Assembly: GCA_036513415.1 (NCBI GenBank)
Contig: DATBZA010000033.1
Span: forward strand, 5,344 to 69,343
Direction: 5' to 3'
Origin: Myxococcales bacterium
GTDB taxonomy: Bacteria > Myxococcota > Myxococcia > Myxococcales > 40CM-4-68-19
Length of the DNA: 64,000 nucleotides
Part shown: positions 1 to 64,000 of the stretch, piece by piece
How the letters are laid out: every line of letters starts with the position of its first letter
Numbering within the stretch: the stretch's first letter is position 1
Made by a program: the position numbers and the translations under genes
Notes under the pieces: generated by a model
The model's input: the letters and a program-made list of their open reading frames with translations, nothing else
Database searches by the model: none
Told to the model about the DNA's origin: nothing

Positions 1-396
1 CTACGCCCAGTTCTCCACGCGCAGACCCGCGATCCTGCCGAACTCTCGCTCATTGTTCGAGACGAGGATCAGCTTCCGCCCGAGCGCCTGCGCGGCGATC
101 AACGTGTCGAGCGGCCCGATAGGCGTGCCCGCGCGCTCCAGCTTCGCGCGGACGTTCGCATAGGAGGTGGCATCGCTCGAGGTGAACTCGACGATCGCCA
201 GAGGCCGGAGGAAATTCTCGACGAGGCGCAGGGTCTTCGCTGGCGAAGTGCTCTTCGCCGCGCCCGTACGCAGCTCGGCCTTGCTAATGATGCTGATTGC
301 GACATCTGCACGACTCCGCGAAAGCATCCGCTCCAACACGGCCGCTCTCTGCTTCAGGGCATAGATGCAGGTATCGGTATCGAGCAGGTACTTCAC
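1..396 (-). CDS. vapC: PIN-domain toxin of type II TA system
   Basis: MKYLLDTD N-terminus, PIGPLDTLIAAQA and SNNEREF motifs; 131 aa; overlaps upstream antitoxin by 4 nt. Confidence 0.93.
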   Translation of the reverse strand: MKYLLDTDTCIYALKQRAAVLERMLSRSRADVAISIISKAELRTGAAKSTSPAKTLRLVENFLRPLAIVEFTSSDATSYANVRAKLERAGTPIGPLDTLIAAQALGRKLILVSNNEREFGRIAGLRVENWA

Positions 397-632
397 TCGA
401 GCTCTTCTCGTTCCTCGGCTTCACCCTGCGGGGGCCTGCTGAAGTCCTCCGGCGCCCCGGCGAAGGACTCGACGTATCCTTCGGGCCACTCGTCGGCAGG
501 TTCCAGAACGAGCGCATTTCCCTCGCGCCGGACGAGCACGGTATCGACATCGAAGCGGAACTCCTTCGGCAGCCGAACGGCCTGGCTCCGACCTGTCCAG
601 AACACCTTGGCTCGCTTCGTTTTCTTCGCCAT
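393..632 (-). CDS. vapB: AbrB/SpoVT-type antitoxin (VapB/VagC-like)
   Basis: KVFWTGRSQAVRLPKEFRF motif; ATG at 632 chosen because it follows the promoter. Confidence 0.92.
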   Translation of the reverse strand: MAKKTKRAKVFWTGRSQAVRLPKEFRFDVDTVLVRREGNALVLEPADEWPEGYVESFAGAPEDFSRPPQGEAEEREELE

Positions 633-634
633 GA

Positions 635-672
635 TATGTATCAATGATACATACCGTACCCTGGCGCGTCAA
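635..672 (-). promoter_or_regulatory. sigma70-type promoter of vapBC overlapped by a palindromic operator
   Basis: Minus strand TTGACG(672-667)-17 nt-TATCAT(649-644); inverted repeat TATGTATCA-A-TGATACATA at 635-653. Confidence 0.8.
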
Positions 673-788
673 CCTGTTGCCCCTGCGAGCCGCGCGGCGA
701 ATCGGCGCGGCCGAAGAATGCGAATGATTCTAGGGTATTGCGTCTACTCGGCGGAGGCGATGTCGGACCCGACAGCCAAGCTGGCAAC

Positions 789-1202
789 ATGGAGAGCAAG
801 GAATCCCGCGAGCTCGTTGCCCCCGCGATACCGAAACGCATGTCCGACACGATCCTGGAGTACGCCCGGCCGATGATCGAACGGCTGCCGGACGACCACA
901 CGTTCGAGGAGTTGCGGGCGACGCTGGTGTTTGCGGCGGTCGTCTGGAACGTCGTCCTCGTCCCGGACATCCACAAGGCCGTCGCATACCTGAGCACGAA
1001 GATGCCGCCGCGGCTGCGAGTATCACCGCCGAAAGGACTGGCCGTGATCCGCAGGTTGCTCACACGGAAGGATCGTCACTTCAGCTCGGACGAACACTTC
1101 GTCGCTGCAATCGACGTTCATCGCGTGGACGGCAAGGCGCAGGTCACCGCGTTCGGCGTCTGCCCAGAGGCTTGGTGCTGCGGCCCGCAAGCAAGAGCGT
1201 GA
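789..1202 (+). CDS. hypothetical protein
   Basis: ORF fills the intergenic gap with coding-like composition (MSDTILEYARPMIERL...); start uncertain. Confidence 0.6.
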   Translation: MESKESRELVAPAIPKRMSDTILEYARPMIERLPDDHTFEELRATLVFAAVVWNVVLVPDIHKAVAYLSTKMPPRLRVSPPKGLAVIRRLLTRKDRHFSSDEHFVAAIDVHRVDGKAQVTAFGVCPEAWCCGPQARA

Positions 1203-1256
1203 CTCGCCCGCGAATCCTTTTCGGGTGACGTCGCGTCATACCTATGTTAGTCTACT

Positions 1257-1284
1257 TAACGCTGTTACCTACTAGACCAGCGTT
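1257..1284. promoter_or_regulatory. putative TetR operator
   Basis: TAAC-GCT-GTTA palindrome and AACGCTG...CAGCGTT inverted repeat just upstream of tetR. Confidence 0.45.
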
Positions 1285-1295
1285 CAGGAGGCTGC

Positions 1296-1913
1296 GTGGG
1301 TTCTGCGGAGCGCAGGCACAGGGAGAAGACGGAGCTGCGCGAGAAGATCCTCGCCACCGCCCGGGAGATGTTCGCGAGCGAAGGCGTAGAGGCGGTCACC
1401 ATGCGCAAGATCGCCGACCGCATCGAGTACTCCGCCACCGCCATCTACCAGTACTTCCCGGACAAGGAAGCGCTGCTTCGCGAGATCTGCGAACGCGACT
1501 TCACCGCGCTGGCCCAGCAGTCGCTGCGCGTCGCGCGCGAGCCCGATCCGGTGGAGCGGCTGCGCAAGCTGGGCCGTGCCTACGTGGAATTCGCCCTGGC
1601 GCATCCGAGCAGCTACCGACTGATGTTCATGACTCCCAAAGCCGCCGAGCCGAACCTGGAACGCCAGGGCGTCCCCGAGCGCGACGCGTACGCGCTCCTC
1701 CGCTCGGTGGTGCAGGAATGCATCGAGCAGGGACGCCTCGACAAGAAGTCCTGGGACGCGGAGCTGGTTGCGCAGACGCTCTGGGCGGGGGTGCACGGCC
1801 TCTGCGCTCTGGAGATCACGTTGGCCTGCGACAAATGGGTCCCCTGGCGATCCATCAAGGCCCGGTCGAACCACCTGCTCGACACCTTGCTCCACGGAAT
1901 CCTGCCCCGCTGA
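1296..1913 (+). CDS. TetR/AcrR family regulator
   Basis: ILATAREMFASEGVEAVTMRKIADRIEYSATAIYQYF HTH; AGGAGG RBS before GTG. Confidence 0.93.
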   Translation: MGSAERRHREKTELREKILATAREMFASEGVEAVTMRKIADRIEYSATAIYQYFPDKEALLREICERDFTALAQQSLRVAREPDPVERLRKLGRAYVEFALAHPSSYRLMFMTPKAAEPNLERQGVPERDAYALLRSVVQECIEQGRLDKKSWDAELVAQTLWAGVHGLCALEITLACDKWVPWRSIKARSNHLLDTLLHGILPR

Positions 1914-1921
1914 GGCGCGCC

Positions 1922-3049
1922 ATGGTCGATCTCGCTCTCAAGACGCTCCTGCACGACCGCACCCGGTTCGCCATCACCGTCGCCGGCGTGGCCTTCGCGG
2001 TGCTCCTGGTGCTGTTCCAGGTTGGCTTGTTCCTCGGCCTGCTCGACAACGCCTCGGTCACCATCGAGCACATCGACGCCGACCTCTGGGTCACCTCGAA
2101 GAACACTCCCAACGTGGACTTCAGCCATGCCTTTCCGGAGTCGCGCGTCGAGCGCGTCCGCTCGATTCCCGGTATCGAGCGCGCCGACAACCTGATCGTC
2201 AGCTTCCTCAACATCGACCTGCCCAGCGGCGCGCAGGAGGGAATCATCGCTTATGCGCTGGAAGACTTCTCGCGCTGGGGCATTCCCTGGGGGAGATGGG
2301 AGGGCGAGCTCTCCGACCTGCGCCGGGGCGATTACCTCTTCCTCGACGAGAGCGCGACGAAGCGTTTCGGCCCCTTCGAGGTCGGCGAGTACCGGGAAGT
2401 GAACCGCGAGCGGCTCCGCATCATCGGGCGCACGCGCGAGGCGAAAAGCTTCACCACCACCCCGATGGCATTCATGGACTTCCGCCTCGCGCAGCGCCTG
2501 AACGGGCAGACGTTGCGCGGCAACACTACCTACATCCTCGTCAAGCTCGCCCCCGGAGCGGACGCAAATGCCGTCACCGGCGAGATCCGCCGGCGCCTGC
2601 CCTACAACGATGTGCACACGCGCGCGGCGTGGGCCTCCAAGTCGCGCAGCTACTGGGTGACGAACACCGGCCTGGGGTTCAACCTTTTCATCACCGTCTT
2701 CCTCGGCTGCCTGGTCGGCATCGTGGTCGTGGCCCAGACGCTCTACACCTCGACGATGGAGCACCTGAAGGAGTTCGGCACGGTCAAGGCGATCGGCGGC
2801 ACCAACCGGGACATCTACACCATCCTCACCCGGCAGGCGGGCGTCTCGGCGCTGATCGGGTACGTGCTCGGGGCGATCCCCGCGTTGCTCATCCGGCCCG
2901 TCGTCGCCGGCGCGGGCCTGAAGCTCATCCTGCAGCCTTCGTTCATGGCGGCGGTGCTGGTGGGCACCCTGGTGTTCTGCGTCGCCGCCTCGTTGCTCTC
3001 GTTCACCAAGGTGGCCCGGATCGATCCTGGCCTGGTCTTCCGCGGATAG
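1922..3049 (+). CDS. ABC exporter permease (MacB/FtsX/DevC-like)
   Basis: MVDLALKTLLHDRTRF, N-terminal TM, periplasmic domain, EFGTVKAIG, three C-terminal TMs. Confidence 0.9.
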   Translation: MVDLALKTLLHDRTRFAITVAGVAFAVLLVLFQVGLFLGLLDNASVTIEHIDADLWVTSKNTPNVDFSHAFPESRVERVRSIPGIERADNLIVSFLNIDLPSGAQEGIIAYALEDFSRWGIPWGRWEGELSDLRRGDYLFLDESATKRFGPFEVGEYREVNRERLRIIGRTREAKSFTTTPMAFMDFRLAQRLNGQTLRGNTTYILVKLAPGADANAVTGEIRRRLPYNDVHTRAAWASKSRSYWVTNTGLGFNLFITVFLGCLVGIVVVAQTLYTSTMEHLKEFGTVKAIGGTNRDIYTILTRQAGVSALIGYVLGAIPALLIRPVVAGAGLKLILQPSFMAAVLVGTLVFCVAASLLSFTKVARIDPGLVFRG

Positions 3050-3058
3050 GACACTCCC

Positions 3059-3748
3059 ATGCCCGTGCTGACGGCTCGTGAAGTGGTGAAGACGTTCCAG
3101 GAAGGACGCGAAGAAGTCCACGTGCTGCGGGGCGTGTCGCTCGACCTGCACCCCGGCGAAGTGGTGGCGCTCGAGGGCCCGTCGGGGTCGGGGAAGACCA
3201 CCTTGCTCTCGATCCTCGGTTGCATCCTCACCGCGACGCGCGGCGAGGTCACGGTCGACGGCGTGCGCATCGATCCCGCCCGCCCCGAGCGCCTTCCAGC
3301 CGTGCGGCGCAAGAGCATCGGTTTCGTCTTCCAGCAGTTCAATCTGTTCCCTGCCCTCACCGCGGTGGAGAACGTCGAGTACGCGCTCAACGTGAAGGGG
3401 ATTCGCGGGCCCGAGGCGCGCAAGGAAGCGGACGCGCTCATCGACGCAGTGGGTCTCTCCGACCGCCGCGACTTCCTCCCCCGCGATCTCTCGGGCGGGC
3501 AGAAACAGCGCATCGCCATCGCCCGGGCACTTTGCAACAGCCCCGCGGTGCTGCTGGCCGATGAGCCCACGGCCAACCTCGACTCGCAGGTCGGCAGCCA
3601 GGTGCTGGAGCTGTTTCGCGGGCTGGCCCGCCGGCAGAACCGCGCCCTGCTCATCGTCACCCATGACCCGCGGGTGCGCGCCGTCTGTGATCGGGTGCTG
3701 CACATCGCCGACGGAAAGCTGCTCCCCGAATCGCGCATCGCCGCATGA
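3059..3748 (+). CDS. ABC exporter ATP-binding protein (LolD/DevA-like)
   Basis: GPSGSGKT, LSGGQKQR, LLADEPT, VTHD. Confidence 0.95.
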   Translation: MPVLTAREVVKTFQEGREEVHVLRGVSLDLHPGEVVALEGPSGSGKTTLLSILGCILTATRGEVTVDGVRIDPARPERLPAVRRKSIGFVFQQFNLFPALTAVENVEYALNVKGIRGPEARKEADALIDAVGLSDRRDFLPRDLSGGQKQRIAIARALCNSPAVLLADEPTANLDSQVGSQVLELFRGLARRQNRALLIVTHDPRVRAVCDRVLHIADGKLLPESRIAA

Positions 3749-3773
3749 GCTCTTCTGCAAGGAGGAAGTCGCC

Positions 3774-4715
3774 ATGAAGTCCCGAACCATCACCGTCCTG
3801 TCCGCCCTCGGCGCCGCCGCCGCGCTCGCCCTTGCCTGGGTCTCCGCTCCGGCCCGGGCACAGAAGCCAACAGCCTTGCCCGCCCCCGCAACGATCCGCG
3901 CCGAGGGCCGGCTCGAGGCGGAGCCGGGTGCCCACGTCGTCGTCGGCACCGAAATGGCTGGCACCATCGTGCTCCTCGCCGTCAAGGACCGTCAGGAAGT
4001 GAAGAAGGGACAGGTCCTGGTGGAGCTGCGGGCGGACGAGCAGCGGGCCGCGCTGCTGGAGATGGAAGCGCAGCGGCGCCTCGCGCTGACGGATGAGAAG
4101 CAGGGTCTGGCGGAGGAACGCGCCGCCCTGGCCGGTCTCAAGCTGGCGGAAACGCAGCTGCGGCGAGCGCAACATCTCGCTGCGAACGGGACGGTGGCGC
4201 AGGAACAGCTGGACCGGGCGCAGCGCGACCACGACGATGCGGAAGCGCGGCTCGACCAGTCCCGCGCGCGCACCGCCGGCGCGCTGGCGAGAGCTTCAGC
4301 GGCGCAGGCTGGCGCGGAGCGGCTGCGCGCGGTCGTCCAGCGGGCGCGGATCGTCTCGCCCATCGACGGCGTCGTGCTCGCCCATCACGCGGAGGAGGGC
4401 GAGACAGTGACCTCGGGGGCGGCGCTGGTGACGGTGGCGGACCTGCGGCGCACGCGGGTCGAGGCGGAAGTGGACGAGTTCGACTCGCCGGCGCTGCGCG
4501 AAGGGGCCGAGGTGGCGCTGAGCATCGAAGGACTCCCCGGAAGGTCGTTCCGCGGCCGCGTGTCCGAGATCCCCGACGAGGTGGTGCCGCGGCAGCTGAA
4601 GCCGGAAGACCCGGGGCGACCCTCGAACACTCGTGTCGTGCGCGCGAAGATTACGCTGGTCGACAGAGCACCGCTTCGCCTCGGGCAGCGGGTCGAGGTC
4701 GCGATCGCCCGCTGA
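3774..4715 (+). CDS. HlyD-family periplasmic adaptor subunit
   Basis: Signal/TM, lipoyl halves (VKKGQVLVEL; IVSPIDGVV), coiled coil; AGGAGG RBS. Confidence 0.9.
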   Translation: MKSRTITVLSALGAAAALALAWVSAPARAQKPTALPAPATIRAEGRLEAEPGAHVVVGTEMAGTIVLLAVKDRQEVKKGQVLVELRADEQRAALLEMEAQRRLALTDEKQGLAEERAALAGLKLAETQLRRAQHLAANGTVAQEQLDRAQRDHDDAEARLDQSRARTAGALARASAAQAGAERLRAVVQRARIVSPIDGVVLAHHAEEGETVTSGAALVTVADLRRTRVEAEVDEFDSPALREGAEVALSIEGLPGRSFRGRVSEIPDEVVPRQLKPEDPGRPSNTRVVRAKITLVDRAPLRLGQRVEVAIAR

Positions 4716-4728
4716 CTCGGCCGAGACG

Positions 4729-5985
4729 TCAGGAGAATGCCGCTGCCGCGGCCGCGCGCCGCGCGAAGAACTGCTCCTCCGCCGCGCTTCGCGCCAGCCG
4801 CTGCGCCTCCTGGAAGCGCTCAGCGGCTTTCTCGCGCTCGCCGAGGCGCGAATGGAGCTCCCCGAAAGCAGCCGCGTAGAAGGGGTACGCAGCCAGCTTG
4901 TCCCGCTGCGCGATCGCCTCGAGCTCTTCCAGCCCCCGGCGCGCCCCGAACGCCATCCCGAAGGCGATCGCGCGGCTCAGCGCCACGACCGGCGAGGGTC
5001 GCAGCGCGAAGAGCGATTCGTACAGGCGCGCGACCTGCGCCCAGTCGGTCTCCTCTACGCTCCTGGCCCGGCAATGAAGCGCCGCGATCGCCGCTTCGAA
5101 ATGGAACGCGCTCGGCACCTCGCCCGCTGCGGCGCGCCCGAGAAACCCGAGCCCCTGCTCGATCAGCTCCCTGTCCCAGCGCGAGCGGTCCTGCTCGCCG
5201 AGCGGTACGAGCTCGCCTCCCTCGATGCGCGTCTCGATCCTCGCCGCGTGAAAACACATCAGCGCGATCAGTGCGTAGCTCTTCGGCGTCGCCGCCGCCG
5301 GCAGCTCGACGAGCCGCAGCGCGAGCCGCAGAGCCTCGTAGCAGAGCTCTTTGCGCACCACCGTGTTGGGATGCGCGCCGTGGTAGCCCTCGTTGAAGAG
5401 CAGATGCAGCGCGTCGTGCACGGTATCGAGCCGAGCCAGAACCTCGCCGGCCGAGCGTATGTCGAACAGCACGCCGCGCCGTGCGAGCGACTCCCGCGCG
5501 CGGACCAGCCGCTTCTCGATCGCCGCCTCCGAGGCGAGAAATGCCTGCGCGATCTCCCCGATGCCGAAACCGCACGGATACCGCAGGATGATCGCGAGCT
5601 GCGAGTCCGGGCTCAGGGCGGGATCGCAGCAGGAGAACATGAGCCGCAGATCGTCGTCCTCGATCGCGTGCTCGTCGAAGAGCGCATCGATGGCCGGCAG
5701 GAGCGTCCACTCGGATTGAAGCTCGGGAGCGACGCGCCCCTGGAGCGCCCCGCGCCGCACCAGGTCGATGGCGCGGTTCTTCGCCGCGCGCATCAGCCAG
5801 GCAGGCGGGTTGTCTGGCACCCGCCCGTACTTCCACGCCTCGAGCGCGGTGCAGAGGACGTCCTGCACCGCGTCCTCGGCCAGCGCGAGGTTCTGCGTCC
5901 CCAGCGCGCGGACCAGCGCCGCGACCATCCTGCCCGCTTCACGCCGGAAGAGGTGGTCGACGAGCTGTGGAGCGGATTCGCTCAC
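4729..5985 (-). CDS. ECF sigma factor with C-terminal TPR extension (ECF42-like)
   Basis: LAEDAVQD...WLMRAAKNRAID, DDDLRLMFSCCDPAL, LLFNEGY, DRSRWDRELI, PSPVVALSRA; GTG overlaps the yciI stop. Confidence 0.9.
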   Translation of the reverse strand: MSESAPQLVDHLFRREAGRMVAALVRALGTQNLALAEDAVQDVLCTALEAWKYGRVPDNPPAWLMRAAKNRAIDLVRRGALQGRVAPELQSEWTLLPAIDALFDEHAIEDDDLRLMFSCCDPALSPDSQLAIILRYPCGFGIGEIAQAFLASEAAIEKRLVRARESLARRGVLFDIRSAGEVLARLDTVHDALHLLFNEGYHGAHPNTVVRKELCYEALRLALRLVELPAAATPKSYALIALMCFHAARIETRIEGGELVPLGEQDRSRWDRELIEQGLGFLGRAAAGEVPSAFHFEAAIAALHCRARSVEETDWAQVARLYESLFALRPSPVVALSRAIAFGMAFGARRGLEELEAIAQRDKLAAYPFYAAAFGELHSRLGEREKAAERFQEAQRLARSAAEEQFFARRAAAAAAFS

Positions 5986-6326
5986 GTTTCCAGCGCCCGC
6001 ACCGGGCGCACTTCGACGCTCCAGTCGCCATCGAGGGCTGGGCATCCGCGGGCGAGCTCGACCGCCTCGTCGATCGAGCGGGCGGTAATCACCGTGTATC
6101 CGCCGACCAGGTCCTTTGCCTCGGCGTACGGCGCATCGGTGACCGTCCTCTTCGGCCCGCGCACGGTCTTGCCGCCGTGCTCGAGCGGATCGCCGGCGCC
6201 GTGGAAATGGCCCTTCTTCGTCAGGGTGTCCATCCACGCCATCCAGGTCTTCATCATCTGCTGCATCTGCTCGGGCGTGCTCTGGGTCGGAGGGTTGCCG
6301 CGGAAGAGGAAAATGAACTTTGCCAT
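5982..6326 (-). CDS. YciI/DGPF family protein
   Basis: VTDAPYAEAKDLVGGY...VEVRPV; coupled to the ECF gene. Confidence 0.9.
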   Translation of the reverse strand: MAKFIFLFRGNPPTQSTPEQMQQMMKTWMAWMDTLTKKGHFHGAGDPLEHGGKTVRGPKRTVTDAPYAEAKDLVGGYTVITARSIDEAVELARGCPALDGDWSVEVRPVRALET

Positions 6327-6367
6327 CGTGTTCTCCTTACCTCCGGGTTTGTGGAGGTTACCTCAAC

Positions 6368-6394
6368 GACGAACGAGCGCGACAGACCCGGACA
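6368..6394 (-). promoter_or_regulatory. ECF42-type promoter of the yciI-sigma operon
   Basis: TGTCCG-17 nt-CGTC on minus strand upstream of yciI. Confidence 0.65.
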
Positions 6395-6399
6395 TGGGT

Positions 6400-7353
6400 C
6401 TAGGAACGGAACCGATCGAATGTCTCGAGGACGAGGCCCGACGCCTCGAACGCCGCGTCGACCGCGGCGACGAAGCGCTCCGTGTCGCTCGGAGCGGAGG
6501 CGAGCTCGGCGAGCGGATCGGAACGATCGAGGAGGCGATCCAGGTCGGCGATGCTGAACGCGTCCGGATCGCTGGTCTCGATCTCGGACCAGGTCAGCGG
6601 CGTCGCCACCGTGGCGCGCGGCCGCGCGCGGAGCGAGTACGGCGCGATCACGGTCGCGATCGGGCTGTTCCGCAGCCAATCGATGAAGACGCGCCCACCC
6701 CGCAACGCTATGCGGAACACGATGGTGAGCTCTTCTCCGTGCTTGGTCGCGAGGAGCGCAGAGAATTTCTGGAGCGTGACGGCGATCGTCTCGCTCGAAG
6801 CCGACGGGCGGATCGGCGATACGACGTGATAGCCCTTCGACCCCGTCGCGACCGGCACGCTCGCCAGGCCGTGCTCGGCGAGCTCATCGCGGACGATGTA
6901 CGCCGCGCGCCGGACGCCCGCGAACGGGCCGGGCGGCGGGTCGAGATCGATGACCAGGCGATCCGGGTGGACGAGATCGGCAGCGCGCGACGTCGGGACG
7001 TGGAGCTCGATCGCACCCTGGTTCGCGAGGTACGCGAGATGTTCAGGCTGGCGCACGACGGGATAGACCGTGAAGTCCTGGTCCTTGCCTCCCTTGCTCG
7101 GGTGCTTTTTCGACGCCGCGCGGCTCCGCGGCACGGCGAAGCGCTCGATCGACTCCGGGTAATGATCAGGGACGTTCTTCTGGAAGAACCCGGGCGCGCC
7201 GAGCCCCTTCGGGTAGCGGCGAATGGAGAGAGGACGACCCAAGACGTGCGGCAGCGCGCGAGATGCGATCCGCTCGTAGTACGCGACGACGTCGCCCTTG
7301 GTCCGGCCGATCTCCGGGAAGACGACGCGGTCCGGGTTCGAGACTTCCAGCAT
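6400..7353 (-). CDS. stand-alone LigD polymerase (primase-polymerase) domain protein
   Basis: SNPDRVVFP..TKGDVVAYY, RRYPKG, FFQKN, DRLVIDLDP, TGSKGYHV, FIDWLRN, APYSLRAR. Confidence 0.9.
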   Translation of the reverse strand: MLEVSNPDRVVFPEIGRTKGDVVAYYERIASRALPHVLGRPLSIRRYPKGLGAPGFFQKNVPDHYPESIERFAVPRSRAASKKHPSKGGKDQDFTVYPVVRQPEHLAYLANQGAIELHVPTSRAADLVHPDRLVIDLDPPPGPFAGVRRAAYIVRDELAEHGLASVPVATGSKGYHVVSPIRPSASSETIAVTLQKFSALLATKHGEELTIVFRIALRGGRVFIDWLRNSPIATVIAPYSLRARPRATVATPLTWSEIETSDPDAFSIADLDRLLDRSDPLAELASAPSDTERFVAAVDAAFEASGLVLETFDRFRS

Positions 7354-7434
7354 TCTCCGTCCCGTCACGTCCGATGACGCGGCGCGTCCCGCCCCGGGAC
7401 GAGTTCGAGAACCTGATGGGCGGTGCGCAAAGAG

Positions 7435-7863
7435 TCAGCCCTCCAGCGCCTCGATGTCATTTGCTGCCAGCCAGGCGCGAAGCCGGCCATTGACCCGCTC
7501 CTCCTGGAAACGGAACCACCGGTCGCGTTCCTGCGGGGCTCGGATGAGCACGTCCTTGAAACGGCGGAACGCGCCCTTGCCTGCGATCGCGACATCGAGC
7601 AGGTCTCGCAGACTGGAGTCGGCTACCGTGGCGATGAACTCCTCCATGTCACGGTACCCCTCGTGCGGATCCTCCGGGTCGATGCCGAGGAACCGGCCGG
7701 TCTCGTCCTCCTCGATTTCCTCGATGGAGAGCGGCAACTCGTCGTCCTCGGCGAGCCGGAGCACTGCGCCGGTCTCGGTATCGAGGACCCACGAATACTC
7801 ACTGGTCCGGTCGTCGAATGCCCAGCGCAGCTCTTCCAGGGCGATGCGCAGCTTCTTCGCCAT
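7435..7863 (-). CDS. UPF0158 family protein
   Basis: LDTETGAV, GYRDMEEFI, AIAGKGAFRRFKDVL, W..F motif. Confidence 0.85.
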   Translation of the reverse strand: MAKKLRIALEELRWAFDDRTSEYSWVLDTETGAVLRLAEDDELPLSIEEIEEDETGRFLGIDPEDPHEGYRDMEEFIATVADSSLRDLLDVAIAGKGAFRRFKDVLIRAPQERDRWFRFQEERVNGRLRAWLAANDIEALEG

Positions 7864-7967
7864 GAAACGACCTTTTACACCGGAACGCGGCAATCAGGAC
7901 TTGCGGCGAGAGGAGAATGGCGACAGAACCCTTGCTGATGCGACCTCTCCGCTGGTCGAGGGACTGA

Positions 7968-8540
7968 TTGGCCCGGACGCCTGAGTTCGACCAGGAGCAA
8001 GTGCTGGACGCGGCGCTGCACGCGTTCTGGCGAAAGGGCTACGAGGCGACCACGCTTTCCGACCTGCTCGAGGCCACCGGCCTGGCGCGGCAGAGCCTGT
8101 ACAACACGTTCGGCGACAAGCGCGCGCTGTTCCTTGCCAGCCTGCGGCGCTACGCGGACGTCGGAATCGGCAGGTTGTCCGAGGCGCTCGAAGGAGGATC
8201 GGTGCGGGCTGCCATCCGCGGAGTCTTCGATGATGCGCTGAACTGCTCCGATCGCGACCAAGGGTGCTTCTTGGTGAACGCCGCCACAGAGCTCCTGCCG
8301 CGCGACGCAGAAGTCGGTCGGCTGGTTGCATCGACGCTGGCTCGGCAGGAACGCGCGCTGGCCGAGGCGCTGCGCCGCGGCGTGAGAGAAGGCGAATTGC
8401 ACCTGACGCCGAATCGCATCGAGCAGACCGCCCGTTTCCTGGTCGGCGCGCTGCAGGGCCTGCGCGTGATGGTCAAGGCGATGCCCGGGTCGGCCGCCCT
8501 GCGGGACATGGTGGCTGTGACGCTCCGTGCCATCGACTGA
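7968..8540 (+). CDS. TetR family regulator (NemR/ComR-like)
   Basis: MARTPEFD...FWRKGYEATTLSDLLEATGLARQSLYNTFGDK; GCFLVN. Confidence 0.92.
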   Translation: MARTPEFDQEQVLDAALHAFWRKGYEATTLSDLLEATGLARQSLYNTFGDKRALFLASLRRYADVGIGRLSEALEGGSVRAAIRGVFDDALNCSDRDQGCFLVNAATELLPRDAEVGRLVASTLARQERALAEALRRGVREGELHLTPNRIEQTARFLVGALQGLRVMVKAMPGSAALRDMVAVTLRAID

Positions 8541-8554
8541 AGCACTCCCGATTC

Positions 8555-8615
8555 TAGACCGATGAGTCCATTTCGCACCGGCGGCATCCCAAGCCATACT
8601 AGACCGCATGGTCTA
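8555..8615. promoter_or_regulatory. two TetR (NemR-type) operators upstream of SDR
   Basis: TAGACC-GCAT-GGTCTA at 8600-8615 and degenerate TAGACC-GATG-AGTCCA at 8555-8570. Confidence 0.7.
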
Positions 8616-8633
8616 CAATGACAGGAGTGTCAC

Positions 8634-9383
8634 ATGGGTAAGCTGTCGGGCAAGGTGGCAGTTATTACGGGTGGAACGACGGGGATCGGGCTGGCTACGG
8701 CGCGGCTTTTCGCCGCAGAGGGCGCGAAGGTGATCGTTACCGGGCGCAACCCGGACACCGTGGCTGCGGCACGCAAGGAGCTGTCGCGGGTGGCAGAGGT
8801 GGTGCAGTCGGATGCGGGCGACTCCGCACAGGTGCGCAAGCTCTTCGAGGATATCGGCCGCGCGCATGGAAGGATTGACGTCCTCTTCCTCAACGCGGGG
8901 ATCGCGAAGTTCGCTCCTCTCGCCGACTCGGAAGAGGAACTCTTCGACCATACTATCCAGGTCAACTTGAAAGGGCCATTCCTGGCGCTCCGGGCGGCAC
9001 TACCGCTCCTGGGCAAGGGAGCGTCGGTGATCGTGAACACATCCGTCGTGTCGGAGCGAGCCTTTGCGGGCGCGGCCGTCTATTCGGCGAGCAAAGCCGG
9101 GTTGGCCGCCCTCGCCAGGGGCGCCGCGATTGAGCTGGCGGCGCGGGGCGTGCGCGTCAATGTCGTGAGGCCTGGGCCGATCACCACCCCGATCCTCGAG
9201 AAGATGGGTCTGTCGGCCGAGGCGCGCGATGCCTTCGTGCAGGGCGCAACCGAGCGCATCCCGCTGGGACGAATCGGTGCCGCCGTCGATGTCGCGCAGG
9301 CCGCGCTCTTCCTGGCCAGCGACGACGCCGCGTTCGTCACCGGGCACGAGCTGTCGGTGGATGGCGGCTTGCTCGCCGCCTGA
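8634..9383 (+). CDS. SDR family oxidoreductase
   Basis: TGGTTGIG, NAGI, YSASK. Confidence 0.95.
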   Translation: MGKLSGKVAVITGGTTGIGLATARLFAAEGAKVIVTGRNPDTVAAARKELSRVAEVVQSDAGDSAQVRKLFEDIGRAHGRIDVLFLNAGIAKFAPLADSEEELFDHTIQVNLKGPFLALRAALPLLGKGASVIVNTSVVSERAFAGAAVYSASKAGLAALARGAAIELAARGVRVNVVRPGPITTPILEKMGLSAEARDAFVQGATERIPLGRIGAAVDVAQAALFLASDDAAFVTGHELSVDGGLLAA

Positions 9384-9412
9384 CCGCCCTCGGCAGCTAA
9401 CGCGGGCGCGGA

Positions 9413-10218
9413 TCAGTCGACGAGCGCTCCGCACGAGAGGTTGGCAATCGCGGCGGTCATCGCGCTGGCCTGGTCGGAGGCCAGGAAGACCGCCGCGTTT
9501 GCCACCTCGTCCAAGGTGGGCAGCCGCTTGAGCAGGGTCGTCGTCGCCGCTTGCGCCAGCATGGCTTCGACGGTGATCCCTGCGCGCTCGGCGACGGGGC
9601 GGAACACGTCGCGGCTGTGCGAGCCCTTTGCCGTGGCTTCGGGGATCGCATGCGGCCGGAGGCAGTTGACCCGGATGCCGCCCGGTCCGAGCTCGGCGGC
9701 GAGGATGCGGGTGAAGGCTTCGACGGCCGCGCAAGTGACCCCGTAGCCGAGGAACCCGGTCCCCGCCATGCGCGACCCCGGCGTCGACAGGGTCAGGATC
9801 ACGCCCCGGCCCGCCTTGATCATGTGCCGGGCGGCCGCCTTGGCGGTGATGAAGTTGGTCCGGGTGTAGCCCGTGATCGGCAGCGCATACTCCTCGAGCG
9901 ACAGCTCCGCGAAGGGCGTGCCCTGGACATGCCGGATTCCAACCGCGTTGAGCGCGATGTCGATGCGGCCCGCCTTGGCTGCGACGGCATCGGCGTGGGC
10001 GTTCACCGCCCGCTCGTCGAGCGCGTCGACCTGGGCAGTCTCGGCCACGCCTCCCGCGGCCGAGACGTCCTTGGCCACAGCGTCGAGCTCGCCAGCGTGC
10101 GCCCGGCGAGGAACACCTTCGCGCCTTGCCGCGCAAAGGCCCGGGCGACAGCGCCGCCGATGGCGCCTCCGGCTCCGTGGATCAGGGCGGTCTTGTTCTC
10201 GAGGATTCTGTTCGTCAT
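9413..10218 (-). pseudogene. SDR family oxidoreductase split by a 1-nt frameshift (or sequencing error)
   Basis: N-terminal GAGGAIG in frame 10003..10218; remainder in frame 9413..10078; one added base near 10089 restores GRTLAKLDAVAKDV. Confidence 0.8.
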
Positions 10219-10273
10219 GAGCGGATCACTCCATCGTCGGTGGTGAAAGGCGAAATAGCTGCCACCCCCTCTC

Positions 10274-10300
10274 GACGATTGAGCGGTCCGCAGATCGACC
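10274..10300 (-). promoter_or_regulatory. ECF42-type promoter upstream of SDR
   Basis: GGTCGA-17 nt-CGTC on minus strand. Confidence 0.55.
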
Positions 10301-10311
10301 GGGCCGCCCGC

Positions 10312-10992
10312 TCAGGCCGCCGTGGATGGCCCGACGAGCCCGAGCGCGCGGAGAGTGCCGGGGTCGTCCGCGATGGGACGCACCTCGACAGCCCCGATCC
10401 GGGCACCCGGTATCCTCGCCGCGATCCGGATGGCCTCGGCCCGATCCTTCGCCTCGATGAGGAAGTAGCCGCCGATCAGCTCCTTCGTTTCCGCAAACGG
10501 CCCGTCGCTCGTCGACGCCTTGCCCTTCCGCACGCGAACGGTGGTCGCAGTCCCGGCGGGCAGCAGCCGATTGCATCCGATGAGCTGGCCGCGCTTCCTC
10601 AGGTCATCGGTCAACGCGCGGTACTGCGCGAGGTGCCTTCTGGCTTCGGCCTCCGACATCTGCTCCAGCAGCGTATCGGCGCAGATCAGGCAGAGGAACT
10701 GCTTCTGAGCGGGGCGCCGCTCGCGGAAGCGCTCGGACCACCTCGCTACCTCCTTCAGCGGCGCCGTCTCGAGACGGCGCGGCCGCCAATTCGCCTTGCG
10801 CGATTGGGAAACGAGCCCGGCCCGCTGCAGCACCTTCAGGTGCTTCGAAACGGTCGGGAGCCGGAGAGCGAACGGCTTCGCGAGCTCGTTGACGGTCGCC
10901 TCCCCCCGGGAGAGCCGGTCCAGGATCGCGCGGCGAGTGGGGTCGGCCAGGGCGGCGAACGTGAGGCTGAGCTTGTCCACAATTTTCCCCAT
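10312..10992 (-). CDS. ArsR/SmtB HTH fused to YciI/DGPF domain
   Basis: FAALADPTRRAIL...VSKHLKVLQRAGLV, then SDGPFAETKELIGGYF...VEVRPI in one frame. Confidence 0.85.
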   Translation of the reverse strand: MGKIVDKLSLTFAALADPTRRAILDRLSRGEATVNELAKPFALRLPTVSKHLKVLQRAGLVSQSRKANWRPRRLETAPLKEVARWSERFRERRPAQKQFLCLICADTLLEQMSEAEARRHLAQYRALTDDLRKRGQLIGCNRLLPAGTATTVRVRKGKASTSDGPFAETKELIGGYFLIEAKDRAEAIRIAARIPGARIGAVEVRPIADDPGTLRALGLVGPSTAA

Positions 10993-11017
10993 GGGCTAAT
11001 TAGCCATGTGGGAGAAT
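10982..11017. promoter_or_regulatory. putative ArsR operator (two inverted 19-bp boxes over the start codon)
   Basis: ATTTTCCCCATGGGCTAAT (10982-11000) and reverse-strand ATTCTCCCACATGGCTAAT (11017-10999). Confidence 0.6.
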
Positions 11018-11079
11018 AGGTGGGCCTTCGGGCACCGTCAATCCGAGGAGAGCACCGGTTTGATGTCGACCACCTCCCA

Positions 11080-12165
11080 TCACGCGAGCTGGACCGGCAA
11101 CCCAAGGAACGCGCCGTACCGGGTCGCCTCGGCGGCGATGGCTCGGTGCTCGGCCGCCGTCGCCCGGGTGATCACATTCAGGTCCACCTTGACGCCCTTC
11201 CCTTCGAAAGTTCGCCTCCAGCCTCCCACCAACTGCCCGTCGATCCCGATGACGTGCGCCCGGAGTGCCGGATCGGGCAACTTTGCCCCCGCATTCTTAA
11301 GCCGTTCCAGGAATGCGCTCCGATCCTTGAACCCGACGAACGCCTCATCGTAATTCGGCAACAGCCGCGCCTGCGCAGGCCTGCCCGGCGCAGGCTGGTG
11401 CCCGGCGGTGAACCAGTACTCCCTTCCGTCCACGGACTCCCTGTGCAGCTCCCTTGCCGCGGCCGCGGTGCCCCTTCTCGCGTCGGTGACCGTGAGCCCC
11501 GACCACCACGCAAAGTCGTGCACGGTCGCGGGCCCGCGCGTGTAGTACCTCGCCGCCAGCCGCGACAGCGCCTCGTCGCGCTCCAGTGGCGCAGCGGGAG
11601 GCACGCGCTCCTCCAGCAGCGCGTAGGTGGACTGGTTCCCGCGGCGCGCGCCGCTGCAGATGACCCCGTCCAACTCGGCGCGCATCAGCAGCAAGCCGAG
11701 ACGCAACGGCCCGCCGACTTCGATGCGCGCCCGGCGGAGCGCCGCGCCGACATCAGCGCGCGTCAGGTGCTTGCCTCCCTGCAACGCCTTGGTGAGCGCC
11801 GCGCGGCTTCGGCGAGTGACCGCATCATCCAGCTCCAGTTTCCGGAAGTAGTACGCGCTCGCCGCGATCACCCGAGGCGCGGTCAGCGCCAGCATCCAGC
11901 GGATGTCGCGCTCGCGCACGAAATGCCAGGTAGGGCGAAGGATATGGGTGCGCAGGATCGTGCCGGCATTCAAGGCCTGCTCGACCGCCGCGTCCTTCGG
12001 TTCCGCCGTGCGCTGGGCGACTCCCCATTTCGCCGCCAGGTAGTCCTGGGCCTGGACGGCTCCGAACCATCCCACCACGTCGGCCGGACTGTGAAGCGCG
12101 GGTTCGGCGAGGTACTGGCTTGCAAACCGCCGGCGTGCGATGTCGAGCGGGCTGAGCATGAGCAC
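11080..12165 (-). CDS. AlkZ-like winged-helix DNA glycosylase (HTH_42)
   Basis: AVQAQD, RTHILRPTWHFV, GPATVHDFAWWSG, RLLPNYDE. Confidence 0.88.
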   Translation of the reverse strand: MLMLSPLDIARRRFASQYLAEPALHSPADVVGWFGAVQAQDYLAAKWGVAQRTAEPKDAAVEQALNAGTILRTHILRPTWHFVRERDIRWMLALTAPRVIAASAYYFRKLELDDAVTRRSRAALTKALQGGKHLTRADVGAALRRARIEVGGPLRLGLLLMRAELDGVICSGARRGNQSTYALLEERVPPAAPLERDEALSRLAARYYTRGPATVHDFAWWSGLTVTDARRGTAAAARELHRESVDGREYWFTAGHQPAPGRPAQARLLPNYDEAFVGFKDRSAFLERLKNAGAKLPDPALRAHVIGIDGQLVGGWRRTFEGKGVKVDLNVITRATAAEHRAIAAEATRYGAFLGLPVQLA

Positions 12166-12178
12166 TTAGGCCAGGAGG

Positions 12179-12634
12179 CTAGAGCTCGAGCCTGAGGAGC
12201 GGCAGCACCCGCCCTGGAATGGAGCCCGACGGAACCGAGCCAGCGCGGACGGCGCCTTCGCGCAGATAGAACGCCTCCGCGTTCGGGTCGGAATGGATCA
12301 GCAGCGCGCTGAACCCGCTCGATCGTGCGACGTCCCGCGCGGCGCGCAGCAGCGTCCCGCCCACGCCGAGGCCCATCGCCGACGGCTCCACGTACAGGTG
12401 CTCGAGGGTCCCCTCCGGTGGAGCGCCGCGGATGGTGAAGACGCCGAGCAGCGGGCCTCCGTCGCGCTCGGCGACGTGCGCACGAAGAGTCTCCAACTCC
12501 TCTGGGCGCAGCGCCAGTTCCTCGCGGCAGAGGGCGAGGAACTCCTCCCCGTAACCCCAGTGCGCTTTCGAGCGCAGGACCAGCCCGGTCAACGCGGCGG
12601 CTTCGTCGGGGCGTGCGGGACGGATGCGGATCAC
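12179..12634 (-). CDS. GNAT family N-acetyltransferase
   Basis: IRPARPDE, SKAHWGY, LEHLYVEPSAMGLGVG, SDPNAEAFY. Confidence 0.88.
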   Translation of the reverse strand: MIRIRPARPDEAAALTGLVLRSKAHWGYGEEFLALCREELALRPEELETLRAHVAERDGGPLLGVFTIRGAPPEGTLEHLYVEPSAMGLGVGGTLLRAARDVARSSGFSALLIHSDPNAEAFYLREGAVRAGSVPSGSIPGRVLPLLRLEL

Positions 12635-12842
12635 GAGCCATTCTAGCCGCTTCGTCCCGGCGAGCGAGTAGCACAGCGCACCCTCCTCGGCGCCGTTCGT
12701 TTCTTGTTGTCGATTGACGCAGTGCGGCCCGCCCCGGGACGAGTTGCGTTCCAAGCTATTTGCCGCCCAGCTCAGCGGGATCGGCCCAGGAGATGACCGC
12801 CTGTTTCGTGACGGTGCATTCGTTGCCGGCAATGATGCCGAT

Positions 12843-13757
12843 GTGGATGTCGCTTTGAGGGTCCTGACCGCCTACGGTGCGGGCGCGGCGGTCAATCTCG
12901 CGGCAGGGCTCCTGCCCTCGCCGGTGCGTGACGGATCGAGAAGACTCCGTGCGGGTGCAGTCGCCGCCTCGATGTGTGCGCTCGCGATCCCGTTCTTCCT
13001 CGACGCGCCACCCGTGTTCCGCGCGGTCCAGGCCGCGGTCTTCGGTACCCTGTTCTGCCGCGTCGTCGAGATTGCGCGAGCGCCTTGGTGCTATGGGCGG
13101 CGCGAGCGGATCGCCCGGATGCTCCTCGTCCACGACACGCGCCTGATGAAGCCTGTGCCCCGGTCGTTGCCGATCGGTGCGCTCCTCGCCGGAACGATCT
13201 TCCTCATCTCTGGGATCTTGGTCTTCGACGCATCGGCGAGGTTCGCGCCGCCAACGTTGCCTTACGCGCTCGCCGGGTGGCCGCGCTGGCTGACCGCAGC
13301 AGCCGGCAGCTACCTCCTCATCGAGGGGATCTCCGGGATCCTGATTGCGGCGCTCCGTCCGTTCGGCTGGGAGCATGAGGCGGTCCAGCGATCGCCCGTG
13401 CTGTCCCGCACTCTCGCCGAGTTCTGGGGCCTGCGGTGGAACCGGGTAATCGGCCGACTGCTCCGGAGGAACTGCTTCGAACCGCTGGCCCGTCGTGGCG
13501 CTCCGATGCTGGGAGTGCTCCTCGCGTTCGCGGTTAGCGGGCTACTTCACTTCTATCTGGTCCTCCCTGCCGCCGGCCTCGTGCCCGCCATCTGGATGGG
13601 AAGCTTCTTCGCGGTGCACGGGATCCTGTGCCTGGTCGAAACGCGGCTCGCGGTCCGGCGCTGGCCGGCTGTCGCCGGCCATGCATTCGTGGTCGCGGCG
13701 TTCGTGGCCACCATCCCGCTCTTCAGCGAGCCGTTGTTGCGCTGCTTCAAGCGATGA
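12843..13757 (+). CDS. membrane-bound O-acyltransferase (MBOAT_2/wax synthase-like)
   Basis: Multi-TM; SPVLSRTLAEFWGLRWN and FAVSGLLH motifs; start uncertain (ORF open from 12714). Confidence 0.8.
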   Translation: MDVALRVLTAYGAGAAVNLAAGLLPSPVRDGSRRLRAGAVAASMCALAIPFFLDAPPVFRAVQAAVFGTLFCRVVEIARAPWCYGRRERIARMLLVHDTRLMKPVPRSLPIGALLAGTIFLISGILVFDASARFAPPTLPYALAGWPRWLTAAAGSYLLIEGISGILIAALRPFGWEHEAVQRSPVLSRTLAEFWGLRWNRVIGRLLRRNCFEPLARRGAPMLGVLLAFAVSGLLHFYLVLPAAGLVPAIWMGSFFAVHGILCLVETRLAVRRWPAVAGHAFVVAAFVATIPLFSEPLLRCFKR

Positions 13758-13870
13758 AGCGCCGGCTGCTACATGAGGCCGCCGCGCCGTAATGCCGGGG
13801 CGATCAACGCGCACTCGTGGTAGTTGCCTTGCCGGCCGTCCCAATGACGGGGCGCGCAGGTGGAGGCGAG

Positions 13871-14245
13871 ATGGACGAAGGCAACAGGAAGGCGATTTGG
13901 GCCGGACGCGCAGTGTCGATCCTCGTCGCTCTTCCCTTTGTCTACAGCGCAGTGATGAAGCTCATCGTGCACCCCGAGGTCATCAAGGGGATGAGCCACC
14001 TGGGGCTGCCCGAGTCCCTGATCAGGCCGCTGGGCGTCATCGAGTTGCTTTGCGTCGTGGTCTATCTCGTCCCACAGACGTCCGTACTGGGAGCGATCCT
14101 CCTCACCGGATACGTGGGGGGTACCATCATCACTCACTTGCGCGTCGGCGAACCCGTCTACTTCAACATCATCATCGGGCTCTTGATCTGGCTCGGGCTG
14201 TATCTCCGGCGACCTCGACTCCGCGAGCTGCTCTGGTCGACCTAG
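13871..14245 (+). CDS. DoxX family membrane protein
   Basis: LGVIELLC..LYLVPQTSVLGAILLTGYVGGTIITHLRVG; GGAGG RBS. Confidence 0.9.
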   Translation: MDEGNRKAIWAGRAVSILVALPFVYSAVMKLIVHPEVIKGMSHLGLPESLIRPLGVIELLCVVVYLVPQTSVLGAILLTGYVGGTIITHLRVGEPVYFNIIIGLLIWLGLYLRRPRLRELLWST

Positions 14246-14733
14246 TCCTCGGCTAGCTTGTCGGTCGCGCTTCGTCCGGCGTCTACGGTGCGGCGGAGAA
14301 AGTCGGCCAGCACTTCGAGCTCGGCGTCTCCATATCCGGCGCAGATCTCGTTCATCGAGGAGTTCATCCCCGAGTAGAGGCGCATCAGCTCCGGGTTCCG
14401 GTCGCGTCGGGCGCGGACGACGACAGCGCGGCGGTCGGACGGGTCGCGTTCGCGCGCTACCCAGCCGCCGCGTTCGAGCCGGTCCAGGATTCCGGTGATG
14501 GTGGCGGGGTGCAGCGCGGCGCGTTCTGCCAGGGCGCTCGGACTGAGTGGACCGTGGCGCGCGACCAGGTCGAGGCAATCGAGGTCGACGTCGTTGAGGC
14601 CGGCGCGTGCGGAGACCTGATGGTTGAGCAGGGACAGCTGGATGCTCAGCGCCCGCAGCGACTGCTTGATCGCGGCGGTCAACCGCCGCCGGCGCTGCGC
14701 CGCGTCCGAATCGCTTGACGATATGGAAGTCAT
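14242..14733 (-). CDS. MarR family regulator
   Basis: DLDCLDLVARHGPLSPSALA...ITGILDRLERGGWV.R..DPSDRR. Confidence 0.92.
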   Translation of the reverse strand: MTSISSSDSDAAQRRRRLTAAIKQSLRALSIQLSLLNHQVSARAGLNDVDLDCLDLVARHGPLSPSALAERAALHPATITGILDRLERGGWVARERDPSDRRAVVVRARRDRNPELMRLYSGMNSSMNEICAGYGDAELEVLADFLRRTVDAGRSATDKLAED

Positions 14734-14774
14734 ACGATATCTTGTCCGTACAATCTGACGTACGGAGGACAAGT
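14715..14774 (+). promoter_or_regulatory. sigma70-type promoter and inverted repeat of the divergent marR/doxX pair
   Basis: TTGACG(14715)-17 nt-TATCTT(14738); TCCGTAC-N8-GTACGGA repeat reaching into the doxX RBS. Confidence 0.55.
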
Positions 14775-14777
14775 ACC

Positions 14778-15221
14778 ATGATCACCGCGACAGATGCCAT
14801 CCGGGGCTCGACCGCAAACGCGACCCCGGAGCTGGGAACGAGAAGGGATCGAATCGTCTATTGGGCCACCACGGGGATCGTGTGTGCCGTCATGGTGTTC
14901 AGCATCATCAACTTCACCTTCATCGACCGCTTCCCGTTTCCGGAGGGAGCTTTCGTCCATCTGGGTTTGCCCAACTACTTCAGGGCGGAGATTACGGTCG
15001 CCAAGGCATTGGGAGTTCTGGCGCTGCTGGTGCCAGGCATTCCGGCCAGGATCAAGGAGTTCGCGTATTTCGGGTTCGGGATCACCTTGATCTCGGCCAG
15101 CATCGCTCATTTTTCCGTTGGCGATGCGAGGATCAGCGTTTTGTTCATCATCGATCCGCTGATCTTCCTGGGCCTGTTGATCGCTTCCTATTTCTATTTC
15201 CACAAGCTGAGGGATGCCTGA
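14778..15221 (+). CDS. DoxX family membrane protein
   Basis: IVYWATTG, FVHLGLPNYF, KEFAYFGF, AHFSVGD. Confidence 0.88.
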   Translation: MITATDAIRGSTANATPELGTRRDRIVYWATTGIVCAVMVFSIINFTFIDRFPFPEGAFVHLGLPNYFRAEITVAKALGVLALLVPGIPARIKEFAYFGFGITLISASIAHFSVGDARISVLFIIDPLIFLGLLIASYFYFHKLRDA

Positions 15222-15244
15222 ACGAGCTGGGGACTCCAGCGCCC

Positions 15245-17026
15245 TCACGCCCCGCGCAGGTTCCGCTCGGCCAGCGCCAGAATCGCCGCGACGTCCTCGG
15301 ACGCCTCCACGGCTCCCGGAACCCGATGCGCATTCTGCGAGAGGTCCTTCGCCAGCAGAGCCAGCAGGTACCGAAGCCGTGCGCGCGCCTCGCCCTTCAG
15401 GGCGAGGTAGTCCTCGTGCATCTGGTTCACTTCCCAGCGCCGGCCATCGAACCGGCTCCGCCAGGTCTCGCCGGCAGCGTCGACCAGATGCGGCTCCGGG
15501 ATCCCGAAGCCCGCCTCGTCGGGGAGCGGCTCAACGGCCTCCACAGTAGCCTCCGCGGCTGCAGTCCGGGCCCCTTGCTCGACATCGACTCTCAAGCGCG
15601 CGGTCGCTCCGGGGCGGGTTCCCGCCTCCGCCGTCACCGCCGGGCGCGCTCCTTCTCCGCGCACGGAGAAGCCTGCGCCCTCCAGGGTCCAGCGGTAAGC
15701 CACGCCTCGGCGGATCAGCCGCCCGTCGCGGTCGCGAGCTTCGGCGCGCGCACGATGCTCATGCCCAGGCGCGACCTCGACCGGATCGGGAGCGATGCTC
15801 ACCGTGGCGAGGTCGCCGGCGGGGAACAGCTCCAGCTCCGCGGGGGCCGCTTCTTCCGGATCGAGCGGCTCGGGTGCGCCGCGCCCGTCCGCAACATCGC
15901 CACCGCCGGCGCCGAGAACCGGAGGAAGGTCATATTGCGGCAGGCGACCGCGCAGACCGCGCAACGCGCGGCGCAGCTCCTCGACGACCTGCCGATCGGC
16001 CGCTGCACGACGCTCACGGTCCAGTCGCCGGAGCTCGTTCTCGACGAGCGGCCGCAAGTCGATCATCGCGCGAGCGAACGCCTCGGCTGCGCGATCCGGG
16101 ACCACCCCGCGTCGTGAACCCGGGGGCACCGTGAATCCGGGGAAGTCGATCAACCCGGAGAGCTCGCAATCGACCCAAGGCGGCGCGTCGAGATCGAGCG
16201 CGTGCAGCTCGCCGATGTCGTCCGCCACCAGCGTCCCCGCGCAGCTCACCTGGATGGCGGGTCGCTCAGCTCCGCGCGCGACGTACAGCTCGACGTGCGT
16301 AGACGGAAAGCCGGCCACCGGGAACTCGGTGGCGAGCCGCAATGGTTCTCCTGTGAATCGGCGCGGCACCACGGAGAAGCGCTTCTGCGCGGTGCCCTTC
16401 GCCATGGCATCGTGGACCTCCATCTCAACGCCGGACGCAAGGATGGGCCCGCGAAGCTCCGCAGCGAGATACTCCGCCAGGCGGCGGCCGGACAGGGCGC
16501 GCGAGCCGGTCTCGTGCAGCTCGGTGACCACGATTTCGGTGAACGTCTCCGGCGAACCGATCTCGGCGGGCAGTTCGTCGAGACGGACGCGGGGCTCGTC
16601 CTCGACCAGGCGAAGCACGTGCACGCTGGAGCCGGCCACGCGCGAGCGGATCTCCATCCGGTGCCCGATCGACCAGAATCCGAGCAGCCCGACGCCGTAC
16701 TGCCCGGTGACGACCAGACGGCGGCGTTCCTCGGGACTGAGGCTGCGTTTTCTTGAGCTCCCGATGTTCGTCGCGATGTAGCGGAGCGCCTCCTCGCGGC
16801 CGAGACCCGGCAAGACGCCCTCGCCGTCGTCGCGAACGGTGAGCGCCGGACCGCCGCGCAGGCGCCGCCGCGAGACGACGATGTGGCGCGCGTGCGCGTC
16901 GATGGAGTTCTGGACCAGCTCCGCGACGGCCTTGCGCGGATCGGATTGCGAGCGGGCCAGCCAGCGGATGAGATCGAAGGGGTCGGCCGGACGGAGCACC
17001 AAGGTGCGCGCGGACGTCTTCGGCAC
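15245..17026 (-). CDS. GHKL (HSP90/MORC-like) ATPase with C-terminal Ig-like region
   Basis: AELVQNSIDA, VRDDGEG, IGSSRK, GQYGVG boxes; beta-rich segment VSIAPDPVEVAPG...YRWTLEG. Confidence 0.8.
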   Translation of the reverse strand: MPKTSARTLVLRPADPFDLIRWLARSQSDPRKAVAELVQNSIDAHARHIVVSRRRLRGGPALTVRDDGEGVLPGLGREEALRYIATNIGSSRKRSLSPEERRRLVVTGQYGVGLLGFWSIGHRMEIRSRVAGSSVHVLRLVEDEPRVRLDELPAEIGSPETFTEIVVTELHETGSRALSGRRLAEYLAAELRGPILASGVEMEVHDAMAKGTAQKRFSVVPRRFTGEPLRLATEFPVAGFPSTHVELYVARGAERPAIQVSCAGTLVADDIGELHALDLDAPPWVDCELSGLIDFPGFTVPPGSRRGVVPDRAAEAFARAMIDLRPLVENELRRLDRERRAAADRQVVEELRRALRGLRGRLPQYDLPPVLGAGGGDVADGRGAPEPLDPEEAAPAELELFPAGDLATVSIAPDPVEVAPGHEHRARAEARDRDGRLIRRGVAYRWTLEGAGFSVRGEGARPAVTAEAGTRPGATARLRVDVEQGARTAAAEATVEAVEPLPDEAGFGIPEPHLVDAAGETWRSRFDGRRWEVNQMHEDYLALKGEARARLRYLLALLAKDLSQNAHRVPGAVEASEDVAAILALAERNLRGA

Positions 17027-17228
17027 GGACGGCAGTGTAGCGCTTCACCGGCGACTACGTCTCGGTCGGCCGGACGACACGCCGAATTTGCGAGACGCAC
17101 GCTACGGCCCCGGTTAGTTTGCCGCCCGCATGGAGTCCGGCACAGCGGATGCCTTGCACGACGGGCCACCCTCACGAAGCCCTGGAGTAACGAAGACTTG
17201 ACCGCGGGGAGAAAAAGAAGTGCGCACG

Positions 17229-17255
17229 TGTCGATCCCGCGCGCCGCCGTTCGTC
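17229..17255 (+). promoter_or_regulatory. ECF42-type promoter of the doxX-hydrolase-yciI operon
   Basis: TGTCGA(17229)-17 nt-CGTC(17252). Confidence 0.7.
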
Positions 17256-17334
17256 GCCATGGAGAGACGGGGTTCCAACCTCGTCGAAACCGCTCGGAAG
17301 CCCGGCTTCCGACTAGATGAGGGAGACTGCTCGC

Positions 17335-17799
17335 ATGGGAGTGATTCTGGAGAGAGGGAAGTCGATCGAGGCGGCCAGCGTCCCGCGCGCGACCGACACA
17401 CGGACCGCCGTTGTCTCGGGAAAACGGCTCTGGGCCGGACGCATCATGAGCGGCCTCGCGATCCTGTTCCTGGCCTTCGATGCCGTCGGCAAACTGCTGC
17501 GACTGGCTCCTGTCATCGAAGGGTCTACTCAGCTCGGATACCCTGCGAGCGTCGTCTTCGGCCTGGGGGTGGTTCTGCTCGTCTGTGTCGTCACGTATGC
17601 GATTCGATCTACCTCCATACTGGGAGCGATCTTGCTGACAGGCTATCTCGGGGGCGCCATTGCCACCCATGTGCGGGTCGGCAATCCGCTCTTCAGCCAC
17701 ACTCTCTTCCCGATCTACGTCGCCGTCCTGATCTGGGGAGGCCTCTACCTGCGCGACGCCCGGCTCCGCGCGATCATTCCGGTGCGCGCGCGCGACTGA
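17335..17799 (+). CDS. DoxX family membrane protein
   Basis: FLAFDAVGKL, LGYP, TSILGAILLTGYLGGAIATHVRVG. Confidence 0.9.
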   Translation: MGVILERGKSIEAASVPRATDTRTAVVSGKRLWAGRIMSGLAILFLAFDAVGKLLRLAPVIEGSTQLGYPASVVFGLGVVLLVCVVTYAIRSTSILGAILLTGYLGGAIATHVRVGNPLFSHTLFPIYVAVLIWGGLYLRDARLRAIIPVRARD

Positions 17800-17820
17800 C
17801 CACGGTCCAAGGACGACGTC

Positions 17821-18654
17821 ATGGAAACAGTCATTTCGAAAGACGGAACCGCCATTGCGTTCGAGCGGTCCGGCGCGGGGTCCGCGGTCATCCTGGTGGA
17901 CGGTGCGTTGTGCAGTCGAGCGTTCGGGCCCATGCCGAAGCTAGCGCCTTTGCTGGCGCGGCGATTCACCGTGTTCATGTACGACCGCCGGGGCCGGGGC
18001 GACAGCGGCGACACGCGCCCGTATGCGAGGGAGCGCGAGGTCGAAGACATCGAAGCGCTGATCCGGGCAGCGGGCGGATCGGCATTCGTGCTCGGCCTTT
18101 CCTCCGGTGCGGCCTTGGGCCTGCAAGCAGCGGCAAGCGGGCTCCCCATCAAGAAGCTCGCGGTGTACGAGCCGCCGTTCATGATCGATGACGCCGCTCA
18201 CCATGCGGCCGCGGGTCACGAAGAGCAGCTCAAGCGGATGATCGCCGAAGGGCGCCGCGGCGCGGCTGTCAAATACTTCATGCGCAAGATGGTCGGTATC
18301 CCGGCCCTTTTCGTCCTGCTGATGCGCCTGATGATCGGGGTGTGGCGGAAGCTAGAAGCGGTGGCGCATACGCTTCCCTACGACGCCGCCGTCATGGGCG
18401 ACTTCTCGCTGCCGGCCGCGCGGCTTGCATCCATCACCACCCCCACTCTCGCCATCCATGGTGGGAAGACCGACGCGAGGCTGCAAAAAGCAGTGCGGGC
18501 CGTGGCGAAGGCCGTGCCGGGCGCGCAGCTCCGCACGCTGAAGGGTCAGACGCACAACGTGAAGCCGGAGGTCCTTTCGACCGTGGTCGTGGAGTTTTTC
18601 GCGGGTGAGCACGCCTTGCGCAGCGATCCGGAGGCACGTCGATGCGGGTCATGA
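17821..18654 (+). CDS. alpha/beta hydrolase
   Basis: SKDGTAIA, YDRRGRGDSG, GLSSG nucleophile elbow, GQTH. Confidence 0.92.
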   Translation: METVISKDGTAIAFERSGAGSAVILVDGALCSRAFGPMPKLAPLLARRFTVFMYDRRGRGDSGDTRPYAREREVEDIEALIRAAGGSAFVLGLSSGAALGLQAAASGLPIKKLAVYEPPFMIDDAAHHAAAGHEEQLKRMIAEGRRGAAVKYFMRKMVGIPALFVLLMRLMIGVWRKLEAVAHTLPYDAAVMGDFSLPAARLASITTPTLAIHGGKTDARLQKAVRAVAKAVPGAQLRTLKGQTHNVKPEVLSTVVVEFFAGEHALRSDPEARRCGS

Positions 18655-19373
18655 TGATGCACCGGACCAACCCGCACTGGGAGGCAGGCGCCGCTCCCAG
18701 CCTGGAGCTGATCGCCCGCGTCGGGAAGTTGATGGGGGCCATGGCCGAGGCCCGCGTGCTGGTCGGAGCTGAAGGCCTCCGGGCGAGCTCGCAGGGCGTG
18801 CGCCTCCAGTTCTCCGGCGGCAAGCGCACCGTCACCGAGGGGCCCTTCAGCGCGTCGAACGAGTTGCCTGCGGGTTTCGCGATTCTCCGGGTGGAGTCGA
18901 TCGAGGAAGCGATCGAATGGGCGACGCGTTTTGCCAACGTGATGGGTAACGTCGAGATCGACATCCGGCCGGTGATGGAACCGTGGGACCTCGGCTTCTC
19001 GCCGAAACCGGCAGGACTGACGACGCGGCGGTTCATGGCACTGCACAAGGCCGACGCGGCCTCCGAGGGCGGCGTCGCGCCCACGCCGAAGCAGATGGCC
19101 GAGATGGGGCGCTTGATCGAGGAGCTGACCAGGGCCGGCGTGCTGGTCACGACCGAGGGTCTCCAGCCGAGCTCGAAGGGCGTACGGTTCAAGTTCGCCG
19201 GCGGCAAGCACACCGTGACCGACGGGCCGTTCACCGAGTCGAAGGAGCTGATCGCCGGCTACGTGATCCTCGAGGCGCGATCGCTGCAGGACGCGATGGA
19301 ATGGGCGCCGCGCTACGGAGCCGCGGTGGGCTGCCCCGAGCTCGACCTCCGTCCGCTGGCCGAGAAGTCCTGA
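18642..19373 (+). CDS. tandem-domain YciI/DGPF protein
   Basis: Two repeats: TEGPFSASNELPAGF and TDGPFTESKELIAGY. Confidence 0.88.
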   Translation: MRVMMMHRTNPHWEAGAAPSLELIARVGKLMGAMAEARVLVGAEGLRASSQGVRLQFSGGKRTVTEGPFSASNELPAGFAILRVESIEEAIEWATRFANVMGNVEIDIRPVMEPWDLGFSPKPAGLTTRRFMALHKADAASEGGVAPTPKQMAEMGRLIEELTRAGVLVTTEGLQPSSKGVRFKFAGGKHTVTDGPFTESKELIAGYVILEARSLQDAMEWAPRYGAAVGCPELDLRPLAEKS

Positions 19374-19563
19374 CCGCTGGAAACCCCGCCCTGACGCTGC
19401 CCCTGCGGCCGATTCCGCCTGCGTAGCGTCAGCACGATAGGTGAGCTATTCAGGCTCTGACCTGCTGCGGCGAGAGCGCCCGATCGGCTCAGGACGCATC
19501 GACATCGTGCCCGGTGCATCTGCACAGAGCACCTCGCCGAAAACGCAACGCGGAGGAGTACCC

Positions 19564-20577
19564 ATGCCGAAGATGATGAGGGCCGTCCAGGTATCGAAGC
19601 CGGGTGGCGCATTCGAACCGGTTGAGCGCGAATTGCCGGAGCCCACGCCGGGGCAAATCCGCATCCAGGTAGAGGCATGCGGAATCTGTCACAGCGACGC
19701 GCTCGTGAAGTTCGGCGCCTATCCAGGCCTCTCGTATCCGCGCGTTCCGGGCCACGAGATCGCCGGCCGGGTCGAGAAAGTCGGCGCCAACGTGACCGAG
19801 TGGAAGAAGGGCGACCGGGTAGGCGTCGGCTGGCACGGCGGCCATTGCTTCGTCTGCAACGCCTGCCGCAAGGGCCTCTTCATCAACTGCGAACGCCAGC
19901 AGATCACCGGCATCAGCTACGACGGCGGCTACGCCGAGTACGTCGTCGTCCCGCACGAAGCCGCCGCGCGCATTCCCGAGAATCTGGACGCCGCCGAAGC
20001 CGCGCCGCTGCTCTGCGCCGGAATCACCACCTACAACGCGCTCCGCAACAGCGGTGCGCGCTCGGGCGACACCGTGGCGGTCCAAGGCATCGGCGGCCTC
20101 GGCCACCTTGGCATCCAGTTCGCGGCACGCATGGGCTTCCGGACCATCGCCATCTCGCGCGGCGCGGACAAGAGGGAGCTCGCTCAGGAGCTCGGCGCGC
20201 AGGAGTACGTCGACACGCAGAAGGTCAGCGCCGCCGAAGGGCTGCAAAAGCTTGGGGGAGCCGATCTCGTCCTGGCGACGGCGCCGAACAGCGAGGCCAT
20301 CGCGAGCACCGTCGACGGCCTGAAGCCTCGCGGCAAGCTTCTCATCGTCGCCGCAGCGGTAGAGCCGCTGAAGGTCTCCGGTTTGACCCTGCTCAGCGGG
20401 AAGAGTGTCGCGGGATGGCCCAGCGGCAGCGCGATCGATTCCGAGGAGGCCGTCGCCTTCAGCGTCCTCACTGGCGTCCGCCCGCGCGTCGAGGTCTTCA
20501 AGCTCGATCAGGCGGAGCAAGCCTTCACGAAGATGATGGAAAACCGCGTCCGGTTCCGGGCGGTGCTCACGCCCTGA
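19564..20577 (+). CDS. Zn-dependent alcohol dehydrogenase
   Basis: CGICHSD, GHE, CxxCxxC...C, GIGGLG. Confidence 0.95.
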   Translation: MPKMMRAVQVSKPGGAFEPVERELPEPTPGQIRIQVEACGICHSDALVKFGAYPGLSYPRVPGHEIAGRVEKVGANVTEWKKGDRVGVGWHGGHCFVCNACRKGLFINCERQQITGISYDGGYAEYVVVPHEAAARIPENLDAAEAAPLLCAGITTYNALRNSGARSGDTVAVQGIGGLGHLGIQFAARMGFRTIAISRGADKRELAQELGAQEYVDTQKVSAAEGLQKLGGADLVLATAPNSEAIASTVDGLKPRGKLLIVAAAVEPLKVSGLTLLSGKSVAGWPSGSAIDSEEAVAFSVLTGVRPRVEVFKLDQAEQAFTKMMENRVRFRAVLTP

Positions 20578-20583
20578 CCTCTG

Positions 20584-21498
20584 TCAGAGAAATTTCGTCA
20601 GCGCATCCATCGTCTCCTGAGGATTTTCCTCCATCATCCAGTGGCCGGTGTTCTCGAGGACGACGACCGCCGCGTCCGCAGCGACGATCTTCGCTTGCTC
20701 GCCCAGCGCCGTTCCGTTTGCCTTCGCGCCGCCCATCGAAAGGACCGGCATGGTCAGCTTCGTCCGGGAGAGGTCCTCGAAATCCTTTGCCGCCTTCTGG
20801 AACGAAACGAAATACGCCCATCCCGCGCGCATCCGTCCCGGACGGGCGTAAGCCTTCGCGTAAGCGACGCGATCGGCCTCTGGAATCGAATGCGTCTTGT
20901 CGGCTGCGAAGTCATTCCAGAGACTCTCGAAGTACGTCCGCTCACGGCCCTTCACCAATGCTTCTGGCGTCGGGCCGTTGAACCGGAAATGCCAGAGATT
21001 GGGGTGGTTGTAGATGGCCTCCCAGCCGGCCACGCCGGGAAGAAAGGCATCCATCAAGACCAGCTTTTCCGTCTCTGCGGGAAACTGCGCCGCGTAGGCG
21101 TACGCCACCATCAGGCCGATGTCGTGGCCCACCACCCGCGCCTTTTCGATCCCGAGTGACCTGGCGAGCGCATGGATGCGCGCCGCGGCGGTCTTCATGT
21201 CCAGGCCGTCCCGAGGAATCTCCGAATCGCCGATCCCTGGCAGGTCCGGCGCGATCACCGTGAACTTCTCGGCGAGGCGCGGGATGAGTGGCCTCCACAT
21301 GCGCGACGTTTCCGCGTAGCCATGCAACAGGATCACGGGCGGGCCGCTGCCGGACACGAGGTAATGCAGCTTGACCCCGTCAGCCGTCGCTGTGCGTGAT
21401 TCGATGGCGTTCGTCGTCGGTGCCGCATGCGCCTTCCCCAACGAAGAGCAGAGGAGGAGTGCGAACAGACAAGACAGCGCGGGCCGAAGGCTCCTCAT
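20584..21498 (-). CDS. secreted alpha/beta hydrolase (epoxide hydrolase-like)
   Basis: Signal peptide; LLHGY, GHDIG (Asp nucleophile), TGHW. Confidence 0.9.
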   Translation of the reverse strand: MRSLRPALSCLFALLLCSSLGKAHAAPTTNAIESRTATADGVKLHYLVSGSGPPVILLHGYAETSRMWRPLIPRLAEKFTVIAPDLPGIGDSEIPRDGLDMKTAAARIHALARSLGIEKARVVGHDIGLMVAYAYAAQFPAETEKLVLMDAFLPGVAGWEAIYNHPNLWHFRFNGPTPEALVKGRERTYFESLWNDFAADKTHSIPEADRVAYAKAYARPGRMRAGWAYFVSFQKAAKDFEDLSRTKLTMPVLSMGGAKANGTALGEQAKIVAADAAVVVLENTGHWMMEENPQETMDALTKFL

Positions 21499-21632
21499 GG
21501 CGAATCTCCTGACGAAGTGCCGGTCGAAGCGACTGGCTCACGACGAGTGACCCTGGTGGGAGCTCGTTCCGGGACGAGTCCAGAACTGAACAACCGATTC
21601 CCACTCGTCGCAAGGTCTCGCAATTGAACGTC

Positions 21633-23039
21633 TCAATCGCCCGGTGGTCGCTGGAACCCAGGCAGGATCCCCGCCTGCTCCAACTCGCGGGCGATTCTCA
21701 GGAGGCGCATCTCGGACCAGCGCGGTCCAACGATCTCGATGCCAATCGGCAGGCCGTCGTCGTCGAAGCCGGCCGGGACCGTCAGCGCGGGCAGTCCCGT
21801 CATGTTCTGCCTGCCTGGGACGCGAGCCAGCTCCCGGTAATCCACGGTCTTGCCGTCGACCTCGAGAGGAGCGCCGGGCTCGCGGTGGGTGAAGGCGGTC
21901 GTCATCGCCGGCGGCAGGATGAGCCCGTCGAAGTCCTCGAGGAATTCCTCCCAGGCGGCGATGAACCGGTCCCGCCGGTCGAGGGCGTCGAGGTACCACG
22001 CGAGCGTGCGCCGTTCCTCGGGCAGCTCGGCCTGGGGGTCGAACACGCTGACGATGGTCCCGACCAGATCGCCGAACAACCGGTCCAGGGCATCCCAATC
22101 GAGGTCGGGATAGCGCTCCTCGACGCGCGCACCAGCGTCGGAAGCCTGCGCGGCCACCCGCTCGACCTGCCGCCGGATGCTTTTCGCGACCGTGGCGCCG
22201 GGAGGCGTGGGTGCAACCGCCAGATGCAGATCCTCGAGCGGGCGCCGGCGCGAAACCAACGGGACCGGCGGGACGTCGCTGTCGTGCCCATCCGGGCCGG
22301 CGATGAGAGACAACGCGAGCTCCAGATCGCGAAGGTCGCGCGCCATCGGGCCGAGGCAGGACATGATGCGGACCGAGCGCGGCACCCGATGCGGAAGACG
22401 AAAGAAGCCGGTGAGCGGAACGCGGTGCTCCGTCGGCTTGAGGCCATACACCCCGCAGAAGTGCGCCGGCACCCGAATCGAGGCGACGAGGTCCGAGCCG
22501 ACGTCGAGCGGCGTCATTCCCGTGGCCAGCGCGGCGGCTGCTCCACCGCTCGAGCCACCCGGCGTACGTTCCGAGTCCCAGGGATTGGCGGTCCGGCCAA
22601 AGACCGGATTCGTAGTCTGGTGGTCCGCCAGCCAGGACGGCACGTTCGAGTGACCGATGATGATGGCTCCCGACGCCCGCAGGCGGGCCGCCACCGTCCC
22701 GTCCTCGTCCGCCACGCGGTCGAGTTGGACAGTGCCCACGGTCGTTCTAAGGCCGGCGACGTCGTGCGCATCCTTGAGCGTCATCGGAACGCCGTGGAGT
22801 GGGCCGCGGATCTCACCGCGCTTGAGTGCTGCGTCCGCCGCTTTGGCCAGTGTCCGCGCTCGGCCGGCATCGAGAGAGACAACCGCGTTGAGCGTCGGGT
22901 TGTGCTTTTCGATCCGCTCGAGGCAGGCATCCAGCACCTCAACGGCGGTCAACTGCCGCCGTCGCAGCCTGCGTGCCAGCTCGGTTACCGGCAGCCAGCA
23001 AAGCCCGTCGCCCACCTTTTTCCTTTGCATCTGCTCCAT
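21633..23039 (-). CDS. amidase signature family protein
   Basis: PLHGVPMTLKD, TPGGSSGG, GSDLVASIRVPAHFCG; start 23039 or 23030. Confidence 0.92.
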   Translation of the reverse strand: MEQMQRKKVGDGLCWLPVTELARRLRRRQLTAVEVLDACLERIEKHNPTLNAVVSLDAGRARTLAKAADAALKRGEIRGPLHGVPMTLKDAHDVAGLRTTVGTVQLDRVADEDGTVAARLRASGAIIIGHSNVPSWLADHQTTNPVFGRTANPWDSERTPGGSSGGAAAALATGMTPLDVGSDLVASIRVPAHFCGVYGLKPTEHRVPLTGFFRLPHRVPRSVRIMSCLGPMARDLRDLELALSLIAGPDGHDSDVPPVPLVSRRRPLEDLHLAVAPTPPGATVAKSIRRQVERVAAQASDAGARVEERYPDLDWDALDRLFGDLVGTIVSVFDPQAELPEERRTLAWYLDALDRRDRFIAAWEEFLEDFDGLILPPAMTTAFTHREPGAPLEVDGKTVDYRELARVPGRQNMTGLPALTVPAGFDDDGLPIGIEIVGPRWSEMRLLRIARELEQAGILPGFQRPPGD

Positions 23040-23158
23040 CCTCCCACGTCCGGTAGCGGCTGAACCCAACGCCAGACATCCGCTCGATCGCACGCCGACC
23101 GCACGCGGCGGCACAACGGCCATTGACAGGCGGATGATCGCATTCATGATGGCGCAGC

Positions 23159-24166
23159 ATGAGCGAGGCCCGCGCGCGCATCCGATCCTGGGCCGTTGTC
23201 GCAGCCTCGCTCGGTGGAGCGGCGGCGCTGCACGCCATCGTCCGGCCTTCGCTCGAGATGGTGCCGTTCATGCTCTTCCACGGTGCCAACTTCATCAGCG
23301 CCTGGTACGGCGGGCTTTTGCCAGGACTCGTCTGCACGGTCTCCGGCGCGGCGATCGTGAACGTCCTCTTCCTCGATCCACCCGGGGTCGCGACACTGTC
23401 GCTGCCTGCCCTCATCGCCACGGGGGTATTCGTCGCGATAGGCGTGGGCTTCAGCATTCTTTGCCATTCGAGGCTGCTCGCTCTGCGCGCAGCCGACGAA
23501 GCTCGCGTCGTGCGCGAGAACTTCCTCAGCGCCGCGGCGCACGAGCTCCGGACCCCGCTCACCACGCTGCGACTTCGTCTCCAGCGGCTGCGAGGTCGGT
23601 TTGGGCCGGCGGAAGAGGACGATCTAGGCGCTGCACTGCGCCAAATCTTGCGCATAGACGGGCTGATCCATCAGTTTCTCGACGCCATCCACTTGCAGCA
23701 GGCTCGCATCGAGTTGGACCGAAGGGCCGTCGACCTGGGCGCGCTGGCGCGGGAGGTGGGAGATCGCCTCGCTCCATCGGTCGTCCCAGCGCTGGAGGTG
23801 GAGGCGTATACGCCAGTGGTGGGGCGCTGGGACCCTGCCCGCCTCGAGCTTGTCATCGCCCACCTGCTTCTCAACGCGTTCAAGTTCGGCCGAGGAAGGC
23901 CGGTACACGTCCGGGTCGAGCGCGATGGGGACCTCGCGCTCCTGTCCGTGCAGGACGAAGGCATCGGCATCGCGCGCGAGGACCAGGAACGGATTTTCCG
24001 CCGGTTCGAGCGGGCCGTCGGAGTCAGGCAGTATGGCGGGCTAGGTCTTGGGCTGTGGATCGCCAGCGAATTCGTGCAGGCGCACGGGGGCACGATCCGG
24101 GTCGAGAGCGCAGCGGGCAAAGGCTCCATCTTCACCGTCGAGCTCCCGATTGAACCTGTCCATTGA
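23159..24166 (+). CDS. sensor histidine kinase with DUF4118-like TM N-terminus
   Basis: AAHELRTPLT H-box, NAFKF, DEGIGI, GLGLGL. Confidence 0.92.
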   Translation: MSEARARIRSWAVVAASLGGAAALHAIVRPSLEMVPFMLFHGANFISAWYGGLLPGLVCTVSGAAIVNVLFLDPPGVATLSLPALIATGVFVAIGVGFSILCHSRLLALRAADEARVVRENFLSAAAHELRTPLTTLRLRLQRLRGRFGPAEEDDLGAALRQILRIDGLIHQFLDAIHLQQARIELDRRAVDLGALAREVGDRLAPSVVPALEVEAYTPVVGRWDPARLELVIAHLLLNAFKFGRGRPVHVRVERDGDLALLSVQDEGIGIAREDQERIFRRFERAVGVRQYGGLGLGLWIASEFVQAHGGTIRVESAAGKGSIFTVELPIEPVH

Positions 24167-24179
24167 TTCGGGGGAGCGC

Positions 24180-25232
24180 ATGGCACAACAGCTGGCTGTG
24201 GAGATCACCAAGGCAGGCAGACCTGGGCACGCGGCGACGTCGAATCCTGCCGAGACGCTGATGCAAATCGCCGGGGGCTGGTTGTTGCCGCGGAGCCTGC
24301 ACCTCATCGCCGACCTCGGCGTCGCTGACGCGCTCGACGAGAGTCCGCGTTCCGCCGCGGACCTGGCCGCGGAGACCGGCGCACACCCGCAGGCTCTCGC
24401 GCGCACGCTCCGCCTTCTCTCGGCGTACGGCGTGTTCGCGACGCGGGGCGGCATGGTCTCGCACACCGCGAGCTCGCGACTGTTGCGCTCGGACCATCCA
24501 CAGTCGCTGCGCCCGTTCGCGCGGATGCTCGGACTGCCGATCAACCTCGAGGCCTACCGTTTGTTCGGGGATACGCTGCGCACCGGGCGCCCCGCCATCG
24601 AGCAGGTGGTGCAGCCGAACGGGATCTTCGCCTATCTCGCTGGCCGTCCCGACGAAGCGCGGATCTTCGGCGAGGCGATGACGGCCAAGGCTCACGCCCA
24701 GGTCGCCGGCGTCCTCGGCGTCTACGACTTCTCCCGCTTCGAGTCCATCGCCGACATCGGCGGCGGGCGCGGTCATCTGCTGCAGGCGGTGCTCGAACGC
24801 GCGCCGAGGGCGAGCGGAGTGCTCTTCGACCTCCCGCACGTCATCGATGACGCCGCCGGGCAGGCATCGGAGCGGCTATCACTGCGAGCGGGTGACTTCT
24901 TCCGCGATCGCCTCCCGTCCTGCGATGCCTACATGCTGATGGACATCATCCACGACTGGGACGACGAGCAGTCGGCGGCCATCCTGAGGGCGGTACGCGC
25001 CGCGGCGCCGGATCACGCCACGCTGCTGCTGCTCGAGACCATCGTGCCAGACGAGACGGGTCCGCACTGGGCGAAGACGCTTGACGTCTTGATGCTCGCC
25101 GTCACCGGTGGCCTGCAGCGCACAGCGCAGGAGTACGAGGTGCTCCTCGCGGCGTCGGGCTTTCACATGAAGCGCGTGATCGACACGCCGACGGGCATCT
25201 CGATCGTCGAGGCGGTGACACAGCCTTCATGA
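24180..25232 (+). CDS. SAM-dependent O-methyltransferase (Methyltransf_2)
   Basis: Dimerisation N-terminus, DIGGGRG, FDLP, GDFF, IIHDWDD. Confidence 0.93.
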   Translation: MAQQLAVEITKAGRPGHAATSNPAETLMQIAGGWLLPRSLHLIADLGVADALDESPRSAADLAAETGAHPQALARTLRLLSAYGVFATRGGMVSHTASSRLLRSDHPQSLRPFARMLGLPINLEAYRLFGDTLRTGRPAIEQVVQPNGIFAYLAGRPDEARIFGEAMTAKAHAQVAGVLGVYDFSRFESIADIGGGRGHLLQAVLERAPRASGVLFDLPHVIDDAAGQASERLSLRAGDFFRDRLPSCDAYMLMDIIHDWDDEQSAAILRAVRAAAPDHATLLLLETIVPDETGPHWAKTLDVLMLAVTGGLQRTAQEYEVLLAASGFHMKRVIDTPTGISIVEAVTQPS

Positions 25233-25624
25233 AGCCAGCGGGCGTCCTCACCTTGGCCTTTGTCGCGTGCGCAGCCCGTAACGACGTGGCCGCTCCTGCT
25301 CGCACCGGGACAGCTCCCGCCGCCGCGGTGGAAGCGCCTGCGCCTTCGAACGACGCCGGCGTCGCCGAGGACGCGCCGTGCGCACGCGATGCCGACTGCG
25401 CTTTGACTCGTGTGGCACAGGGCGCATGCTGCCCGATGCTTTGCCTCCCTCGCGTCGTCACGACGGAGCGCGCTGCGGAGCTGGAGGCGAACACCGTCAG
25501 CTGTACAGGAGGCAAACAGGAATCGTGCCCGCACCCGCTGTGTCGGCCGTCCGCTGCGAGCGTGCAGCCTTCCTGTCAGGGTGGACGCTGCGTGGGTCGG
25601 ACCACATCCACCCCCACCGATTGA
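25229..25624 (+). CDS. Cys-rich putative lipoprotein
   Basis: FVAC lipobox; CARDADC...CCPMLC...CQGGRC; ATGA overlap with the methyltransferase. Confidence 0.7.
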   Translation: MKPAGVLTLAFVACAARNDVAAPARTGTAPAAAVEAPAPSNDAGVAEDAPCARDADCALTRVAQGACCPMLCLPRVVTTERAAELEANTVSCTGGKQESCPHPLCRPSAASVQPSCQGGRCVGRTTSTPTD

Positions 25625-25769
25625 GCAACGACAGGTGTCATCTTCAGCGGGAGCAACCTCGAGACGAGGTTCCGCGCGGCGCTGATCGACAAGGCCGGCG
25701 CCGAGGTCGTTTCGAAGCAGGACTTCGCGATCGGTGACCTGAGCATCGCGCTCTGACGGTCACCCCCGC

Positions 25770-26816
25770 TCAGGGCAGGCTGCCGATGTCGATCACGAAT
25801 CGGTACCGGACGTCATTGCGGAGCATCCGCTCGTAGGCCTCGTTGATCTCCTGGATCGGGATCACCTCGACGTCCGCCGCGACCTCGTGGGCGGCGCAGT
25901 AATCCAGCATCTCCTGCGTCTCGGGGATGCCGCCGATCATGGAGCCGGCGAGCCGCTTGTTTCCCCCGATCAGCGAGGGCGCGGACACAGGCGTCGGCTC
26001 CGGCGGCACGCCCACCAACACCATCGCCGCCTGGGGGCGCAGCATCCCCAGGTACGCATTGTAGTCGTGCGGAGCCGAGACGGTATCGATGATCAAGTCG
26101 AACCGCCCCGCCAGCTTCTTGAACGTCGCCGGCTCCTTGGTCACCTCGAAGCCATGCGCCCCCAACCGCCGCGCATCCGGCTCCTTCGATCGCGACGTGC
26201 TGAGCACCGTCACGTCCGCGCCGAGCGACGCGGCGAGCTTCACGGCCATGTGGCCGAGTCCGCCCAGCCCGACCACGCCCACGCGATCGCCTTTCTTGGT
26301 CTTCCACTGCCGAAGCGGGGAGTACGTGGTGATGCCGGCGCAGAGCAGCGGAGCGGCGCGCGCCGGATCCAGCGCAGCCGGGACCTTCAGCACATAAGGC
26401 TCCGCCACGACGATCTCCCGCGAGTACCCGCCGTACGTGGGAGTCTTCCGGTCCATCTCCGTGCTGTTGTAGGTGAACGCCGCGCCCTTCTCGCAGAATT
26501 GCTCGAGGCCAGACCGGCACGGCGCGCACTGGCGGCACGAATCCACGAAGCATCCCACGCCCGCGAACTCGCCCGGCTTGAATTTCGTCACCTGCTTGCC
26601 GACCTGCCTGACGCGGCCGATGATTTCGTGCCCTGGCACCATCGGAAAGGTTTCGCCACCCCACTCGGCTCGGACCTGGTGGAGGTCGCTGTGACAGACG
26701 CCGCAGAAGAGGATGTCGATGTGCACGTCGCCGGGGCCGGGCTGACGGCGATCGATCGTGTACGGCCCGACCGGTTTCCTGGCGGCCGGGGCGGCGTACG
26801 CGGAGGTCTTCGGCAT
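25770..26816 (-). CDS. NAD(P)-dependent alcohol dehydrogenase (CAD/YahK-like)
   Basis: [38 protein letters not shown]. Confidence 0.95.
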
Positions 26817-27037
26817 GTGAATCTCCTTTATCTCCATGGATGTCCGTCCGGCTTGCGCGATGCGCAAAAGATTCCCGACAGACCCCCGGGGCTTGCGCCC
26901 CAACTCGCCGACAGGGTAATGCACAGCGGAATCGTTGTGTCTACAGCAGGCTCCCGGCGAGCGGCGCCGTCCAGCTCGGAAACGTTTTTGTGTCCCGAGC
27001 TGGCTCCGCCTGCCGCCTTCCAGCGGAGGCGTCCCCG

Positions 27038-28003
27038 ATGAACGCGAAGATGCTCCTGAAACTCTCCCTGCTCTGCGCGGCATTCCCCGCGCTCGGCGCT
27101 GACCAAATCGTCGTCGGCCTCATCACCAAGACCGAGACCAACCCCTTCTTCGTGAAGATGAAGGAGGGCGCCCAGGCGGCCGCGAAGAAGGACGGCGCCA
27201 AGCTCATGACCGGCGCCGGCAAGTTCGACGGCGACAACGCCAGCCAGGTGACGGCCATCGAGAACATGATGTCCGGCGGCGCCAAGGCCATCCTGATCAC
27301 GCCGAGCGACACCAAGGCGATCGTCCCCGCCGTGAAGAAGGCGCGCAGCGCTGGAGTGCTGGTGATCGCCCTGGACACGCCGACCGAGCCCCAGGACGCC
27401 ACCGACGCCCTCTTCGCCACCGACAACTTCAAGGCGGGGGTGCTCATCGGCGAGTACGCGAAGGCCGCCATGGCCGGCAAGCCGGCCAAGATCGCGACGC
27501 TCGACCTGGCTCCCGGCATCACCGTCGGCCAGCTTCGCCACGACGGCTTCCTCAAGGGCTACGGCATCCAGGAGGGCGACCCCCAGATCGTCTGCAGCCA
27601 GGACACCCGCGGCGATCAGGCGAAGGGGCAGACCGCGATGGAGAACTGCCTGCAGAAGGCCCCCGACATCAACCTCGTCTACACCATCAACGAGCCCGCA
27701 GCGGCGGGCGCGTACCAGGCGCTCAAGTCGGCAGGCAAGGCCAAGGGCGTCCTGATCGTCTCGGTGGACGGCGGCTGCGTGGGCGTGAAGAACGTGAAGT
27801 CCGGCCACCTCGCCGCGACCTCGCAGCAGTACCCGCTCAAGATGGCCGTCATGGGCGTCGATGCGGGGGTCGAGTACGCGAAGACCGGAAAGAAGGCGTC
27901 CGGCTACACCGACACCGGCGTTACGCTCATCACCGACAAGCCCATGTCCGGCGTAGACAGCAAGGACACGAAGTTCGGAACCGCGAACTGCTGGGGCAAG
28001 TGA
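27038..28003 (+). CDS. frcB: sugar (fructose-type) ABC transporter substrate-binding protein
   Basis: [38 protein letters not shown]; operon ends in a PfkB kinase. Confidence 0.85.
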
Positions 28004-28010
28004 TCGCGCC

Positions 28011-29000
28011 GTGATCCCCGATGTCGCCACCGCTCCGCCGGCCCGCGGCAGGCTCCTCGAGCGCCTGCCGCCGGTCGCCACCCTCGGCCCGCTGGTGGCG
28101 CTGTTCCTCGCCTGCGCCTTCTTCGCATCGCAGAGCGACCGGTTCCTGAGCGGCTCCAACTTCTCGCTCATCCTCCAACAAGTGATGGTGGTGGGGGTGG
28201 TGGCGATCGGGCAGACCCTGGTCATCCTCACTGCCGGAATCGATCTCTCCTGCGGCATGCTGATGGCGCTGGGATCGATCGTGATGACCAAGCTCGCGGT
28301 GGACTACGAGATGAGCCCGCTCCTCGCGATCCTCTGCGGGCTGATGGCGAGCACGGCCTTCGGCTTCCTCAATGGCGCGCTCATCACCCGGGTGAAGCTG
28401 CCGGCGTTCATCGTGACGCTCGGCACGCTCAACATCGCCTTCGCGATCACCCAGATCTACTCGAAGTCGCAGACCGTCTCGGGCCTGCCCGAGGCACTCG
28501 AGTTCTTTGGCCGGACCTTCAGCATCGGCGAGACCGCGGTCACCTACGGCACGGTCTTGATGATCGTCATGTACCTCATCACCTGGTTCATCCTGCGCGA
28601 CACCGCGCCGGGGCGGCACATCTACGCGCTCGGCAACAACGCCGAGGCGACGCGGCTGATGGGGATCGACACCCGGCGGATGCTGCTTTGCATCTACACG
28701 ATCGCCGGCCTCCTCTACGGCGTGGCCGGGCTCTTGCTCGTGGCCCGCACCGGCGTCGGCGACCCGCAGGCGGGCCAGACCGACAACCTCGACAGCATCA
28801 CCGCCGTGGTCCTCGGCGGCACCAGCCTCTTCGGCGGTCGGGGCAGCATCCTCGGGACGCTCCTGGGCGCCCTCATCGTCGGCGTGTTCCGGAACGGCCT
28901 GACGCTGATGGGCGTGGCCTCCGTCTACCAGATCCTCATCACCGGCATCCTGGTGATCCTCGCAGTCACCACCGACCAACTTTCACGGCGCAAGGGGTAG
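28011..29000 (+). CDS. frcC: sugar (fructose-type) ABC transporter permease
   Basis: GQTLVILTAGIDLS, NLDSITAVVLGGTSLFGG. Confidence 0.85.
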   Translation: MIPDVATAPPARGRLLERLPPVATLGPLVALFLACAFFASQSDRFLSGSNFSLILQQVMVVGVVAIGQTLVILTAGIDLSCGMLMALGSIVMTKLAVDYEMSPLLAILCGLMASTAFGFLNGALITRVKLPAFIVTLGTLNIAFAITQIYSKSQTVSGLPEALEFFGRTFSIGETAVTYGTVLMIVMYLITWFILRDTAPGRHIYALGNNAEATRLMGIDTRRMLLCIYTIAGLLYGVAGLLLVARTGVGDPQAGQTDNLDSITAVVLGGTSLFGGRGSILGTLLGALIVGVFRNGLTLMGVASVYQILITGILVILAVTTDQLSRRKG

Positions 29001-29004
29001 AGCG

Positions 29005-29796
29005 ATGGCCCAGCTGAGTAATTGTCCCGTCCTCGAAGCGCGCCGCCTGGTCAAGCGCTACGGCCAGGTCACCGCGCTCGACGGCGCGGACTTCCTGCTC
29101 TTCTCCGGCGAGATCCTCGCGGTCATCGGCGACAACGGCGCCGGAAAGTCCACGCTCATCAAGGCGCTCTCCGGCGCCATCATCCCCGACGCCGGCGAGA
29201 TCCTGCTCGACGGGAAACCGATCCACTTCCACAGCCCGCTCGACGCGCGGAGGCAGGGCATCGAGACCGTCTACCAGGACCTGGCAGTGGCGCCGGCCAT
29301 GTCCATCGCCGAGAACCTGTTCCTGGGGCGCGAGGCGAAGAGGACCGGCCTGCTGGGCTGGATCGGGGCCCTCGACAAGAAGCGGATGCTGGCCGAGGCG
29401 ACCCGGCACATGCAGATGCTCAAGATCGGCATCCGCTCGATGAAGCAGGCGGTGGAGACGCTCTCCGGCGGCCAGCGCCAGGGCGTGGCGGTGGCCCGCA
29501 GCGCGGCCTTTGCCCGGCACGTGGTGATCATGGACGAGCCCACCGCCGCGCTCGGCGTCAAGGAGAGCAACATGGTGCTCGATCTCATCCGCCGGGTGCG
29601 TGAGCGCGGGTTGCCCGTCATCCTCATCAGCCACAACATGCCTCACGTGTTCGAGATCGCCGACCGGATTCACATCGCGCGGCTGGGAAAGCGGGCGTGC
29701 GTGGTGAACCCCAAGCACATCAGCATGTCCGATACAGTCGCGGTAATGACGGGCGCGAAGCGGCCGGAGGAACTGCCGCCGCAGGCGCTCGCGTAG
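29005..29796 (+). CDS. frcA: sugar (fructose-type) ABC transporter ATP-binding protein
   Basis: GDNGAGKS, LSGGQRQ, IMDEPT; single NBD. Confidence 0.85.
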   Translation: MAQLSNCPVLEARRLVKRYGQVTALDGADFLLFSGEILAVIGDNGAGKSTLIKALSGAIIPDAGEILLDGKPIHFHSPLDARRQGIETVYQDLAVAPAMSIAENLFLGREAKRTGLLGWIGALDKKRMLAEATRHMQMLKIGIRSMKQAVETLSGGQRQGVAVARSAAFARHVVIMDEPTAALGVKESNMVLDLIRRVRERGLPVILISHNMPHVFEIADRIHIARLGKRACVVNPKHISMSDTVAVMTGAKRPEELPPQALA

Positions 29797-29817
29797 CGCG
29801 CAAGCGAGGTAGAAGCC

Positions 29818-30753
29818 ATGGCGAGCGCGGCCAGCTACGTCGTTTTCGGAGAGGCGCTCACCGATTTCATCCAGGAGAGTGCCGGCCGCTGGCGCAGCGT
29901 GGCCGGGGGTTCACCCTGGAACGTCGCGCGCGTGGGCGCCCGGCTCGGTCTCCCGACAGCGTTCGCCGGCGCGGTGGGCAAAGACGTGTTCGGAGAAGAG
30001 CTGCTGCGTCTCTCGCGCGCAGCCGGCCTCGACCCGCGCTTCGTCCAGCAGGTCGACCGGCTTCCCCTGCTCGCGATGGTGGTCTCGAAGCATCCGCCGC
30101 AGTACTTCTTCATCGGGGAGAACAGCGCCGATCTCCACTTCGACCCGGCCGCGCTGCCGAAGGGCTGGGTCGAAGCCGCCGAGGTCGTGCACTTCGGCTC
30201 GCTCGGCCTCGTGCGCGAGCCTCTCGCCTCCCGCCTCGTGGCAGTGGCGGAGAGAGTGCGCGCCGCCGGCAGGCGCATCGCCTTCGATCCGAACTACCGG
30301 AACCTCATGACTGAAGCCTATCGTCCCACGCTGCGACGGATGGCGGAGCTGGCCGACTACATCAAGGTCTCGGACGAGGATCTGAGCGGCCTCTTTCCCG
30401 GCACCGACCCCGCGGTAGCGCTGGCACAGCTCCGTGCCTGGTCGCCGCGGGCGAGCTTCCTCTTCACACACGGCGAGACGGGGCTGGAGCTGATCTCGCC
30501 GGAGCGGCAGGTGACGCAACCGGCCTTCCGGGTGACGGTCGCGGACACGGTGGGAGCGGGGGATGCGAGCATGGCGGGCTGGATGTTCAGCGTGATCACG
30601 CGCCCTGACGCGACCCTCGAGGCCCACGCGGCGTTCGCAGCGGCGGCCGCGGCGGTTGCGTGCCAGCATCATGGCGCGTACGCGCCGACGCTCGACGAGG
30701 TGACCTCTTTCCTCGCGGCGCGCGGGCGGCAGGCAGCCAGTCCGGGCGGTTGA
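29818..30753 (+). CDS. PfkB family carbohydrate kinase (fructokinase-like)
   Basis: GEALTD, GGSPWNVA, FDPNYR, DTVGAGD. Confidence 0.92.
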   Translation: MASAASYVVFGEALTDFIQESAGRWRSVAGGSPWNVARVGARLGLPTAFAGAVGKDVFGEELLRLSRAAGLDPRFVQQVDRLPLLAMVVSKHPPQYFFIGENSADLHFDPAALPKGWVEAAEVVHFGSLGLVREPLASRLVAVAERVRAAGRRIAFDPNYRNLMTEAYRPTLRRMAELADYIKVSDEDLSGLFPGTDPAVALAQLRAWSPRASFLFTHGETGLELISPERQVTQPAFRVTVADTVGAGDASMAGWMFSVITRPDATLEAHAAFAAAAAAVACQHHGAYAPTLDEVTSFLAARGRQAASPGG

Positions 30754-30763
30754 GGCGGGGGCG

Positions 30764-30791
30764 AAAAAAAAGGGCGGCCTTTGGCCGCCCT
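30764..30791 (-). terminator. Rho-independent terminator
   Basis: AGGGCGGCC-TTT-GGCCGCCCT hairpin followed by a U-tract on the minus strand, downstream of 30816..31130. Confidence 0.85.
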
Positions 30792-30815
30792 CGACGAACG
30801 AACGCGAAATGCTAT

Positions 30816-31130
30816 TTACGCGCGAGCGGCGATCTTGTGAAAGGTCGAGTTGGAGACCTCATAATTCTGCAGCTGAGGAGTTCCCTCGACGACCTTTCCC
30901 AGCGCCTTCAGCACTTCCGGATAGCCCGTGCGGCTGTAGGCTTCCGCGTTCTCCTTCGACTGCCAGAAGCTGATTGCGTACGCTTCCGTTCCGCCCGGGA
31001 CGACGAACGCAACTTCGTCCTGGAAACCCTCTTGCTTTCGAAGCATCGGAAGGACTTCCTTCTCAAGCGTCTGGGTGAACTGCGCGGTGCTGTTGGGCTT
31101 GAGCTGGATCCGAACGTTTCGTGCGAACAT
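30816..31130 (-). CDS. ABM (antibiotic biosynthesis monooxygenase)-like protein
   Basis: LPMLRKQEGFQD...ISFWQSKENAEAY pattern; GAGGAGG RBS. Confidence 0.75.
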   Translation of the reverse strand: MFARNVRIQLKPNSTAQFTQTLEKEVLPMLRKQEGFQDEVAFVVPGGTEAYAISFWQSKENAEAYSRTGYPEVLKALGKVVEGTPQLQNYEVSNSTFHKIAARA

Positions 31131-31312
31131 GATTAGCCTCCTCGGGCTGGTGCTGGCTAAGTTGTGAGGATGTCCGGGAAGATCTGACTTAGTTCAGAAG
31201 ACCCGATCGCGAGCAGATCTGCTCAGCGGCATCCTGGAGTCTAAGGGGTCACCGCCGCAGGCGCGAGGAAATCGACATCCGCGAGCCAGGGCACCTCTTC
31301 GCCGCGGCCTTT

Positions 31313-31720
31313 CTATTCGCCCGCCGGCCGGCGGCGCTGAAGGAAGCTCCTGATTTTGGCCTCCAGGTCGTCAGGCAGGCAGGGCTTGTCGAGAGAAAGG
31401 TCGCCACCTGCTGCCCGAACCGCCTGATGCGCGTTCTCACCAACGGAAGCCGAGAGGGTGATGATCGGAACCTCCTTGGTGGCGGGACGGCTGCGCAGCG
31501 AGCGGATGACGGTGATGCCGTCGACCTTGGGAAGCGCGAGGTCGAGCACGATCAGATCGAAGTGTTCTTTCTCGGCTCGCTCGAGCGCCTCTTCTCCATC
31601 CTTTGCGGTGACGACCAGGTACCCGGCGAAGGACAGCATCTCCGCGTACATCTCGCGCGAATCAGCGTAGTCGTCGACGATCAAGATGTGGGCAGCCGGC
31701 CGCTGTTCGCTCTCGACCAT
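31313..31720 (-). CDS. single-domain response regulator
   Basis: ILIVDD, VLDLALP, LSA, DKP. Confidence 0.92.
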   Translation of the reverse strand: MVESEQRPAAHILIVDDYADSREMYAEMLSFAGYLVVTAKDGEEALERAEKEHFDLIVLDLALPKVDGITVIRSLRSRPATKEVPIITLSASVGENAHQAVRAAGGDLSLDKPCLPDDLEAKIRSFLQRRRPAGE

Positions 31721-31872
31721 GCCATCCTCTTAAGTCCGCCACCGCGGTCCGGGCACCCCGCTTGCGTTCACGGTTCAACTCGAAAAGCGACATCCTCGTT
31801 CGCTGCCGGACAGCCGGGGAGCGCGATTTCACAGAGGGTGCGTGGTGCTCATGGGTATTCGTACGCAGCCTG

Positions 31873-32190
31873 ATGGCGTTGGCTCGCGTCGCCGCCAGCC
31901 TGGATGCATTGATTGAAATGGGACGCCGCCTCGGGCTGCGCGCCCAGGTACAGGAGCGCCTCCTGGCGGTGCTCGACGCAGCGCTCGAGATGCGGAAGTT
32001 GCCCGGTGGCAGCGTAGACGGAACCGCACCGCTGATCCTGCGCGTTGCAGACGTCGAGGTCGCCTATGCGTTGGATCTCGACAACGAGGCCGTGCACATC
32101 CTTTCCGTGGATGCCTTCAGGGACGGCAAGGCCGAAGACCACTGGCCTTTCGGCTGGCGTTCACTCGGGGAACCGAGCTCACGATCCTAG
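31873..32190 (+). CDS. hypothetical protein
   Basis: Coding-like ORF; C-terminal LRVADVEVAYALDLDNEAVHILSV; start uncertain. Confidence 0.5.
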   Translation: MALARVAASLDALIEMGRRLGLRAQVQERLLAVLDAALEMRKLPGGSVDGTAPLILRVADVEVAYALDLDNEAVHILSVDAFRDGKAEDHWPFGWRSLGEPSSRS

Positions 32191-32349
32191 GCGCCTACCG
32201 TTCGTTGACCTCCACGGATGACGCGGTGCGGCCCGCCCTGGAACGAGTTGCCCTGTGTGGCGCGAAACATCTCCTCCGCTGGGTCACTGTCCGAGGCATG
32301 CGCACATGCGCAGCCTTCGCGCGCCGCTCAAGAGTGCGAGGGATCGCCG

Positions 32350-32514
32350 ATGCGCATGCAGCTTTCCGTGGTGACCAAGACCTGGATCTGGATCGTGCTC
32401 GCCCTGACTGCGGGCGCCGCAACCGGGATCGTCAGCGCCGATCGCCCTGCTCAGACCGGGGACGCCGCCTCGACCGCGGCCGGTTCCGCAGTGGCCAGGG
32501 CCTTCGTTCCGTGA
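32350..32514 (+). CDS. small putative membrane/secreted peptide
   Basis: MRMQLSVVTKTWIWIVLALTAGAATGIVSA hydrophobic stretch. Confidence 0.35.
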   Translation: MRMQLSVVTKTWIWIVLALTAGAATGIVSADRPAQTGDAASTAAGSAVARAFVP

Positions 32515-32550
32515 TGACCGCCGCATCGGACCTTCGCCGATCCTACCGGA

Positions 32551-33357
32551 TCAGACTGTCGGCACCGTGCCTCCATCGATGACGTACTCGCTTCCATGAA
32601 TCGCGGCGGCTCGCTCCGAAGCCAGGAAAGCCACGAGCTCAGCGACCTCATCGGGGCGAGCAGGGCGGCCCACCGGGATCCCGCCGAGCGAATCCATCAG
32701 GCCCTGTCGAGCGGCGTGTTCATCCAGGCCACGCTGCGCGGCGAGGCGAACGATCAGTCCGTGTGCGGCCGTCGTTTCGGTGAAGCCGGGCGCGACCGTG
32801 TTCACGCGCACCCCCTTCGGTCCCACTTCCTTCGATAGCCCTTTGCTGTAAGTCGTCAGCGCGGCCTTGGCGGCCGCGTAGGCGAGCGTTGCCTCGAACA
32901 GCGGCAAGCGCCGCTGGATGGACGTGATGTGGATGATGACGCCCGATCGCCGTTCGAGCATCCCGGGAAGCAGAGCGCGATCGAGGCGGACCGCGGCCAG
33001 GAGATTCCCATCGAGAGCCTGCCCCCAATCTTCGTCGCCGAGGACGGCGAAGCCGCCGCTGGGCGCGGAGGATCCGCCCACGTTATGGACGAGGAGGTCG
33101 ACGCCGCCGAACTGGTCCAGAACGCTACGGACGATGTTCTCGATACCGGCTGCCGTACTCACGTCGGCCCGGACGAACAGGTCGGGAGCCTGGCCTTCCG
33201 GCAGCTCGCTCCGGGCCGTAGTCGCGACTCTCGCCCCGCCGGCAGCCAGGCGCCGCACGATGGCTTCGCCGATGCCCTTCGTGCCGCCGGTCACGAGTGC
33301 GCGCTTGCGGTGGAACTCCCTCGGATCGATCACGAATCGCCACGCGCCCGGCATCAT
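32551..33357 (-). CDS. SDR family oxidoreductase
   Basis: [18 protein letters not shown]. Confidence 0.93.
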
Positions 33358-33434
33358 GTTGGCTCCTTCTGGGCCGCGGCTGCGGACCAGCTGACGGCCT
33401 TTCGATGTCCGGAAACTTCACTTACACTTACCGG

Positions 33435-33839
33435 ATGTCAAGAACGCACCGAAAAGTAAGGTACCAACCGAAAAGTAAGCTGTCCCATCCGACGGCCGCC
33501 TCGGCCGCCGCCCATGTCGAGCAGAGCCTGAAGTTCCTGGAGGGCCGCTGGAAGCTGGTCATCCTCTTTCATCTGTTCGGCGGCAAGGTGCTGCGCTTCT
33601 CGGAGTTGGAACGGGCGATCGCGGGCATCTCGCAGAAGATGCTGATCCAGCAGCTCCGCCAGATGGAGCGCGACGGGATCGTCCGACGCATCGTGCACCA
33701 TCAGGTGCCGCCCAAGGTCGAATATGCCTTGACCGACTGGGGCCAAGCACTTTGCCCTGCGCTCGAAGCGCTACTGGAATGGGCGGCGCAGCACGAGGTG
33801 ATGACGTCGAGCGCGGATGAGCCCGGGCGCGGTTCCTGA
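33435..33839 (+). CDS. HxlR family winged-helix regulator
   Basis: EGRWKLVILFHL, RFSEL..ISQKML, VPPKVEYALT; divergent from SDR. Confidence 0.92.
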   Translation: MSRTHRKVRYQPKSKLSHPTAASAAAHVEQSLKFLEGRWKLVILFHLFGGKVLRFSELERAIAGISQKMLIQQLRQMERDGIVRRIVHHQVPPKVEYALTDWGQALCPALEALLEWAAQHEVMTSSADEPGRGS

Positions 33840-34133
33840 TTTCGTAGCCGCGCAACCCCTTCGGCATCGACCTTCAGAAATCTACTTCGACGACCCGGAA
33901 ACCTGGACGGTCCTGGAGGGTCGTCGATGGACTCGATCGACCAGGGCTCTTCCCCGTGCAGGTGAGCTGCACCTGTTCCGTCACCCCCACGCGGCAGGAG
34001 TGAAGCACCACCGCGCCTACCGCAAACGATGCCTTCATGCTCCTTCCGCTCGGCGGCGACACCGCGAGCGCGAGCGCGGCTGCAATGGTCGTCATCCTTC
34101 CTCCATCGTGGCGCGGTCCCGGGTCGCCCACCG

Positions 34134-35213
34134 CTACGCTTTCCTGCGCAATAGAAAGTACGTTCGCATCGGCCCTTTTCCCTTCACGGGAATCGGGCCT
34201 CGCTCGGCGAACTCGTACCGTTCGCGCAAGAGCTGGAACGTCGCCTCCGTGACCTGGATACGGCCCGGCTCGCCGTGCGACTCCATCCGGCTCGCTGTGT
34301 TCACCGCATCTCCCCAGAGGTCGAAGACGAACTTCCGCGTCCCGATCACGCCGGCCACCACCGGCCCGGTGTTGATGCCAATGCGGATGGCGAGGGAGGT
34401 GCCGCGCCGCGCGTTGAAACGGCGCAGCGCTTCGCAGAAGTCGAGCGCCATCTCCGCCACGGCGATCGCGTGATCCGGGCGCGGAATGGGGACGCCGCCG
34501 GCCACCAGGTAAGCGTCGCCGATGGTCTTGATCTTCTCCAGGCCGTGCCGGTCCACCAACTCGTCGAAGTCGGAGAAGATCCCGTTGAGCTGTTCGACGA
34601 GATCGGCGGGCGGCAGCCGCATCGCCAGCTCGGTGAATCCGACGATGTCGGCGAAGAGGATGGTCACCTCGGAGAAGTGGTCCACGATGGTCTTCGGCGC
34701 GTCCTTGAGGCGGTCGGCGATCCGGGAGGGCAGGACGTTGAGGAGCAGCTGCTCGGAGCGGTCGCGCTCGCCCTTCAACGTCTGTACGTAGACCCGTTCC
34801 CGATCGCGCCTCCGCTTCTTTTCCAGGCAGGCGCCGACACGGGCGCGGAACATCGTCGGCTCGAACGGCTCGGGCAGGTAGTCCTCCGCGCCCAGCTCCA
34901 GGCATCGCGCCACGCTGTCCAACTCTTCGACGGCCGAAAGCATCAGCACCGGGATGTCGCGCAGCCCGGGATCGGACTTCATGCGCCGGAGGATCTCGTA
35001 ACCGTCCAGCTCCGGCATCTTCACCTCGAGAAACACCAGGTCAAAGGGCTCCTTCTCCAGCTTGCGCAACGCTTCGCGGCCGTCCTCGGCTTCTGCCACG
35101 CTGAGCCCCTGCCCCGCCAGCCGGGCGGCGAGCACGCCGCGATTGACGGCCAGGTCGTCCACCACCAGCACACGCCCTTGCAGCGTCACGCGGCACCCAT
35201 CTCCATGGCTCAC
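34134..35213 (-). CDS. class III adenylate cyclase with N-terminal atypical receiver domain
   Basis: VLVVDD receiver; ILFADIVGFT, EKIKTIGDAY, FDLWGDAVNTASRME (Lys/Asp ATP-specifying pair). Confidence 0.92.
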   Translation of the reverse strand: MSHGDGCRVTLQGRVLVVDDLAVNRGVLAARLAGQGLSVAEAEDGREALRKLEKEPFDLVFLEVKMPELDGYEILRRMKSDPGLRDIPVLMLSAVEELDSVARCLELGAEDYLPEPFEPTMFRARVGACLEKKRRRDRERVYVQTLKGERDRSEQLLLNVLPSRIADRLKDAPKTIVDHFSEVTILFADIVGFTELAMRLPPADLVEQLNGIFSDFDELVDRHGLEKIKTIGDAYLVAGGVPIPRPDHAIAVAEMALDFCEALRRFNARRGTSLAIRIGINTGPVVAGVIGTRKFVFDLWGDAVNTASRMESHGEPGRIQVTEATFQLLRERYEFAERGPIPVKGKGPMRTYFLLRRKA

Positions 35214-35590
35214 TTCGCCCCGGCGGCGAGCAGGGCGGCCTCGGCGAGGCGCGGGGCAGGCTTCGCGTGATGTTCGCGTTCGCGGAAATCGAGTCGGCGC
35301 ACCAGTTCGTGCAGCAAGGCGATGTGGTGCTTCAGCGCGGCGACGAGGCGCCGATGGTCCGCCTCCTGCCCGAGCATCTGGAAAGCGAGGTGCGCGGCGT
35401 CCTTGACCGCGCAGGTTCTCGCAGGGGCGGTCAAACCTCGATGAACGATGTCGAGCTGCCTGAGCTCGTGCGCGAAGGCAACCCAGACATCGGCCAGGTC
35501 AGGTTCAGCGAGCATGCGAGCCAGGGACTCGCGATTCTCCTCTTCGCCGTCGACCACCACGATCCCTCGTTCGGGCGTCATCGTCTGCAT
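35210..35590 (-). CDS. hypothetical protein, degenerate receiver-like N-terminus
   Basis: IVVVDGEEENRESLARML; GGAGG RBS; GTGA overlap with the cyclase. Confidence 0.6.
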   Translation of the reverse strand: MQTMTPERGIVVVDGEEENRESLARMLAEPDLADVWVAFAHELRQLDIVHRGLTAPARTCAVKDAAHLAFQMLGQEADHRRLVAALKHHIALLHELVRRLDFREREHHAKPAPRLAEAALLAAGAK

Positions 35591-35720
35591 GCCAGACCTC
35601 CGGGGCAGGAAAACAAGAGAGCTCTCCCGTCTTCTAACATAGGCGTCTGTCTTACGCAAGCTTACGATGTCACATCCGCGGACGCGGACCCCCCGCGGGG
35701 AACGCGCGGCGTTGGGAAGC

Positions 35721-35960
35721 TCACTTCTTCCCGCGGAACAGCCGCGGCAGGCGGGTTTTGGGCTTCTTTGGGCCCCCCATCTCCTCCTCGACCTGGTCGA
35801 GGCCTCTCAGGAGCAGCATGCGGGCGGCCATGCTCGCAGTAGCCTCGATACCCGGCTGCGTCTCGTTGAGGTAGTCCCTGTAACGGTGGAGCCGCTCCAG
35901 CGTGCCGATCGGCAGCCGTACGTTGAAGAGCTGGAATTCCTCGCTGAAGCGCTCTGCCAT
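35721..35960 (-). CDS. small putative DNA-binding protein (ribbon-helix-helix-like)
   Basis: QLFNVRLP strand followed by two amphipathic helices; basic tail. Confidence 0.6.
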   Translation of the reverse strand: MAERFSEEFQLFNVRLPIGTLERLHRYRDYLNETQPGIEATASMAARMLLLRGLDQVEEEMGGPKKPKTRLPRLFRGKK

Positions 35961-36141
35961 CGTTGCTCCCGTCGCCGAGACCTGGTTGCCCACCCCTGAT
36001 CGTCACACTTACATTGTCAGATGACGCAAGACAATCCCCGCCAGCGCCGCAGTTTCAGGGCGGGTGCGTGCTTTCGCGTGATGCTATCGTGGGGCACGGG
36101 CCGAGCTTCGCGCTGGGCGAGGACGAGCCGCGAGGAGAAGA

Positions 36142-37029
36142 GTGGAGCCGAAGGACACGCGGATCACTGCCGTCGCCGGCATCCGTGACCCCGGGGGTGG
36201 GGAGGACCCGTGCGTCGTCCAGATCTACGGTCCACAACTGGGCAAGAAGGTGACGCTCCAGGCGGCCGAGATCGCCATCGGCCGCGGCGATGGGTGCGAA
36301 ATCGTCCTCGACCTGGACAACGTTTCGCGCCGCCACTGCACGCTCGTCAAACGCGACCTCGGTTTCTTCTTGCGGGACGACGACTCCACCAACGGTACCT
36401 ACCTGAACAACGCCCAGGTGCGCGGGGAGATGCCCCTTCGCAGCGGGGATCTCGTCAAGGTCGGTTCGGCCATCTTCAAGTTCCTCCATGGCGGCGAGCT
36501 CGGATCGATCGAGGCGCAGTATCACGAGGAGATCTACCGGCTCACCATCATCGACGGTCTTACACAGGCCTACAACAAGCGCTATCTGCTCGAGCTCCTC
36601 GAAAGAGAGATGGCGCGCTGCACCCGGCACGGCCGCGCGCTCTCGCTGGTCCTGATCGACATCGACCACTTCAAGAAGATCAACGACGGCTTCGGGCACA
36701 TCGCCGGGGACCACGTCTTGCGCGAGATGGCGGCGACGATGAAGACGTGCATCCGCCGCGAGGACTGCCTCGCGCGCTATGGCGGTGAGGAGTTCGTCCT
36801 CGTCCTGCCCGAGACCGGGAGCGAGAACGCCGTCTTCCTCGCCGACAAGCTGCGCAGGCTCGTCGAGCAGCACGAGTTCGTGTTCGAGGGGAAGCGCATC
36901 CCGGTCACGTACAGCGCGGGCGTCGCGAGCTTGCAGAATGCGCACGATTCCGCACCCGCCTTCCTCAAAGTTGCCGACCACAAGCTCTACGAGGCCAAGC
37001 GGCGGGGTCGCAACCAGGTCGTCGCCTAG
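36142..37029 (+). CDS. FHA-GGDEF diguanylate cyclase
   Basis: FHA IGRG, VSRRH, STNGT; GGEEF active site with RxxD I-site (RRED). Confidence 0.93.
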   Translation: MEPKDTRITAVAGIRDPGGGEDPCVVQIYGPQLGKKVTLQAAEIAIGRGDGCEIVLDLDNVSRRHCTLVKRDLGFFLRDDDSTNGTYLNNAQVRGEMPLRSGDLVKVGSAIFKFLHGGELGSIEAQYHEEIYRLTIIDGLTQAYNKRYLLELLEREMARCTRHGRALSLVLIDIDHFKKINDGFGHIAGDHVLREMAATMKTCIRREDCLARYGGEEFVLVLPETGSENAVFLADKLRRLVEQHEFVFEGKRIPVTYSAGVASLQNAHDSAPAFLKVADHKLYEAKRRGRNQVVA

Positions 37030-37273
37030 GCGCGGCGACAGAAGATTTCTTAGCCCCTACGCCTGAGCGCGATCGCTCGCCAGTCCGGCTCTGAGACGCG
37101 TTCTAGCCGGCGGTAAGTGGGGCCAGGACTCGCACCTACAGGCCAGGAACCGAGCCACTTGACCCCCGGTTGGGGAAGTTTCTCTAATGATGCTTAAAAT
37201 GTTTGCGAATCATTTTGAACAGATTCAAGGTTGAAAGGCATGCGACTCGGATCGGGTCGCTTTGGGGCGCGTA

Positions 37274-40200
37274 ATGGAGCTCGGGGGTACCGCGAAGCAG
37301 CCGAGCAGGTGCGGTCTCTCGGCCGTGCTGATCAGCACGATTCTCGTCGGCTGCGCCGCGGCGCCCGACGCCAATGTGGACGGTACCGCCCACCGGGCCT
37401 GGTCGCCGCCGCAGCGCCCGCGCCTGACGCTCCCGGCACAGCCCGGCAAAGGCCTGGCAATCAAGGTCGTGTGCCAATCGCAGGTGAGCGGCTCCTGCAG
37501 GGTGTCGACCAATGTCGATGCGTCGCACACGCAAGGGCAGTTGCTCAATGCGGCGGACGCCCTCAAAGCGGTCAATGCGCCTCAGCCCGGCCTACCGCCC
37601 GCGACCGCGCAGGTCTTCTCCTGGGTCTTCGATCGGCCGGTGGACTGGACCGACCTCGAGCAGCCCACGTTGGGAGTCTTCGACACCAACCTCGACAGCG
37701 CGCAGCTTTTCGGCGGCGAGATGGCGAATATGGCCTGGACGTTCTCCGGCTACCTGGCCATCCCGGCGGCGGGCACCAAGTCCTTCGCTGTGGGTTCCCA
37801 GGACGGTTATCTCCTCGCGCTGAATAACGGCACCACGTCCTCGATCAGCCAATACAACGGCAATCGCAGCTTCGCCTATGGCGACACCCTGGGCCTGCCG
37901 CTCACGGTGAGCTTCCCTTCGGCGGGCCTCTACCCGATCTTCCTGCTCGTCTGGAACGACGCCGGTCCCCAGGGGGTCGAGCTGGCCTGGCATGACGGCA
38001 ACGCGCTCATCCTGATTCCGGACGCCAGCACCAAGAACGCGAACGGGTACGCCCTGGTCCCGGCCAGCAGCCTTTACGCCCCGGACATCCGCGCTACCCT
38101 GTTCGTCGACGATCAGACCCGCCCTGCCGGGCCGGTGCTATCCGGCGACACGCTGCAGTGGACGTCGACCGTGCGCAATCAGGGTGTGGTGCCCGCGGCC
38201 GGCGCAAGCTTCAGCGTGGCGACGCCCAAGGCGACCCTGCAAAACCTGACGCTGATCGGCGACGGCGGCACCTGCGCCAGCTCGGCCGACGCAAGCGTGG
38301 ACACGCTGAGCTGCTCGTTGCCTGCCCTCGACCCGGGGGCGGCACAGACGCTGCGCTTCTCCGCCCAGGTGAAGACCGGCCTTGCCGGGGGGACGCCCAT
38401 CGACGTTCAGGGCGTGGTGACGGGTCTCGCGACTGACCCCGCCCTGATCGGTTCCGTGCAAACCGCGCTGAGCGTGGCGGTGAACAACCCCTCCGACCTG
38501 TTCGTGCTCACCGACGACGTCGGCCTGAACGGCTTTGCGACGCTGGACACCGGCAACGCTCCCGTCCTGGCGCTGGGAGCGCCGGGCGCCGCCGACGACG
38601 ATCCGGCGCGCGTGGTGATCGGCGTCGCGCTGCGCCTGCCGGCGACGCCCAGCATCAGCTCGCCCGCGGAAGGGGCCGAGATAGAGGGCCCGCTCCTCGT
38701 GGCTGGGAGCGCCGATCCCGCCTCCACCATCAGTGTCACCATCGACGGCGCCTTCATTGTCCAAACCATGGCGGGGATCGACGGCGCCTTCGCCCTCTCC
38801 ATGCCGCTGTCGGCCGCTGCGGGCAACCACGCGGTTGGGGTGACCGCCTCGGATACCGCGGGCAACCTCAGCTCAACGGCTACGGCGAACTTCCAGTATG
38901 TGGTTGGCGGGCGGGCACGCGGGGGTTGTGCCACCGGCAGCGGCACCGGTCCGCTGTGCCTGCTCCTGTTGGGGCTCTGCGCTGCGCGCAGGCGCCGATC
39001 GTTCGCGGCGCCGCTGGCTGGAGCGGCGTTGATGCTGACCGTGAACGCCGCGAGCGCCGCTGCGCCCGAGGTGAACCTGAGCCTGTTTCGCCCTGCGACC
39101 GGAGGCGACGGCTATGCGGGTGTCGAGGGTGCGCGGCCGCTCGAGTCGGGCGAGCCTCTCGAGGTGCGCTTCTGGCTGGACGGCGCCACGAAAACGCTGC
39201 TGTACCTGCCCGGCGCGGGCGGTGAGCAGACCGTCCTGCGCAATCGGTTGGGCGGCTGGCTGGTCGCGCAGGCGCACCTGTTGGGACCGCTCTCGCTCGC
39301 CGTCCAGATACCCGTGACGCTGAACCAGAGCGGCGACCTCACCAACCTGCCCCCTTCTTCGCGCGGACCCTCCAGCACGCCGGCAGGGCTGAGCGATCTC
39401 CGCCTGACCCCACGGCTCTCGCTTCTCCGCCAGGAGCGGGCCGGCATCGACCTGGCCGCCCAGTTGTCGCTGGAGGTGCCAACGGCGCGAGCCCAGTCGT
39501 TTACCGGCGACGGCCGCGTCGACGGCGAGGCACTGCTGGCGCTGGGGCGCCGCTGGGACGGTCCGGGCCTGTCTGCGATCGAGCTGCTCGGCAATGCGTA
39601 CGCGCGGTTGCGTCCACCGCGCCAGGTGATCGAGGTGAAGACCGGGAACCAGGCCGGCGCGCGCCTGGGGGCGGGCTTCTTCCCCGGGCTGCGGAGCCAG
39701 CTCGTCCCCCATCGCGTGTTCGCCGAGATCGAAGCTCAGACCTTCTTGCGCGCGGGCGGCGCCGCGGGATCAACTCCGGCCGAGTGGCGCGGCGGCGTGG
39801 GCTTTTGCATCGGGCGAGCGGTCGCCTTCGACCTGGCCGCGGGCGGCGCCATCGGCAACGGGATCGGCGCGCCGGTGGCACGCGTCATTACCGCCGTGGG
39901 CTTTTCGCCCCAGAGCTGCGGCGGTGGGGCTCCCCTGTCCGTGGTCGACCGGGACGGCGACGGCATTGCCGACGCCGACGACATCTGCCCCGATCAGCCA
40001 GGGCCGAGGGAGAACAAGGGCTGCCCCCTCGTGGTTGCACGGGAGCAGCCCGCCGGTCCTCCTGCCCCTGCCGTCGCGCCGGCGCCCCCCGAACCGGCGA
40101 AGCTGGCCGAGGCTCCCAAGCCACCCGAGTCGGACCGGGATCACGACGGCGTGCCGGACAAGGAGGATTCTTGCCCCGATCTTCCCGGGACGGCGGCGAA

Positions 40201-40621
40201 TTACGGATGCCCGGTGACGATCAAGCAACTGGTAGTGATCCGAAACGAGCGGATCGAGATCCTCGACAGGATCTATTTCAAGACCGGCAAGGCGATGCTC
40301 GAACGGCGCTCGTTCCCGCTGCTCGATCAGGTCGCGTTCCTGCTCAAAGGCCACGCCGAGTTGCTGACGGTCCAGGTCGAGGGCCATACCGACAACGTCG
40401 GCAGGGCCGCGACGAATCTCGCGCTGTCGCAAGCGCGCGCGAATGCGGTGGTCACGTACCTGGCCAAGACTGGCGTGGATCCGTCGCGGCTGCGCGCCCG
40501 CGGCTTCGGCTCCAACAAGCCCGTCGCGGACAACGCCGCCAGAGCCGGCCGGGAGAGGAATCGGCGCGTCGAGTTCAACGTGATCGGTGTCTCACAGGAG
40601 CCGGCTCGGCCGGGCACCTGA
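37274..40621 (+). CDS. large outer-membrane/surface protein: PA14-like + DUF11-like + Ig-like + internal MYXO-CTERM + beta-barrel + TSP3 + OmpA (TraA/TraB-like fusion)
   Basis: FSGYLAIP..F.VGSQDG; GDTLQWTSTVRNQG; GGCATGSG-TM-RRRR (38921-38998); two DxDxDG..D..D.CP repeats; IYFKTG...VEGHTD...LSQARA...NRRVEF. Confidence 0.85.
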   Translation: MELGGTAKQPSRCGLSAVLISTILVGCAAAPDANVDGTAHRAWSPPQRPRLTLPAQPGKGLAIKVVCQSQVSGSCRVSTNVDASHTQGQLLNAADALKAVNAPQPGLPPATAQVFSWVFDRPVDWTDLEQPTLGVFDTNLDSAQLFGGEMANMAWTFSGYLAIPAAGTKSFAVGSQDGYLLALNNGTTSSISQYNGNRSFAYGDTLGLPLTVSFPSAGLYPIFLLVWNDAGPQGVELAWHDGNALILIPDASTKNANGYALVPASSLYAPDIRATLFVDDQTRPAGPVLSGDTLQWTSTVRNQGVVPAAGASFSVATPKATLQNLTLIGDGGTCASSADASVDTLSCSLPALDPGAAQTLRFSAQVKTGLAGGTPIDVQGVVTGLATDPALIGSVQTALSVAVNNPSDLFVLTDDVGLNGFATLDTGNAPVLALGAPGAADDDPARVVIGVALRLPATPSISSPAEGAEIEGPLLVAGSADPASTISVTIDGAFIVQTMAGIDGAFALSMPLSAAAGNHAVGVTASDTAGNLSSTATANFQYVVGGRARGGCATGSGTGPLCLLLLGLCAARRRRSFAAPLAGAALMLTVNAASAAAPEVNLSLFRPATGGDGYAGVEGARPLESGEPLEVRFWLDGATKTLLYLPGAGGEQTVLRNRLGGWLVAQAHLLGPLSLAVQIPVTLNQSGDLTNLPPSSRGPSSTPAGLSDLRLTPRLSLLRQERAGIDLAAQLSLEVPTARAQSFTGDGRVDGEALLALGRRWDGPGLSAIELLGNAYARLRPPRQVIEVKTGNQAGARLGAGFFPGLRSQLVPHRVFAEIEAQTFLRAGGAAGSTPAEWRGGVGFCIGRAVAFDLAAGGAIGNGIGAPVARVITAVGFSPQSCGGGAPLSVVDRDGDGIADADDICPDQPGPRENKGCPLVVAREQPAGPPAPAVAPAPPEPAKLAEAPKPPESDRDHDGVPDKEDSCPDLPGTAANYGCPVTIKQLVVIRNERIEILDRIYFKTGKAMLERRSFPLLDQVAFLLKGHAELLTVQVEGHTDNVGRAATNLALSQARANAVVTYLAKTGVDPSRLRARGFGSNKPVADNAARAGRERNRRVEFNVIGVSQEPARPGT

Positions 40622-40638
40622 GAGCTGCGAGGTTTCGC

Positions 40639-42528
40639 ATGGGCGAACCGATCGATCCAGGCTATCTGGTGCCGGGGACCAGGATCGGGTTCTACCGGAT
40701 CGTCTCCAGGGTCGCCGCCGGCGGCTTCGGCGTCCTCTACCGCGTCGAGCGGGACGGCCAGAACTATGCGCTCAAGATCGCCACCCACAGGCGGGACGAG
40801 ATCACGCCGGACCAGCTCCGAAATCAGGAGGAGCGCGCCGACCGCGAGCTGGTGGCGCTCAAGTCGCTGGACCATCCCAATATCGTCCGGGTGCACGCTT
40901 TCGAGAGATGGCCGAGCCTGCGGGACGGCTATCCGTTCTTGATCATGGACTTCGTCGAGGGTGACCGGCTCAACGCCTGGGCAGCCAAGGAGCGCCCATC
41001 GCTCGTGACCATCTGCCAGGTCTTCCGCAAGATTGCCCTCGCCCTGCACGAGATGCACCGGATCGACATCTACCATCGCGATTTGAAATCCGACAACTTG
41101 CTGGTCCGGCGCGACGGAGAACCGATCATCGTCGACTTCGGCATCGCCCGGCCGCTGCAGGCCCGCACCGTCACGCGGGACCACACGTTCGTGGGCACCT
41201 CGACGCACCTGCCGCCCGAGTACTGCCAATTCTTCAGCAGCGAGGCGTGCCAACACGGAGAACGCTTCCACTTCACGCCGCAAGGGGACCTGCACGCCGT
41301 GGGCTTCATGCTGTACGAGCTGCTGGCAGGCCGGCCGCCCTTTCCTCCGGCCGAGGATGACGTGGCGATGATGCTGACGATCATCCGCTGCGTGCCCCTC
41401 CCTGCGGCGGAGGTGAACCCGCGAGTGCCCCGCTCACTCGATGCCATCGCCGCGCGGCTCCTGGAAAAGGAGCCTGGGCGCCGGTACGCCGACGGGCAGC
41501 AGCTGGCCGACGCCCTGGAGCTGGCGCTCGCGCAGTCCGATCCGTCGTGGACCCAGCCCCACGCGGTCCCTCCGCCGCCAGGGCGGGATCGGCCCACGCG
41601 CGGCGACCGCTCGGGCGGCGCCCGGGCGCTGCCGTCGCGAGCCCGCGATGCCGGCTTCGCACCTTTGGTCTCTACCGGCGCAGCCACGCTCGAGTCGCGC
41701 TTGGTCAACGCGATCGCCGAAACCATGAGAGAGACGGGCGCGGACATCAAACCGCCGCATTCGGCCACCGCCCTCAGCGTCGAGATCGTGCGGCGCGTCG
41801 AAGTCCCTACACGTGCTGCGCAGGAACGGCTGCCACCACGCGCCAAGCGCTCGATCATGATCGTGGGCGGCGCGTGCGCGTTGCTCGCGCTCTCGACTGT
41901 GATCCGCGCGTCACCCGGTGTTCGCTTCGGGCGTTGGCCCGGCGCTTTGCCGCCGGCCGCGCTACAGGCGGCGCCGCTGCCGCCGGCTCCTGAGCAAGAG
42001 CTGCTTCGGTCCCGCGCTACCGATCTGGAATTGCCAACTCCGTCGACGTCGCTGAGCTCCACAACGCCGGCGGCCGTGCGAGTCCGAGAGGCCGGGAACC
42101 GCACCCACGTCGCGAATCCCGACTTCGGGATTAGCTCCGCAGCGTCAGCGGCCACCGAGGTCACCGAAGGGCACTCGCTCGGAGTTCCCGCAGGCGCCGA
42201 GTTGGCTGTGAGATTGCTGAGCAGCCTCGACGACCATGCCCTGGCCGGAGCTTCGGTGGAGGCCCTGCTGATCCGCCGGGTGAAGGGTCACAAGCGCCGT
42301 TCGCTCCCCGCAGGAACCATCCTCTACGGGGTGGCGACCCAGAACGGTGGGCGCTTCGTTCTGCGTTTCAAGCGCGCCAAGCTGCCTGACGAGACGCAAT
42401 TCGAGATCGACGGTCTCGCCTACGACGCGAGCGGCACGCACGGAATTGCTCCGACCAGGCTGAAAGCGGGTATCGCCGTGCTCGCCGCCGGCGAAGAATT
42501 CGTCGTGCTGATCCCGCAGGGTTTCTAA
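40639..42528 (+). CDS. Ser/Thr protein kinase with TM and C-terminal TrbI/VirB10-like domain
   Basis: GGFG, ALK, HRDLKSDN, DFG, PPE; TM IMIVGGACALLAL; VPAGAEL..LPAGTILYG..GLAYD..G..GI. Confidence 0.85.
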   Translation: MGEPIDPGYLVPGTRIGFYRIVSRVAAGGFGVLYRVERDGQNYALKIATHRRDEITPDQLRNQEERADRELVALKSLDHPNIVRVHAFERWPSLRDGYPFLIMDFVEGDRLNAWAAKERPSLVTICQVFRKIALALHEMHRIDIYHRDLKSDNLLVRRDGEPIIVDFGIARPLQARTVTRDHTFVGTSTHLPPEYCQFFSSEACQHGERFHFTPQGDLHAVGFMLYELLAGRPPFPPAEDDVAMMLTIIRCVPLPAAEVNPRVPRSLDAIAARLLEKEPGRRYADGQQLADALELALAQSDPSWTQPHAVPPPPGRDRPTRGDRSGGARALPSRARDAGFAPLVSTGAATLESRLVNAIAETMRETGADIKPPHSATALSVEIVRRVEVPTRAAQERLPPRAKRSIMIVGGACALLALSTVIRASPGVRFGRWPGALPPAALQAAPLPPAPEQELLRSRATDLELPTPSTSLSSTTPAAVRVREAGNRTHVANPDFGISSAASAATEVTEGHSLGVPAGAELAVRLLSSLDDHALAGASVEALLIRRVKGHKRRSLPAGTILYGVATQNGGRFVLRFKRAKLPDETQFEIDGLAYDASGTHGIAPTRLKAGIAVLAAGEEFVVLIPQGF

Positions 42529-42922
42529 GCATTCACGACCGACGCTGTCACGCGGCGAGCGCAGTCAGCTCGAGCCGCTTCCGCAGCTACACCCTCGCGG
42601 GAGCCCTTGATTTCGCCCCTGCGGGCGGCGGTCGGTGGCACACCCCTGCCGCGCTCTGCTAGGCTGCGCGCGCTGTGGCAGAAGGCGACCAAGCTGCGCC
42701 TATCTGTCCTCGGTTCTGCCGGGCCACCTACTTCTACGACTGCTCGGCCTGGCCGCGAAGCGTTCCCTGGCCGAGCACCGCCCGGTCCGGAGATCGAGGG
42801 CTGAGCCGGAGGAGGTGGAAGACGACAATCCAGGTTGAGCACCCGCTGGTGCTCAGATCGCAAAGTGGGACGGATCGGAACCGTTGCACCCTGACGACAC
42901 CTCTGTGAGGAGGACGGAATCC

Positions 42923-43861
42923 ATGAAGAGAGTGGCAATTGCACTGATGACGACCGCGGCGCTGGGCTTCGCTTCCACGGCGTCGGCCGCCGACAAGAAG
43001 GTCAAGATCGGCGTGACCATGGCGCTGTTCGACGACGTGTGGCTGACCTTCGTCCGAGATGCGATGACGAAGAAGGGCGGCGCGCTCGGCGACGTCGACC
43101 TGACCATCGTCGATGCCAAGAACGACACGGCCAAACAGGTCGGGCAGGTCGAGAACTTCCTGGCCCAGAAGATGGACGCGATCGTGATCCTGCCGGTGGA
43201 CACGGCCGCGACCGGCCCCATGACCAAGGAGGTCACCGCCGCCAAGACCCCGCTGGTCTACGTGAACCGCAAGCCCGACAACCTCCCCAAGGGCGTGCTC
43301 TACGTGGGCTCCGACTCCATCGACGCCGGCCAATTCGTGGGCGAGGAGGTCAGCAAGGCAATCGGCGGGAAGGGCAACGTCGTCATCCTGATGGGCGAGC
43401 TCCAGAACGAGGCCGCCATCAAGCGGACCGAGGGCACCAAGAAGGTCCTCAAGAAGCACCCGGGCATCAAGATCATCCGCGAGCAGACCGGCAACTGGCA
43501 GCGCACGGAGGGCCGGACCATCATGGAGAACTGGCTCGCCTCCGGCGACAAGATCGACGCCGTCGCCTCCAACAACGACGAGATGGCGCTCGGCGCGCTC
43601 ATGGCCATCAAGGCCGCGGGCAAGCTGGGCAAGATCTACGTCGGCGGAACCGACGGCAGCCCGGACGCCCTTGACTCCATGGACAAGGGTGAGCTGAACA
43701 TGAGCGTGTTCCAGGATCCCGTCGGCCAGGGCGAGGGCGCGATCGAGGGGGCCTACCTCGCGGCCAAGCACCAGCCCAACCCGCGCGCCAAGAGCGACGT
43801 CATCTGGATCCCGTACCAGAAGATCACCAAGGAGAACTACAAGTCGTTCATGAAGAAGTAG
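42923..43861 (+). CDS. sugar (inositol) ABC transporter substrate-binding protein
   Basis: Signal peptide; MALFDDVWLT, YVNR, SNNDEMALGA; operon with iolG. Confidence 0.88.
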   Translation: MKRVAIALMTTAALGFASTASAADKKVKIGVTMALFDDVWLTFVRDAMTKKGGALGDVDLTIVDAKNDTAKQVGQVENFLAQKMDAIVILPVDTAATGPMTKEVTAAKTPLVYVNRKPDNLPKGVLYVGSDSIDAGQFVGEEVSKAIGGKGNVVILMGELQNEAAIKRTEGTKKVLKKHPGIKIIREQTGNWQRTEGRTIMENWLASGDKIDAVASNNDEMALGALMAIKAAGKLGKIYVGGTDGSPDALDSMDKGELNMSVFQDPVGQGEGAIEGAYLAAKHQPNPRAKSDVIWIPYQKITKENYKSFMKK

Positions 43862-43881
43862 CCAGACCGAAGCGACCGGTC

Positions 43882-43907
43882 CCCGCCGGCGCCCTCGCGC
43901 CGGCGGG
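43882..43907 (+). other. intercistronic GC-rich stem-loop after the binding-protein gene
   Basis: CCCGCCGGCG-CCCTCG-CGCCGGCGGG, no long U-tract; likely mRNA stabiliser/attenuator. Confidence 0.6.
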
Positions 43908-43927
43908 ATTCACCGGAGGGCCGCGCG

Positions 43928-45433
43928 ATGAGCGAGCACGTCCTCAGGATGCAGGGCATCTCCAAGCGGTTCCCCGGCGTTCATGCGCTGGACCAGGTCC
44001 AGCTGAACGTGCGCAAAGGGACCGTGCACGCCCTCATGGGAGAGAACGGGGCGGGCAAGTCCACCCTGATGAAGTGCCTGATCGGGATCTACGCGCCCGA
44101 CTCCGGGACCATCGAGTTCAAGGGCCAGGAGGTGAGGATCGGCAATACCCACCACGCGCTCTCCATGGGTATCTCGATGATCCACCAGGAGCTCTCCCCC
44201 GTTCCGCACATGACGGTGGCGGAGAACATCTTCCTGGGGCGCGAGCCGCTCACCTGGTACGGGCTGGTCGACATGCGGGAGCTCAACCGGCGCACGAGGG
44301 AGCTCCTCGGCCGGCTCGGGATCGCGGTCGCCCCCGAAAAGAAGATGGTGGAGCTTTCCATCGCCAACACGCAGCTGGTCGAGATCGCCAAGGCGATCTC
44401 CTACGACTCGAGCCTGATCGTCATGGACGAGCCCACCTCGGCCATCACCGAGGCCGAAGTGGCGAACCTCCACAACATCATCCGCTCGCTCCGGGACCGG
44501 GGCGTCTCGATCATCTACATCACCCACAAGATGGACGAGGTGTTCAAGATCTGCGACGAGGTCACCGTCCTGCGCGACGGCCGGTACGTGGGCACGAGCC
44601 CGATAAAGGCCCTCTCGCACGACCTCCTCATCCAGAAGATGGTCGGCCGCGAGCTGACCGACATGTTCCACAAGGAGAAGACGCCCGTCGGCGAGCCGAT
44701 CCTGTACGTGCGGAACTACTCCGGCAAGCGGTTCCGCGGGGTGACCTTCCAGGTGCGGCGCGGCGAGATCTTCGGCGTGGCGGGGCTCATGGGCGCCGGG
44801 CGAACCGAGCTGCTGGAGACCATCTTCGGCGTCCACCCGCGGACGTCGGGCGAGATCTACCTGCACGGGAAGAGGGTGGAGATCCGGCAGCCCTCGGACT
44901 CCATCCGGCACGGGTTCGCGCTCCTGACCGAGGACCGGAAGCTCAGCGGCCTGTACATGAACGCGACCGTCCGCGACAACATCTCCATCGCCAACCTGCT
45001 CCGCTACCTGGCCGGACCGTTCGTCCGGTTCCGCAAGGTCGCCGCCGACTGCGAGCGGATGCGCAAGGCGCTCCGCATCAAGACCCCCAGCCTCCTGCAA
45101 AAGGTAAGGAACCTCTCGGGCGGGAACCAACAAAAAGTCTTGCTCTCCCGCTGGCTGCTGACCGAGCCGGAGATCCTGATCCTCGACGAGCCCACGCGCG
45201 GCATCGACGTGGGCGCCAAGGCCGAGATCTACCGGCTGATGGTCGACCTGGCTCGGAGCGGCAAAGCCATCATCATGATTTCGTCCGAGCTGCCCGAGGT
45301 CCTCGGCATGTGCGACCGCATCATGGTGATGCACGAGGGCGACAAAGTGGGCGAGCTGGTGCGCGGCGACGCGACCCAGGAACGGGTCCTCCAGATGGCC
45401 ACCGGCCTCAACCTGACAACCGCCAGCGCCTGA
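43928..45433 (+). CDS. sugar ABC transporter ATP-binding protein (two NBDs, MglA/RbsA-like)
   Basis: [33 protein letters not shown]. Confidence 0.95.
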
Positions 45434-45445
45434 AGGGAAGCCGCC

Positions 45446-46495
45446 GTGAATTCGACCGCCCAACCGACGACCAAGGCATCCCTCAAGGCGACCGCGATCT
45501 CCGCGATTGCCCGCCACGTCACGGGCGACAAGGTGAGGGCGCTGATCTCGCAGTACGGGATCTTCCTCATCTTCGGGCTGATGATCATCGTGGCCTCGTT
45601 CCTCTCGCCCGCGTTCCTCACCACCACCAACATCGTCAACGTCATCCGGCAGATGTCGATCATCGGCCTCATCGCGCTGGGGGTGACCGGCGTGATCGTG
45701 TCCGGAGGCATCGACCTCTCCTCCGGCTCCGTGGTCGGGGCCGCCTGCGTGGTCGCGGCCAGCCTGGCTCAGCTCCCGGACCGGGCCTTCTACCCGGCCC
45801 TCGCCGGCAGCCCCGTGCTGGTCGCGGTACTGGCGGGGTGCGGAGTCGGGGCGCTAGCCGGCCTGATCAACGGCGCGCTCGTGGCCAAGACGGGCATCCC
45901 GCCCTTCATCGCCACGCTGGGGATGTACACCGCCGCCCGCGGGGCGGCCATGCTCTACACCACCGGCCGGCCGCTCTCGCACCTCTCCGATTCCTACAAC
46001 GTCATCGGCCAGGGGGACTTCCTCAGCGTCCCGGTCCCCATCCTGATCCTGGTGGGGATGGCAATCGTAACGCACGTCCTCTACTCCCGGACCAAGTTCG
46101 GGAAGTACATCTATGCCATCGGCGGCAACGAGCAGGCGGCTCGGGTCTCCGGCATCAACGTAGGCCGGTACAAGATCCTCATCTACACCTACGCCGGCAT
46201 GCTCTCCGGGCTGGCCGGCCTCGTCGTCTCCTCGCGAATCGGCTCGGGCCAGCCGGGCCTGGGGGTGGGGTACGAGCTCGACGGCATCGCCGCGGCCGTG
46301 ATCGGCGGGACTTCGCTTTCCGCCGGCGGCATCGGCACCATCCCCGGCACCATCGTGGGCGCGCTGATCATCGGCGTGCTCAACAACACTCTCGACCTCG
46401 TCAACGTCTCGGCCTACTGGCAGCAGATCATCAAGGGCGGGATCATCGTCGGCGCCGTGGTCCTCGACCAGCGCAAGAACCGCGGCGATCGGTAG
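45446..46495 (+). CDS. sugar ABC transporter permease
   Basis: [32 protein letters not shown]. Confidence 0.93.
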
Positions 46496-46525
46496 CCCCG
46501 ACGCATTCCGACGGAGGAGGACGAC

Positions 46526-47347
46526 GTGAACCCTCGTGAACGGCTGTCGCTGAACCGCATCGCCCACCCGCAGCTTCCCCTTCCCGAGTTCCTGAGGCTC
46601 ACCGCCGACCTCGGGATGAAGATGGCCGAGGTCCGGAACGACTTCGCCGAGAAGGGCGTCCTGGACGGCCTCTCCGAGGCACAGCTGAAGAAGGCCCTGG
46701 CCGAGACCGGCGTCCGGATCGTCACCATCAACGCCCTTTATCCCTTCGAGCACGGCAAACACTTGCGGGCCAATCTGGAGAAGCTGAAGGGGCTCATCGC
46801 GGAGGCCAGGAAGGTGAGCTGCCCGCACATCGTCATGTGTCCCTTCAACGAGGTCGGCGACCCGCGCACCCCGGCCCAGCGCGACGCCGATCTGGTGGCC
46901 GCGCTGAACGCCTACGGCCCGCTTTTTGCTGATGCCGGTATGGTCGGCTTGATCGAGCCGCTCGGGTTCGAGCGCAGCTCCCTTCGCACCAAGCGAGCTG
47001 CCCTGGACGGCATCGCGAGGTGCGCCTACCCGAAAGCCTTCGCGCTCCTGCACGACACCTTCCACCACTACCTGAGCGGGGAGACCGACCTCTTCCCGCG
47101 CGAGACGGCGATGGTCCACGTATCGGGCGTGGTGGCCGGCAAGGCGAAGCGGGCCATCGAGGACGATGATCGGATCCTGGTGGACGCCTCCGACATCTTG
47201 GACAGCCGGGGTCAGGTGGCTGCGCTACTGAAGGGCGGTTGCCAGGCGCCGATCTCCTACGAGCCCTTCTCCCCCAGCATCCGCGCCCTGGCCGTGCCCG
47301 AGCTCAAGAAGGCCCTCCTGGAGAGCGTCAAGTACCTCGTCGGCTGA
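46526..47347 (+). CDS. iolI: TIM-barrel sugar isomerase (2-keto-myo-inositol isomerase-like)
   Basis: EVRND, INALYPF, IEPLGF, DTFHH, HVSG, D.DR, YEPF; next to iolG. Confidence 0.75.
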   Translation: MNPRERLSLNRIAHPQLPLPEFLRLTADLGMKMAEVRNDFAEKGVLDGLSEAQLKKALAETGVRIVTINALYPFEHGKHLRANLEKLKGLIAEARKVSCPHIVMCPFNEVGDPRTPAQRDADLVAALNAYGPLFADAGMVGLIEPLGFERSSLRTKRAALDGIARCAYPKAFALLHDTFHHYLSGETDLFPRETAMVHVSGVVAGKAKRAIEDDDRILVDASDILDSRGQVAALLKGGCQAPISYEPFSPSIRALAVPELKKALLESVKYLVG

Positions 47348-47383
47348 TCGAGGCCGAGCACCGAGCTGCGGCGGAGCGAAACC

Positions 47384-48397
47384 ATGGCCTACAAGGTCGG
47401 CGTGATCGGGACGGGCGCCATCGGCGTCGAGCACGCGCGCCGGATCAATCAGCGGATCGGCGAGGCCAGCGTCGTGGCCGTGACCGACATCGACGGCAAG
47501 CGGGCCAAGGAGGTCGCGACTGGGATCGGGGCCCGGGCCCTTTCGACCGGCCGCGACGTGATCGCGGCCCCGGACGTGGACGTGGTGGTGGTCACTTCGT
47601 GGGGGCCGACCCACGAGGAGTTCGTGCTGGCCTCCATCGCCGCCGGGAAGCCCGTGTTCTGCGAGAAGCCGCTGGCCACCACGGCCGCGGGCTGCCTGCG
47701 CATCGTCGAGGCCGAGCTGAAGCATGGCAAGCGCCTGGTCCAGGTTGGTTTCATGCGCCGCTATGACGCGGGATACCGGGCGCTGCGCGAGGTCGTCGCC
47801 GGGGGCAAGATCGGGGACCCGCTCATGGTGCACTGCGCCCACCGGAACCTGTCGGTGGGCGACAGCTACACCACCGACATGGCCATCACGGACACGGTCA
47901 TCCACGAGATCGACGTCCTGCGCTGGCTGCTGGACGACGACTACGTCGCCGTCCAGGTGGTCTATCCGCGCAAGACGCGGAACGCCTCCAACCACCTCCG
48001 CGATCCCCAGCTGGTGATGATGGAGACGGCCAAGGGCATCCGCATCGACGTCGAGGTTTTCGTCAACTGCAAGTACGGCTACGACATCCAGTGCGAGGTG
48101 GTGGGCGAGACCGGCGTGGCCCGTCTACCCGAGCCTCCCGGCGTACCGTTGCGCAGCGAGGCGCGGCGCTCGGTGGGGATCCTGGTCGACTGGAAGCAGC
48201 GGTTCATCGAGGCCTACGACGTGGAGCTGCAGGCCTTCTTCGACGACCTGGGCCGCGGAGGCCCGACCGGCCCATCGTCCTGGGACGGCTACGCGGCGGC
48301 GGTCACGGCCGACGCCTGCGTCCAGGCGCAGCAGAGCGGCAAGGTGGTGCCGGTCTCGACCCGGCCGCGCCCTGCATTTTACGGCAGCCCCCGCTAG
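47384..48397 (+). CDS. iolG: inositol 2-dehydrogenase (Gfo/Idh/MocA)
   Basis: [41 protein letters not shown]. Confidence 0.9.
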
Positions 48398-48438
48398 ACG
48401 GATACTGACCCGGGCGGCGAACGCTGAGGGCAAAGTTG

Positions 48439-48999
48439 TTACGGGACCGCCGGCGCGCTTCCGCGAAGCATGAAGAAGATGACCACGCCGGTCACTGAGA
48501 CGTAGAGCCAGATCGGCAGCGTCACCCGGGCGATCGCGCGGTGCTTCACGAAGGCGCGCTTCCACGCAAAGTACAAGGACGTGAGAGCCATGGGGACGAT
48601 GCCCACGGAAAGCACGATGTGGCTCGCGAGGATGAAGAGATAGATCGCGCGGATGGGTCCTCGGCCCTGGAACTTCGTGTCGCCGTGGACGAAGTGGTAC
48701 GCGAGATACCCGATGAGGAAAAGCGACGACGACACGAACGCGGACACCTGGCAGTATTTGTGAAGCTGGATCGATTTGCGCCGGATGGCCACCCAGCCCG
48801 TCATGAGCAGGCAGGCGGAGAGCGCATTCAAGCTCGCGTTGACGGCGGGCATGAAGCGCAAGTCGAGCCCGGTCCCAGCGGTTCCGCGGCGGATGACCAG
48901 GATGTAGAACAGGAAGGCTACGGCGCTCACCGAGACTACTGCGTTGAAGACGTAGAAGGTCCGGTCTGAGCGCGGCTGCGAGCTCGTGGTGGCTTCCAT
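48439..48999 (-). CDS. DUF420 membrane protein
   Basis: PAVNASLN, FLIGY..YH, ILASHIVL, H..IAR.T.PIWLYVSVTG. Confidence 0.88.
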   Translation of the reverse strand: MEATTSSQPRSDRTFYVFNAVVSVSAVAFLFYILVIRRGTAGTGLDLRFMPAVNASLNALSACLLMTGWVAIRRKSIQLHKYCQVSAFVSSSLFLIGYLAYHFVHGDTKFQGRGPIRAIYLFILASHIVLSVGIVPMALTSLYFAWKRAFVKHRAIARVTLPIWLYVSVTGVVIFFMLRGSAPAVP

Positions 49000-49083
49000 G
49001 CCCGGCTCTCATACCATGTCGGTCCTGGGAACGAGGGTCCCGTGTGAGCCAGGAAGTGGAGGAAAGGAACGACTGGGGTGCGC

Positions 49084-49635
49084 TCATGGCAGCAGCAGGA
49101 AGCCGCGATCGTCCCAATCGCGACCGATGCCCACGATGGCGCCCGAGTCGTCGATGTCGAGCGCGTAACGCAACTCCCACGCCGGGTCCGTCAGGTCGGT
49201 GATCGTGCCGTCCAACTCCTGGCGCACCGCCTGCACCGACGACCAGATCACGTAAGGCGACGACGTTTCTCCGAGGTAGCGGAAGCCCACCCCGACCCCG
49301 GCCGCGTTGTAGGTGAGAGTCCAGAGCAGCGGCGGGGGCGGCGGATAGGCGGAGGCGAGATGGCACCATTCGACGTTCGCGCACGGCCAGGTGTTGTCGA
49401 GCAGGTTGCCGGTCCGGTCCCAGATGCACGCCTGGGTAATGATGCCGTACCGCGGCGGGCGCACCACGATGGGCCGCGCCGTCCGGTAGGTGCAGTTCCC
49501 GAGGACGTTGCCGTCCGCGTCGAACCGTAGTGCCTGCGAAGACTTGCGCCCGTCGTAGCGCGGGTTGGGGGTGGGGCCGGGTCCAAGCTCGATGACGGTG
49601 CTGGCCAATAGGAATGCGACGAGCAGAGCGTTCAT
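49084..49635 (-). CDS. hypothetical secreted protein
   Basis: Signal-like MNALLVAFLLA; C-terminal WELRYALDIDDSGAIVG...GFLLLP resembles HAF-repeat protein ends. Confidence 0.6.
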   Translation of the reverse strand: MNALLVAFLLASTVIELGPGPTPNPRYDGRKSSQALRFDADGNVLGNCTYRTARPIVVRPPRYGIITQACIWDRTGNLLDNTWPCANVEWCHLASAYPPPPPLLWTLTYNAAGVGVGFRYLGETSSPYVIWSSVQAVRQELDGTITDLTDPAWELRYALDIDDSGAIVGIGRDWDDRGFLLLP

Positions 49636-49820
49636 GGTCGTGCCTCCACGAGCTTCAAAATGCCGCTCGCAGAGGCGCTTGGCGACGTACAGGCTGGCCA
49701 TCGCTAGAATGCACGTCTAGCTTGCCGGTCACCCCCAGCGCGGCTGGCGCGCTGGCCGGTCGAACGAGAGCTCCTGATCCGGACCATCCCAAGGCGGTCG
49801 TAACGCCATTGGACTCGGAT

Positions 49821-50666
49821 TCACCTACGCAGCCGCGGGTTCAGGACCTGCATCAGGTCGGCCATGTGCGGATGTTCGAAGAACCCGATGTGCGGGTTCG
49901 GCACTCGCAGGATCTCGAGTGGCTGCACCGCGGCCGCGCGCCACTCCTCCTCGGAGTGAGAGTAGCGGGGGCTTTCCTCGTCGGAGGCGATGAGAAGCAT
50001 CGGGCCGGGAAAGTTCGAGCGAGGCCGGTATCGCACCGCGAGGCTTCCCACTTCCCACCAGAAAGAACCATCCTGGTCTTCCAATTCCAGCCGGCGCGCG
50101 ATGCCAGCGTTCAAGTGGCGCAGCAGCCTCCTTTCCAGCCAGCGACTCGGTCGTCCCAGCGTGCGGCGGACCACCATGCGGGCCCGATCCTCCCACGAGG
50201 CCCCTCGAAAGCGCTGCAGGTGAAAGCGCATCCACGCCCACCACGTCGCCTTGCGCCGCTTGCGGCGAGGAGCGAACCCATCGAACAGGAGGAGCATGCG
50301 GACGGGTCGTCCGCGCTCGATCAGCCGCAGGCCGACCTCGTATGCGACGACGCAGCCGATGGAGTACCCCGCGATGACACAAGGGACCGTCCCGAACCGG
50401 GCCTCGATCCGAGCGGGATATGGTGCCGCGAGCGTTTCCACCGATGGTACGGCCTCGAGGTCGAAGGGGAGCTTCACCGCGAACAGGGGTGCTTCGAACA
50501 GCGGTCCGATGGCGCGCAGCGTGTCGGCAAACGGCGCGAACCCATGGATGCCCGCGAACAACACGATTGGCGGTCCCGTGCCGCTTGCGTTGAGCGGCAC
50601 GATCTCTCCGGGCGGCAGATCGCGTTCGGGCGAGTAGCCAAAGGCGACGAAGCGTTGGGAAGGCAT
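49821..50666 (-). CDS. stand-alone type I thioesterase-like alpha/beta hydrolase
   Basis: IVPLNASGTGPPI, SVETLAAPY, GYSIG, LLLFD. Confidence 0.75.
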   Translation of the reverse strand: MPSQRFVAFGYSPERDLPPGEIVPLNASGTGPPIVLFAGIHGFAPFADTLRAIGPLFEAPLFAVKLPFDLEAVPSVETLAAPYPARIEARFGTVPCVIAGYSIGCVVAYEVGLRLIERGRPVRMLLLFDGFAPRRKRRKATWWAWMRFHLQRFRGASWEDRARMVVRRTLGRPSRWLERRLLRHLNAGIARRLELEDQDGSFWWEVGSLAVRYRPRSNFPGPMLLIASDEESPRYSHSEEEWRAAAVQPLEILRVPNPHIGFFEHPHMADLMQVLNPRLRR

Positions 50667-51048
50667 GGTGAGTCTGCCGCTCAGAGCGAAATGTGGTTCA
50701 GCTTGCTTTCACCTGCGGCCAAGTCTGCTCGATCCAGGCGAGGTTGAAATTGGTGTACACCGCCGTCCCGGGATTCAGACGAAGAAATAGCCGTGCATGT
50801 TGGCGGCGCGGGACGATTGGGCGCCGGGCGCAATCGAGTGACAGCGCGGCCGATGTCATCCAGACCGTTTCACGCAGGCCTGCGCTCGAACGCTGCCCCG
50901 TCTACTCCACGAGACTACCGCAAGGCTGGACGAGACGATCGCCGGAGACCCGGGTGCCTCCTCGAAGACCGGCTCGACCCGAAGGGGATGACCGCGTGCG
51001 CTGAAGCTGCCCTCGACACACCTTGGCGGTTGGAATCCGGAGATCACC

Positions 51049-51957
51049 GTGCTCACGACAACTCTCACTGCAACTAGAGGATCGTTCATTCTCGCCGCGA
51101 TCGTCGTCGGCGCCGCGCTGCCCCCACCGACCGTTGCAGAACCGGTCGCGGTGGCGCATGCGGAAGGACTGGCGCACGGATTCCTCGTGCTCCGCAGCCT
51201 GGAGGGGACACCCCTCGCCGTCGGCGACCTGATCCAGACTTCCAGCGGGAATCGCGTGACCACGCGGCTCGTCCTCCGCTTCAAGGACGGCTCGACGCGC
51301 GAGGAGACCACCGTCTACAAGGAGCGAAAACAGTTTCGCCTGATCAGAAATCACGTTGTGCAGAAAGGTCCAACGTTCAAGATGCCGATGGAATCGACCA
51401 TCGACGCACTGAACGGCCACGTGAAGGTCCGCTACACCGACGAGGATGGCAAGGAGAAGCTGATCGAGGAACGCCTCGAGCTCCCTGGTGACCTTGCGAA
51501 CGGTCTAACGCTAACCTTGCTCAAGAACATCTCCCCGAAGACGCCGAAGACGACGGTGTCGATGCTCGCGATCACGCCGAAGCCGCGCCTCGTGAACCTG
51601 GAGTTCACCCGCGCCGACGAGGAACCCTTCTCGACCGCGGGGTACGAGCGCAAGGCCATGCATTACGTGGTGAAGGTACATGTTCCCGGCGCGGCCGGAG
51701 CCATCGCCTCGCTGTTCGGCAAGACTCCGCCCGACTCGCACGTCTGGATCGTGGGCGGCGAAGCGCCGGTCTTCGTGAAGGCGGAGTCGGCGCTCTCCGT
51801 GGGTGGCCCGATCTGGCGGATCGAGCCGGTCAGCCCCGTCTGGCCGTCCGGCTCAACCCCGTCGGCGACGAGGGATTCCAAAGACTCCCAGCCGGCGAGG
51901 GCGCACGCGCCCTCGGCGCGCGCCGCGAAGAGGGAGCCGCGCTCGAGAAAGCAGTAG
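51049..51957 (+). CDS. hypothetical exported protein
   Basis: N-terminal signal-like segment, beta-rich body, coding-like codon usage. Confidence 0.7.
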   Translation: MLTTTLTATRGSFILAAIVVGAALPPPTVAEPVAVAHAEGLAHGFLVLRSLEGTPLAVGDLIQTSSGNRVTTRLVLRFKDGSTREETTVYKERKQFRLIRNHVVQKGPTFKMPMESTIDALNGHVKVRYTDEDGKEKLIEERLELPGDLANGLTLTLLKNISPKTPKTTVSMLAITPKPRLVNLEFTRADEEPFSTAGYERKAMHYVVKVHVPGAAGAIASLFGKTPPDSHVWIVGGEAPVFVKAESALSVGGPIWRIEPVSPVWPSGSTPSATRDSKDSQPARAHAPSARAAKREPRSRKQ

Positions 51958-51983
51958 CGAACAAGGTTCAACGGCGGAAACCG

Positions 51984-52804
51984 TCAGTCAGGAGCGAGGC
52001 GTTGAATCGTCGAAGCCCGCTTGCGTAGCGACGTCACGGCAATGACGACGATCATTGCGGCCGCGATCACGAGCGAAGAGATGATCCGGCCGAGGCCCAG
52101 CCCACCCTCGGCAGACGACTTGGTGAGCGTGTCGCCGAGCGTCGCCCCGAGGGGTCGCGTTAGAACGTAGGCGGCCCAGAAGAGCACGGTGTCTGGGAGG
52201 CTCGTGAAGTAGTGGGCGAGGGCCACGAGCGCGATCAGGCCCGCGAACACCAGTGCTCCGCGCTCGAAGCCTAACTTGGTCGTCGTGGCGACGAAATCGC
52301 CCAGCGCGGTGCCGAGCGTGTTCGACACCAGGATAGTGACCCATAGAAGACTTCGTCCTTTCGCGCAGTGATTCGGTCGACCCTGATAGCGCCCGTCGCG
52401 TAGCGCCAGGCGGCCAGCAGCGCGATCACCAGACACAAGAGGATGATCGAGGACTTTACGTAGCCGAGCCCGAGGGTGCGGTCGAAATAGTCGGAGGTCG
52501 TCGTACCGACCGTCGTCGTGGCCACCACGACCGCCCAGTAGAAGGCCGGGTGGTAATGCCTGGACTTGACCTGGGCGAACAGGGTGCACAGAAACAACGC
52601 GAGAAAGATCAGGGTGCTCTCGGCGTACCCGAGCTTCAGAGTCATCGACAGCGCGTCACCACCGGTCTCGCCGAGCGTTGTCGCGAGAATCTTGACGACC
52701 CAGAACGCAAACGTGACCCGCGGAACCTTGCTGAGAGGACCGGCTTCGTCGGCGGCCGGGTAAGCTCGGGAGCCTTCATCTCTGATCATCTTGGGCAGCA
52801 CCAT
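51984..52804 (-). pseudogene. DUF347-repeat membrane protein split by a 1-nt frameshift (or sequencing error)
   Basis: Repeated FW...TT.GET.GD / TRPLGATLGD units; one added base near 52343 restores EVFYWVTILVSNTLGTALGD. Confidence 0.8.
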
Positions 52805-52871
52805 GGCCGGGAAGGTTAGCAACGGGGCCCGATGCAGGCACCGCTTTCCTATGGCACGCTCGTGCCCCTGA

Positions 52872-53228
52872 CTAGGTTCCGCCCGTCGAGCTCGTCCGTG
52901 CCGCAAAGGCGTCGAGCGTACGCGCCGAGTACACCAATGCCGCGCCTGCATTGACCGAGATGGCGACACCTAGCGCCTCGATCAGCTCTTCCTTCGTCGC
53001 GCCGTGGCGGACGGCCGCATCGACATGAGTGACGATGCAGCCGTCGCAGCGCGCCGTCACCGCCACGGCCAGCGAGATCAATTCGCGGACCTTCGGATCG
53101 AGCTTGCCGATCTTCGCTGCGCCGTCGGCAATCGTGCGGTAACCGCGCACGATATCGGGAGATGCCTGGCCGATCTGCTGGATCGTGGCGATCAACTGCT
53201 TCCGATACTCCTCCCAATCCATCATCAT
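52872..53228 (-). CDS. carboxymuconolactone decarboxylase/AhpD family protein
   Basis: LDPKVRELISLAVAVTARCDGCIVTH...GATKEEL.EA. Confidence 0.92.
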   Translation of the reverse strand: MMMDWEEYRKQLIATIQQIGQASPDIVRGYRTIADGAAKIGKLDPKVRELISLAVAVTARCDGCIVTHVDAAVRHGATKEELIEALGVAISVNAGAALVYSARTLDAFAARTSSTGGT

Positions 53229-53432
53229 GGCTGCCGTCCTCCAATTTCAAAGCCGGTACGCGACGAACCCGCGCGTTCACCTTCGCCGGACCGCGAAGCA
53301 ACTTCCGGACCACGTGCAGTCCTGCTCTGCGGCCTTGCTCGCCATACTCTGCTGGCGCCCACGAAGTGTGCCGTCCCTCGACACGTGTTGCTCGGCTTCC
53401 GGGCAACCAGTGAGACTGCAGCTCAGGCGGAA

Positions 53433-53481
53433 TGGTGCCCAGGGGCGGAATCGAACCACCGACACGGGGATTTTCAGTCCC
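53433..53481 (-). repeat. duplicated 3' half of tRNA-Phe(GAA), island attachment site
   Basis: Reverse strand GGGACTGAAAATCCCCGTGTCGGTGGTTCGATTCCGCCCCTGGGCACCA: anticodon loop, T-arm and CCA, but no D-arm or 5' half; first 12 nt repeated at 63989-64000. Confidence 0.9.
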
Positions 53482-53634
53482 TTTTGGACCCTCTGAGAAG
53501 AGTCAGCTTCGCACTGGGGACGTCCGTCAAGGACCCTTCAAGACCCGTCAAGACAGGTACGCCGAAGCACGGTCATGCACGGTCCTCCGCCAACTCGACG
53601 GCAGCAGGCGATAAGCTTTTACGATGGAACCACG

Positions 53635-54126
53635 ATGGATGCCCCCAAGCAGGCCAACGACTGGGAGGCAACGGCGGAGACGCTGGTCGCTCTGGGCGCT
53701 CCGCTGAGCGGCTGGAGACCGAACCGGCGCCTCGCTCCGGAGGCAGCTCTTGCCTTCGCGCTCCGTTTCGCGAGCACTGATGCTTCCCTCCTGCGCTCGC
53801 TTCCTGTCGTGCTGGCTCGGACGTGGCGAGAGCTCGACTGGAGCAAGCTGGAAAACAGCGCGCGGGCTCAGGACTCGCTGGCACTCCTCGGAATGCTGAC
53901 GGAACTGACGGCATCGCTCGCCGGCCTCACGGAACTCGGCGAGAAGGCGCGACAGTGGTGGCACCCGCCGCGCGAGACGCGTCACCTCTTCCGCCCCAGA
54001 AACGACTTCGACAGGGAGCTCGCCGAGCATCGAACGCCGCCGGTGGCCAGGAGATGGGGGTTCCTCATGAACATGGGAGAGGATTCTTTCCGGGCCCTCT
54101 ACGAACGGCATGCCGGCCAAGTTTGA
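53635..54126 (+). CDS. hypothetical protein, putative partner of the downstream nucleotidyltransferase
   Basis: Helical ORF overlapping the start of the nucleotidyltransferase-like fragment. Confidence 0.6.
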   Translation: MDAPKQANDWEATAETLVALGAPLSGWRPNRRLAPEAALAFALRFASTDASLLRSLPVVLARTWRELDWSKLENSARAQDSLALLGMLTELTASLAGLTELGEKARQWWHPPRETRHLFRPRNDFDRELAEHRTPPVARRWGFLMNMGEDSFRALYERHAGQV

Positions 54127-54245
54127 AGCCTCGGCACTCTTCGAGTTCCTCGGACGCGTCGATCGCGAGCTGGCAGCTCGCTCCATCATCTTCCTGATCG
54201 GCGGAAGCGCGGTTTCGATCATTGACCCCGCGCACTCGACCAGCG
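54110..54245 (+). pseudogene. N-terminal fragment of a nucleotidyltransferase (DUF6036-like)
   Basis: FLGRVDREL...IFLIGGSAVSI...TS then breaks before the DxD motif and runs antisense into the helicase gene. Confidence 0.55.
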
Positions 54246-54271
54246 TGATGCGCACCTTTGTGGAAGCTGCT

Positions 54272-57067
54272 CTAGCCTGCCACCCGGATCGCGGGCGCCG
54301 CGGGGACCAGCCGCGACCGCGCATTCCTCTTGAGGTGCGACTCATGCCACGCCAGGTTCATCACCTGGTGGAGCGACACCCAGGCATCGGCGCCGCCCGC
54401 GCGCGCAACCCGCAAGCAGAGCGACGGGTTGGGCACGTAGTGCCCGCGCGCTTCGCGGATCCATAGCTGCCGGTTCGGCACGTATGCGCTACCCGGCTCG
54501 TTGCGGGCGAGCAGGCCGTTGACGTAGAGGCGCCGCTTTCGCGCCGGCTTGATCACCACCTCGGGAAAGACCGCGAACGGCTCGCGGAGGAAGAAATCGC
54601 TCGTCACCCCTTCGCTGCGACCGGCACAGAACTGATAGAGCTCGTCGAACCGGGCGAGGAACGTGGAGAAGAAGAAGAACTCGCCCATCTCCCGGCCGAT
54701 CTGGAGCAGGCGCCCCGACGCCTCGACGTCGAAGGAGGCCGGGGCGACCAGGTCGAAAACGGTCCCGAAGACGGTGGTGGCATACGTGGAGTCGCGATAG
54801 GCCCGGCGCAGCGCCCAGTGCAGCGCCGCGCGGCCGGCGTGATCGCGCGCCTCGAGGCTCGCGCCGCGCCCGAGCAGCGCCTCGACCAGCGGCACGTTGC
54901 CGGCGAAGGCGGCGAGCATCAGCGGCGTGAGCCCCTGCGGACTGGCGTAATCGACGCCGTATTGCTCGGTCCGCGCGAGCACCTCCTTGAAGTTCTTCCC
55001 CTCGAAGCCCTCGAGAGCGCGCCGGGCGATCCGCGCGCGCTGCGCCTCGTATTGCGTCGCGGGCTCGAACCGGCCCTCCCCGGCAAGACGATCGGCGACC
55101 AGCTTCTCTTCGTGGAAACAGGCCAGCTCGTAGAGCTGCTGTTTGGCCTTGTTCGACACGCTCGCAGGCGCCAGCGCCTTGTCGGCGAGCGCGCGCAGAT
55201 TGGCGTCGTGGAATACCGTCCAGGGGACGGGCCGGAGCCTCAGCACCTGCTCGCGGATGGCCTCGGCCTGCTCCTGCTTGCCCTGAGTCTCGAGCCGGTG
55301 CGCCTCGCGCTGCCACTCCTCGGCCGAGGATTTCTCTGCCTGTACCGAGGCGGCGCTCTCCGGCCGACCGACGCCGAGCAACTCGAGCAACGGATGCCTG
55401 ACATCGTCTTCCACCAGGATCACCTGCCCGACCGCGCGGGTAAGCGCCACATAGAGCGCATTGACGAAAAACTTGTACAGCTCGAGCGACCGATCGCTCT
55501 TGTCCTTCGCCCGGCGATACTCGAGCCGATCGCCGGCCAGGTCGTGCGCCTCGACCCCCTCGCACAGCTCGGCGAAAAGCCGCCGCTCGGCGGAGAGGAG
55601 GCGGTAGACGATCACGGTTTCGTACTCGAGTCCCTTCGCCTCGTGAATGCTGAAGACGAGCGGCGTGCGCAGCTGCCTGCGCGCGTCCGCCTTGTGCTCG
55701 TCGCGCAGGACGATGACGGCCACCTTCGTCGACTGGCGTGTCTTGTCGTTCAGTTCCTTCACCGCCGCACTCGCGGTCGGGAAAGCGGTCACTGAGCCTT
55801 CGACGCCGGCGAGCGGCCGCATCAAGAGATTCGACTCCCGGTCGATGGAGCCGAATTTCGCGTGCTTGAGCCGCAGCACCCGGTTGGCCACCTGCGTGAC
55901 TGCGTCGCTGTTGCGGTAACTGACGTCGAGCAGGTGCACGTCGGTCTCGTGCGTCTCGCCCAAGCCACGCCAGAAGAGGCTCTTCACCTTGGACCAGGAG
56001 AAGAAGTTCGGGTGGACGATCTGGTTGGCATCGCCCGCGACGACGAATTGCCCCGGAGTCTTGAGCGATCGGAGCACGAGCGAAAGCTGCACGTTGGTGA
56101 GGTCCTGCACCTCGTCGACCACGACGAAGTCGTAGGCCGGCTCAATCCTGCTGAGCCATGAATGGGCCACCAGGTTCGGCTCGTAGAGGTTCTCCCCGGC
56201 GAGCCAGGCCCGGTAGCGTTCGAAGAAGTCGAACAGGATCGCTCGCTGCTCTGCGTCGAACATCGACTGACGCACGCCGAGGCCGAGGTACGGCTCGCGG
56301 GAGAGCGGCCCCTCGGGCTCGGCGGTGAGCACCCCGCGTAGCTCCTCGAAAACCTGGTGGGCGTCGGCGAACCTGATCTTCTGGGGATACCGCTCGAAGA
56401 ACCCGCCGAAGTCGCGGAACGTGACCGGCCGCCCTTCGGGCACGCCCACCGTCTCGAGCAGCTGGCGGTAGCTGAGGAAGTCGGCCTCCTGATCGTCCGG
56501 CGCGCCGTCGAAAGCGACGTAGAGCGCGCGCGAGGTCTCGGCGAGCCACTTCGATTCGGTGACGTAGGCGACGCGCCCGGGAACATGCCGGAGCCGCTGC
56601 AGGAGCAGTGCAGTCTTGCCGCTTCCCGCCGAGCCCACCAACACCAGCGGGGCTCTCTGGCGAAGCGCCGCGTCCTGCAGGTCATCGAAGGAGAGCGGCT
56701 TGTCGAGGTAGTGGAAGACGGAGCGGGTGGGATGGAGATAGCGCAAGGGCCGCGCCTCAAATGCCTGCGGCGGCTCCGGATGCTCAAGCTTCGTCTCGTC
56801 GACCGGCGCGCCGCGCAGGAAGCGCGAGCGGTCGTACGCGTGCCCGCGGACCACCTCGAGCGCGAGGCAAGCCTTCTCCCCGTGAACCTCGGCGAACTGG
56901 AGGAGAAGCCGCGAGGCATCGTCGAGCTTGGCCCGGTAGAACGCGCCCACGCCCAGCTTCTTCACGTCGGGGGAACGGAAGTCGTCCCGCTCGATGGCCG
57001 CGCGTACCTTTTCGACCCTGTCGGTGAGGTCGCCGGGCGCGAGGCCGTGGTAGGTGAGAAAGCGCAC
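54272..57067 (-). CDS. UvrD-like SF1 helicase with ankyrin repeats
   Basis: GSAGSGKT, VVDEVQD, GDANQ, YRN, SIHEAKGLE, LYVALTRA; GLTPLMLAAFAGNVPLVEALLGRGA ankyrin; start GTG 57067 (ORF open from 57184). Confidence 0.88.
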   Translation of the reverse strand: MRFLTYHGLAPGDLTDRVEKVRAAIERDDFRSPDVKKLGVGAFYRAKLDDASRLLLQFAEVHGEKACLALEVVRGHAYDRSRFLRGAPVDETKLEHPEPPQAFEARPLRYLHPTRSVFHYLDKPLSFDDLQDAALRQRAPLVLVGSAGSGKTALLLQRLRHVPGRVAYVTESKWLAETSRALYVAFDGAPDDQEADFLSYRQLLETVGVPEGRPVTFRDFGGFFERYPQKIRFADAHQVFEELRGVLTAEPEGPLSREPYLGLGVRQSMFDAEQRAILFDFFERYRAWLAGENLYEPNLVAHSWLSRIEPAYDFVVVDEVQDLTNVQLSLVLRSLKTPGQFVVAGDANQIVHPNFFSWSKVKSLFWRGLGETHETDVHLLDVSYRNSDAVTQVANRVLRLKHAKFGSIDRESNLLMRPLAGVEGSVTAFPTASAAVKELNDKTRQSTKVAVIVLRDEHKADARRQLRTPLVFSIHEAKGLEYETVIVYRLLSAERRLFAELCEGVEAHDLAGDRLEYRRAKDKSDRSLELYKFFVNALYVALTRAVGQVILVEDDVRHPLLELLGVGRPESAASVQAEKSSAEEWQREAHRLETQGKQEQAEAIREQVLRLRPVPWTVFHDANLRALADKALAPASVSNKAKQQLYELACFHEEKLVADRLAGEGRFEPATQYEAQRARIARRALEGFEGKNFKEVLARTEQYGVDYASPQGLTPLMLAAFAGNVPLVEALLGRGASLEARDHAGRAALHWALRRAYRDSTYATTVFGTVFDLVAPASFDVEASGRLLQIGREMGEFFFFSTFLARFDELYQFCAGRSEGVTSDFFLREPFAVFPEVVIKPARKRRLYVNGLLARNEPGSAYVPNRQLWIREARGHYVPNPSLCLRVARAGGADAWVSLHQVMNLAWHESHLKRNARSRLVPAAPAIRVAG

Positions 57068-57229
57068 CAGACGCCCAGGTACCACAGAGCAGATCCGCGT
57101 ACCATCGGTCCGATGACCGTAGAGAATCGCGTCGAGGAGAGAGTCCGACGCGCCACCCAGGTCGCGCTCCTCCGCCCGAGGCACGCCACCGAGATCGACC
57201 TCCTGCTCGGGAATCCGGGCGTGTACCGC

Positions 57230-57556
57230 TCACCGACCCAGGCCTGGGAGCTTGGTCAGGCAAGGAATCCACGCAGGCGACAAGGCGTCATCTCCGTTCT
57301 GACGGTGGTGCTGCCGTCGAGGTGCCGCGAAGCACGGTCGGCGATATCGAAGCGACCGCTGCGCCCACGCAGCCTCAAGGATCTCGCCCAGTTCGGGAAC
57401 CCGGCGCCCAGCCCGAGGCATCCGAGCCGCTGCGCGAGCTCGCTTGCGGAGCATCGCGACCCATCTGCGCGCTGCCTCGGGATTGTCTCGGGAGACGGAT
57501 CGCGCGATTTCGAGTAGTTCGTTCTGGGCTCTCAGGGTCCAGCGAAGCCTGCTCAT
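57230..57556 (-). pseudogene. RelE/ParE family toxin, C-terminally truncated
   Basis: LRWTLRAQNELLEI....DNPEAA.RW...MPRAGRRVPELG; resemblance lapses near 57385. Confidence 0.7.
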
Positions 57557-57745
57557 CGCTTGCGCTTGCCGAGCTCACGTTCCACCACCTCGTCCAGATC
57601 CCGGTCGGAGACGACGCGTCCCGCCTCGGCATCGGCGAGCCCTTCTCGGACGGCCTCGCGGAAACGTTCACGGTAAGTGAGGCGGTCGAACTCCTCCGGT
57701 GAGAGCAGCACCGCGGCGGGCCGGCCGTTCTGGGTGATGATCGCG
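57553..57745 (-). pseudogene. Phd/YefM antitoxin, N-terminally truncated
   Basis: IITQNGRPAAVLLSPEEFD...REGLADAEAGRVVS; no own start codon, abuts the SWIM gene stop; ATGA overlap with the toxin. Confidence 0.75.
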
Positions 57746-58483
57746 TTACCGTCCGCTGCGGCGCGGCCTCCGATCCAGTTCGATCCCGAAAATTCCCTCC
57801 AGGGAGCCCGTGTCGAGAGCCTCCTTCGCTCGCGGGGCGCGGCGGAGCGCGCTTCTTGCAACCAGCTCCTCGAGGGCCACGCTGCGCAGCGTGAAGAACA
57901 GCTCGGGCTTCTTGTCGAGCCGCGCGCCGACTGCGTAGAGCACTGCCGCGATGTGCTTGCAGAGCAAGGCGAAGTCGGGGCACGAGCAGGTGAAGTCGAT
58001 CTCCTTCGGCGCTGGAAAGAGCCCCGCGCGCCGGTCGACCAGCGCTTCCAGCACCGTCTCGGACAACTTTCCCTGAAGAAGGCCGACCACGGAGTCGATG
58101 CGTCCCGCACAGCGCTTGATCACCGCTCCCCAGCGCTTGCCGGCGAGCTTGTCGATCCGCACCGACACCTCGTAGAGCGAGCTGCCGGCCACCAGCGCGT
58201 CGATCTGCCCGGCGCCGAGCCGCAGATCGACCACTGCCCCGCTGCGCACGTACGTGCGGCCGCGGGGAAGCCGGTTGCTGAAGTCCATGTATGACTCGAG
58301 GTTCTTGCACCACTCCTTGCCCCAGAACGAGCTGGCGATGCGCTGCCCCTCCAACCTCACCGGTTCCAGCACGCGGCCACGCTTCTCCAGCTTCCTTGCC
58401 TGCAAGAGCGCCTTGGCGCGGCGCTCTCCGACCGAGACGTACCTGGGGAATCCGCCGTAGCCGTCGAAATCGTAATCAGCCAT
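57746..58483 (-). CDS. SWIM zinc-finger protein
   Basis: NRLPRGRTYVR, CSCPD...CKHIAAVLY, PELFFTLR. Confidence 0.92.
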   Translation of the reverse strand: MADYDFDGYGGFPRYVSVGERRAKALLQARKLEKRGRVLEPVRLEGQRIASSFWGKEWCKNLESYMDFSNRLPRGRTYVRSGAVVDLRLGAGQIDALVAGSSLYEVSVRIDKLAGKRWGAVIKRCAGRIDSVVGLLQGKLSETVLEALVDRRAGLFPAPKEIDFTCSCPDFALLCKHIAAVLYAVGARLDKKPELFFTLRSVALEELVARSALRRAPRAKEALDTGSLEGIFGIELDRRPRRSGR

Positions 58484-58495
58484 CGCCCTTCCTGG

Positions 58496-61135
58496 TCAGG
58501 CCGCGTCGTCGAGCGCGCGGTCGAGATCGATGGAAACCGTTCGCAATAGATCAGCGTCGCTCATCTCCGTCAAATGCGCCTCGGCGCCGCCTTCGAGCAG
58601 CTCGCCCGCCAGGGCCCGTTTCTCGGCCAGCATGGCGTCGATCTTCTCCTCCACCGTGCCGCGGCAGACGAACTTGTGCACCAGCACGTTCCGCTTCTGG
58701 CCGATGCGGAAGGCGCGATCGGTGGCCTGCTCCTCGACGGCAGGGTTCCACCAGCGGTCGAAGTGGACGACGTGCGAGGCGGCAGTGAGATTGAGGCCCG
58801 TGCCACCCGCCTTGAGCGAAAGCACGAAAAAGGGCGCCTCGCCGGCCTGGAAGCTCTCTACCAGCGCCGCCCGCGCGCGCACCTTGGTCTCGCCGTGCAG
58901 AACGAGGCCGGGCGCGCCGAACACCTGCTCGAGAAACGCCGCCAGCGGCTCAGTCAGCTCGCGGAACTGCGTGAAGACCAGCACCTTCTCCTGACGCGCG
59001 GCAATCTCCTCGCAGAGCGCCGAGAGCCGCGCGAACTTGCCGCTGGCTTCGGGGACATAGTCTCCGTCGCGCAGCCACTGCGACGGATGGTTGCAGATTT
59101 GTTTGAGCCGGATCAACGAGGCCAGCACCAGCCCGCGCCGCTTCATCCCGTCGGCGCCCTTGAGCGACTGGGTCAGCTCCTCGACGGTCTTCTGGTAGAG
59201 GGCCGCCTGCTTCCTGGTCAGGGCGCAGAATGCGGTCATCTCCGTCTTGTCGGGCAGATCGCGGATCACGTTCTTGTCGGTCTTGAGCCGGCGCAGGAGA
59301 TACGGCCGCGTCAACTCGCGTAGCGGGCCATATCCTCGATTCTCCAGTTTCTTGATGAACCTCCCGAATGCCTGGGCCGACCCGAGCAAGCCGGGGTTGA
59401 GGAAGTCGAAGATCGACCACAGATCGAGAGGCCGGTTCTCGACCGGAGTGCCGGTCAGCGCGATCCGCACGCGCGCCTTCAGCTCCTTGACGGCGCGGGT
59501 CTGGCGCGCACCGGGATTCTTGATGGCCTGCGCCTCATCGAGGACGGCCACGTCCCAGTCGGCGGATGCGAGCGCGGGCTTGCGCAGCAGCATGCCGTAC
59601 GTCGTGATGATCAGATCTGCATCTTCTGCCTGTTCCTCATGCGCCGATGGATGCTCCACCCGGATGCGCAGCGTCGGCGCAAACCGCGCGATCTCCGCGC
59701 TCCAGTTTCCCAGAAGCGACGCCGGCGCGACCAGCAAGCTTGGGCCTGGGGCCTGTCCCGCTTTCTTGCGCGCCAAGAGGAACGCAAGGACCTGCAATGT
59801 CTTGCCGAGACCCATGTCGTCCGCCAGGCACGTCCCGAGGCCCAGCCCGGCGGCGAAGGAGAGCCATCGCACGCCGACCTCCTGGTACGGCCGCAGCTCG
59901 GCGCGCAGCTCGGAGCCGGGAAGGAGCTTTCCCAATGCGTCCGGGCTGCGCAGGCCGGCGAGGGCCTGTGCGAGCCAAGGGCCGGCGCTGACGCGCGACC
60001 AGTCGGCCACGTCCGGTTCCAGCGGCGCCGCCGCTTCGCCCTCGGCTCCAGCCAGCAACCGCATCGCCTCGAGGAGAGAGAGCCCACCGCCGCGAGCCGC
60101 GCGCTGCGCCTCCTTCCAGTGTGCGAGGACCTGCTCGAGCTTGTCCCGATCGATCTCCACCCAGCGTCCGCGAACCAGCGCGAGCCCATGGTCCTGCGCC
60201 GCCAGCGCCCTCCATTCCTTCTCGCTCAATGGCTCGCCGTCGAGGGCGAGTCGGACATCGAAATCGACGAGCGCATCGAGCCCCAGCCTGGCCGGCTTGC
60301 GCCCGCCCAGCTTCACTTCGACACCCACGCGAGAGCGCTTCTTCCACCAGTCAGGAACGCGGACGACGATGCCCGCTGCCTCGAAGGCGGGCACCTCGCG
60401 CAGGAAACGGAGCGCCTCGGCGGGTGTCCAGGCCAGGGTGCGGAACAACTTCCCGTTGTCCACCAACTCCTTGGCCAGCGCGCTCTCCTCCGAAGCGCGC
60501 TGCACGGGCAGCAGGAGGGCGAGGAGGGCGCCCTTGTCAGAGGCGAAGTCGCGCACGGCCTGGCCGAGCGGCCGGTGCTGCGGCTGGGCCCTGCTCGACA
60601 AGCGCGTCGTATAGGTGGCGAGAAACGCGAAGGGCCGTTCCTCGTCGGCCTTGTTCTCGGCGAGATGGAAGCAGACGCGACCGACCACGTTCCAGGCGGC
60701 GTGACGGTCCTTGAACCACTGATCGAGCGAGGTGTCTCGCAGCTCGCTGCGCAGGGCGGCGTCCAGATCGCTCCAGAGCGCTTCAAGCGTCGCGGGGCGC
60801 AGGTATTCGCCGCCGGACATCGGCGGTACCTGCGAGACCAGCCGAGCCAGCTCGTCTGGCGGCGCTTGGTTACTGGCGGCCTCGGGAGCGGCGCACGCGC
60901 GGGCGAGAAAGAGCGCGCCCATGTCGCGGAAGAAGGCCACGCTCGGCGGCAAGCTCTCGCCAGGGTGGCGCGCCGCGAGTTGGAGGATGGCGAAGCCAGG
61001 CCCGTGGGCGAGGTTGGACGTAAGCTCGCGCGCCAGGGCGGCCGGCGCGCAGCCTTCGAGCGAAGGCCTCGCGTCAAGGTGCACTGCGCCCGAGGGCGAG
61101 ATCGCGAGCGCGAGCGGGATCAGGTCTTCGGCCAC
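58496..61135 (-). CDS. SNF2-family (SF2) helicase/ATPase
   Basis: LRPYQ, LADDMGLGKT, DEAQ, TGTP.EN, LRRLK, GGTGLNL, WWNPAVE.QATDRAFRIGQ. Confidence 0.95.
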   Translation of the reverse strand: MAEDLIPLALAISPSGAVHLDARPSLEGCAPAALARELTSNLAHGPGFAILQLAARHPGESLPPSVAFFRDMGALFLARACAAPEAASNQAPPDELARLVSQVPPMSGGEYLRPATLEALWSDLDAALRSELRDTSLDQWFKDRHAAWNVVGRVCFHLAENKADEERPFAFLATYTTRLSSRAQPQHRPLGQAVRDFASDKGALLALLLPVQRASEESALAKELVDNGKLFRTLAWTPAEALRFLREVPAFEAAGIVVRVPDWWKKRSRVGVEVKLGGRKPARLGLDALVDFDVRLALDGEPLSEKEWRALAAQDHGLALVRGRWVEIDRDKLEQVLAHWKEAQRAARGGGLSLLEAMRLLAGAEGEAAAPLEPDVADWSRVSAGPWLAQALAGLRSPDALGKLLPGSELRAELRPYQEVGVRWLSFAAGLGLGTCLADDMGLGKTLQVLAFLLARKKAGQAPGPSLLVAPASLLGNWSAEIARFAPTLRIRVEHPSAHEEQAEDADLIITTYGMLLRKPALASADWDVAVLDEAQAIKNPGARQTRAVKELKARVRIALTGTPVENRPLDLWSIFDFLNPGLLGSAQAFGRFIKKLENRGYGPLRELTRPYLLRRLKTDKNVIRDLPDKTEMTAFCALTRKQAALYQKTVEELTQSLKGADGMKRRGLVLASLIRLKQICNHPSQWLRDGDYVPEASGKFARLSALCEEIAARQEKVLVFTQFRELTEPLAAFLEQVFGAPGLVLHGETKVRARAALVESFQAGEAPFFVLSLKAGGTGLNLTAASHVVHFDRWWNPAVEEQATDRAFRIGQKRNVLVHKFVCRGTVEEKIDAMLAEKRALAGELLEGGAEAHLTEMSDADLLRTVSIDLDRALDDAA

Positions 61136-61162
61136 TGGGCTCGCTTATCATCGCCCCCTGAC

Positions 61163-61816
61163 ATGAAGGAACTGGTCGTCATCTCTCCGCTGAGCGATTG
61201 GACCTGCCGCGAGTGCCAGGGGAGCGGGGACCTGCTCGTGATGGAGGGGCCAGGACCGCTCTGCCTCGCCTGCGCGGAGCTGGACCATCTCGTCTTCCTC
61301 GGCCGTGGCGACGCCGCGCTCACGCGCCGGGCCAAGTCGGCGAGCAGGCTTTGGGCGGTGGTGATCCGCTTCAGCCGATCCCGCAAGCGATACGAGCGGC
61401 AGGGCCTTCTGGTCGAGGAGCATGCGCTGAAGAAAGCGGAGGCGGAATGCCTGGCGGACGCCGAGCTGCGCGCGCAGCACAAGGCGCGCGATGCCGAACG
61501 CCGGGCCGATCAGGACGAGGCGCTGGCGCGGTCGATGGCCGAGGGCATCCGGAGGCTCTTTCCGCGCTGCCCGCCGGAAGAGGCGGAGGCCATCGCGCGG
61601 CATGCGACGCTGCGGAGAAGCGGCCGGGTCGGAAGGACTGCGGCGGCGAAGGAGATGGAAGAGCGACCCTTGGTCCTCGCGGTCGTTGCCGCCGTCCGTC
61701 ATGGGTGCACGCGATATGACGATCTGTTGATGAGCGGAATGGAGCGGAGCGAAGCGCGCGCGGGCGTGCGGGACGAGGTAGAGCGAATCCTGGCTGACTG
61801 GCGCGGCGGAGACTGA
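61163..61816 (+). CDS. DUF2293 domain protein with N-terminal CxxC..CxxC
   Basis: CREC...CLAC, GDAALTRRA, YERQG, LFPRCP, SGRVGRTAA, AVRH..TRYD.L. Confidence 0.85.
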   Translation: MKELVVISPLSDWTCRECQGSGDLLVMEGPGPLCLACAELDHLVFLGRGDAALTRRAKSASRLWAVVIRFSRSRKRYERQGLLVEEHALKKAEAECLADAELRAQHKARDAERRADQDEALARSMAEGIRRLFPRCPPEEAEAIARHATLRRSGRVGRTAAAKEMEERPLVLAVVAAVRHGCTRYDDLLMSGMERSEARAGVRDEVERILADWRGGD

Positions 61817-62060
61817 ATCAACCGCGCACGCTGCCGAGTCGTTCCTGCCGAATCTGGGATTCCCCCGTCCCCTAGCGCAGTCACCATCATCGAGATCGCG
61901 AGCGACGAGCCGCGGCGACCGCGCAGACCGTGCTTCCGGGAAGCACGCCCGAAGCACGGTCGTCGACACTAAAGCGATTCTCACCTCGTCATATCGGATG
62001 GTGCGAGGCGTGCCGGCCAGACCGTGGACGCACAGATTGCTTGCGTTCGGGGGGGACGAT

Positions 62061-63503
62061 ATGCGGAACGGTTGGGGCGGGGTGGGGCGCAAGCGCGGAC
62101 TCGGGCTGGTTGTCGGAACCACGACAATCTGGATGATCGCCGCGTGTGGTGGTTCGCCCACCGGCAGCACCTCGGGGGCGACTCCCGCCGGTCAGGAGCA
62201 GTCGCCGGCGTCCCCAGGACCTACGCCTCCACCGGCGCCCGTCCCCGTTCCCGCGCCTCCGGTCGCGGCGCTCTGCGCGGACGATTGCCGCGCCTCCGTC
62301 GACGAGGTCATCGCGGGGACTGCCGCGACCCGCAACCTCGAATCGCTCGGGTTCGTCCTCGATCAGGGCGGTTCGCCGCATGTGGTTTCACCGGCGGACG
62401 CAGGCAACTGTGCCGCTGGTAACCCCGCAATCGAAGCCGTTCGCGGTGGGTCGGGATGGAGTCTTTCCGTCCGGCCATGGGATCTCGGCGTGGCCCTCGC
62501 TCGCTCCCGTTCGACCCTCGGCTTGTTGACGGACGGCAACTCGCTGCGCTTCTGGCTGTCGACAGGTAATTCCGGATGGGAGAACGTCGAGGCTCCGCCC
62601 ATTGGCGCCGCCTGGCGCAGCACGCTCACGGGCGATTCTTCAGGTCGCTTTCATCTCATAGGGGCCGTGGTGGGCAGCGACGTTCCCGTCTATGCGGTCC
62701 GCGACGGAACTTGGAGGATTTCGCCGCTCGCACTGTCAACCGAGGAAAGCGGCGCACTGACACCGTTCTCGTTCTTACTCTCGATGGCCTTGACCGTCGA
62801 CGCTTCAAACGACGCGCACGTCGCGTATTGGTTCCAGGGCAAGGACAACGCCGTCAACACGCTTTGTGTCGGCACTCCTCTCGGTACGCGCATGGCGGCG
62901 ATGACGGGGCGCTCGTTGTCGAATCAGGCGGGCATCGCGCTTGCGGTGGCCAGCGACTCGGGCGTCGACGTTTCGCACGTTCTCGCGGTCCGGTTGAGCG
63001 GGCCGAACGCGGACCCGATCCTCGGGCCACAAGAGCTTGTCTACGCGACCGACCGCGGAGGAGCATGGACTTCCGCGGTGGTAGCGACGGGATCGGCGCA
63101 GTCGCATTGCGTCTATGCCGCAGACGGCACCCAGACGTGCCAGATGGATGAGCTGAACCTGTTCCCAATCGCCGTCGTCACGAGAGGCTCCGACGTGCGC
63201 CTCCTCTATACGACCGACCATCTCACCGGCACGGTGATCACTGGTTGCCACGGAGCCGTGTGCGGAACCTCGGGTGGAACGAGGACCCAGGACTTGATGA
63301 TCGGGTGGGTTGCGGACGGACAAGTCCACACGCGGCGGATCGCTGCTGGGTTCGTACACTCTCCCGGCGATGCCTTCTCCGGTCGCATGCGGCCATATGC
63401 GCACGTGCAACTCGACCACGAGGGCCGCATCCACATCGTTGGAGAACAAACGGTCGCGGGCGTGAGCTGCGGTTCGCTGCTTCGATACGTCGTCATCGAT
63501 TGA
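62061..63503 (+). CDS. putative lipoprotein with beta-rich repeats
   Basis: IAAC lipobox, Pro-rich linker, repeated D..G..H(V/I) units. Confidence 0.7.
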   Translation: MRNGWGGVGRKRGLGLVVGTTTIWMIAACGGSPTGSTSGATPAGQEQSPASPGPTPPPAPVPVPAPPVAALCADDCRASVDEVIAGTAATRNLESLGFVLDQGGSPHVVSPADAGNCAAGNPAIEAVRGGSGWSLSVRPWDLGVALARSRSTLGLLTDGNSLRFWLSTGNSGWENVEAPPIGAAWRSTLTGDSSGRFHLIGAVVGSDVPVYAVRDGTWRISPLALSTEESGALTPFSFLLSMALTVDASNDAHVAYWFQGKDNAVNTLCVGTPLGTRMAAMTGRSLSNQAGIALAVASDSGVDVSHVLAVRLSGPNADPILGPQELVYATDRGGAWTSAVVATGSAQSHCVYAADGTQTCQMDELNLFPIAVVTRGSDVRLLYTTDHLTGTVITGCHGAVCGTSGGTRTQDLMIGWVADGQVHTRRIAAGFVHSPGDAFSGRMRPYAHVQLDHEGRIHIVGEQTVAGVSCGSLLRYVVID

Positions 63504-63690
63504 ACGGCGCGAGGCCTGCGCGACCGGCCGCCGTCACCCGGGCTCGCCGCACGGCCTGCACTTTTGCAGGGTGAAAGCTTCGCCTTGCGCTCGCGCCGCG
63601 CCAGCCAACCGCGTTCCGATCGGGGAATGCAATCGGACCCGATCGGAGATCGTCCGCATCGCGGCACTCGAGGATCCTGGAACGCAGCCC

Positions 63691-64000
63691 GGCTGCAGGC
63701 GCGCCGGCATCGACCGCTGCTCGCCGAACGACCTGCGCCGCACCTACGGCCGCTGGATGCGCATCGCCGCCTTCCCCGACGAGATCATCGCGCCGACGAT
63801 GGGCCACGCCGACACCCGCATGCTGGAACGGGTCTACGGCAAGCTCTCCCCCGAAGAGCTCAGTCGGCGCCTGCTCTTGCACGCGCGCGCGGCCCTTCCG
63901 GACTGCATCGCTAATGCATCAGTTGGAACCGAAATCGACGGAATTTCCAGACAGGCTGGACTTGCTCGAACCGCTAAGTCTGCGCGATTGGTGCCCAGGG
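63691..64000 (+). pseudogene. C-terminal remnant of a tyrosine recombinase/integrase
   Basis: Frame absent from the ORF track: CRRAGIDRCSPNDLRRTYGRW...MGHADTRMLERVYGKL; open to the window end through the att core. Confidence 0.8.
63989..64000 (-). tRNA. probable 3' end of intact tRNA-Phe (rest lies beyond the window)
   Basis: Reverse strand CCCTGGGCACCA identical to the 3' end of the fragment at 53433; only 12 nt visible. Confidence 0.55.

Follow-up and report, generated by a model that had tools for sequence, protein, structure and literature searches.

Can a C-terminal sorting tag work in the middle of a chain, and can one bacterial chain give rise to a surface protein as well as a barrel? 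These questions are opened by a single gene of an uncultured soil myxobacterium (Myxococcales 40CM-4-68-19; GCA_036513415.1, contig DATBZA010000033.1), found in a window of 64,000 nucleotides, by which we mean the whole stretch of DNA that was analysed. A first-pass annotation had read this gene as a polyprotein processed into a receptor and its anchor, and as a variant of the TraA/TraB recognition system in which Ig-type domains replace the Cys-rich stalk. Our data suggest, with a probability of about 0.7, that the one frame encodes a surface adhesin and a TraB-like outer-membrane anchor that are predicted to be cut in two at the joint, as proposed for MXAN_5598 of Myxococcus xanthus. The polyprotein part of the earlier reading thereby gains support from the layout, the conserved joint, a myxosortase-like gene and T2SS secretins, but its recognition role does not.

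The design itself is not novel, because the fused layout is widespread in myxobacteria and is already in print for MXAN_5598, where the paragraph on this protein, dated 2025, describes an adhesin region, an internal MYXO-CTERM, a beta-barrel and an OmpA domain in one frame and offers processing at the internal tag as a proposal rather than a demonstration (PMC11980579). MXAN_5598 has been detected in vesicle preparations (PMC4158809). Our gene has the defining layout and belongs to this architectural class, and its joint has the same geometry as that of L078, an ftsA/ftsZ-flanked gene taken as the MXAN_5598 orthologue. In contrast to the 2698-aa frame of MXAN_5598, it is 1115 aa long with a PA14-DUF11-single-Ig passenger; its barrel belongs to a different clade and it lies outside the division cluster, not between ftsA and ftsZ, so that neither clade nor location is that of an MXAN_5598 orthologue.

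Domain order of the frame

The open frame ends at 40621 on the + strand and begins at TTG 37262 or ATG 37274, the latter being used for residue numbers (Table 1). The lipobox, the SQDG motif (residues 175-178), the DUF11-like and Ig regions, the tag, the second signal, the TSP3 repeats and the OmpA domain were all located in this one frame as had been claimed, and the coordinates given for the GGC-TM-RRRR element proved exact. A Pfam scan gave clear matches to OmpA (residues 1001-1097) and Big_6 (residues 475-538; 29.5 bits, above the cut-off of 27.6), and sub-threshold matches to DUF11 (residues 287-370; 22.5 bits against 24.6), TSP_3 (two stretches; 20.5 bits against 25) and, on the whole protein, PA14 (E 0.03). 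The acidic segment behind the DUF11-like domain likely completes that domain or binds calcium. Residues 1-50 are only 30-67% identical among close relatives, with a dN/dS of about 1.1 against the syntenic orthologue L093. Specific to this gene are the one-Ig version of the stalk, the conserved N-terminal lipid Cys besides the internal one and the change from DD to QD in the tip. In an accessory region, it is flanked by genes for an FHA-GGDEF protein and a Ser/Thr kinase, and the DNA upstream of it showed neither a sigma-70 promoter nor a terminator. No RNA data set was listed as containing the gene, a result that has no bearing on its expression. A single-sequence AlphaFold model of the whole protein (pLDDT 33) was discarded, and a PDB sequence match to the designed propeller 7awy was rejected as a summed repeat artefact.

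Table 1. Features of the fused gene (positions in the window)
Feature	Position	Strand	Basis or remark
Whole gene	37274..40621	+	1115 aa from ATG; whole-protein cluster present; syntenic orthologue L093 at ~90% nucleotide identity
Predicted lipoprotein signal peptide, lipobox L-V-G-C ending at Cys27	37274..37354	+	ILVGC at residues 23-27
Linker from lipid Cys to tip, fast-evolving	37355..37423	+	Low identity and high dN/dS in relatives
Tip with PA14 fold (residues 51-271), distantly related to the variable domain of TraA	37424..38086	+	QD replaces the usual DD at 176-177
DUF11-like Ig domain	38087..38428	+	Pfam PF01345, E 1.5e-4, under cut-off
Conserved acidic segment, motifs LTDD / DTGN / DDD	38429..38638	+	Common to the tip family (alignments)
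One bacterial Ig (Big_6) stalk unit	38639..38908	+	Relatives have ~7-20 units
MYXO-CTERM-like tag inside the chain: GGC with Cys552, then a short hydrophobic helix and RRRR	38921..38998	+	Residues 550-575
Second, internal signal peptide with AxA sites	38999..39061	+	Signal peptidase I predicted to cut close to residue 595
Beta-barrel predicted for the outer membrane; TraB-like superfamily, clade specific to the family	39065..39913	+	NF033763 E 3e-11 for the barrel part; tree; atlas
Two TSP3 calcium-binding repeats flanking a Pro/Ala-rich linker	39950..40216	+	Pfam and sequence
OmpA-like peptidoglycan-binding domain	40274..40564	+	PF00691, E 3e-21

The internal tag and the joint

The identification of the tag as MYXO-CTERM held in part: the Cys, the hydrophobic helix and the Arg cluster are in place, but the curated models TIGR03901 and TIGR03382 gave no match on it at E<=1 or E<=5, and this weakness of the tag counts against the main reading. 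The GlyGly-CTERM score was 14.5 against a cut-off of 15.5. With a custom profile from 52 other fused junctions the tag scored 16.4 bits (E 0.013) and ranked 7 among the 38,775 ORFs of the genome, all six above it being tag-bearing proteins. A second hydrophobic stretch follows directly, with candidate AxA cuts after residues 592, 594, 595 or 596; in alignments it falls on the signal region that free barrels have. The joint of tag, Arg cluster and second signal is kept in 34/34 best homologues (31 by pattern, 3 by eye), and in the 33 fused loci a Cys stands 19-26 aa ahead of the Arg cluster, with an AxA-type site in front of the barrel. The junction is under purifying selection, with a dN/dS of 0.31 against L093.

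An assembly error, or a strain-specific frameshift between two overlapping genes, could have produced such a frame, since traA and traB overlap by four bases and one indel could join genes of this kind, and the assembly consists of 192 contigs. However, single contigs from three runs of three studies (X2, X4 and X6) bridge 38921-39070 with no difference and no gap, so that the stop or frameshift for which the junction was checked is absent, and the frame is also kept in L093, P0002, P0003 and P0004, at junction identities of 52-90%. The independent contigs and the joint kept in the best homologues refute this explanation, whose chance we regard as negligible.

The barrel half might alternatively be translated from an internal start, which would make the one frame two overlapping genes. 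An in-frame TTG at 38969, six codons ahead of RRRR, would yield a complete signal peptide, and G024 has, inside a continuous frame, a separate ATG with a Shine-Dalgarno-like motif for the barrel. In our gene, however, no Shine-Dalgarno-like motif precedes TTG 38969, no start position is conserved across the 33 fused loci, and the upstream product would still read through because there is no stop. Internal starts preceded by a Shine-Dalgarno motif occur in 3/33 fused loci, ours not among them, against 12/24 of the rows classed as free, and separate initiation here seems very improbable.

A further possibility is that the second signal alone is cut, the barrel half going to the outer membrane while the passenger stays tethered at the inner membrane or in the periplasm or is shed by a cut in the linker. 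The short hydrophobic core of a tag that falls below both curated models, the anchor already supplied by the N-terminal lipobox and the fall in junction identity to 52% in P0003 and P0004 are consistent with this, whereas the constant spacing of GGC, helix and Arg cluster across the family, the internal tag of the paralogue C162, which passes the curated MYXO-CTERM cut-off, and the near-universal MrtX-like genes of the family argue for a working tag. We consider cutting at the second signal alone unlikely.

For the preferred reading, an adhesin and its anchor separated at the joint, we propose the following route. The N-terminal half would be exported by Sec and, judging from known pathways, lipidated at Cys27; helix 1 of the tag would stop transfer, leaving RRRR in the cytoplasm, and helix 2 would restart export. 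Signal peptidase I would then release the barrel-TSP3-OmpA half, which would insert into the outer membrane and grip the peptidoglycan, while Cys552 would be lipidated and a myxosortase would cut behind it. The T2SS would bring the PA14-DUF11-Ig passenger to the cell surface, probably to rest on its own barrel, 1:1. This reading is favoured by the fact that the passenger and barrel halves each also exist alone, and the genome has two matches to the T2SS secretin GspD over cut-off. The MrtX-like gene of the genome, which matches over its full length at 144.8 bits, and the presence of such a gene in 30/34 family genomes also favour the reading; the score below the curated cut-off of 180, which is passed in 1/34 family genomes, speaks against it. 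Also against it are the predicted lipid anchors at both ends of the passenger, unlike the published TraA model with its type I signal. A lipobox-like Cys 19-38 aa before the tip is found by pattern in 13/14 tip-family proteins, and an N-terminal Cys in 27/28 Ig-repeat paralogues.

The barrel and the TraB-like superfamily

The C-terminal half has the signal-barrel-TSP3-OmpA order of TraB, and its predicted barrel matches the TraB model NF033763 over model positions 19-296; the protein scores 164.8 with this model against a cut-off of 700. The tip and the barrel are remote homologues of their TraA and TraB counterparts. In the phylogeny the barrel fell outside the TraB clade: the two form separate clades (support 100/100), and grouping with TraB (AU p 2e-5) or with the L078 (MXAN_5598-type) clade (AU p 3e-7) was rejected in tests that covered 49/65 rows, used groups named after the first tree was seen and chiefly measure how the barrel nests within the family clade, not the point at which that clade attaches to the tree. 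Within the same clade, free barrels carry their own signal peptide. A comparable pairing of a MYXO-CTERM protein with a partner barrel is MXAN_2561 / MXAN_2562 (NF045522, NF040596); this type is also fused in our genome through the same kind of joint (C175), but its passenger and barrel family are unrelated and it has no OmpA domain.

The PA14-fold tip

The PA14-like nature of the N-terminus is borne out by a model built from an alignment (pTM 0.80; Foldseek E 8e-8; VIA Z 13.9), although this evidence is not fully independent of TraA because the modelling alignment held 22 TraA rows beside 8 tip rows. Other routes agree: Pfam run on tip rows alone matched PA14 in 6/6 at E<=1, and the atlas concurs. 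The best structural matches, which favour the adhesin reading, are the sugar-binding PA14 domains of RTX adhesins (PDB 6m8m, 6x95, 5j6y) and yeast Epa/Flo adhesins, which share the fold (Z 13.7-13.9, rmsd 3.1-3.2 over ~160 residues) and the position at the end of an Ig stalk, but are 15-18% identical, have Asp where our tip has Gln in the first place of the calcium pair, and presumably differ in export route. The pair is Gln-Asp here, Glu-Asp in P0003 and P0123 and Asp-Asp in the long relatives, which suggests an altered or calcium-independent ligand in the short clade.

Does the tip serve self-recognition, binding allele-specifically across cells with the barrel-OmpA half as anchor, and might this drive the exchange of outer membrane in a TraA-lacking family? 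Like TraA and TraB (NF033759, TIGR04566, NF033763), the protein has a PA14 tip, a stalk and a MYXO-CTERM-like tag followed by signal, barrel, TSP3 and OmpA, and hhalign pairs the whole tip with the TraA variable domain (probability 89%, 203 columns, 21% identity). The only NCBIfam families matched by tip members are TraA models (2/6 and 1/6, weakly). In family f2 the tip profile matches 56/172 genomes; most of these matches lie at the TraA locus, and generic PA14 loci give none. Two genomes have genuine TraA and TraB linked by the same joint, and 34 family genomes yielded no TraA, in a search whose controls also gave no match. On the other hand, planctomycete PA14 domains score 35-47 bits with the tip profile against 13-35 bits for TraA, a control that weakens the idea of the tip as a specific sister of TraA; the tip tree is outgroup-free, its long branches meet and its row L093 is mis-cut. 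The TraA models TIGR04566 and NF033759 gave no match on our tip, a search of 18 further genomes in the genus found the tip in 0/18, grouping of the barrel with TraB is rejected, and the Ig/DUF11 stalk has 2 Cys in residues 272-545 against more than 70 Cys in TraA. One gene instead of two, a lipoprotein signal instead of a type I signal, and QD instead of DD further separate the two systems. A TraA/TraB variant with a replaced Cys-rich stalk is not supported, because neither half is an orthologue by models or tree.

Allelic comparison of the PA14 region, which the first-pass annotation had named as a check, revealed no excess variability of the tip among six close sequences, with few alleles and with comparison contigs of at least 90% identity. 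Identities of tip versus neighbouring parts are 79-80% versus 73-80% in P0003 and P0122 and 71% versus 61-68% in P0123; the dN/dS of the tip is 0.26, and variable columns make up 30-50% of the tip against 30-70% of the stalk. Only in L093/P0002 is the tip less conserved (87% versus 95%). A recognition system is unsupported because the tip shows no hypervariability among these sequences and because MXAN_4924, a paralogue much nearer to TraA, lacks an exchange phenotype (PMC3325183), and the case for a new recognition system is a weak one. We regard self-recognition as rather unlikely, and similarly doubtful is its fuller form, in which TraA-lacking soil Myxococcales would have a one-gene TraAB counterpart. 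Its TraA-related tip would bind its twin on neighbouring cells with no need of calcium, its passenger would carry a lipid anchor at each end, and 1 to 20 Ig units would determine how far it reaches; if this were true, the in-frame TraA-TraB fusions of another genus would show split and fused forms to be interchangeable versions of one recognition machine. The passenger is most likely a general adhesin for a surface glycan, a substrate or another cell, and not a polymorphic self tag.

Spread of the fused layout

Our survey indicates that passenger and barrel have been repeatedly fused and split across Myxococcota. The same genome carries three further internal-tag fusions, and in L146 a tip of this family is paired with a terminal tag, the downstream DNA examined holding no barrel. 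The number of Ig units ranges from ~1 to 20 across the family, with one here, and this variation resembles that of adhesins which set their reach by repeat number. Because its 1115 aa make it one of the shortest fusions in the survey that bear a TraA-related tip, the gene offers a practical test substrate.

Whether a fused form can run outer-membrane exchange would be better tested with a natural TraA-TraB fusion. A search of the openly accessible literature for such a fusion or for the tip family found only the MXAN_5598 paragraph. Among gliding genes, a GltG-like match reached 347 bits against 650, and GltJ was seen as fragments only. In two genomes of another genus, the TraA and TraB orthologues form a single frame with this same joint; the TraA model that gave no match in the family search does score L164 and L175, and L175 is a natural TraA-TraB fusion.

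Results

The gene is read as one open frame from either of two starts and encodes, counted from ATG 37274, a product of 1115 aa. All motifs described in the first-pass annotation were found where it had placed them, and Pfam matched DUF11, Big_6, TSP_3 and OmpA, with a weak match to PA14. No stop or frameshift was found at the junction: single contigs of runs X2, X4 and X6, from three studies, span 38921-39070 with 0 differences and 0 gaps in a check that set aside one run as a possible source, and none of 13 substitutions examined (X2, X4, X6 and X9) creates a stop. That the fusion is an artefact is thus extremely improbable; the junction is real, and the feature is as first described.

Frames carrying the internal tag and their locations
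Feature	Location	Strand	Basis or remarks
Gene under study, open frame	TTG 37262 or ATG 37274 to 40621	+	ORF reading
Fused paralogue C162	G000:C162:25310-28990		Passenger of ~six Ig repeats with N-terminal Cys; tag passes TIGR03901
Fused paralogue C164	G000:C164:3-1874		Truncated by contig end; Cys-rich passenger; barrel of different clade
Fused paralogue C175	G000:C175:6319-8076 (L180)		MXAN_2561-like MYXO-CTERM protein in frame with MXAN_2562-family barrel
TraA-TraB fusion L164	L164:1-3207 (G339:C18)		Start cut by contig end; TraB 731 bits vs cut-off 700
TraA-TraB fusion L175	L175:1347-5075 (G418:C564)		1243-aa frame; TraB 762 bits vs cut-off 700

The succession of GGC, helix, Arg cluster, second signal and barrel is kept in all 34 best homologues (31 by pattern, 3 by eye), most of which lack a PA14 tip and bear Ig repeats in the passenger. 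In the 33 fused loci compared, the Cys is placed 19-26 aa upstream of the Arg cluster, with an AxA-type site ahead of the barrel; no conserved internal start was found among them, which makes it very unlikely that the barrel half arises from such a start. Five genomes of the TraA-bearing family f2 have, in addition to a separate TraB, long frames (1200-5200 aa) with this kind of barrel at their end; nine of these frames were inspected and counted as fusions. The host genome holds three further internal-tag fusions, and the one on C175 is a second use of the tag, unrelated to the gene under study. These comparisons show the joint to be a widespread cassette.

True TraA and TraB form a single frame in both genomes of genus g139 (family f2), connected through the same joint of tag, Arg cluster and second signal. 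The two fusions, both from metagenome assemblies, share 81% identity over the junction region; the TraA part of L175 scores 740-745 bits against a cut-off of 750 (TIGR04566, 317 against 80), and no frame as long was present among the cut-off-passing TraA matches of the f2 survey. We found no prior report of a natural in-frame TraA-TraB fusion in the literature; a passage of PMC6372800 gives traA and traB as overlapping genes in all cases examined.

The best NCBIfam match of the gene is TraB (164.8 bits vs cut-off 700), and the barrel by itself matches TraB positions 19-296 (E 3e-11). In a 65-row tree this barrel falls within a 32-row clade (support 100/100) in which every row with a known genome belongs to the host's family f1, and which stands apart from both TraB (100/100) and the clade of L078, a locus between ftsA and ftsZ taken as the MXAN_5598 orthologue. 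In phylogeny the barrel did not come out as a TraB orthologue: grouping the gene's four barrel rows with TraB was rejected (p 2e-5, 49 rows); grouping them with the L078 group was likewise rejected (p 3e-7, 49 rows). Because fused and free forms interleave in the barrel tree and the barrels that bear TraA-related tips come from at least three clades, TraB itself not counted, fusion and fission recur.

Several loci illustrate other arrangements. At L010:8572-9637 (G024:C9) a 355-codon insert, likely containing an opposite-strand gene (8599-9132, GC3 0.93), separates tag from second signal; the frame remains open, the barrel has its own ATG and a Shine-Dalgarno-like motif, and the insert is possibly a fission in progress. 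Free barrels of the family clade (G000:C61:38717-39463 and L029-L039) each bear a signal peptide, often a very short one, and lack an in-frame tagged partner; an assembly break in a single gene may have produced C61 and C135:31652-32452 as its two halves. Fusions of 1176-2951 aa in L147-L154 (families f27 and f25, genus g44) combine TraA-related PA14 tips with acidic or Ig stalks and with barrels from other clades.

The tip (residues 51-271) is predicted to adopt a PA14 fold (pTM 0.80), and the closest structural matches of the model are sugar-binding adhesin domains (Z 13.9). It aligns over its full length with the variable domain of TraA (probability 89%, 21% identity), and its profile matches 56 of 172 f2 genomes, chiefly at TraA loci, and none of nine generic PA14 loci. 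A special link to TraA is contradicted by planctomycete PA14 domains, which outscore TraA on this profile (35-47 vs 13-35 bits); the tip is therefore a member of a broader PA14 subgroup including TraA, and not a TraA orthologue. Tandem PA14 domains of this subgroup also occur in large PEP-CTERM-ending proteins (L096, L097, L104 and L106) from planctomycete assemblies and two metagenome contigs.

A search for the tip-DUF11 module was negative in 18 further genomes of the genus and positive in 4 from two sister genera, where the module heads proteins of 2000-3000 aa that end in the same cassette. An estimated one Ig unit in our gene compares with up to ~20 in relatives, and the calcium-site pair is QD or ED in the short clade vs DD in the long forms; a lipobox-like Cys precedes the tip, by pattern, in 13 of 14 members. 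L146:2181-5747 (G278, f2) combines the same tip family, DUF11 and an Ig stalk with an ordinary terminal MYXO-CTERM, and no barrel was found in the DNA fetched behind it.

Discussion

The gene is a variant of a design already published, with the processing proposed there. The Discussion of PMC11980579, in the part consulted, gives MXAN_5598 an adhesin region, an internal MYXO-CTERM, a barrel and an OmpA domain, likens it to TraA plus TraB and offers processing as an untested proposal; our gene shares this layout but differs in barrel clade, as judged from L078. Alongside the frame, the domains and the conserved joint, machinery is present in the host genome: one MrtX-like gene (144.8 bits vs cut-off 180; 30 of 34 family genomes contain such genes) and two GspD secretins above cut-off. 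We consider a general adhesin the probable reading (about 0.7), under a scheme in which Sec would export the chain, Cys27 and Cys552 would be lipidated, the tag helix would act as stop-transfer and the second signal would restart export; signal peptidase I would release the barrel half, a myxosortase would cleave at the tag, and the T2SS would display the passenger, which may dock on the peptidoglycan-bound barrel. The passenger would in this scheme carry two lipid anchors, and the rapidly evolving linker that follows Cys27 could serve for release or as a flexible tether. The gene's own tag is a weak example to which curated models give no match, and a profile from 52 other junctions ranks it seventh in the host genome; that the tag is left unprocessed seems to us decidedly unlikely.

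An allele-specific recognition system is unlikely. In selected text of PMC3820747, TraA is defined by its type I signal and by a PA14-like domain that is hypervariable, whereas our gene has a lipobox-like Cys and a tip that in most comparisons is no more variable than neighbouring parts (dN/dS 0.26; few alleles, a weak test); the one exception is L093/P0002, the syntenic orthologue (tip 87%, below the barrel's 95%). Portions of PMC3325183 place the likely calcium site of TraA at Asp183-Asp184 and report that a close TraA paralogue, MXAN_4924, is without exchange defect.

The host genome (5.29 Mb, 68% GC, 94% complete) shares its order with f2, in which TraA occurs in 70 of 115 genomes, vs none of 34 searched in the host's family; TraA models gave no match in the host or the 33 others, in a search whose controls were also silent. 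The named relatives come from assemblies of uncultured Myxococcales or Deltaproteobacteria, and the runs containing the gene's DNA are soil metagenomes.

Genes for an FHA-GGDEF protein and a Ser/Thr kinase flank the fusion gene, and L093 keeps this order at ~90% nucleotide identity; in five further genomes from the genus, different genes follow the nearest GGDEF homologues. The FHA-GGDEF diguanylate cyclase lies upstream on the same strand (window 36142-37029), and control of the adhesin by c-di-GMP through it is a possible prediction. The kinase (window 40639-42528), 18 bases downstream on the same strand and retained beside the fusion in L093, has a C-terminus weakly matching conjugative-transposon TraM (E 0.016).

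Follow-up and report, generated by a model that had tools for sequence, protein, structure and literature searches.

The window, the whole 64,000-nucleotide stretch of a Myxococcales contig that was analysed, carries a gene whose protein combines a predicted RelE-fold domain, an SF1 helicase core, a helical segment, about two ankyrin repeats and a C-terminal alpha/beta domain, in this order (Table 1). The first GTG of the frame, at 57184, would give a protein of 970 aa. Fewer than 10 residues precede the position of GTG 57067 in 116 of 121 aligned proteins (query included), and the 931-aa form starting there is therefore the likely product. The gene is more than a chance open frame and is under purifying selection, with a dN/dS of 0.14-0.17 against three relatives and of at most 0.31 in every domain (0.11-0.31 in the RelE domain). 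The first-pass annotation had described the gene as intact, in agreement with the open frame and these ratios, and both N-terminal peptides that it quoted are present in the translation. The full-length AlphaFold2 model has a mean pLDDT of 89 and a pTM of 0.90. No promoter-like site was found, terminator counts equalled those of shuffled sequence, and no RNA holder is listed.

Table 1. Features of the gene and of the surrounding island, in window coordinates.
Feature	Position	Strand	Basis or remark
tRNA-Phe 3' copy (att-like)	53433..53481	(-)	49/49 bp identical to the genome's tRNA-Phe
163-aa gene	53635..54126	(+)	No Pfam match; 92% identical to its L006 partner
DUF6036 nucleotidyltransferase remnant	54110..54245	(+)	tblastn; DNA match ends at ~54245
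RelE-fold/SF1 helicase/ankyrin gene	54272..57067	(-)	Intact, 931 aa, stop at 54272
C-terminal alpha/beta domain, residues 761-905	54353..54787	(-)	Predicted model; conserved Arg/Tyr
~2 ankyrin repeats, residues 703-757	54797..54961	(-)	Pfam Ank and Ank_2 above cut-off
Helical segment, residues 571-690	54998..55357	(-)	DSSP on model; no family match
SF1 UvrD/Rep-fold helicase core, residues ~120-570, TRANK1-like subtype	55358..56710	(-)	Pfam, VIA, hhalign
Predicted RelE/YoeB-fold domain, residues 1 to ~88	56804..57067	(-)	Model pLDDT 91, Foldseek, VIA-align
ParE-type toxin remnant	57230..57556	(-)	Model positions 1-60 of 89
Phd/YefM antitoxin remnant without N-terminus	57553..57760	(-)	Pfam model positions 20-69 of 74
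SWIM zinc-finger gene and SNF2 helicase gene (DUF3670 type)	57746..61135	(-)	Open frames
DUF2293 gene	61163..61816	(+)	Open frame
Tyrosine integrase fragment	63694..63906	(+)	Beside second repeat
Second tRNA-Phe 3' copy	63989..64033	(-)	46 bp, 96%; runs past window end at 64000

Two copies of the tRNA-Phe 3' end flank the gene and bound a segment of ~10.5 kb. The complete tRNA-Phe is located on another contig, and ARAGORN finds no whole tRNA in the window; of the tRNA island proposed earlier, the flanking repeats are thus present and the tRNA itself is not. The GC content of the island (0.673) hardly differs from that of the flank (0.658). The surrounding genes had been described as broken, which applies to the DUF6036, ParE, Phd and integrase genes but not to the SWIM, SNF2 and DUF2293 genes. 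The 163-aa gene is paired with a DUF6036 gene both here and in locus L006, where the latter is an intact 186-aa copy; in the window the rest of the DUF6036 gene is missing, the deletion reaching as far as the helicase gene's stop codon. The SWIM-SNF2 pair is present without the helicase gene in several congeners and lies on a different contig in G240, and is island cargo rather than a fixed partner. Neighbour clustering, the congeners and the comparison with L006 rule out both this pair and the DUF6036 pair as fixed partners.

Residues 1-88 are predicted to adopt a RelE/YoeB fold. VIA-align superposes the N-terminal model on YoeB (7v5y) with a Z score of 9.0 and an rmsd of 2.3 over 75 aligned residues, and Foldseek gives a best E value of 9e-4; among the best 40 Foldseek matches listed, 39 are titled or known as RelE-superfamily toxins of toxin-antitoxin (TA) systems. 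The CRISPR-linked RelE fusion Cami1 is matched as well (VIA Z 6.7). The profile of the N-terminal domain found no significant match among PDB sequences, so the assignment rests on the model, in which the RelE-like N-terminus of the earlier annotation is recovered. Sequence by itself gives weak leads: ParE_like is matched by 4 of 76 members, none better than E 0.025, and the Atlas score for RelE/ParE is 0.82. Gyrase inhibitors of the RelE/ParE fold also match the model (VIA Z 7.0-7.4), and ParE-type matches lie within 2 Z units of YoeB. That the fold includes gyrase inhibitors too speaks against the reading, given below, of a domain that stops translation.

Near-invariant positions of the domain are K37, R45, K/R47, R53, E71, H76, Y78 and an S-R-F motif. 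In an alignment of 81 proteins, consisting of the query and representatives less than 50% identical to each other, K37, R53 and H76 are each conserved in 78, Y78 in 77 and R45 in 75. By alignment ranges, model residues 75-77, and with them H76, fall opposite the C-terminal ends of YoeB (83-84) and HigB (92), where these toxins carry their catalytic His/Tyr. For RelE, R61 and R81 appear in the accessible part of PMC3482391. No cognate antitoxin gene recurs among 821 called neighbours, and the upstream genes differ across the loci read; a type II toxin-antitoxin system of the RelBE type was rejected, as no cognate antitoxin gene adjoins. The 120 short N-terminal matches that we examined look like truncated copies, not free toxins.

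The helicase core contains GSAGSGKT (145-152) and DEVQD (318-322), which we take to be Walker A and Walker B, together with GDANQ (345-349), YRN (384-386), EAKGLE (476-481) and YVALTRA (539-545). SF1 motifs I-VI are all present, as the first reading had it, on a Rep-like fold. The Walker A Lys is kept in 79 of the 81 aligned proteins and the Walker B Asp-Glu in all 81, and Pfam recognizes UvrD-helicase (E 1e-9), UvrD_C_2 and Ank in the protein. The best structural matches of the core model are Rep (1uaa, VIA Z 24.5) and HelD (Z 21.1). These matches would suit an accessory enzyme of nucleic-acid maintenance, acting in RNA or ribosome quality control, R-loop removal or RNA-polymerase recycling, with a non-toxic RelE-fold domain that docks on or trims RNA. 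The high conservation of the protein points the same way. We consider this explanation rather unlikely, as the genome already holds several UvrD/PcrA-type genes and a HelD-like gene. Identity with the housekeeping UvrD/PcrA/Rep helicases themselves was rejected on patchy presence and on the NCBIfam PcrA score, 28 bits where 911 are required; on PF00580, PcrA-like genes of this genome reach up to 291 bits.

On sequence comparison, the helicase resembles TRANK1-like proteins of plants and fungi more than it does UvrD or ArmD, the RelE-helicase subunit discussed below. The TRANK1-like helicases align with it over 456 columns (hhalign E 3e-43) and score 114-136 bits on the family helicase profile, against at most 52 bits for UvrD/PcrA. 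In our tree, the family and the TRANK1-like helicases form one side of a 99/99 branch, a grouping favoured because the eukaryotic rows were chosen by similarity to this query; the careful tree omits 9 rows, and P0281 has no usable core. Two of the eukaryotic matches are named 'TPR and ankyrin repeat-containing protein 1'. The TRANK1 resemblance noted in the first-pass annotation is therefore good for the helicase domain, in a comparison made with plant and fungal proteins, animal TRANK1 not being among the matches. A RelE-like domain in TRANK1-like proteins seemed possible by eye, but hhalign detects no RelE-domain match upstream of their helicase. That these closest eukaryotic relatives also have Upf1-type helicase domains (PF13086/PF13087) is a further point in favour of a maintenance enzyme.

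The helical segment that follows the core corresponds to the one expected from the first reading. Ankyrin repeats had also been predicted, as a sensor, and are present; with about two repeats, and PDB ankyrin matches spanning residues 691-761, they are thin for that role. Long ankyrin arrays occur only in more distant subfamilies (P0221, P0232, P0242 and P0281); across the family, the RelE-helicase core is kept while the C-terminal part varies. The C-terminal domain was and remains without a known relative among Pfam families, PDB sequences and Atlas entries: a 70-sequence alignment gave no significant PDB sequence or Pfam match, and the Atlas returned no usable match. By eye, its predicted model appears winged-helix-like. 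Comparison with HARE-HTH (PF05066) gave an hhalign probability of 2%, covering the wing strand only, with a shallow alignment of 24 sequences. Whole-model fold searches say nothing on the C-terminal fold because their matches were filled by the helicase.

The family is large, with at least 594 genome loci, widespread and patchy, and resides on islands and plasmids. It is present in 2 of 18 congeners, 6 of 61 genomes in a genus sample centred on Cupriavidus, 11 of 81 Chlorobiaceae and 116 of 5,426 E. coli genomes (~2% of the complete ones), and was absent from 50,697 phage records. These counts, together with the lack of a recurring partner, bear out the earlier picture of a lone gene in a mobile context. 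A small minority of genomes per lineage, on islands and plasmids, is atypical of maintenance genes, and a pseudogene is among the six E. coli copies read, which also argues against a maintenance role. The literature searched, mostly without subscription journals or supplements, yielded no functional description of the family; the accessible parts of PMC3710099, PMC3482391 and PMC4229854 contain nothing on it, and that of PMC13320244 concerns uvrD genes of Wolbachia origin in ants. The family could appear in Table S2 of Bell et al. or in large tables of defence predictions.

The family also occurs in 131 plasmid records, including the virulence plasmid in 101 Shigella records. The Shigella flexneri protein of pWR100/pWR501, WP_010921718.1 (970 aa, 111 kDa, GC 50.9%), matches orf182 of Pinaud et al. 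2017 (PMC5658099, as far as accessible); 'orf186' is a different gene. Orf182 lies near ospG and ipaH9.8, and further copies exist in a Wolbachia endosymbiont and on Piscirickettsia plasmids, as might be expected of a host-directed secreted effector, a frequent role for ankyrin proteins of Shigella, Wolbachia and Piscirickettsia. Most homologs, though, come from free-living soil and water bacteria, and the accessible text of PMC5658099 reports that Orf182 was neither secreted nor translocated and served as a negative control. The effector reading is thus largely refuted for Orf182, and we regard it as very improbable for the family. In the same text, a lac promoter on a low-copy plasmid drove good expression of Orf182, which remained inside the cell; the protein is described with an ankyrin domain only and without an assigned function. 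This tolerated expression is compatible with a maintenance enzyme too.

Defence-island enrichment of the homologs, which the first-pass annotation had named as a check, turned out weak. The 821 called neighbours fall into 661 clusters with no recurring partner, and recognizable anti-phage systems lie within ~5 genes in 2 of 40 loci (L036 and L046) against 0 of 20 control regions (p 0.55); locus L040, with no full-length frame, was omitted, and 300 of 369 called neighbours were scanned. TA modules alone are found in 10 of 40 loci against 1 of 20 controls (p 0.08), at a threshold of E 1e-8 that leaves L021 (RelE, E 9e-8) and L064 (homologous pair) uncounted. TA or restriction-modification genes occur in 12 of 40 against 1 of 20 (p 0.04), a difference overstated by kinship and long-contig controls. 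The six E. coli island loci read contain no annotated classical anti-phage system. On a Piscirickettsia plasmid, one copy is surrounded by DruA, SIR2 plus ATPase and two TA modules. The protein matches no PADLOC or NCBIfam defence model over its full length. Several homolog loci, such as L010, L017 and L081, have housekeeping surroundings, and an RF-1-domain (ArfB-like) gene adjoins in L010 and L017, which again suits a maintenance enzyme.

TA modules are the commonest special neighbours, and 5 of 6 plasmid loci read have them annotated no more than 10 kb away. Together with the copies kept on the Shigella virulence plasmid and the survival of an intact gene among decaying ones in this island, this would fit a one-protein addiction or stress module, in which a self-neutralized RelE-type toxin stabilizes the island or plasmid or induces dormancy, with no phage sensing. 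However, TA genes gather at any integration hot spot, and genes found side by side there may have unrelated functions; with toxin and inhibitor fused, it is not obvious how post-segregational killing would come about, and an ATPase of 450 residues is heavy machinery for the purpose. We therefore judge such a module unlikely.

The explanation that we prefer, and to which we give about an even chance, is that a single self-restrained protein acts in abortive defence: a trigger would free its RelE domain, and translation would stop. The full-length protein would be held inactive in cis. The helicase would load on single-stranded nucleic acid exposed in phage or plasmid replication and hydrolyse ATP, while the ankyrin and C-terminal part may tune what is sensed. 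Once freed, the RelE-fold domain would cut mRNA on the ribosome in the manner of YoeB and RelE, leading to growth arrest and an aborted infection. The tolerated expression of Orf182, which retains the conserved residues, fits restraint in cis, but would follow just as well from an inactive or non-toxic domain. Further points in favour are the predicted fold with its conserved residues, the lack of a recurring antitoxin, the patchy, defence-like distribution, the Piscirickettsia plasmid locus, the variable C-terminal part behind a constant core and the RelE-helicase fusions of known defence loci. Points against are the few anti-phage systems nearby and the absence of matches in phage records and of full-length defence models. 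The protein is also conserved to a degree (41% identity to the Shigella protein; dN/dS ~0.15) that is unusual in an arms race, an observation against defence.

A broader proposal, which we hold only as a tentative and doubtful one, sees in the family an antiviral RelE-helicase that acts alone and that is, among bacteria, the sister group to the TRANK1-type helicases of eukaryotes; a toxin-helicase-repeat immune module would then be common to different domains of life. If this were true, Orf182 would be an anti-phage gene that the virulence plasmid has kept, and a bacterial conflict system would be the ancestor of TRANK1-type proteins. Through the TRANK1-like link, a eukaryotic family about which little is understood could be approached in bacteria. 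The analysis also supplies a candidate function for Orf182, a large conserved virulence-plasmid gene unexplained in the accessible text of PMC5658099, and for the E. coli island copies.

Among the closest known proteins, Orf182 belongs to the same family, with 41% identity over 920 columns and with all domains, including the conserved RelE residues; its gene adjoins shf-virK on the virulence plasmid, unlike the island gene here. The YoeB, RelE, YafQ and HigB toxins and Cami1 match the predicted fold of residues 1-88 (Z 6.6-9.0, identity 5-21%), and the conserved basic and C-terminal His/Tyr residues of the family may correspond to theirs; the family domain differs in being fused to a helicase and in lacking an antitoxin gene of its own. 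The TRANK1-like helicases of plants and fungi, the closest eukaryotic matches of the core, belong to proteins of 1,703-3,168 aa with an extra Upf1-type helicase region, against one helicase in 931 aa here. GajB, the UvrD-like ATPase of the Gabija defence system, is the best PADLOC match (35 bits, motif regions only) and lacks the RelE, ankyrin and C-terminal domains of the family; Gabija itself was rejected, as no GajA OLD nuclease gene lies beside the helicase gene.

Both ARMADA II, a defence system that has been tested, and Tiamat type I-K loci contain RelE-helicase fusions, according to the accessible portions of the sources. ArmD of ARMADA type II (Bell et al., bioRxiv 10.1101/2025.09.15.676423, accessible part) combines an N-terminal RelE-like domain with a UvrD-family helicase, as here, and is required for anti-phage defence, and ARMADA is found on tRNA-integrated islands. 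The same text reports this nearest tested RelE-helicase system as non-abortive, which speaks against an abortive reading of the family. Unlike the family, ArmD (704 aa) has no ankyrin or C-terminal domain and is the fourth gene of a strict operon with a BrxHII-like helicase, a PglX-like methyltransferase and a YprA helicase; the island in the window holds no methyltransferase or YprA gene and no conserved neighbours, and membership in ARMADA type II was rejected on the absence of the operon. ArmD shares 25% identity with the family in the helicase only (61 bits on the family helicase profile) and is not matched by the family N-terminal profile. Trees separate the two, but a family-plus-ArmD grouping is not rejected by the AU test (p 0.07), with a single ArmD row on a long branch. 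RelE-helicase fusions have so far been known as subunits of multi-gene systems; a one-gene version with a variable repeat tail, as the family described here may be, would be a compact model for the restraint of a toxin in cis and its release by a helicase.

The gene that joins a RelE-fold domain, an SF1 helicase, ankyrin repeats and a C-terminal domain probably encodes a 931-aa product, since 116 of 121 aligned rows (the query and its best 120 homologs) have fewer than 10 residues upstream of the GTG at 57067. Pfam matches UvrD-helicase, UvrD_C_2 and ankyrin in this protein, with no match in residues 1–130 or in the last 170. No PADLOC or NCBIfam model spans the whole protein, the best being partial matches to GajB, the UvrD-like protein of Gabija (35 bits), and HelD (30 bits). 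The AlphaFold2 model of the whole protein, built on a 48-sequence alignment, has a pLDDT of 89 and a pTM of 0.90. As the first-pass annotation had proposed, the protein contains a helicase: Foldseek and VIA-align place residues ~126–570 with PcrA, UvrD and Rep (Z 24.5) and HelD (Z 21.1), and the motifs are intact. The ankyrin repeats that it described are also present, restricted to about two within residues 703–757. Comparison with three relatives, using a simple count of codon changes, gives a dN/dS of 0.14–0.17 overall and at most 0.31 in every domain. An accessory role in RNA or DNA maintenance seems rather unlikely.

Sequence methods gave no more than leads to the identity of the N-terminal domain: an Atlas neighbour with a score of 0.82, and the Pfam family ParE_like, which 4 of 76 members match at E values no better than 0.025. 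With the domain modelled alone (pLDDT 91), RelE-superfamily toxins make up 39 of the 40 rows that Foldseek displays, the best at E 9e-4, some titles being ones that we take to belong to this superfamily. VIA-align superposes the model on YoeB with Z 9.0 and an rmsd of 2.3 over 75 residues, followed by RelE, YafQ, HigB, ParE types (Z 7.0–7.4) and Cami1, a CRISPR-linked RelE fusion (Z 6.7). Among 81 aligned proteins, K37 (78), R45 (75), R53 (78), H76 (78) and Y78 (77) are conserved. The fold alignments stop at model residues 75–77, facing YoeB 83–84 and HigB 92, presumably the site of the catalytic His/Tyr; the RelE active-site arginines are R61 and R81, according to the available text of PMC3482391. 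Model matches and residue conservation together make a good case for the predicted RelE-type fold, in agreement with the first reading of this N-terminus, and we infer that the domain may act as an RNase. Short proteins matching it number 437. Each of the 120 listed can be aligned with the full-length profile; in 90 the alignment stops no more than 10 residues short of the protein's end, and in 30 it leaves a short tail uncovered. These 120 therefore look like truncated copies rather than free toxins.

The family also includes Orf182 of the Shigella virulence plasmid. The pWR501 copy (970 aa, 111 kDa, GC 50.9%) is 41% identical to the query over 920 columns and retains the RelE residues; its size, mass and GC agree with orf182 in the accessible text of Pinaud et al. 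2017 (PMC5658099). According to that text, the orf182 product was seen by mass spectrometry, the gene is >98% conserved among Shigella species, and an Orf182 fusion, well expressed from a low-copy plasmid under lac control, was neither secreted nor translocated. The word "toxic" does not occur there, and we found no growth assay for Orf182 in it. These expression and secretion data, as far as that text gives them, show that full-length Orf182 is tolerated when expressed and rule out a secreted effector for this copy; for the gene studied here, such a role is highly improbable. The literature searched, consisting of main texts outside subscription, holds no functional account of the family beyond this secretion test.

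A first search, with 7,998 candidates scored, yielded 4,694 homologs at E 0.001 or better, the best 120 being 57–90% identical. A collection with one genome per species yielded at least 594 confirmed loci. The 80 kept include 47 from Pseudomonadota, 15 from Myxococcota and 12 from Chlorobiota, and comprise 70 full open frames, 7 that run off a contig and 3 shorter ones. The family is distributed patchily, being present in 4 of 200 other genomes of the phylum (one, the unpublished G196, has a C-terminal fragment that supports nothing else here), 2 of 18 congeners, 6 of 61 and 11 of 81 genomes of two other lineages (centre genome counted), and 116 of 5,426 E. coli genomes. The samples include incomplete genomes, so the remainder count as not found in those searched. 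Plasmid records with the family number 131, of which 101 are from Shigella; none of 50,697 phage records matched. A related form occurs in Wolbachia (P0259/P0271, P0240, P0242), with the RelE-helicase core kept; P0271 has an N-terminal extension of 270 residues, and one record in its cluster bears a spider label. Ants are reported to carry Wolbachia-derived uvrD genes (PMC13320244, accessible part). Proteins P0133 and P0138 have C-terminal additions consisting of DUF1186 and a SEC-C motif, and long arrays of many ankyrins are found in P0221, P0232, P0242 and P0281.

The resemblance to TRANK1 suggested in the first-pass annotation holds for the helicase core and the plant and fungal TRANK1-like giant helicases. 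Among proteins of more than 1,630 aa, residues 120–570 match 16, of which 14 come from plants or fungi and the other two are ankyrin proteins of bacterial type; two of the 14 bear the name TPR and ankyrin repeat-containing protein 1. Profile–profile comparison of the two cores gives E 3e-43 over 456 columns. On the family profile the 14 reach 114–136 bits and ArmD (the RelE-UvrD helicase of ARMADA type II) reaches 61, with no UvrD/PcrA-type protein above 52; the reverse profile, run on 17,017 six-frame frames of the gene's own genome, scores this gene at 74 bits and the runner-up at 15. Both groups share one side of quick trees (SH-aLRT 99 and 91) and a 99/99 branch in a careful tree of 25 rows. 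For this link, the eukaryotic rows were selected for their likeness to the query, ArmD and HelD are each represented by a single row, and a long-branch warning applies. A grouping of the family with the single ArmD row is not rejected in the AU test (p 0.07). Two remoter bacterial RelE-helicase-ankyrin proteins, P0280 and P0281, have 1,644–1,837 aa, and P0280 falls between the family and the TRANK1-like proteins.

The gene had been described as intact amid broken genes in a tRNA island. Its open frame, the neighbouring remnants and two tRNA-Phe 3' repeats bear this out, with the correction that the window contains no whole tRNA; the complete tRNA-Phe is located on contig C32. The repeats enclose a gene of 163 aa, what is left of a DUF6036 gene, the RelE-helicase gene, remnants of ParE and Phd, and then SWIM, SNF2 and DUF2293 genes with a lipoprotein-like frame. 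Set against L006, a locus with 91% identity, the island has lost most of its DUF6036 gene to a deletion whose edge is the stop codon of the RelE-helicase gene. The tRNA-Phe 3' copies mark a repeatedly used integration hot spot. Paired orphan copies with integrase tails are seen in several congeners (G189:C46, G245:C236, G240:C273).

Features of the island and of the remaining window, in window positions
Feature	Position	Strand	Remarks
RelE-helicase-ankyrin gene	54272-57067	-	single open frame
tRNA-Phe 3' copy	53433-53481		49 bp, exact
Second tRNA-Phe 3' copy	63989-64033		46 bp, 96%; integrase fragment adjoining
Lipoprotein-like open frame	61998-63503		501 aa; inside island; no Pfam or NCBIfam match
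DUF347 repeat membrane gene	51984-52969		divided between two overlapping frames
1,115-codon frame and neighbouring kinase-like frame (619 codons)	37274-42525		gene-finder calls

Neighbours were called with a purpose-made gene finder validated on one annotated locus; the 821 genes called by its first version in 85 loci form 661 clusters, with no recurring partner gene. Of the 369 neighbours at 40 loci, 300 were compared with Pfam (E 1e-8), as were 146 control genes taken from 20 arbitrarily chosen regions in these genomes. Toxin–antitoxin (TA) genes were found at 10/40 loci versus 1/20 controls (p 0.08), restriction-type systems at 2/40 versus 0/20 (p 0.55) and either at 12/40 versus 1/20 (p 0.04), all three comparisons being inflated by kinship and long-contig controls. 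PADLOC, applied to 106 test and 29 control proteins, mostly Pfam-negative or suspicious picks, confirmed systems only at L036, of the Mza/MORC-methyltransferase type, and at L046, a type IIG restriction system; generic scattered matches occurred at seven further test loci and in no controls. The defence-island enrichment envisaged at the outset is weak in these counts. TA genes lie within 10 kb in 5 of 6 annotated plasmid loci. One of the six, on a Piscirickettsia plasmid (L097:14244-16985), has a small defence cluster in which DruA is joined by two TA modules and a SIR2-ATPase pair (SIR2-family and ATP-binding genes). None of six E. coli chromosomal loci examined has an annotated classical anti-phage system. 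Each lies in an island that is IS-rich or of the Gp2/AlpA type, and at one of them the gene is a pseudogene; 107 of 117 E. coli places are chromosomal. The copies at L091–L096 follow a small inovirus-Gp2/AlpA/YagK-type module in adhesin, CDI or IS-rich islands. From the neighbour counts, plasmid loci and E. coli islands as surveyed, the gene is mobile cargo accompanying TA modules and no clear defence-island resident. That it is itself an addiction or stress module we regard as unlikely.

Two loci in unrelated hosts (L010:10754-11113, L017:12249-12668) have an RF-1-domain (ArfB-like ribosome rescue) gene 1–2 genes downstream; at 2/40 loci this is possibly chance, and of interest for a RelE-type nuclease. 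In Azotobacter (L018, L023), the gene lies between glmU and a DeoR-glmS pair, with a protein of at least 900 aa of no Pfam family.

Abortive single-gene defence is the predicted role, with the chances evenly balanced. The RelE-type domain would be restrained in cis within the full-length protein, because it is conserved, has no antitoxin gene and is tolerated as part of that protein. The helicase, with its intact motifs, would be the natural candidate for the switch. Specificity would probably reside in the C-terminal part, which varies, with about two ankyrins and a further domain here and ankyrin arrays in relatives. The operon features of ARMADA and Gabija were looked for and are absent, which places the family outside both systems. 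Precedents for a RelE-helicase in defence are found in the accessible parts of two preprints: ArmD of ARMADA II, where protection is lost in a Walker A mutant (bioRxiv 10.1101/2025.09.15.676423), and Tiamat type I-K, whose loci contain a RelE-helicase (bioRxiv 10.64898/2026.09.30.754977). In its predicted way of working, the protein would resemble the RelE-helicase subunits that defence systems already described contain.
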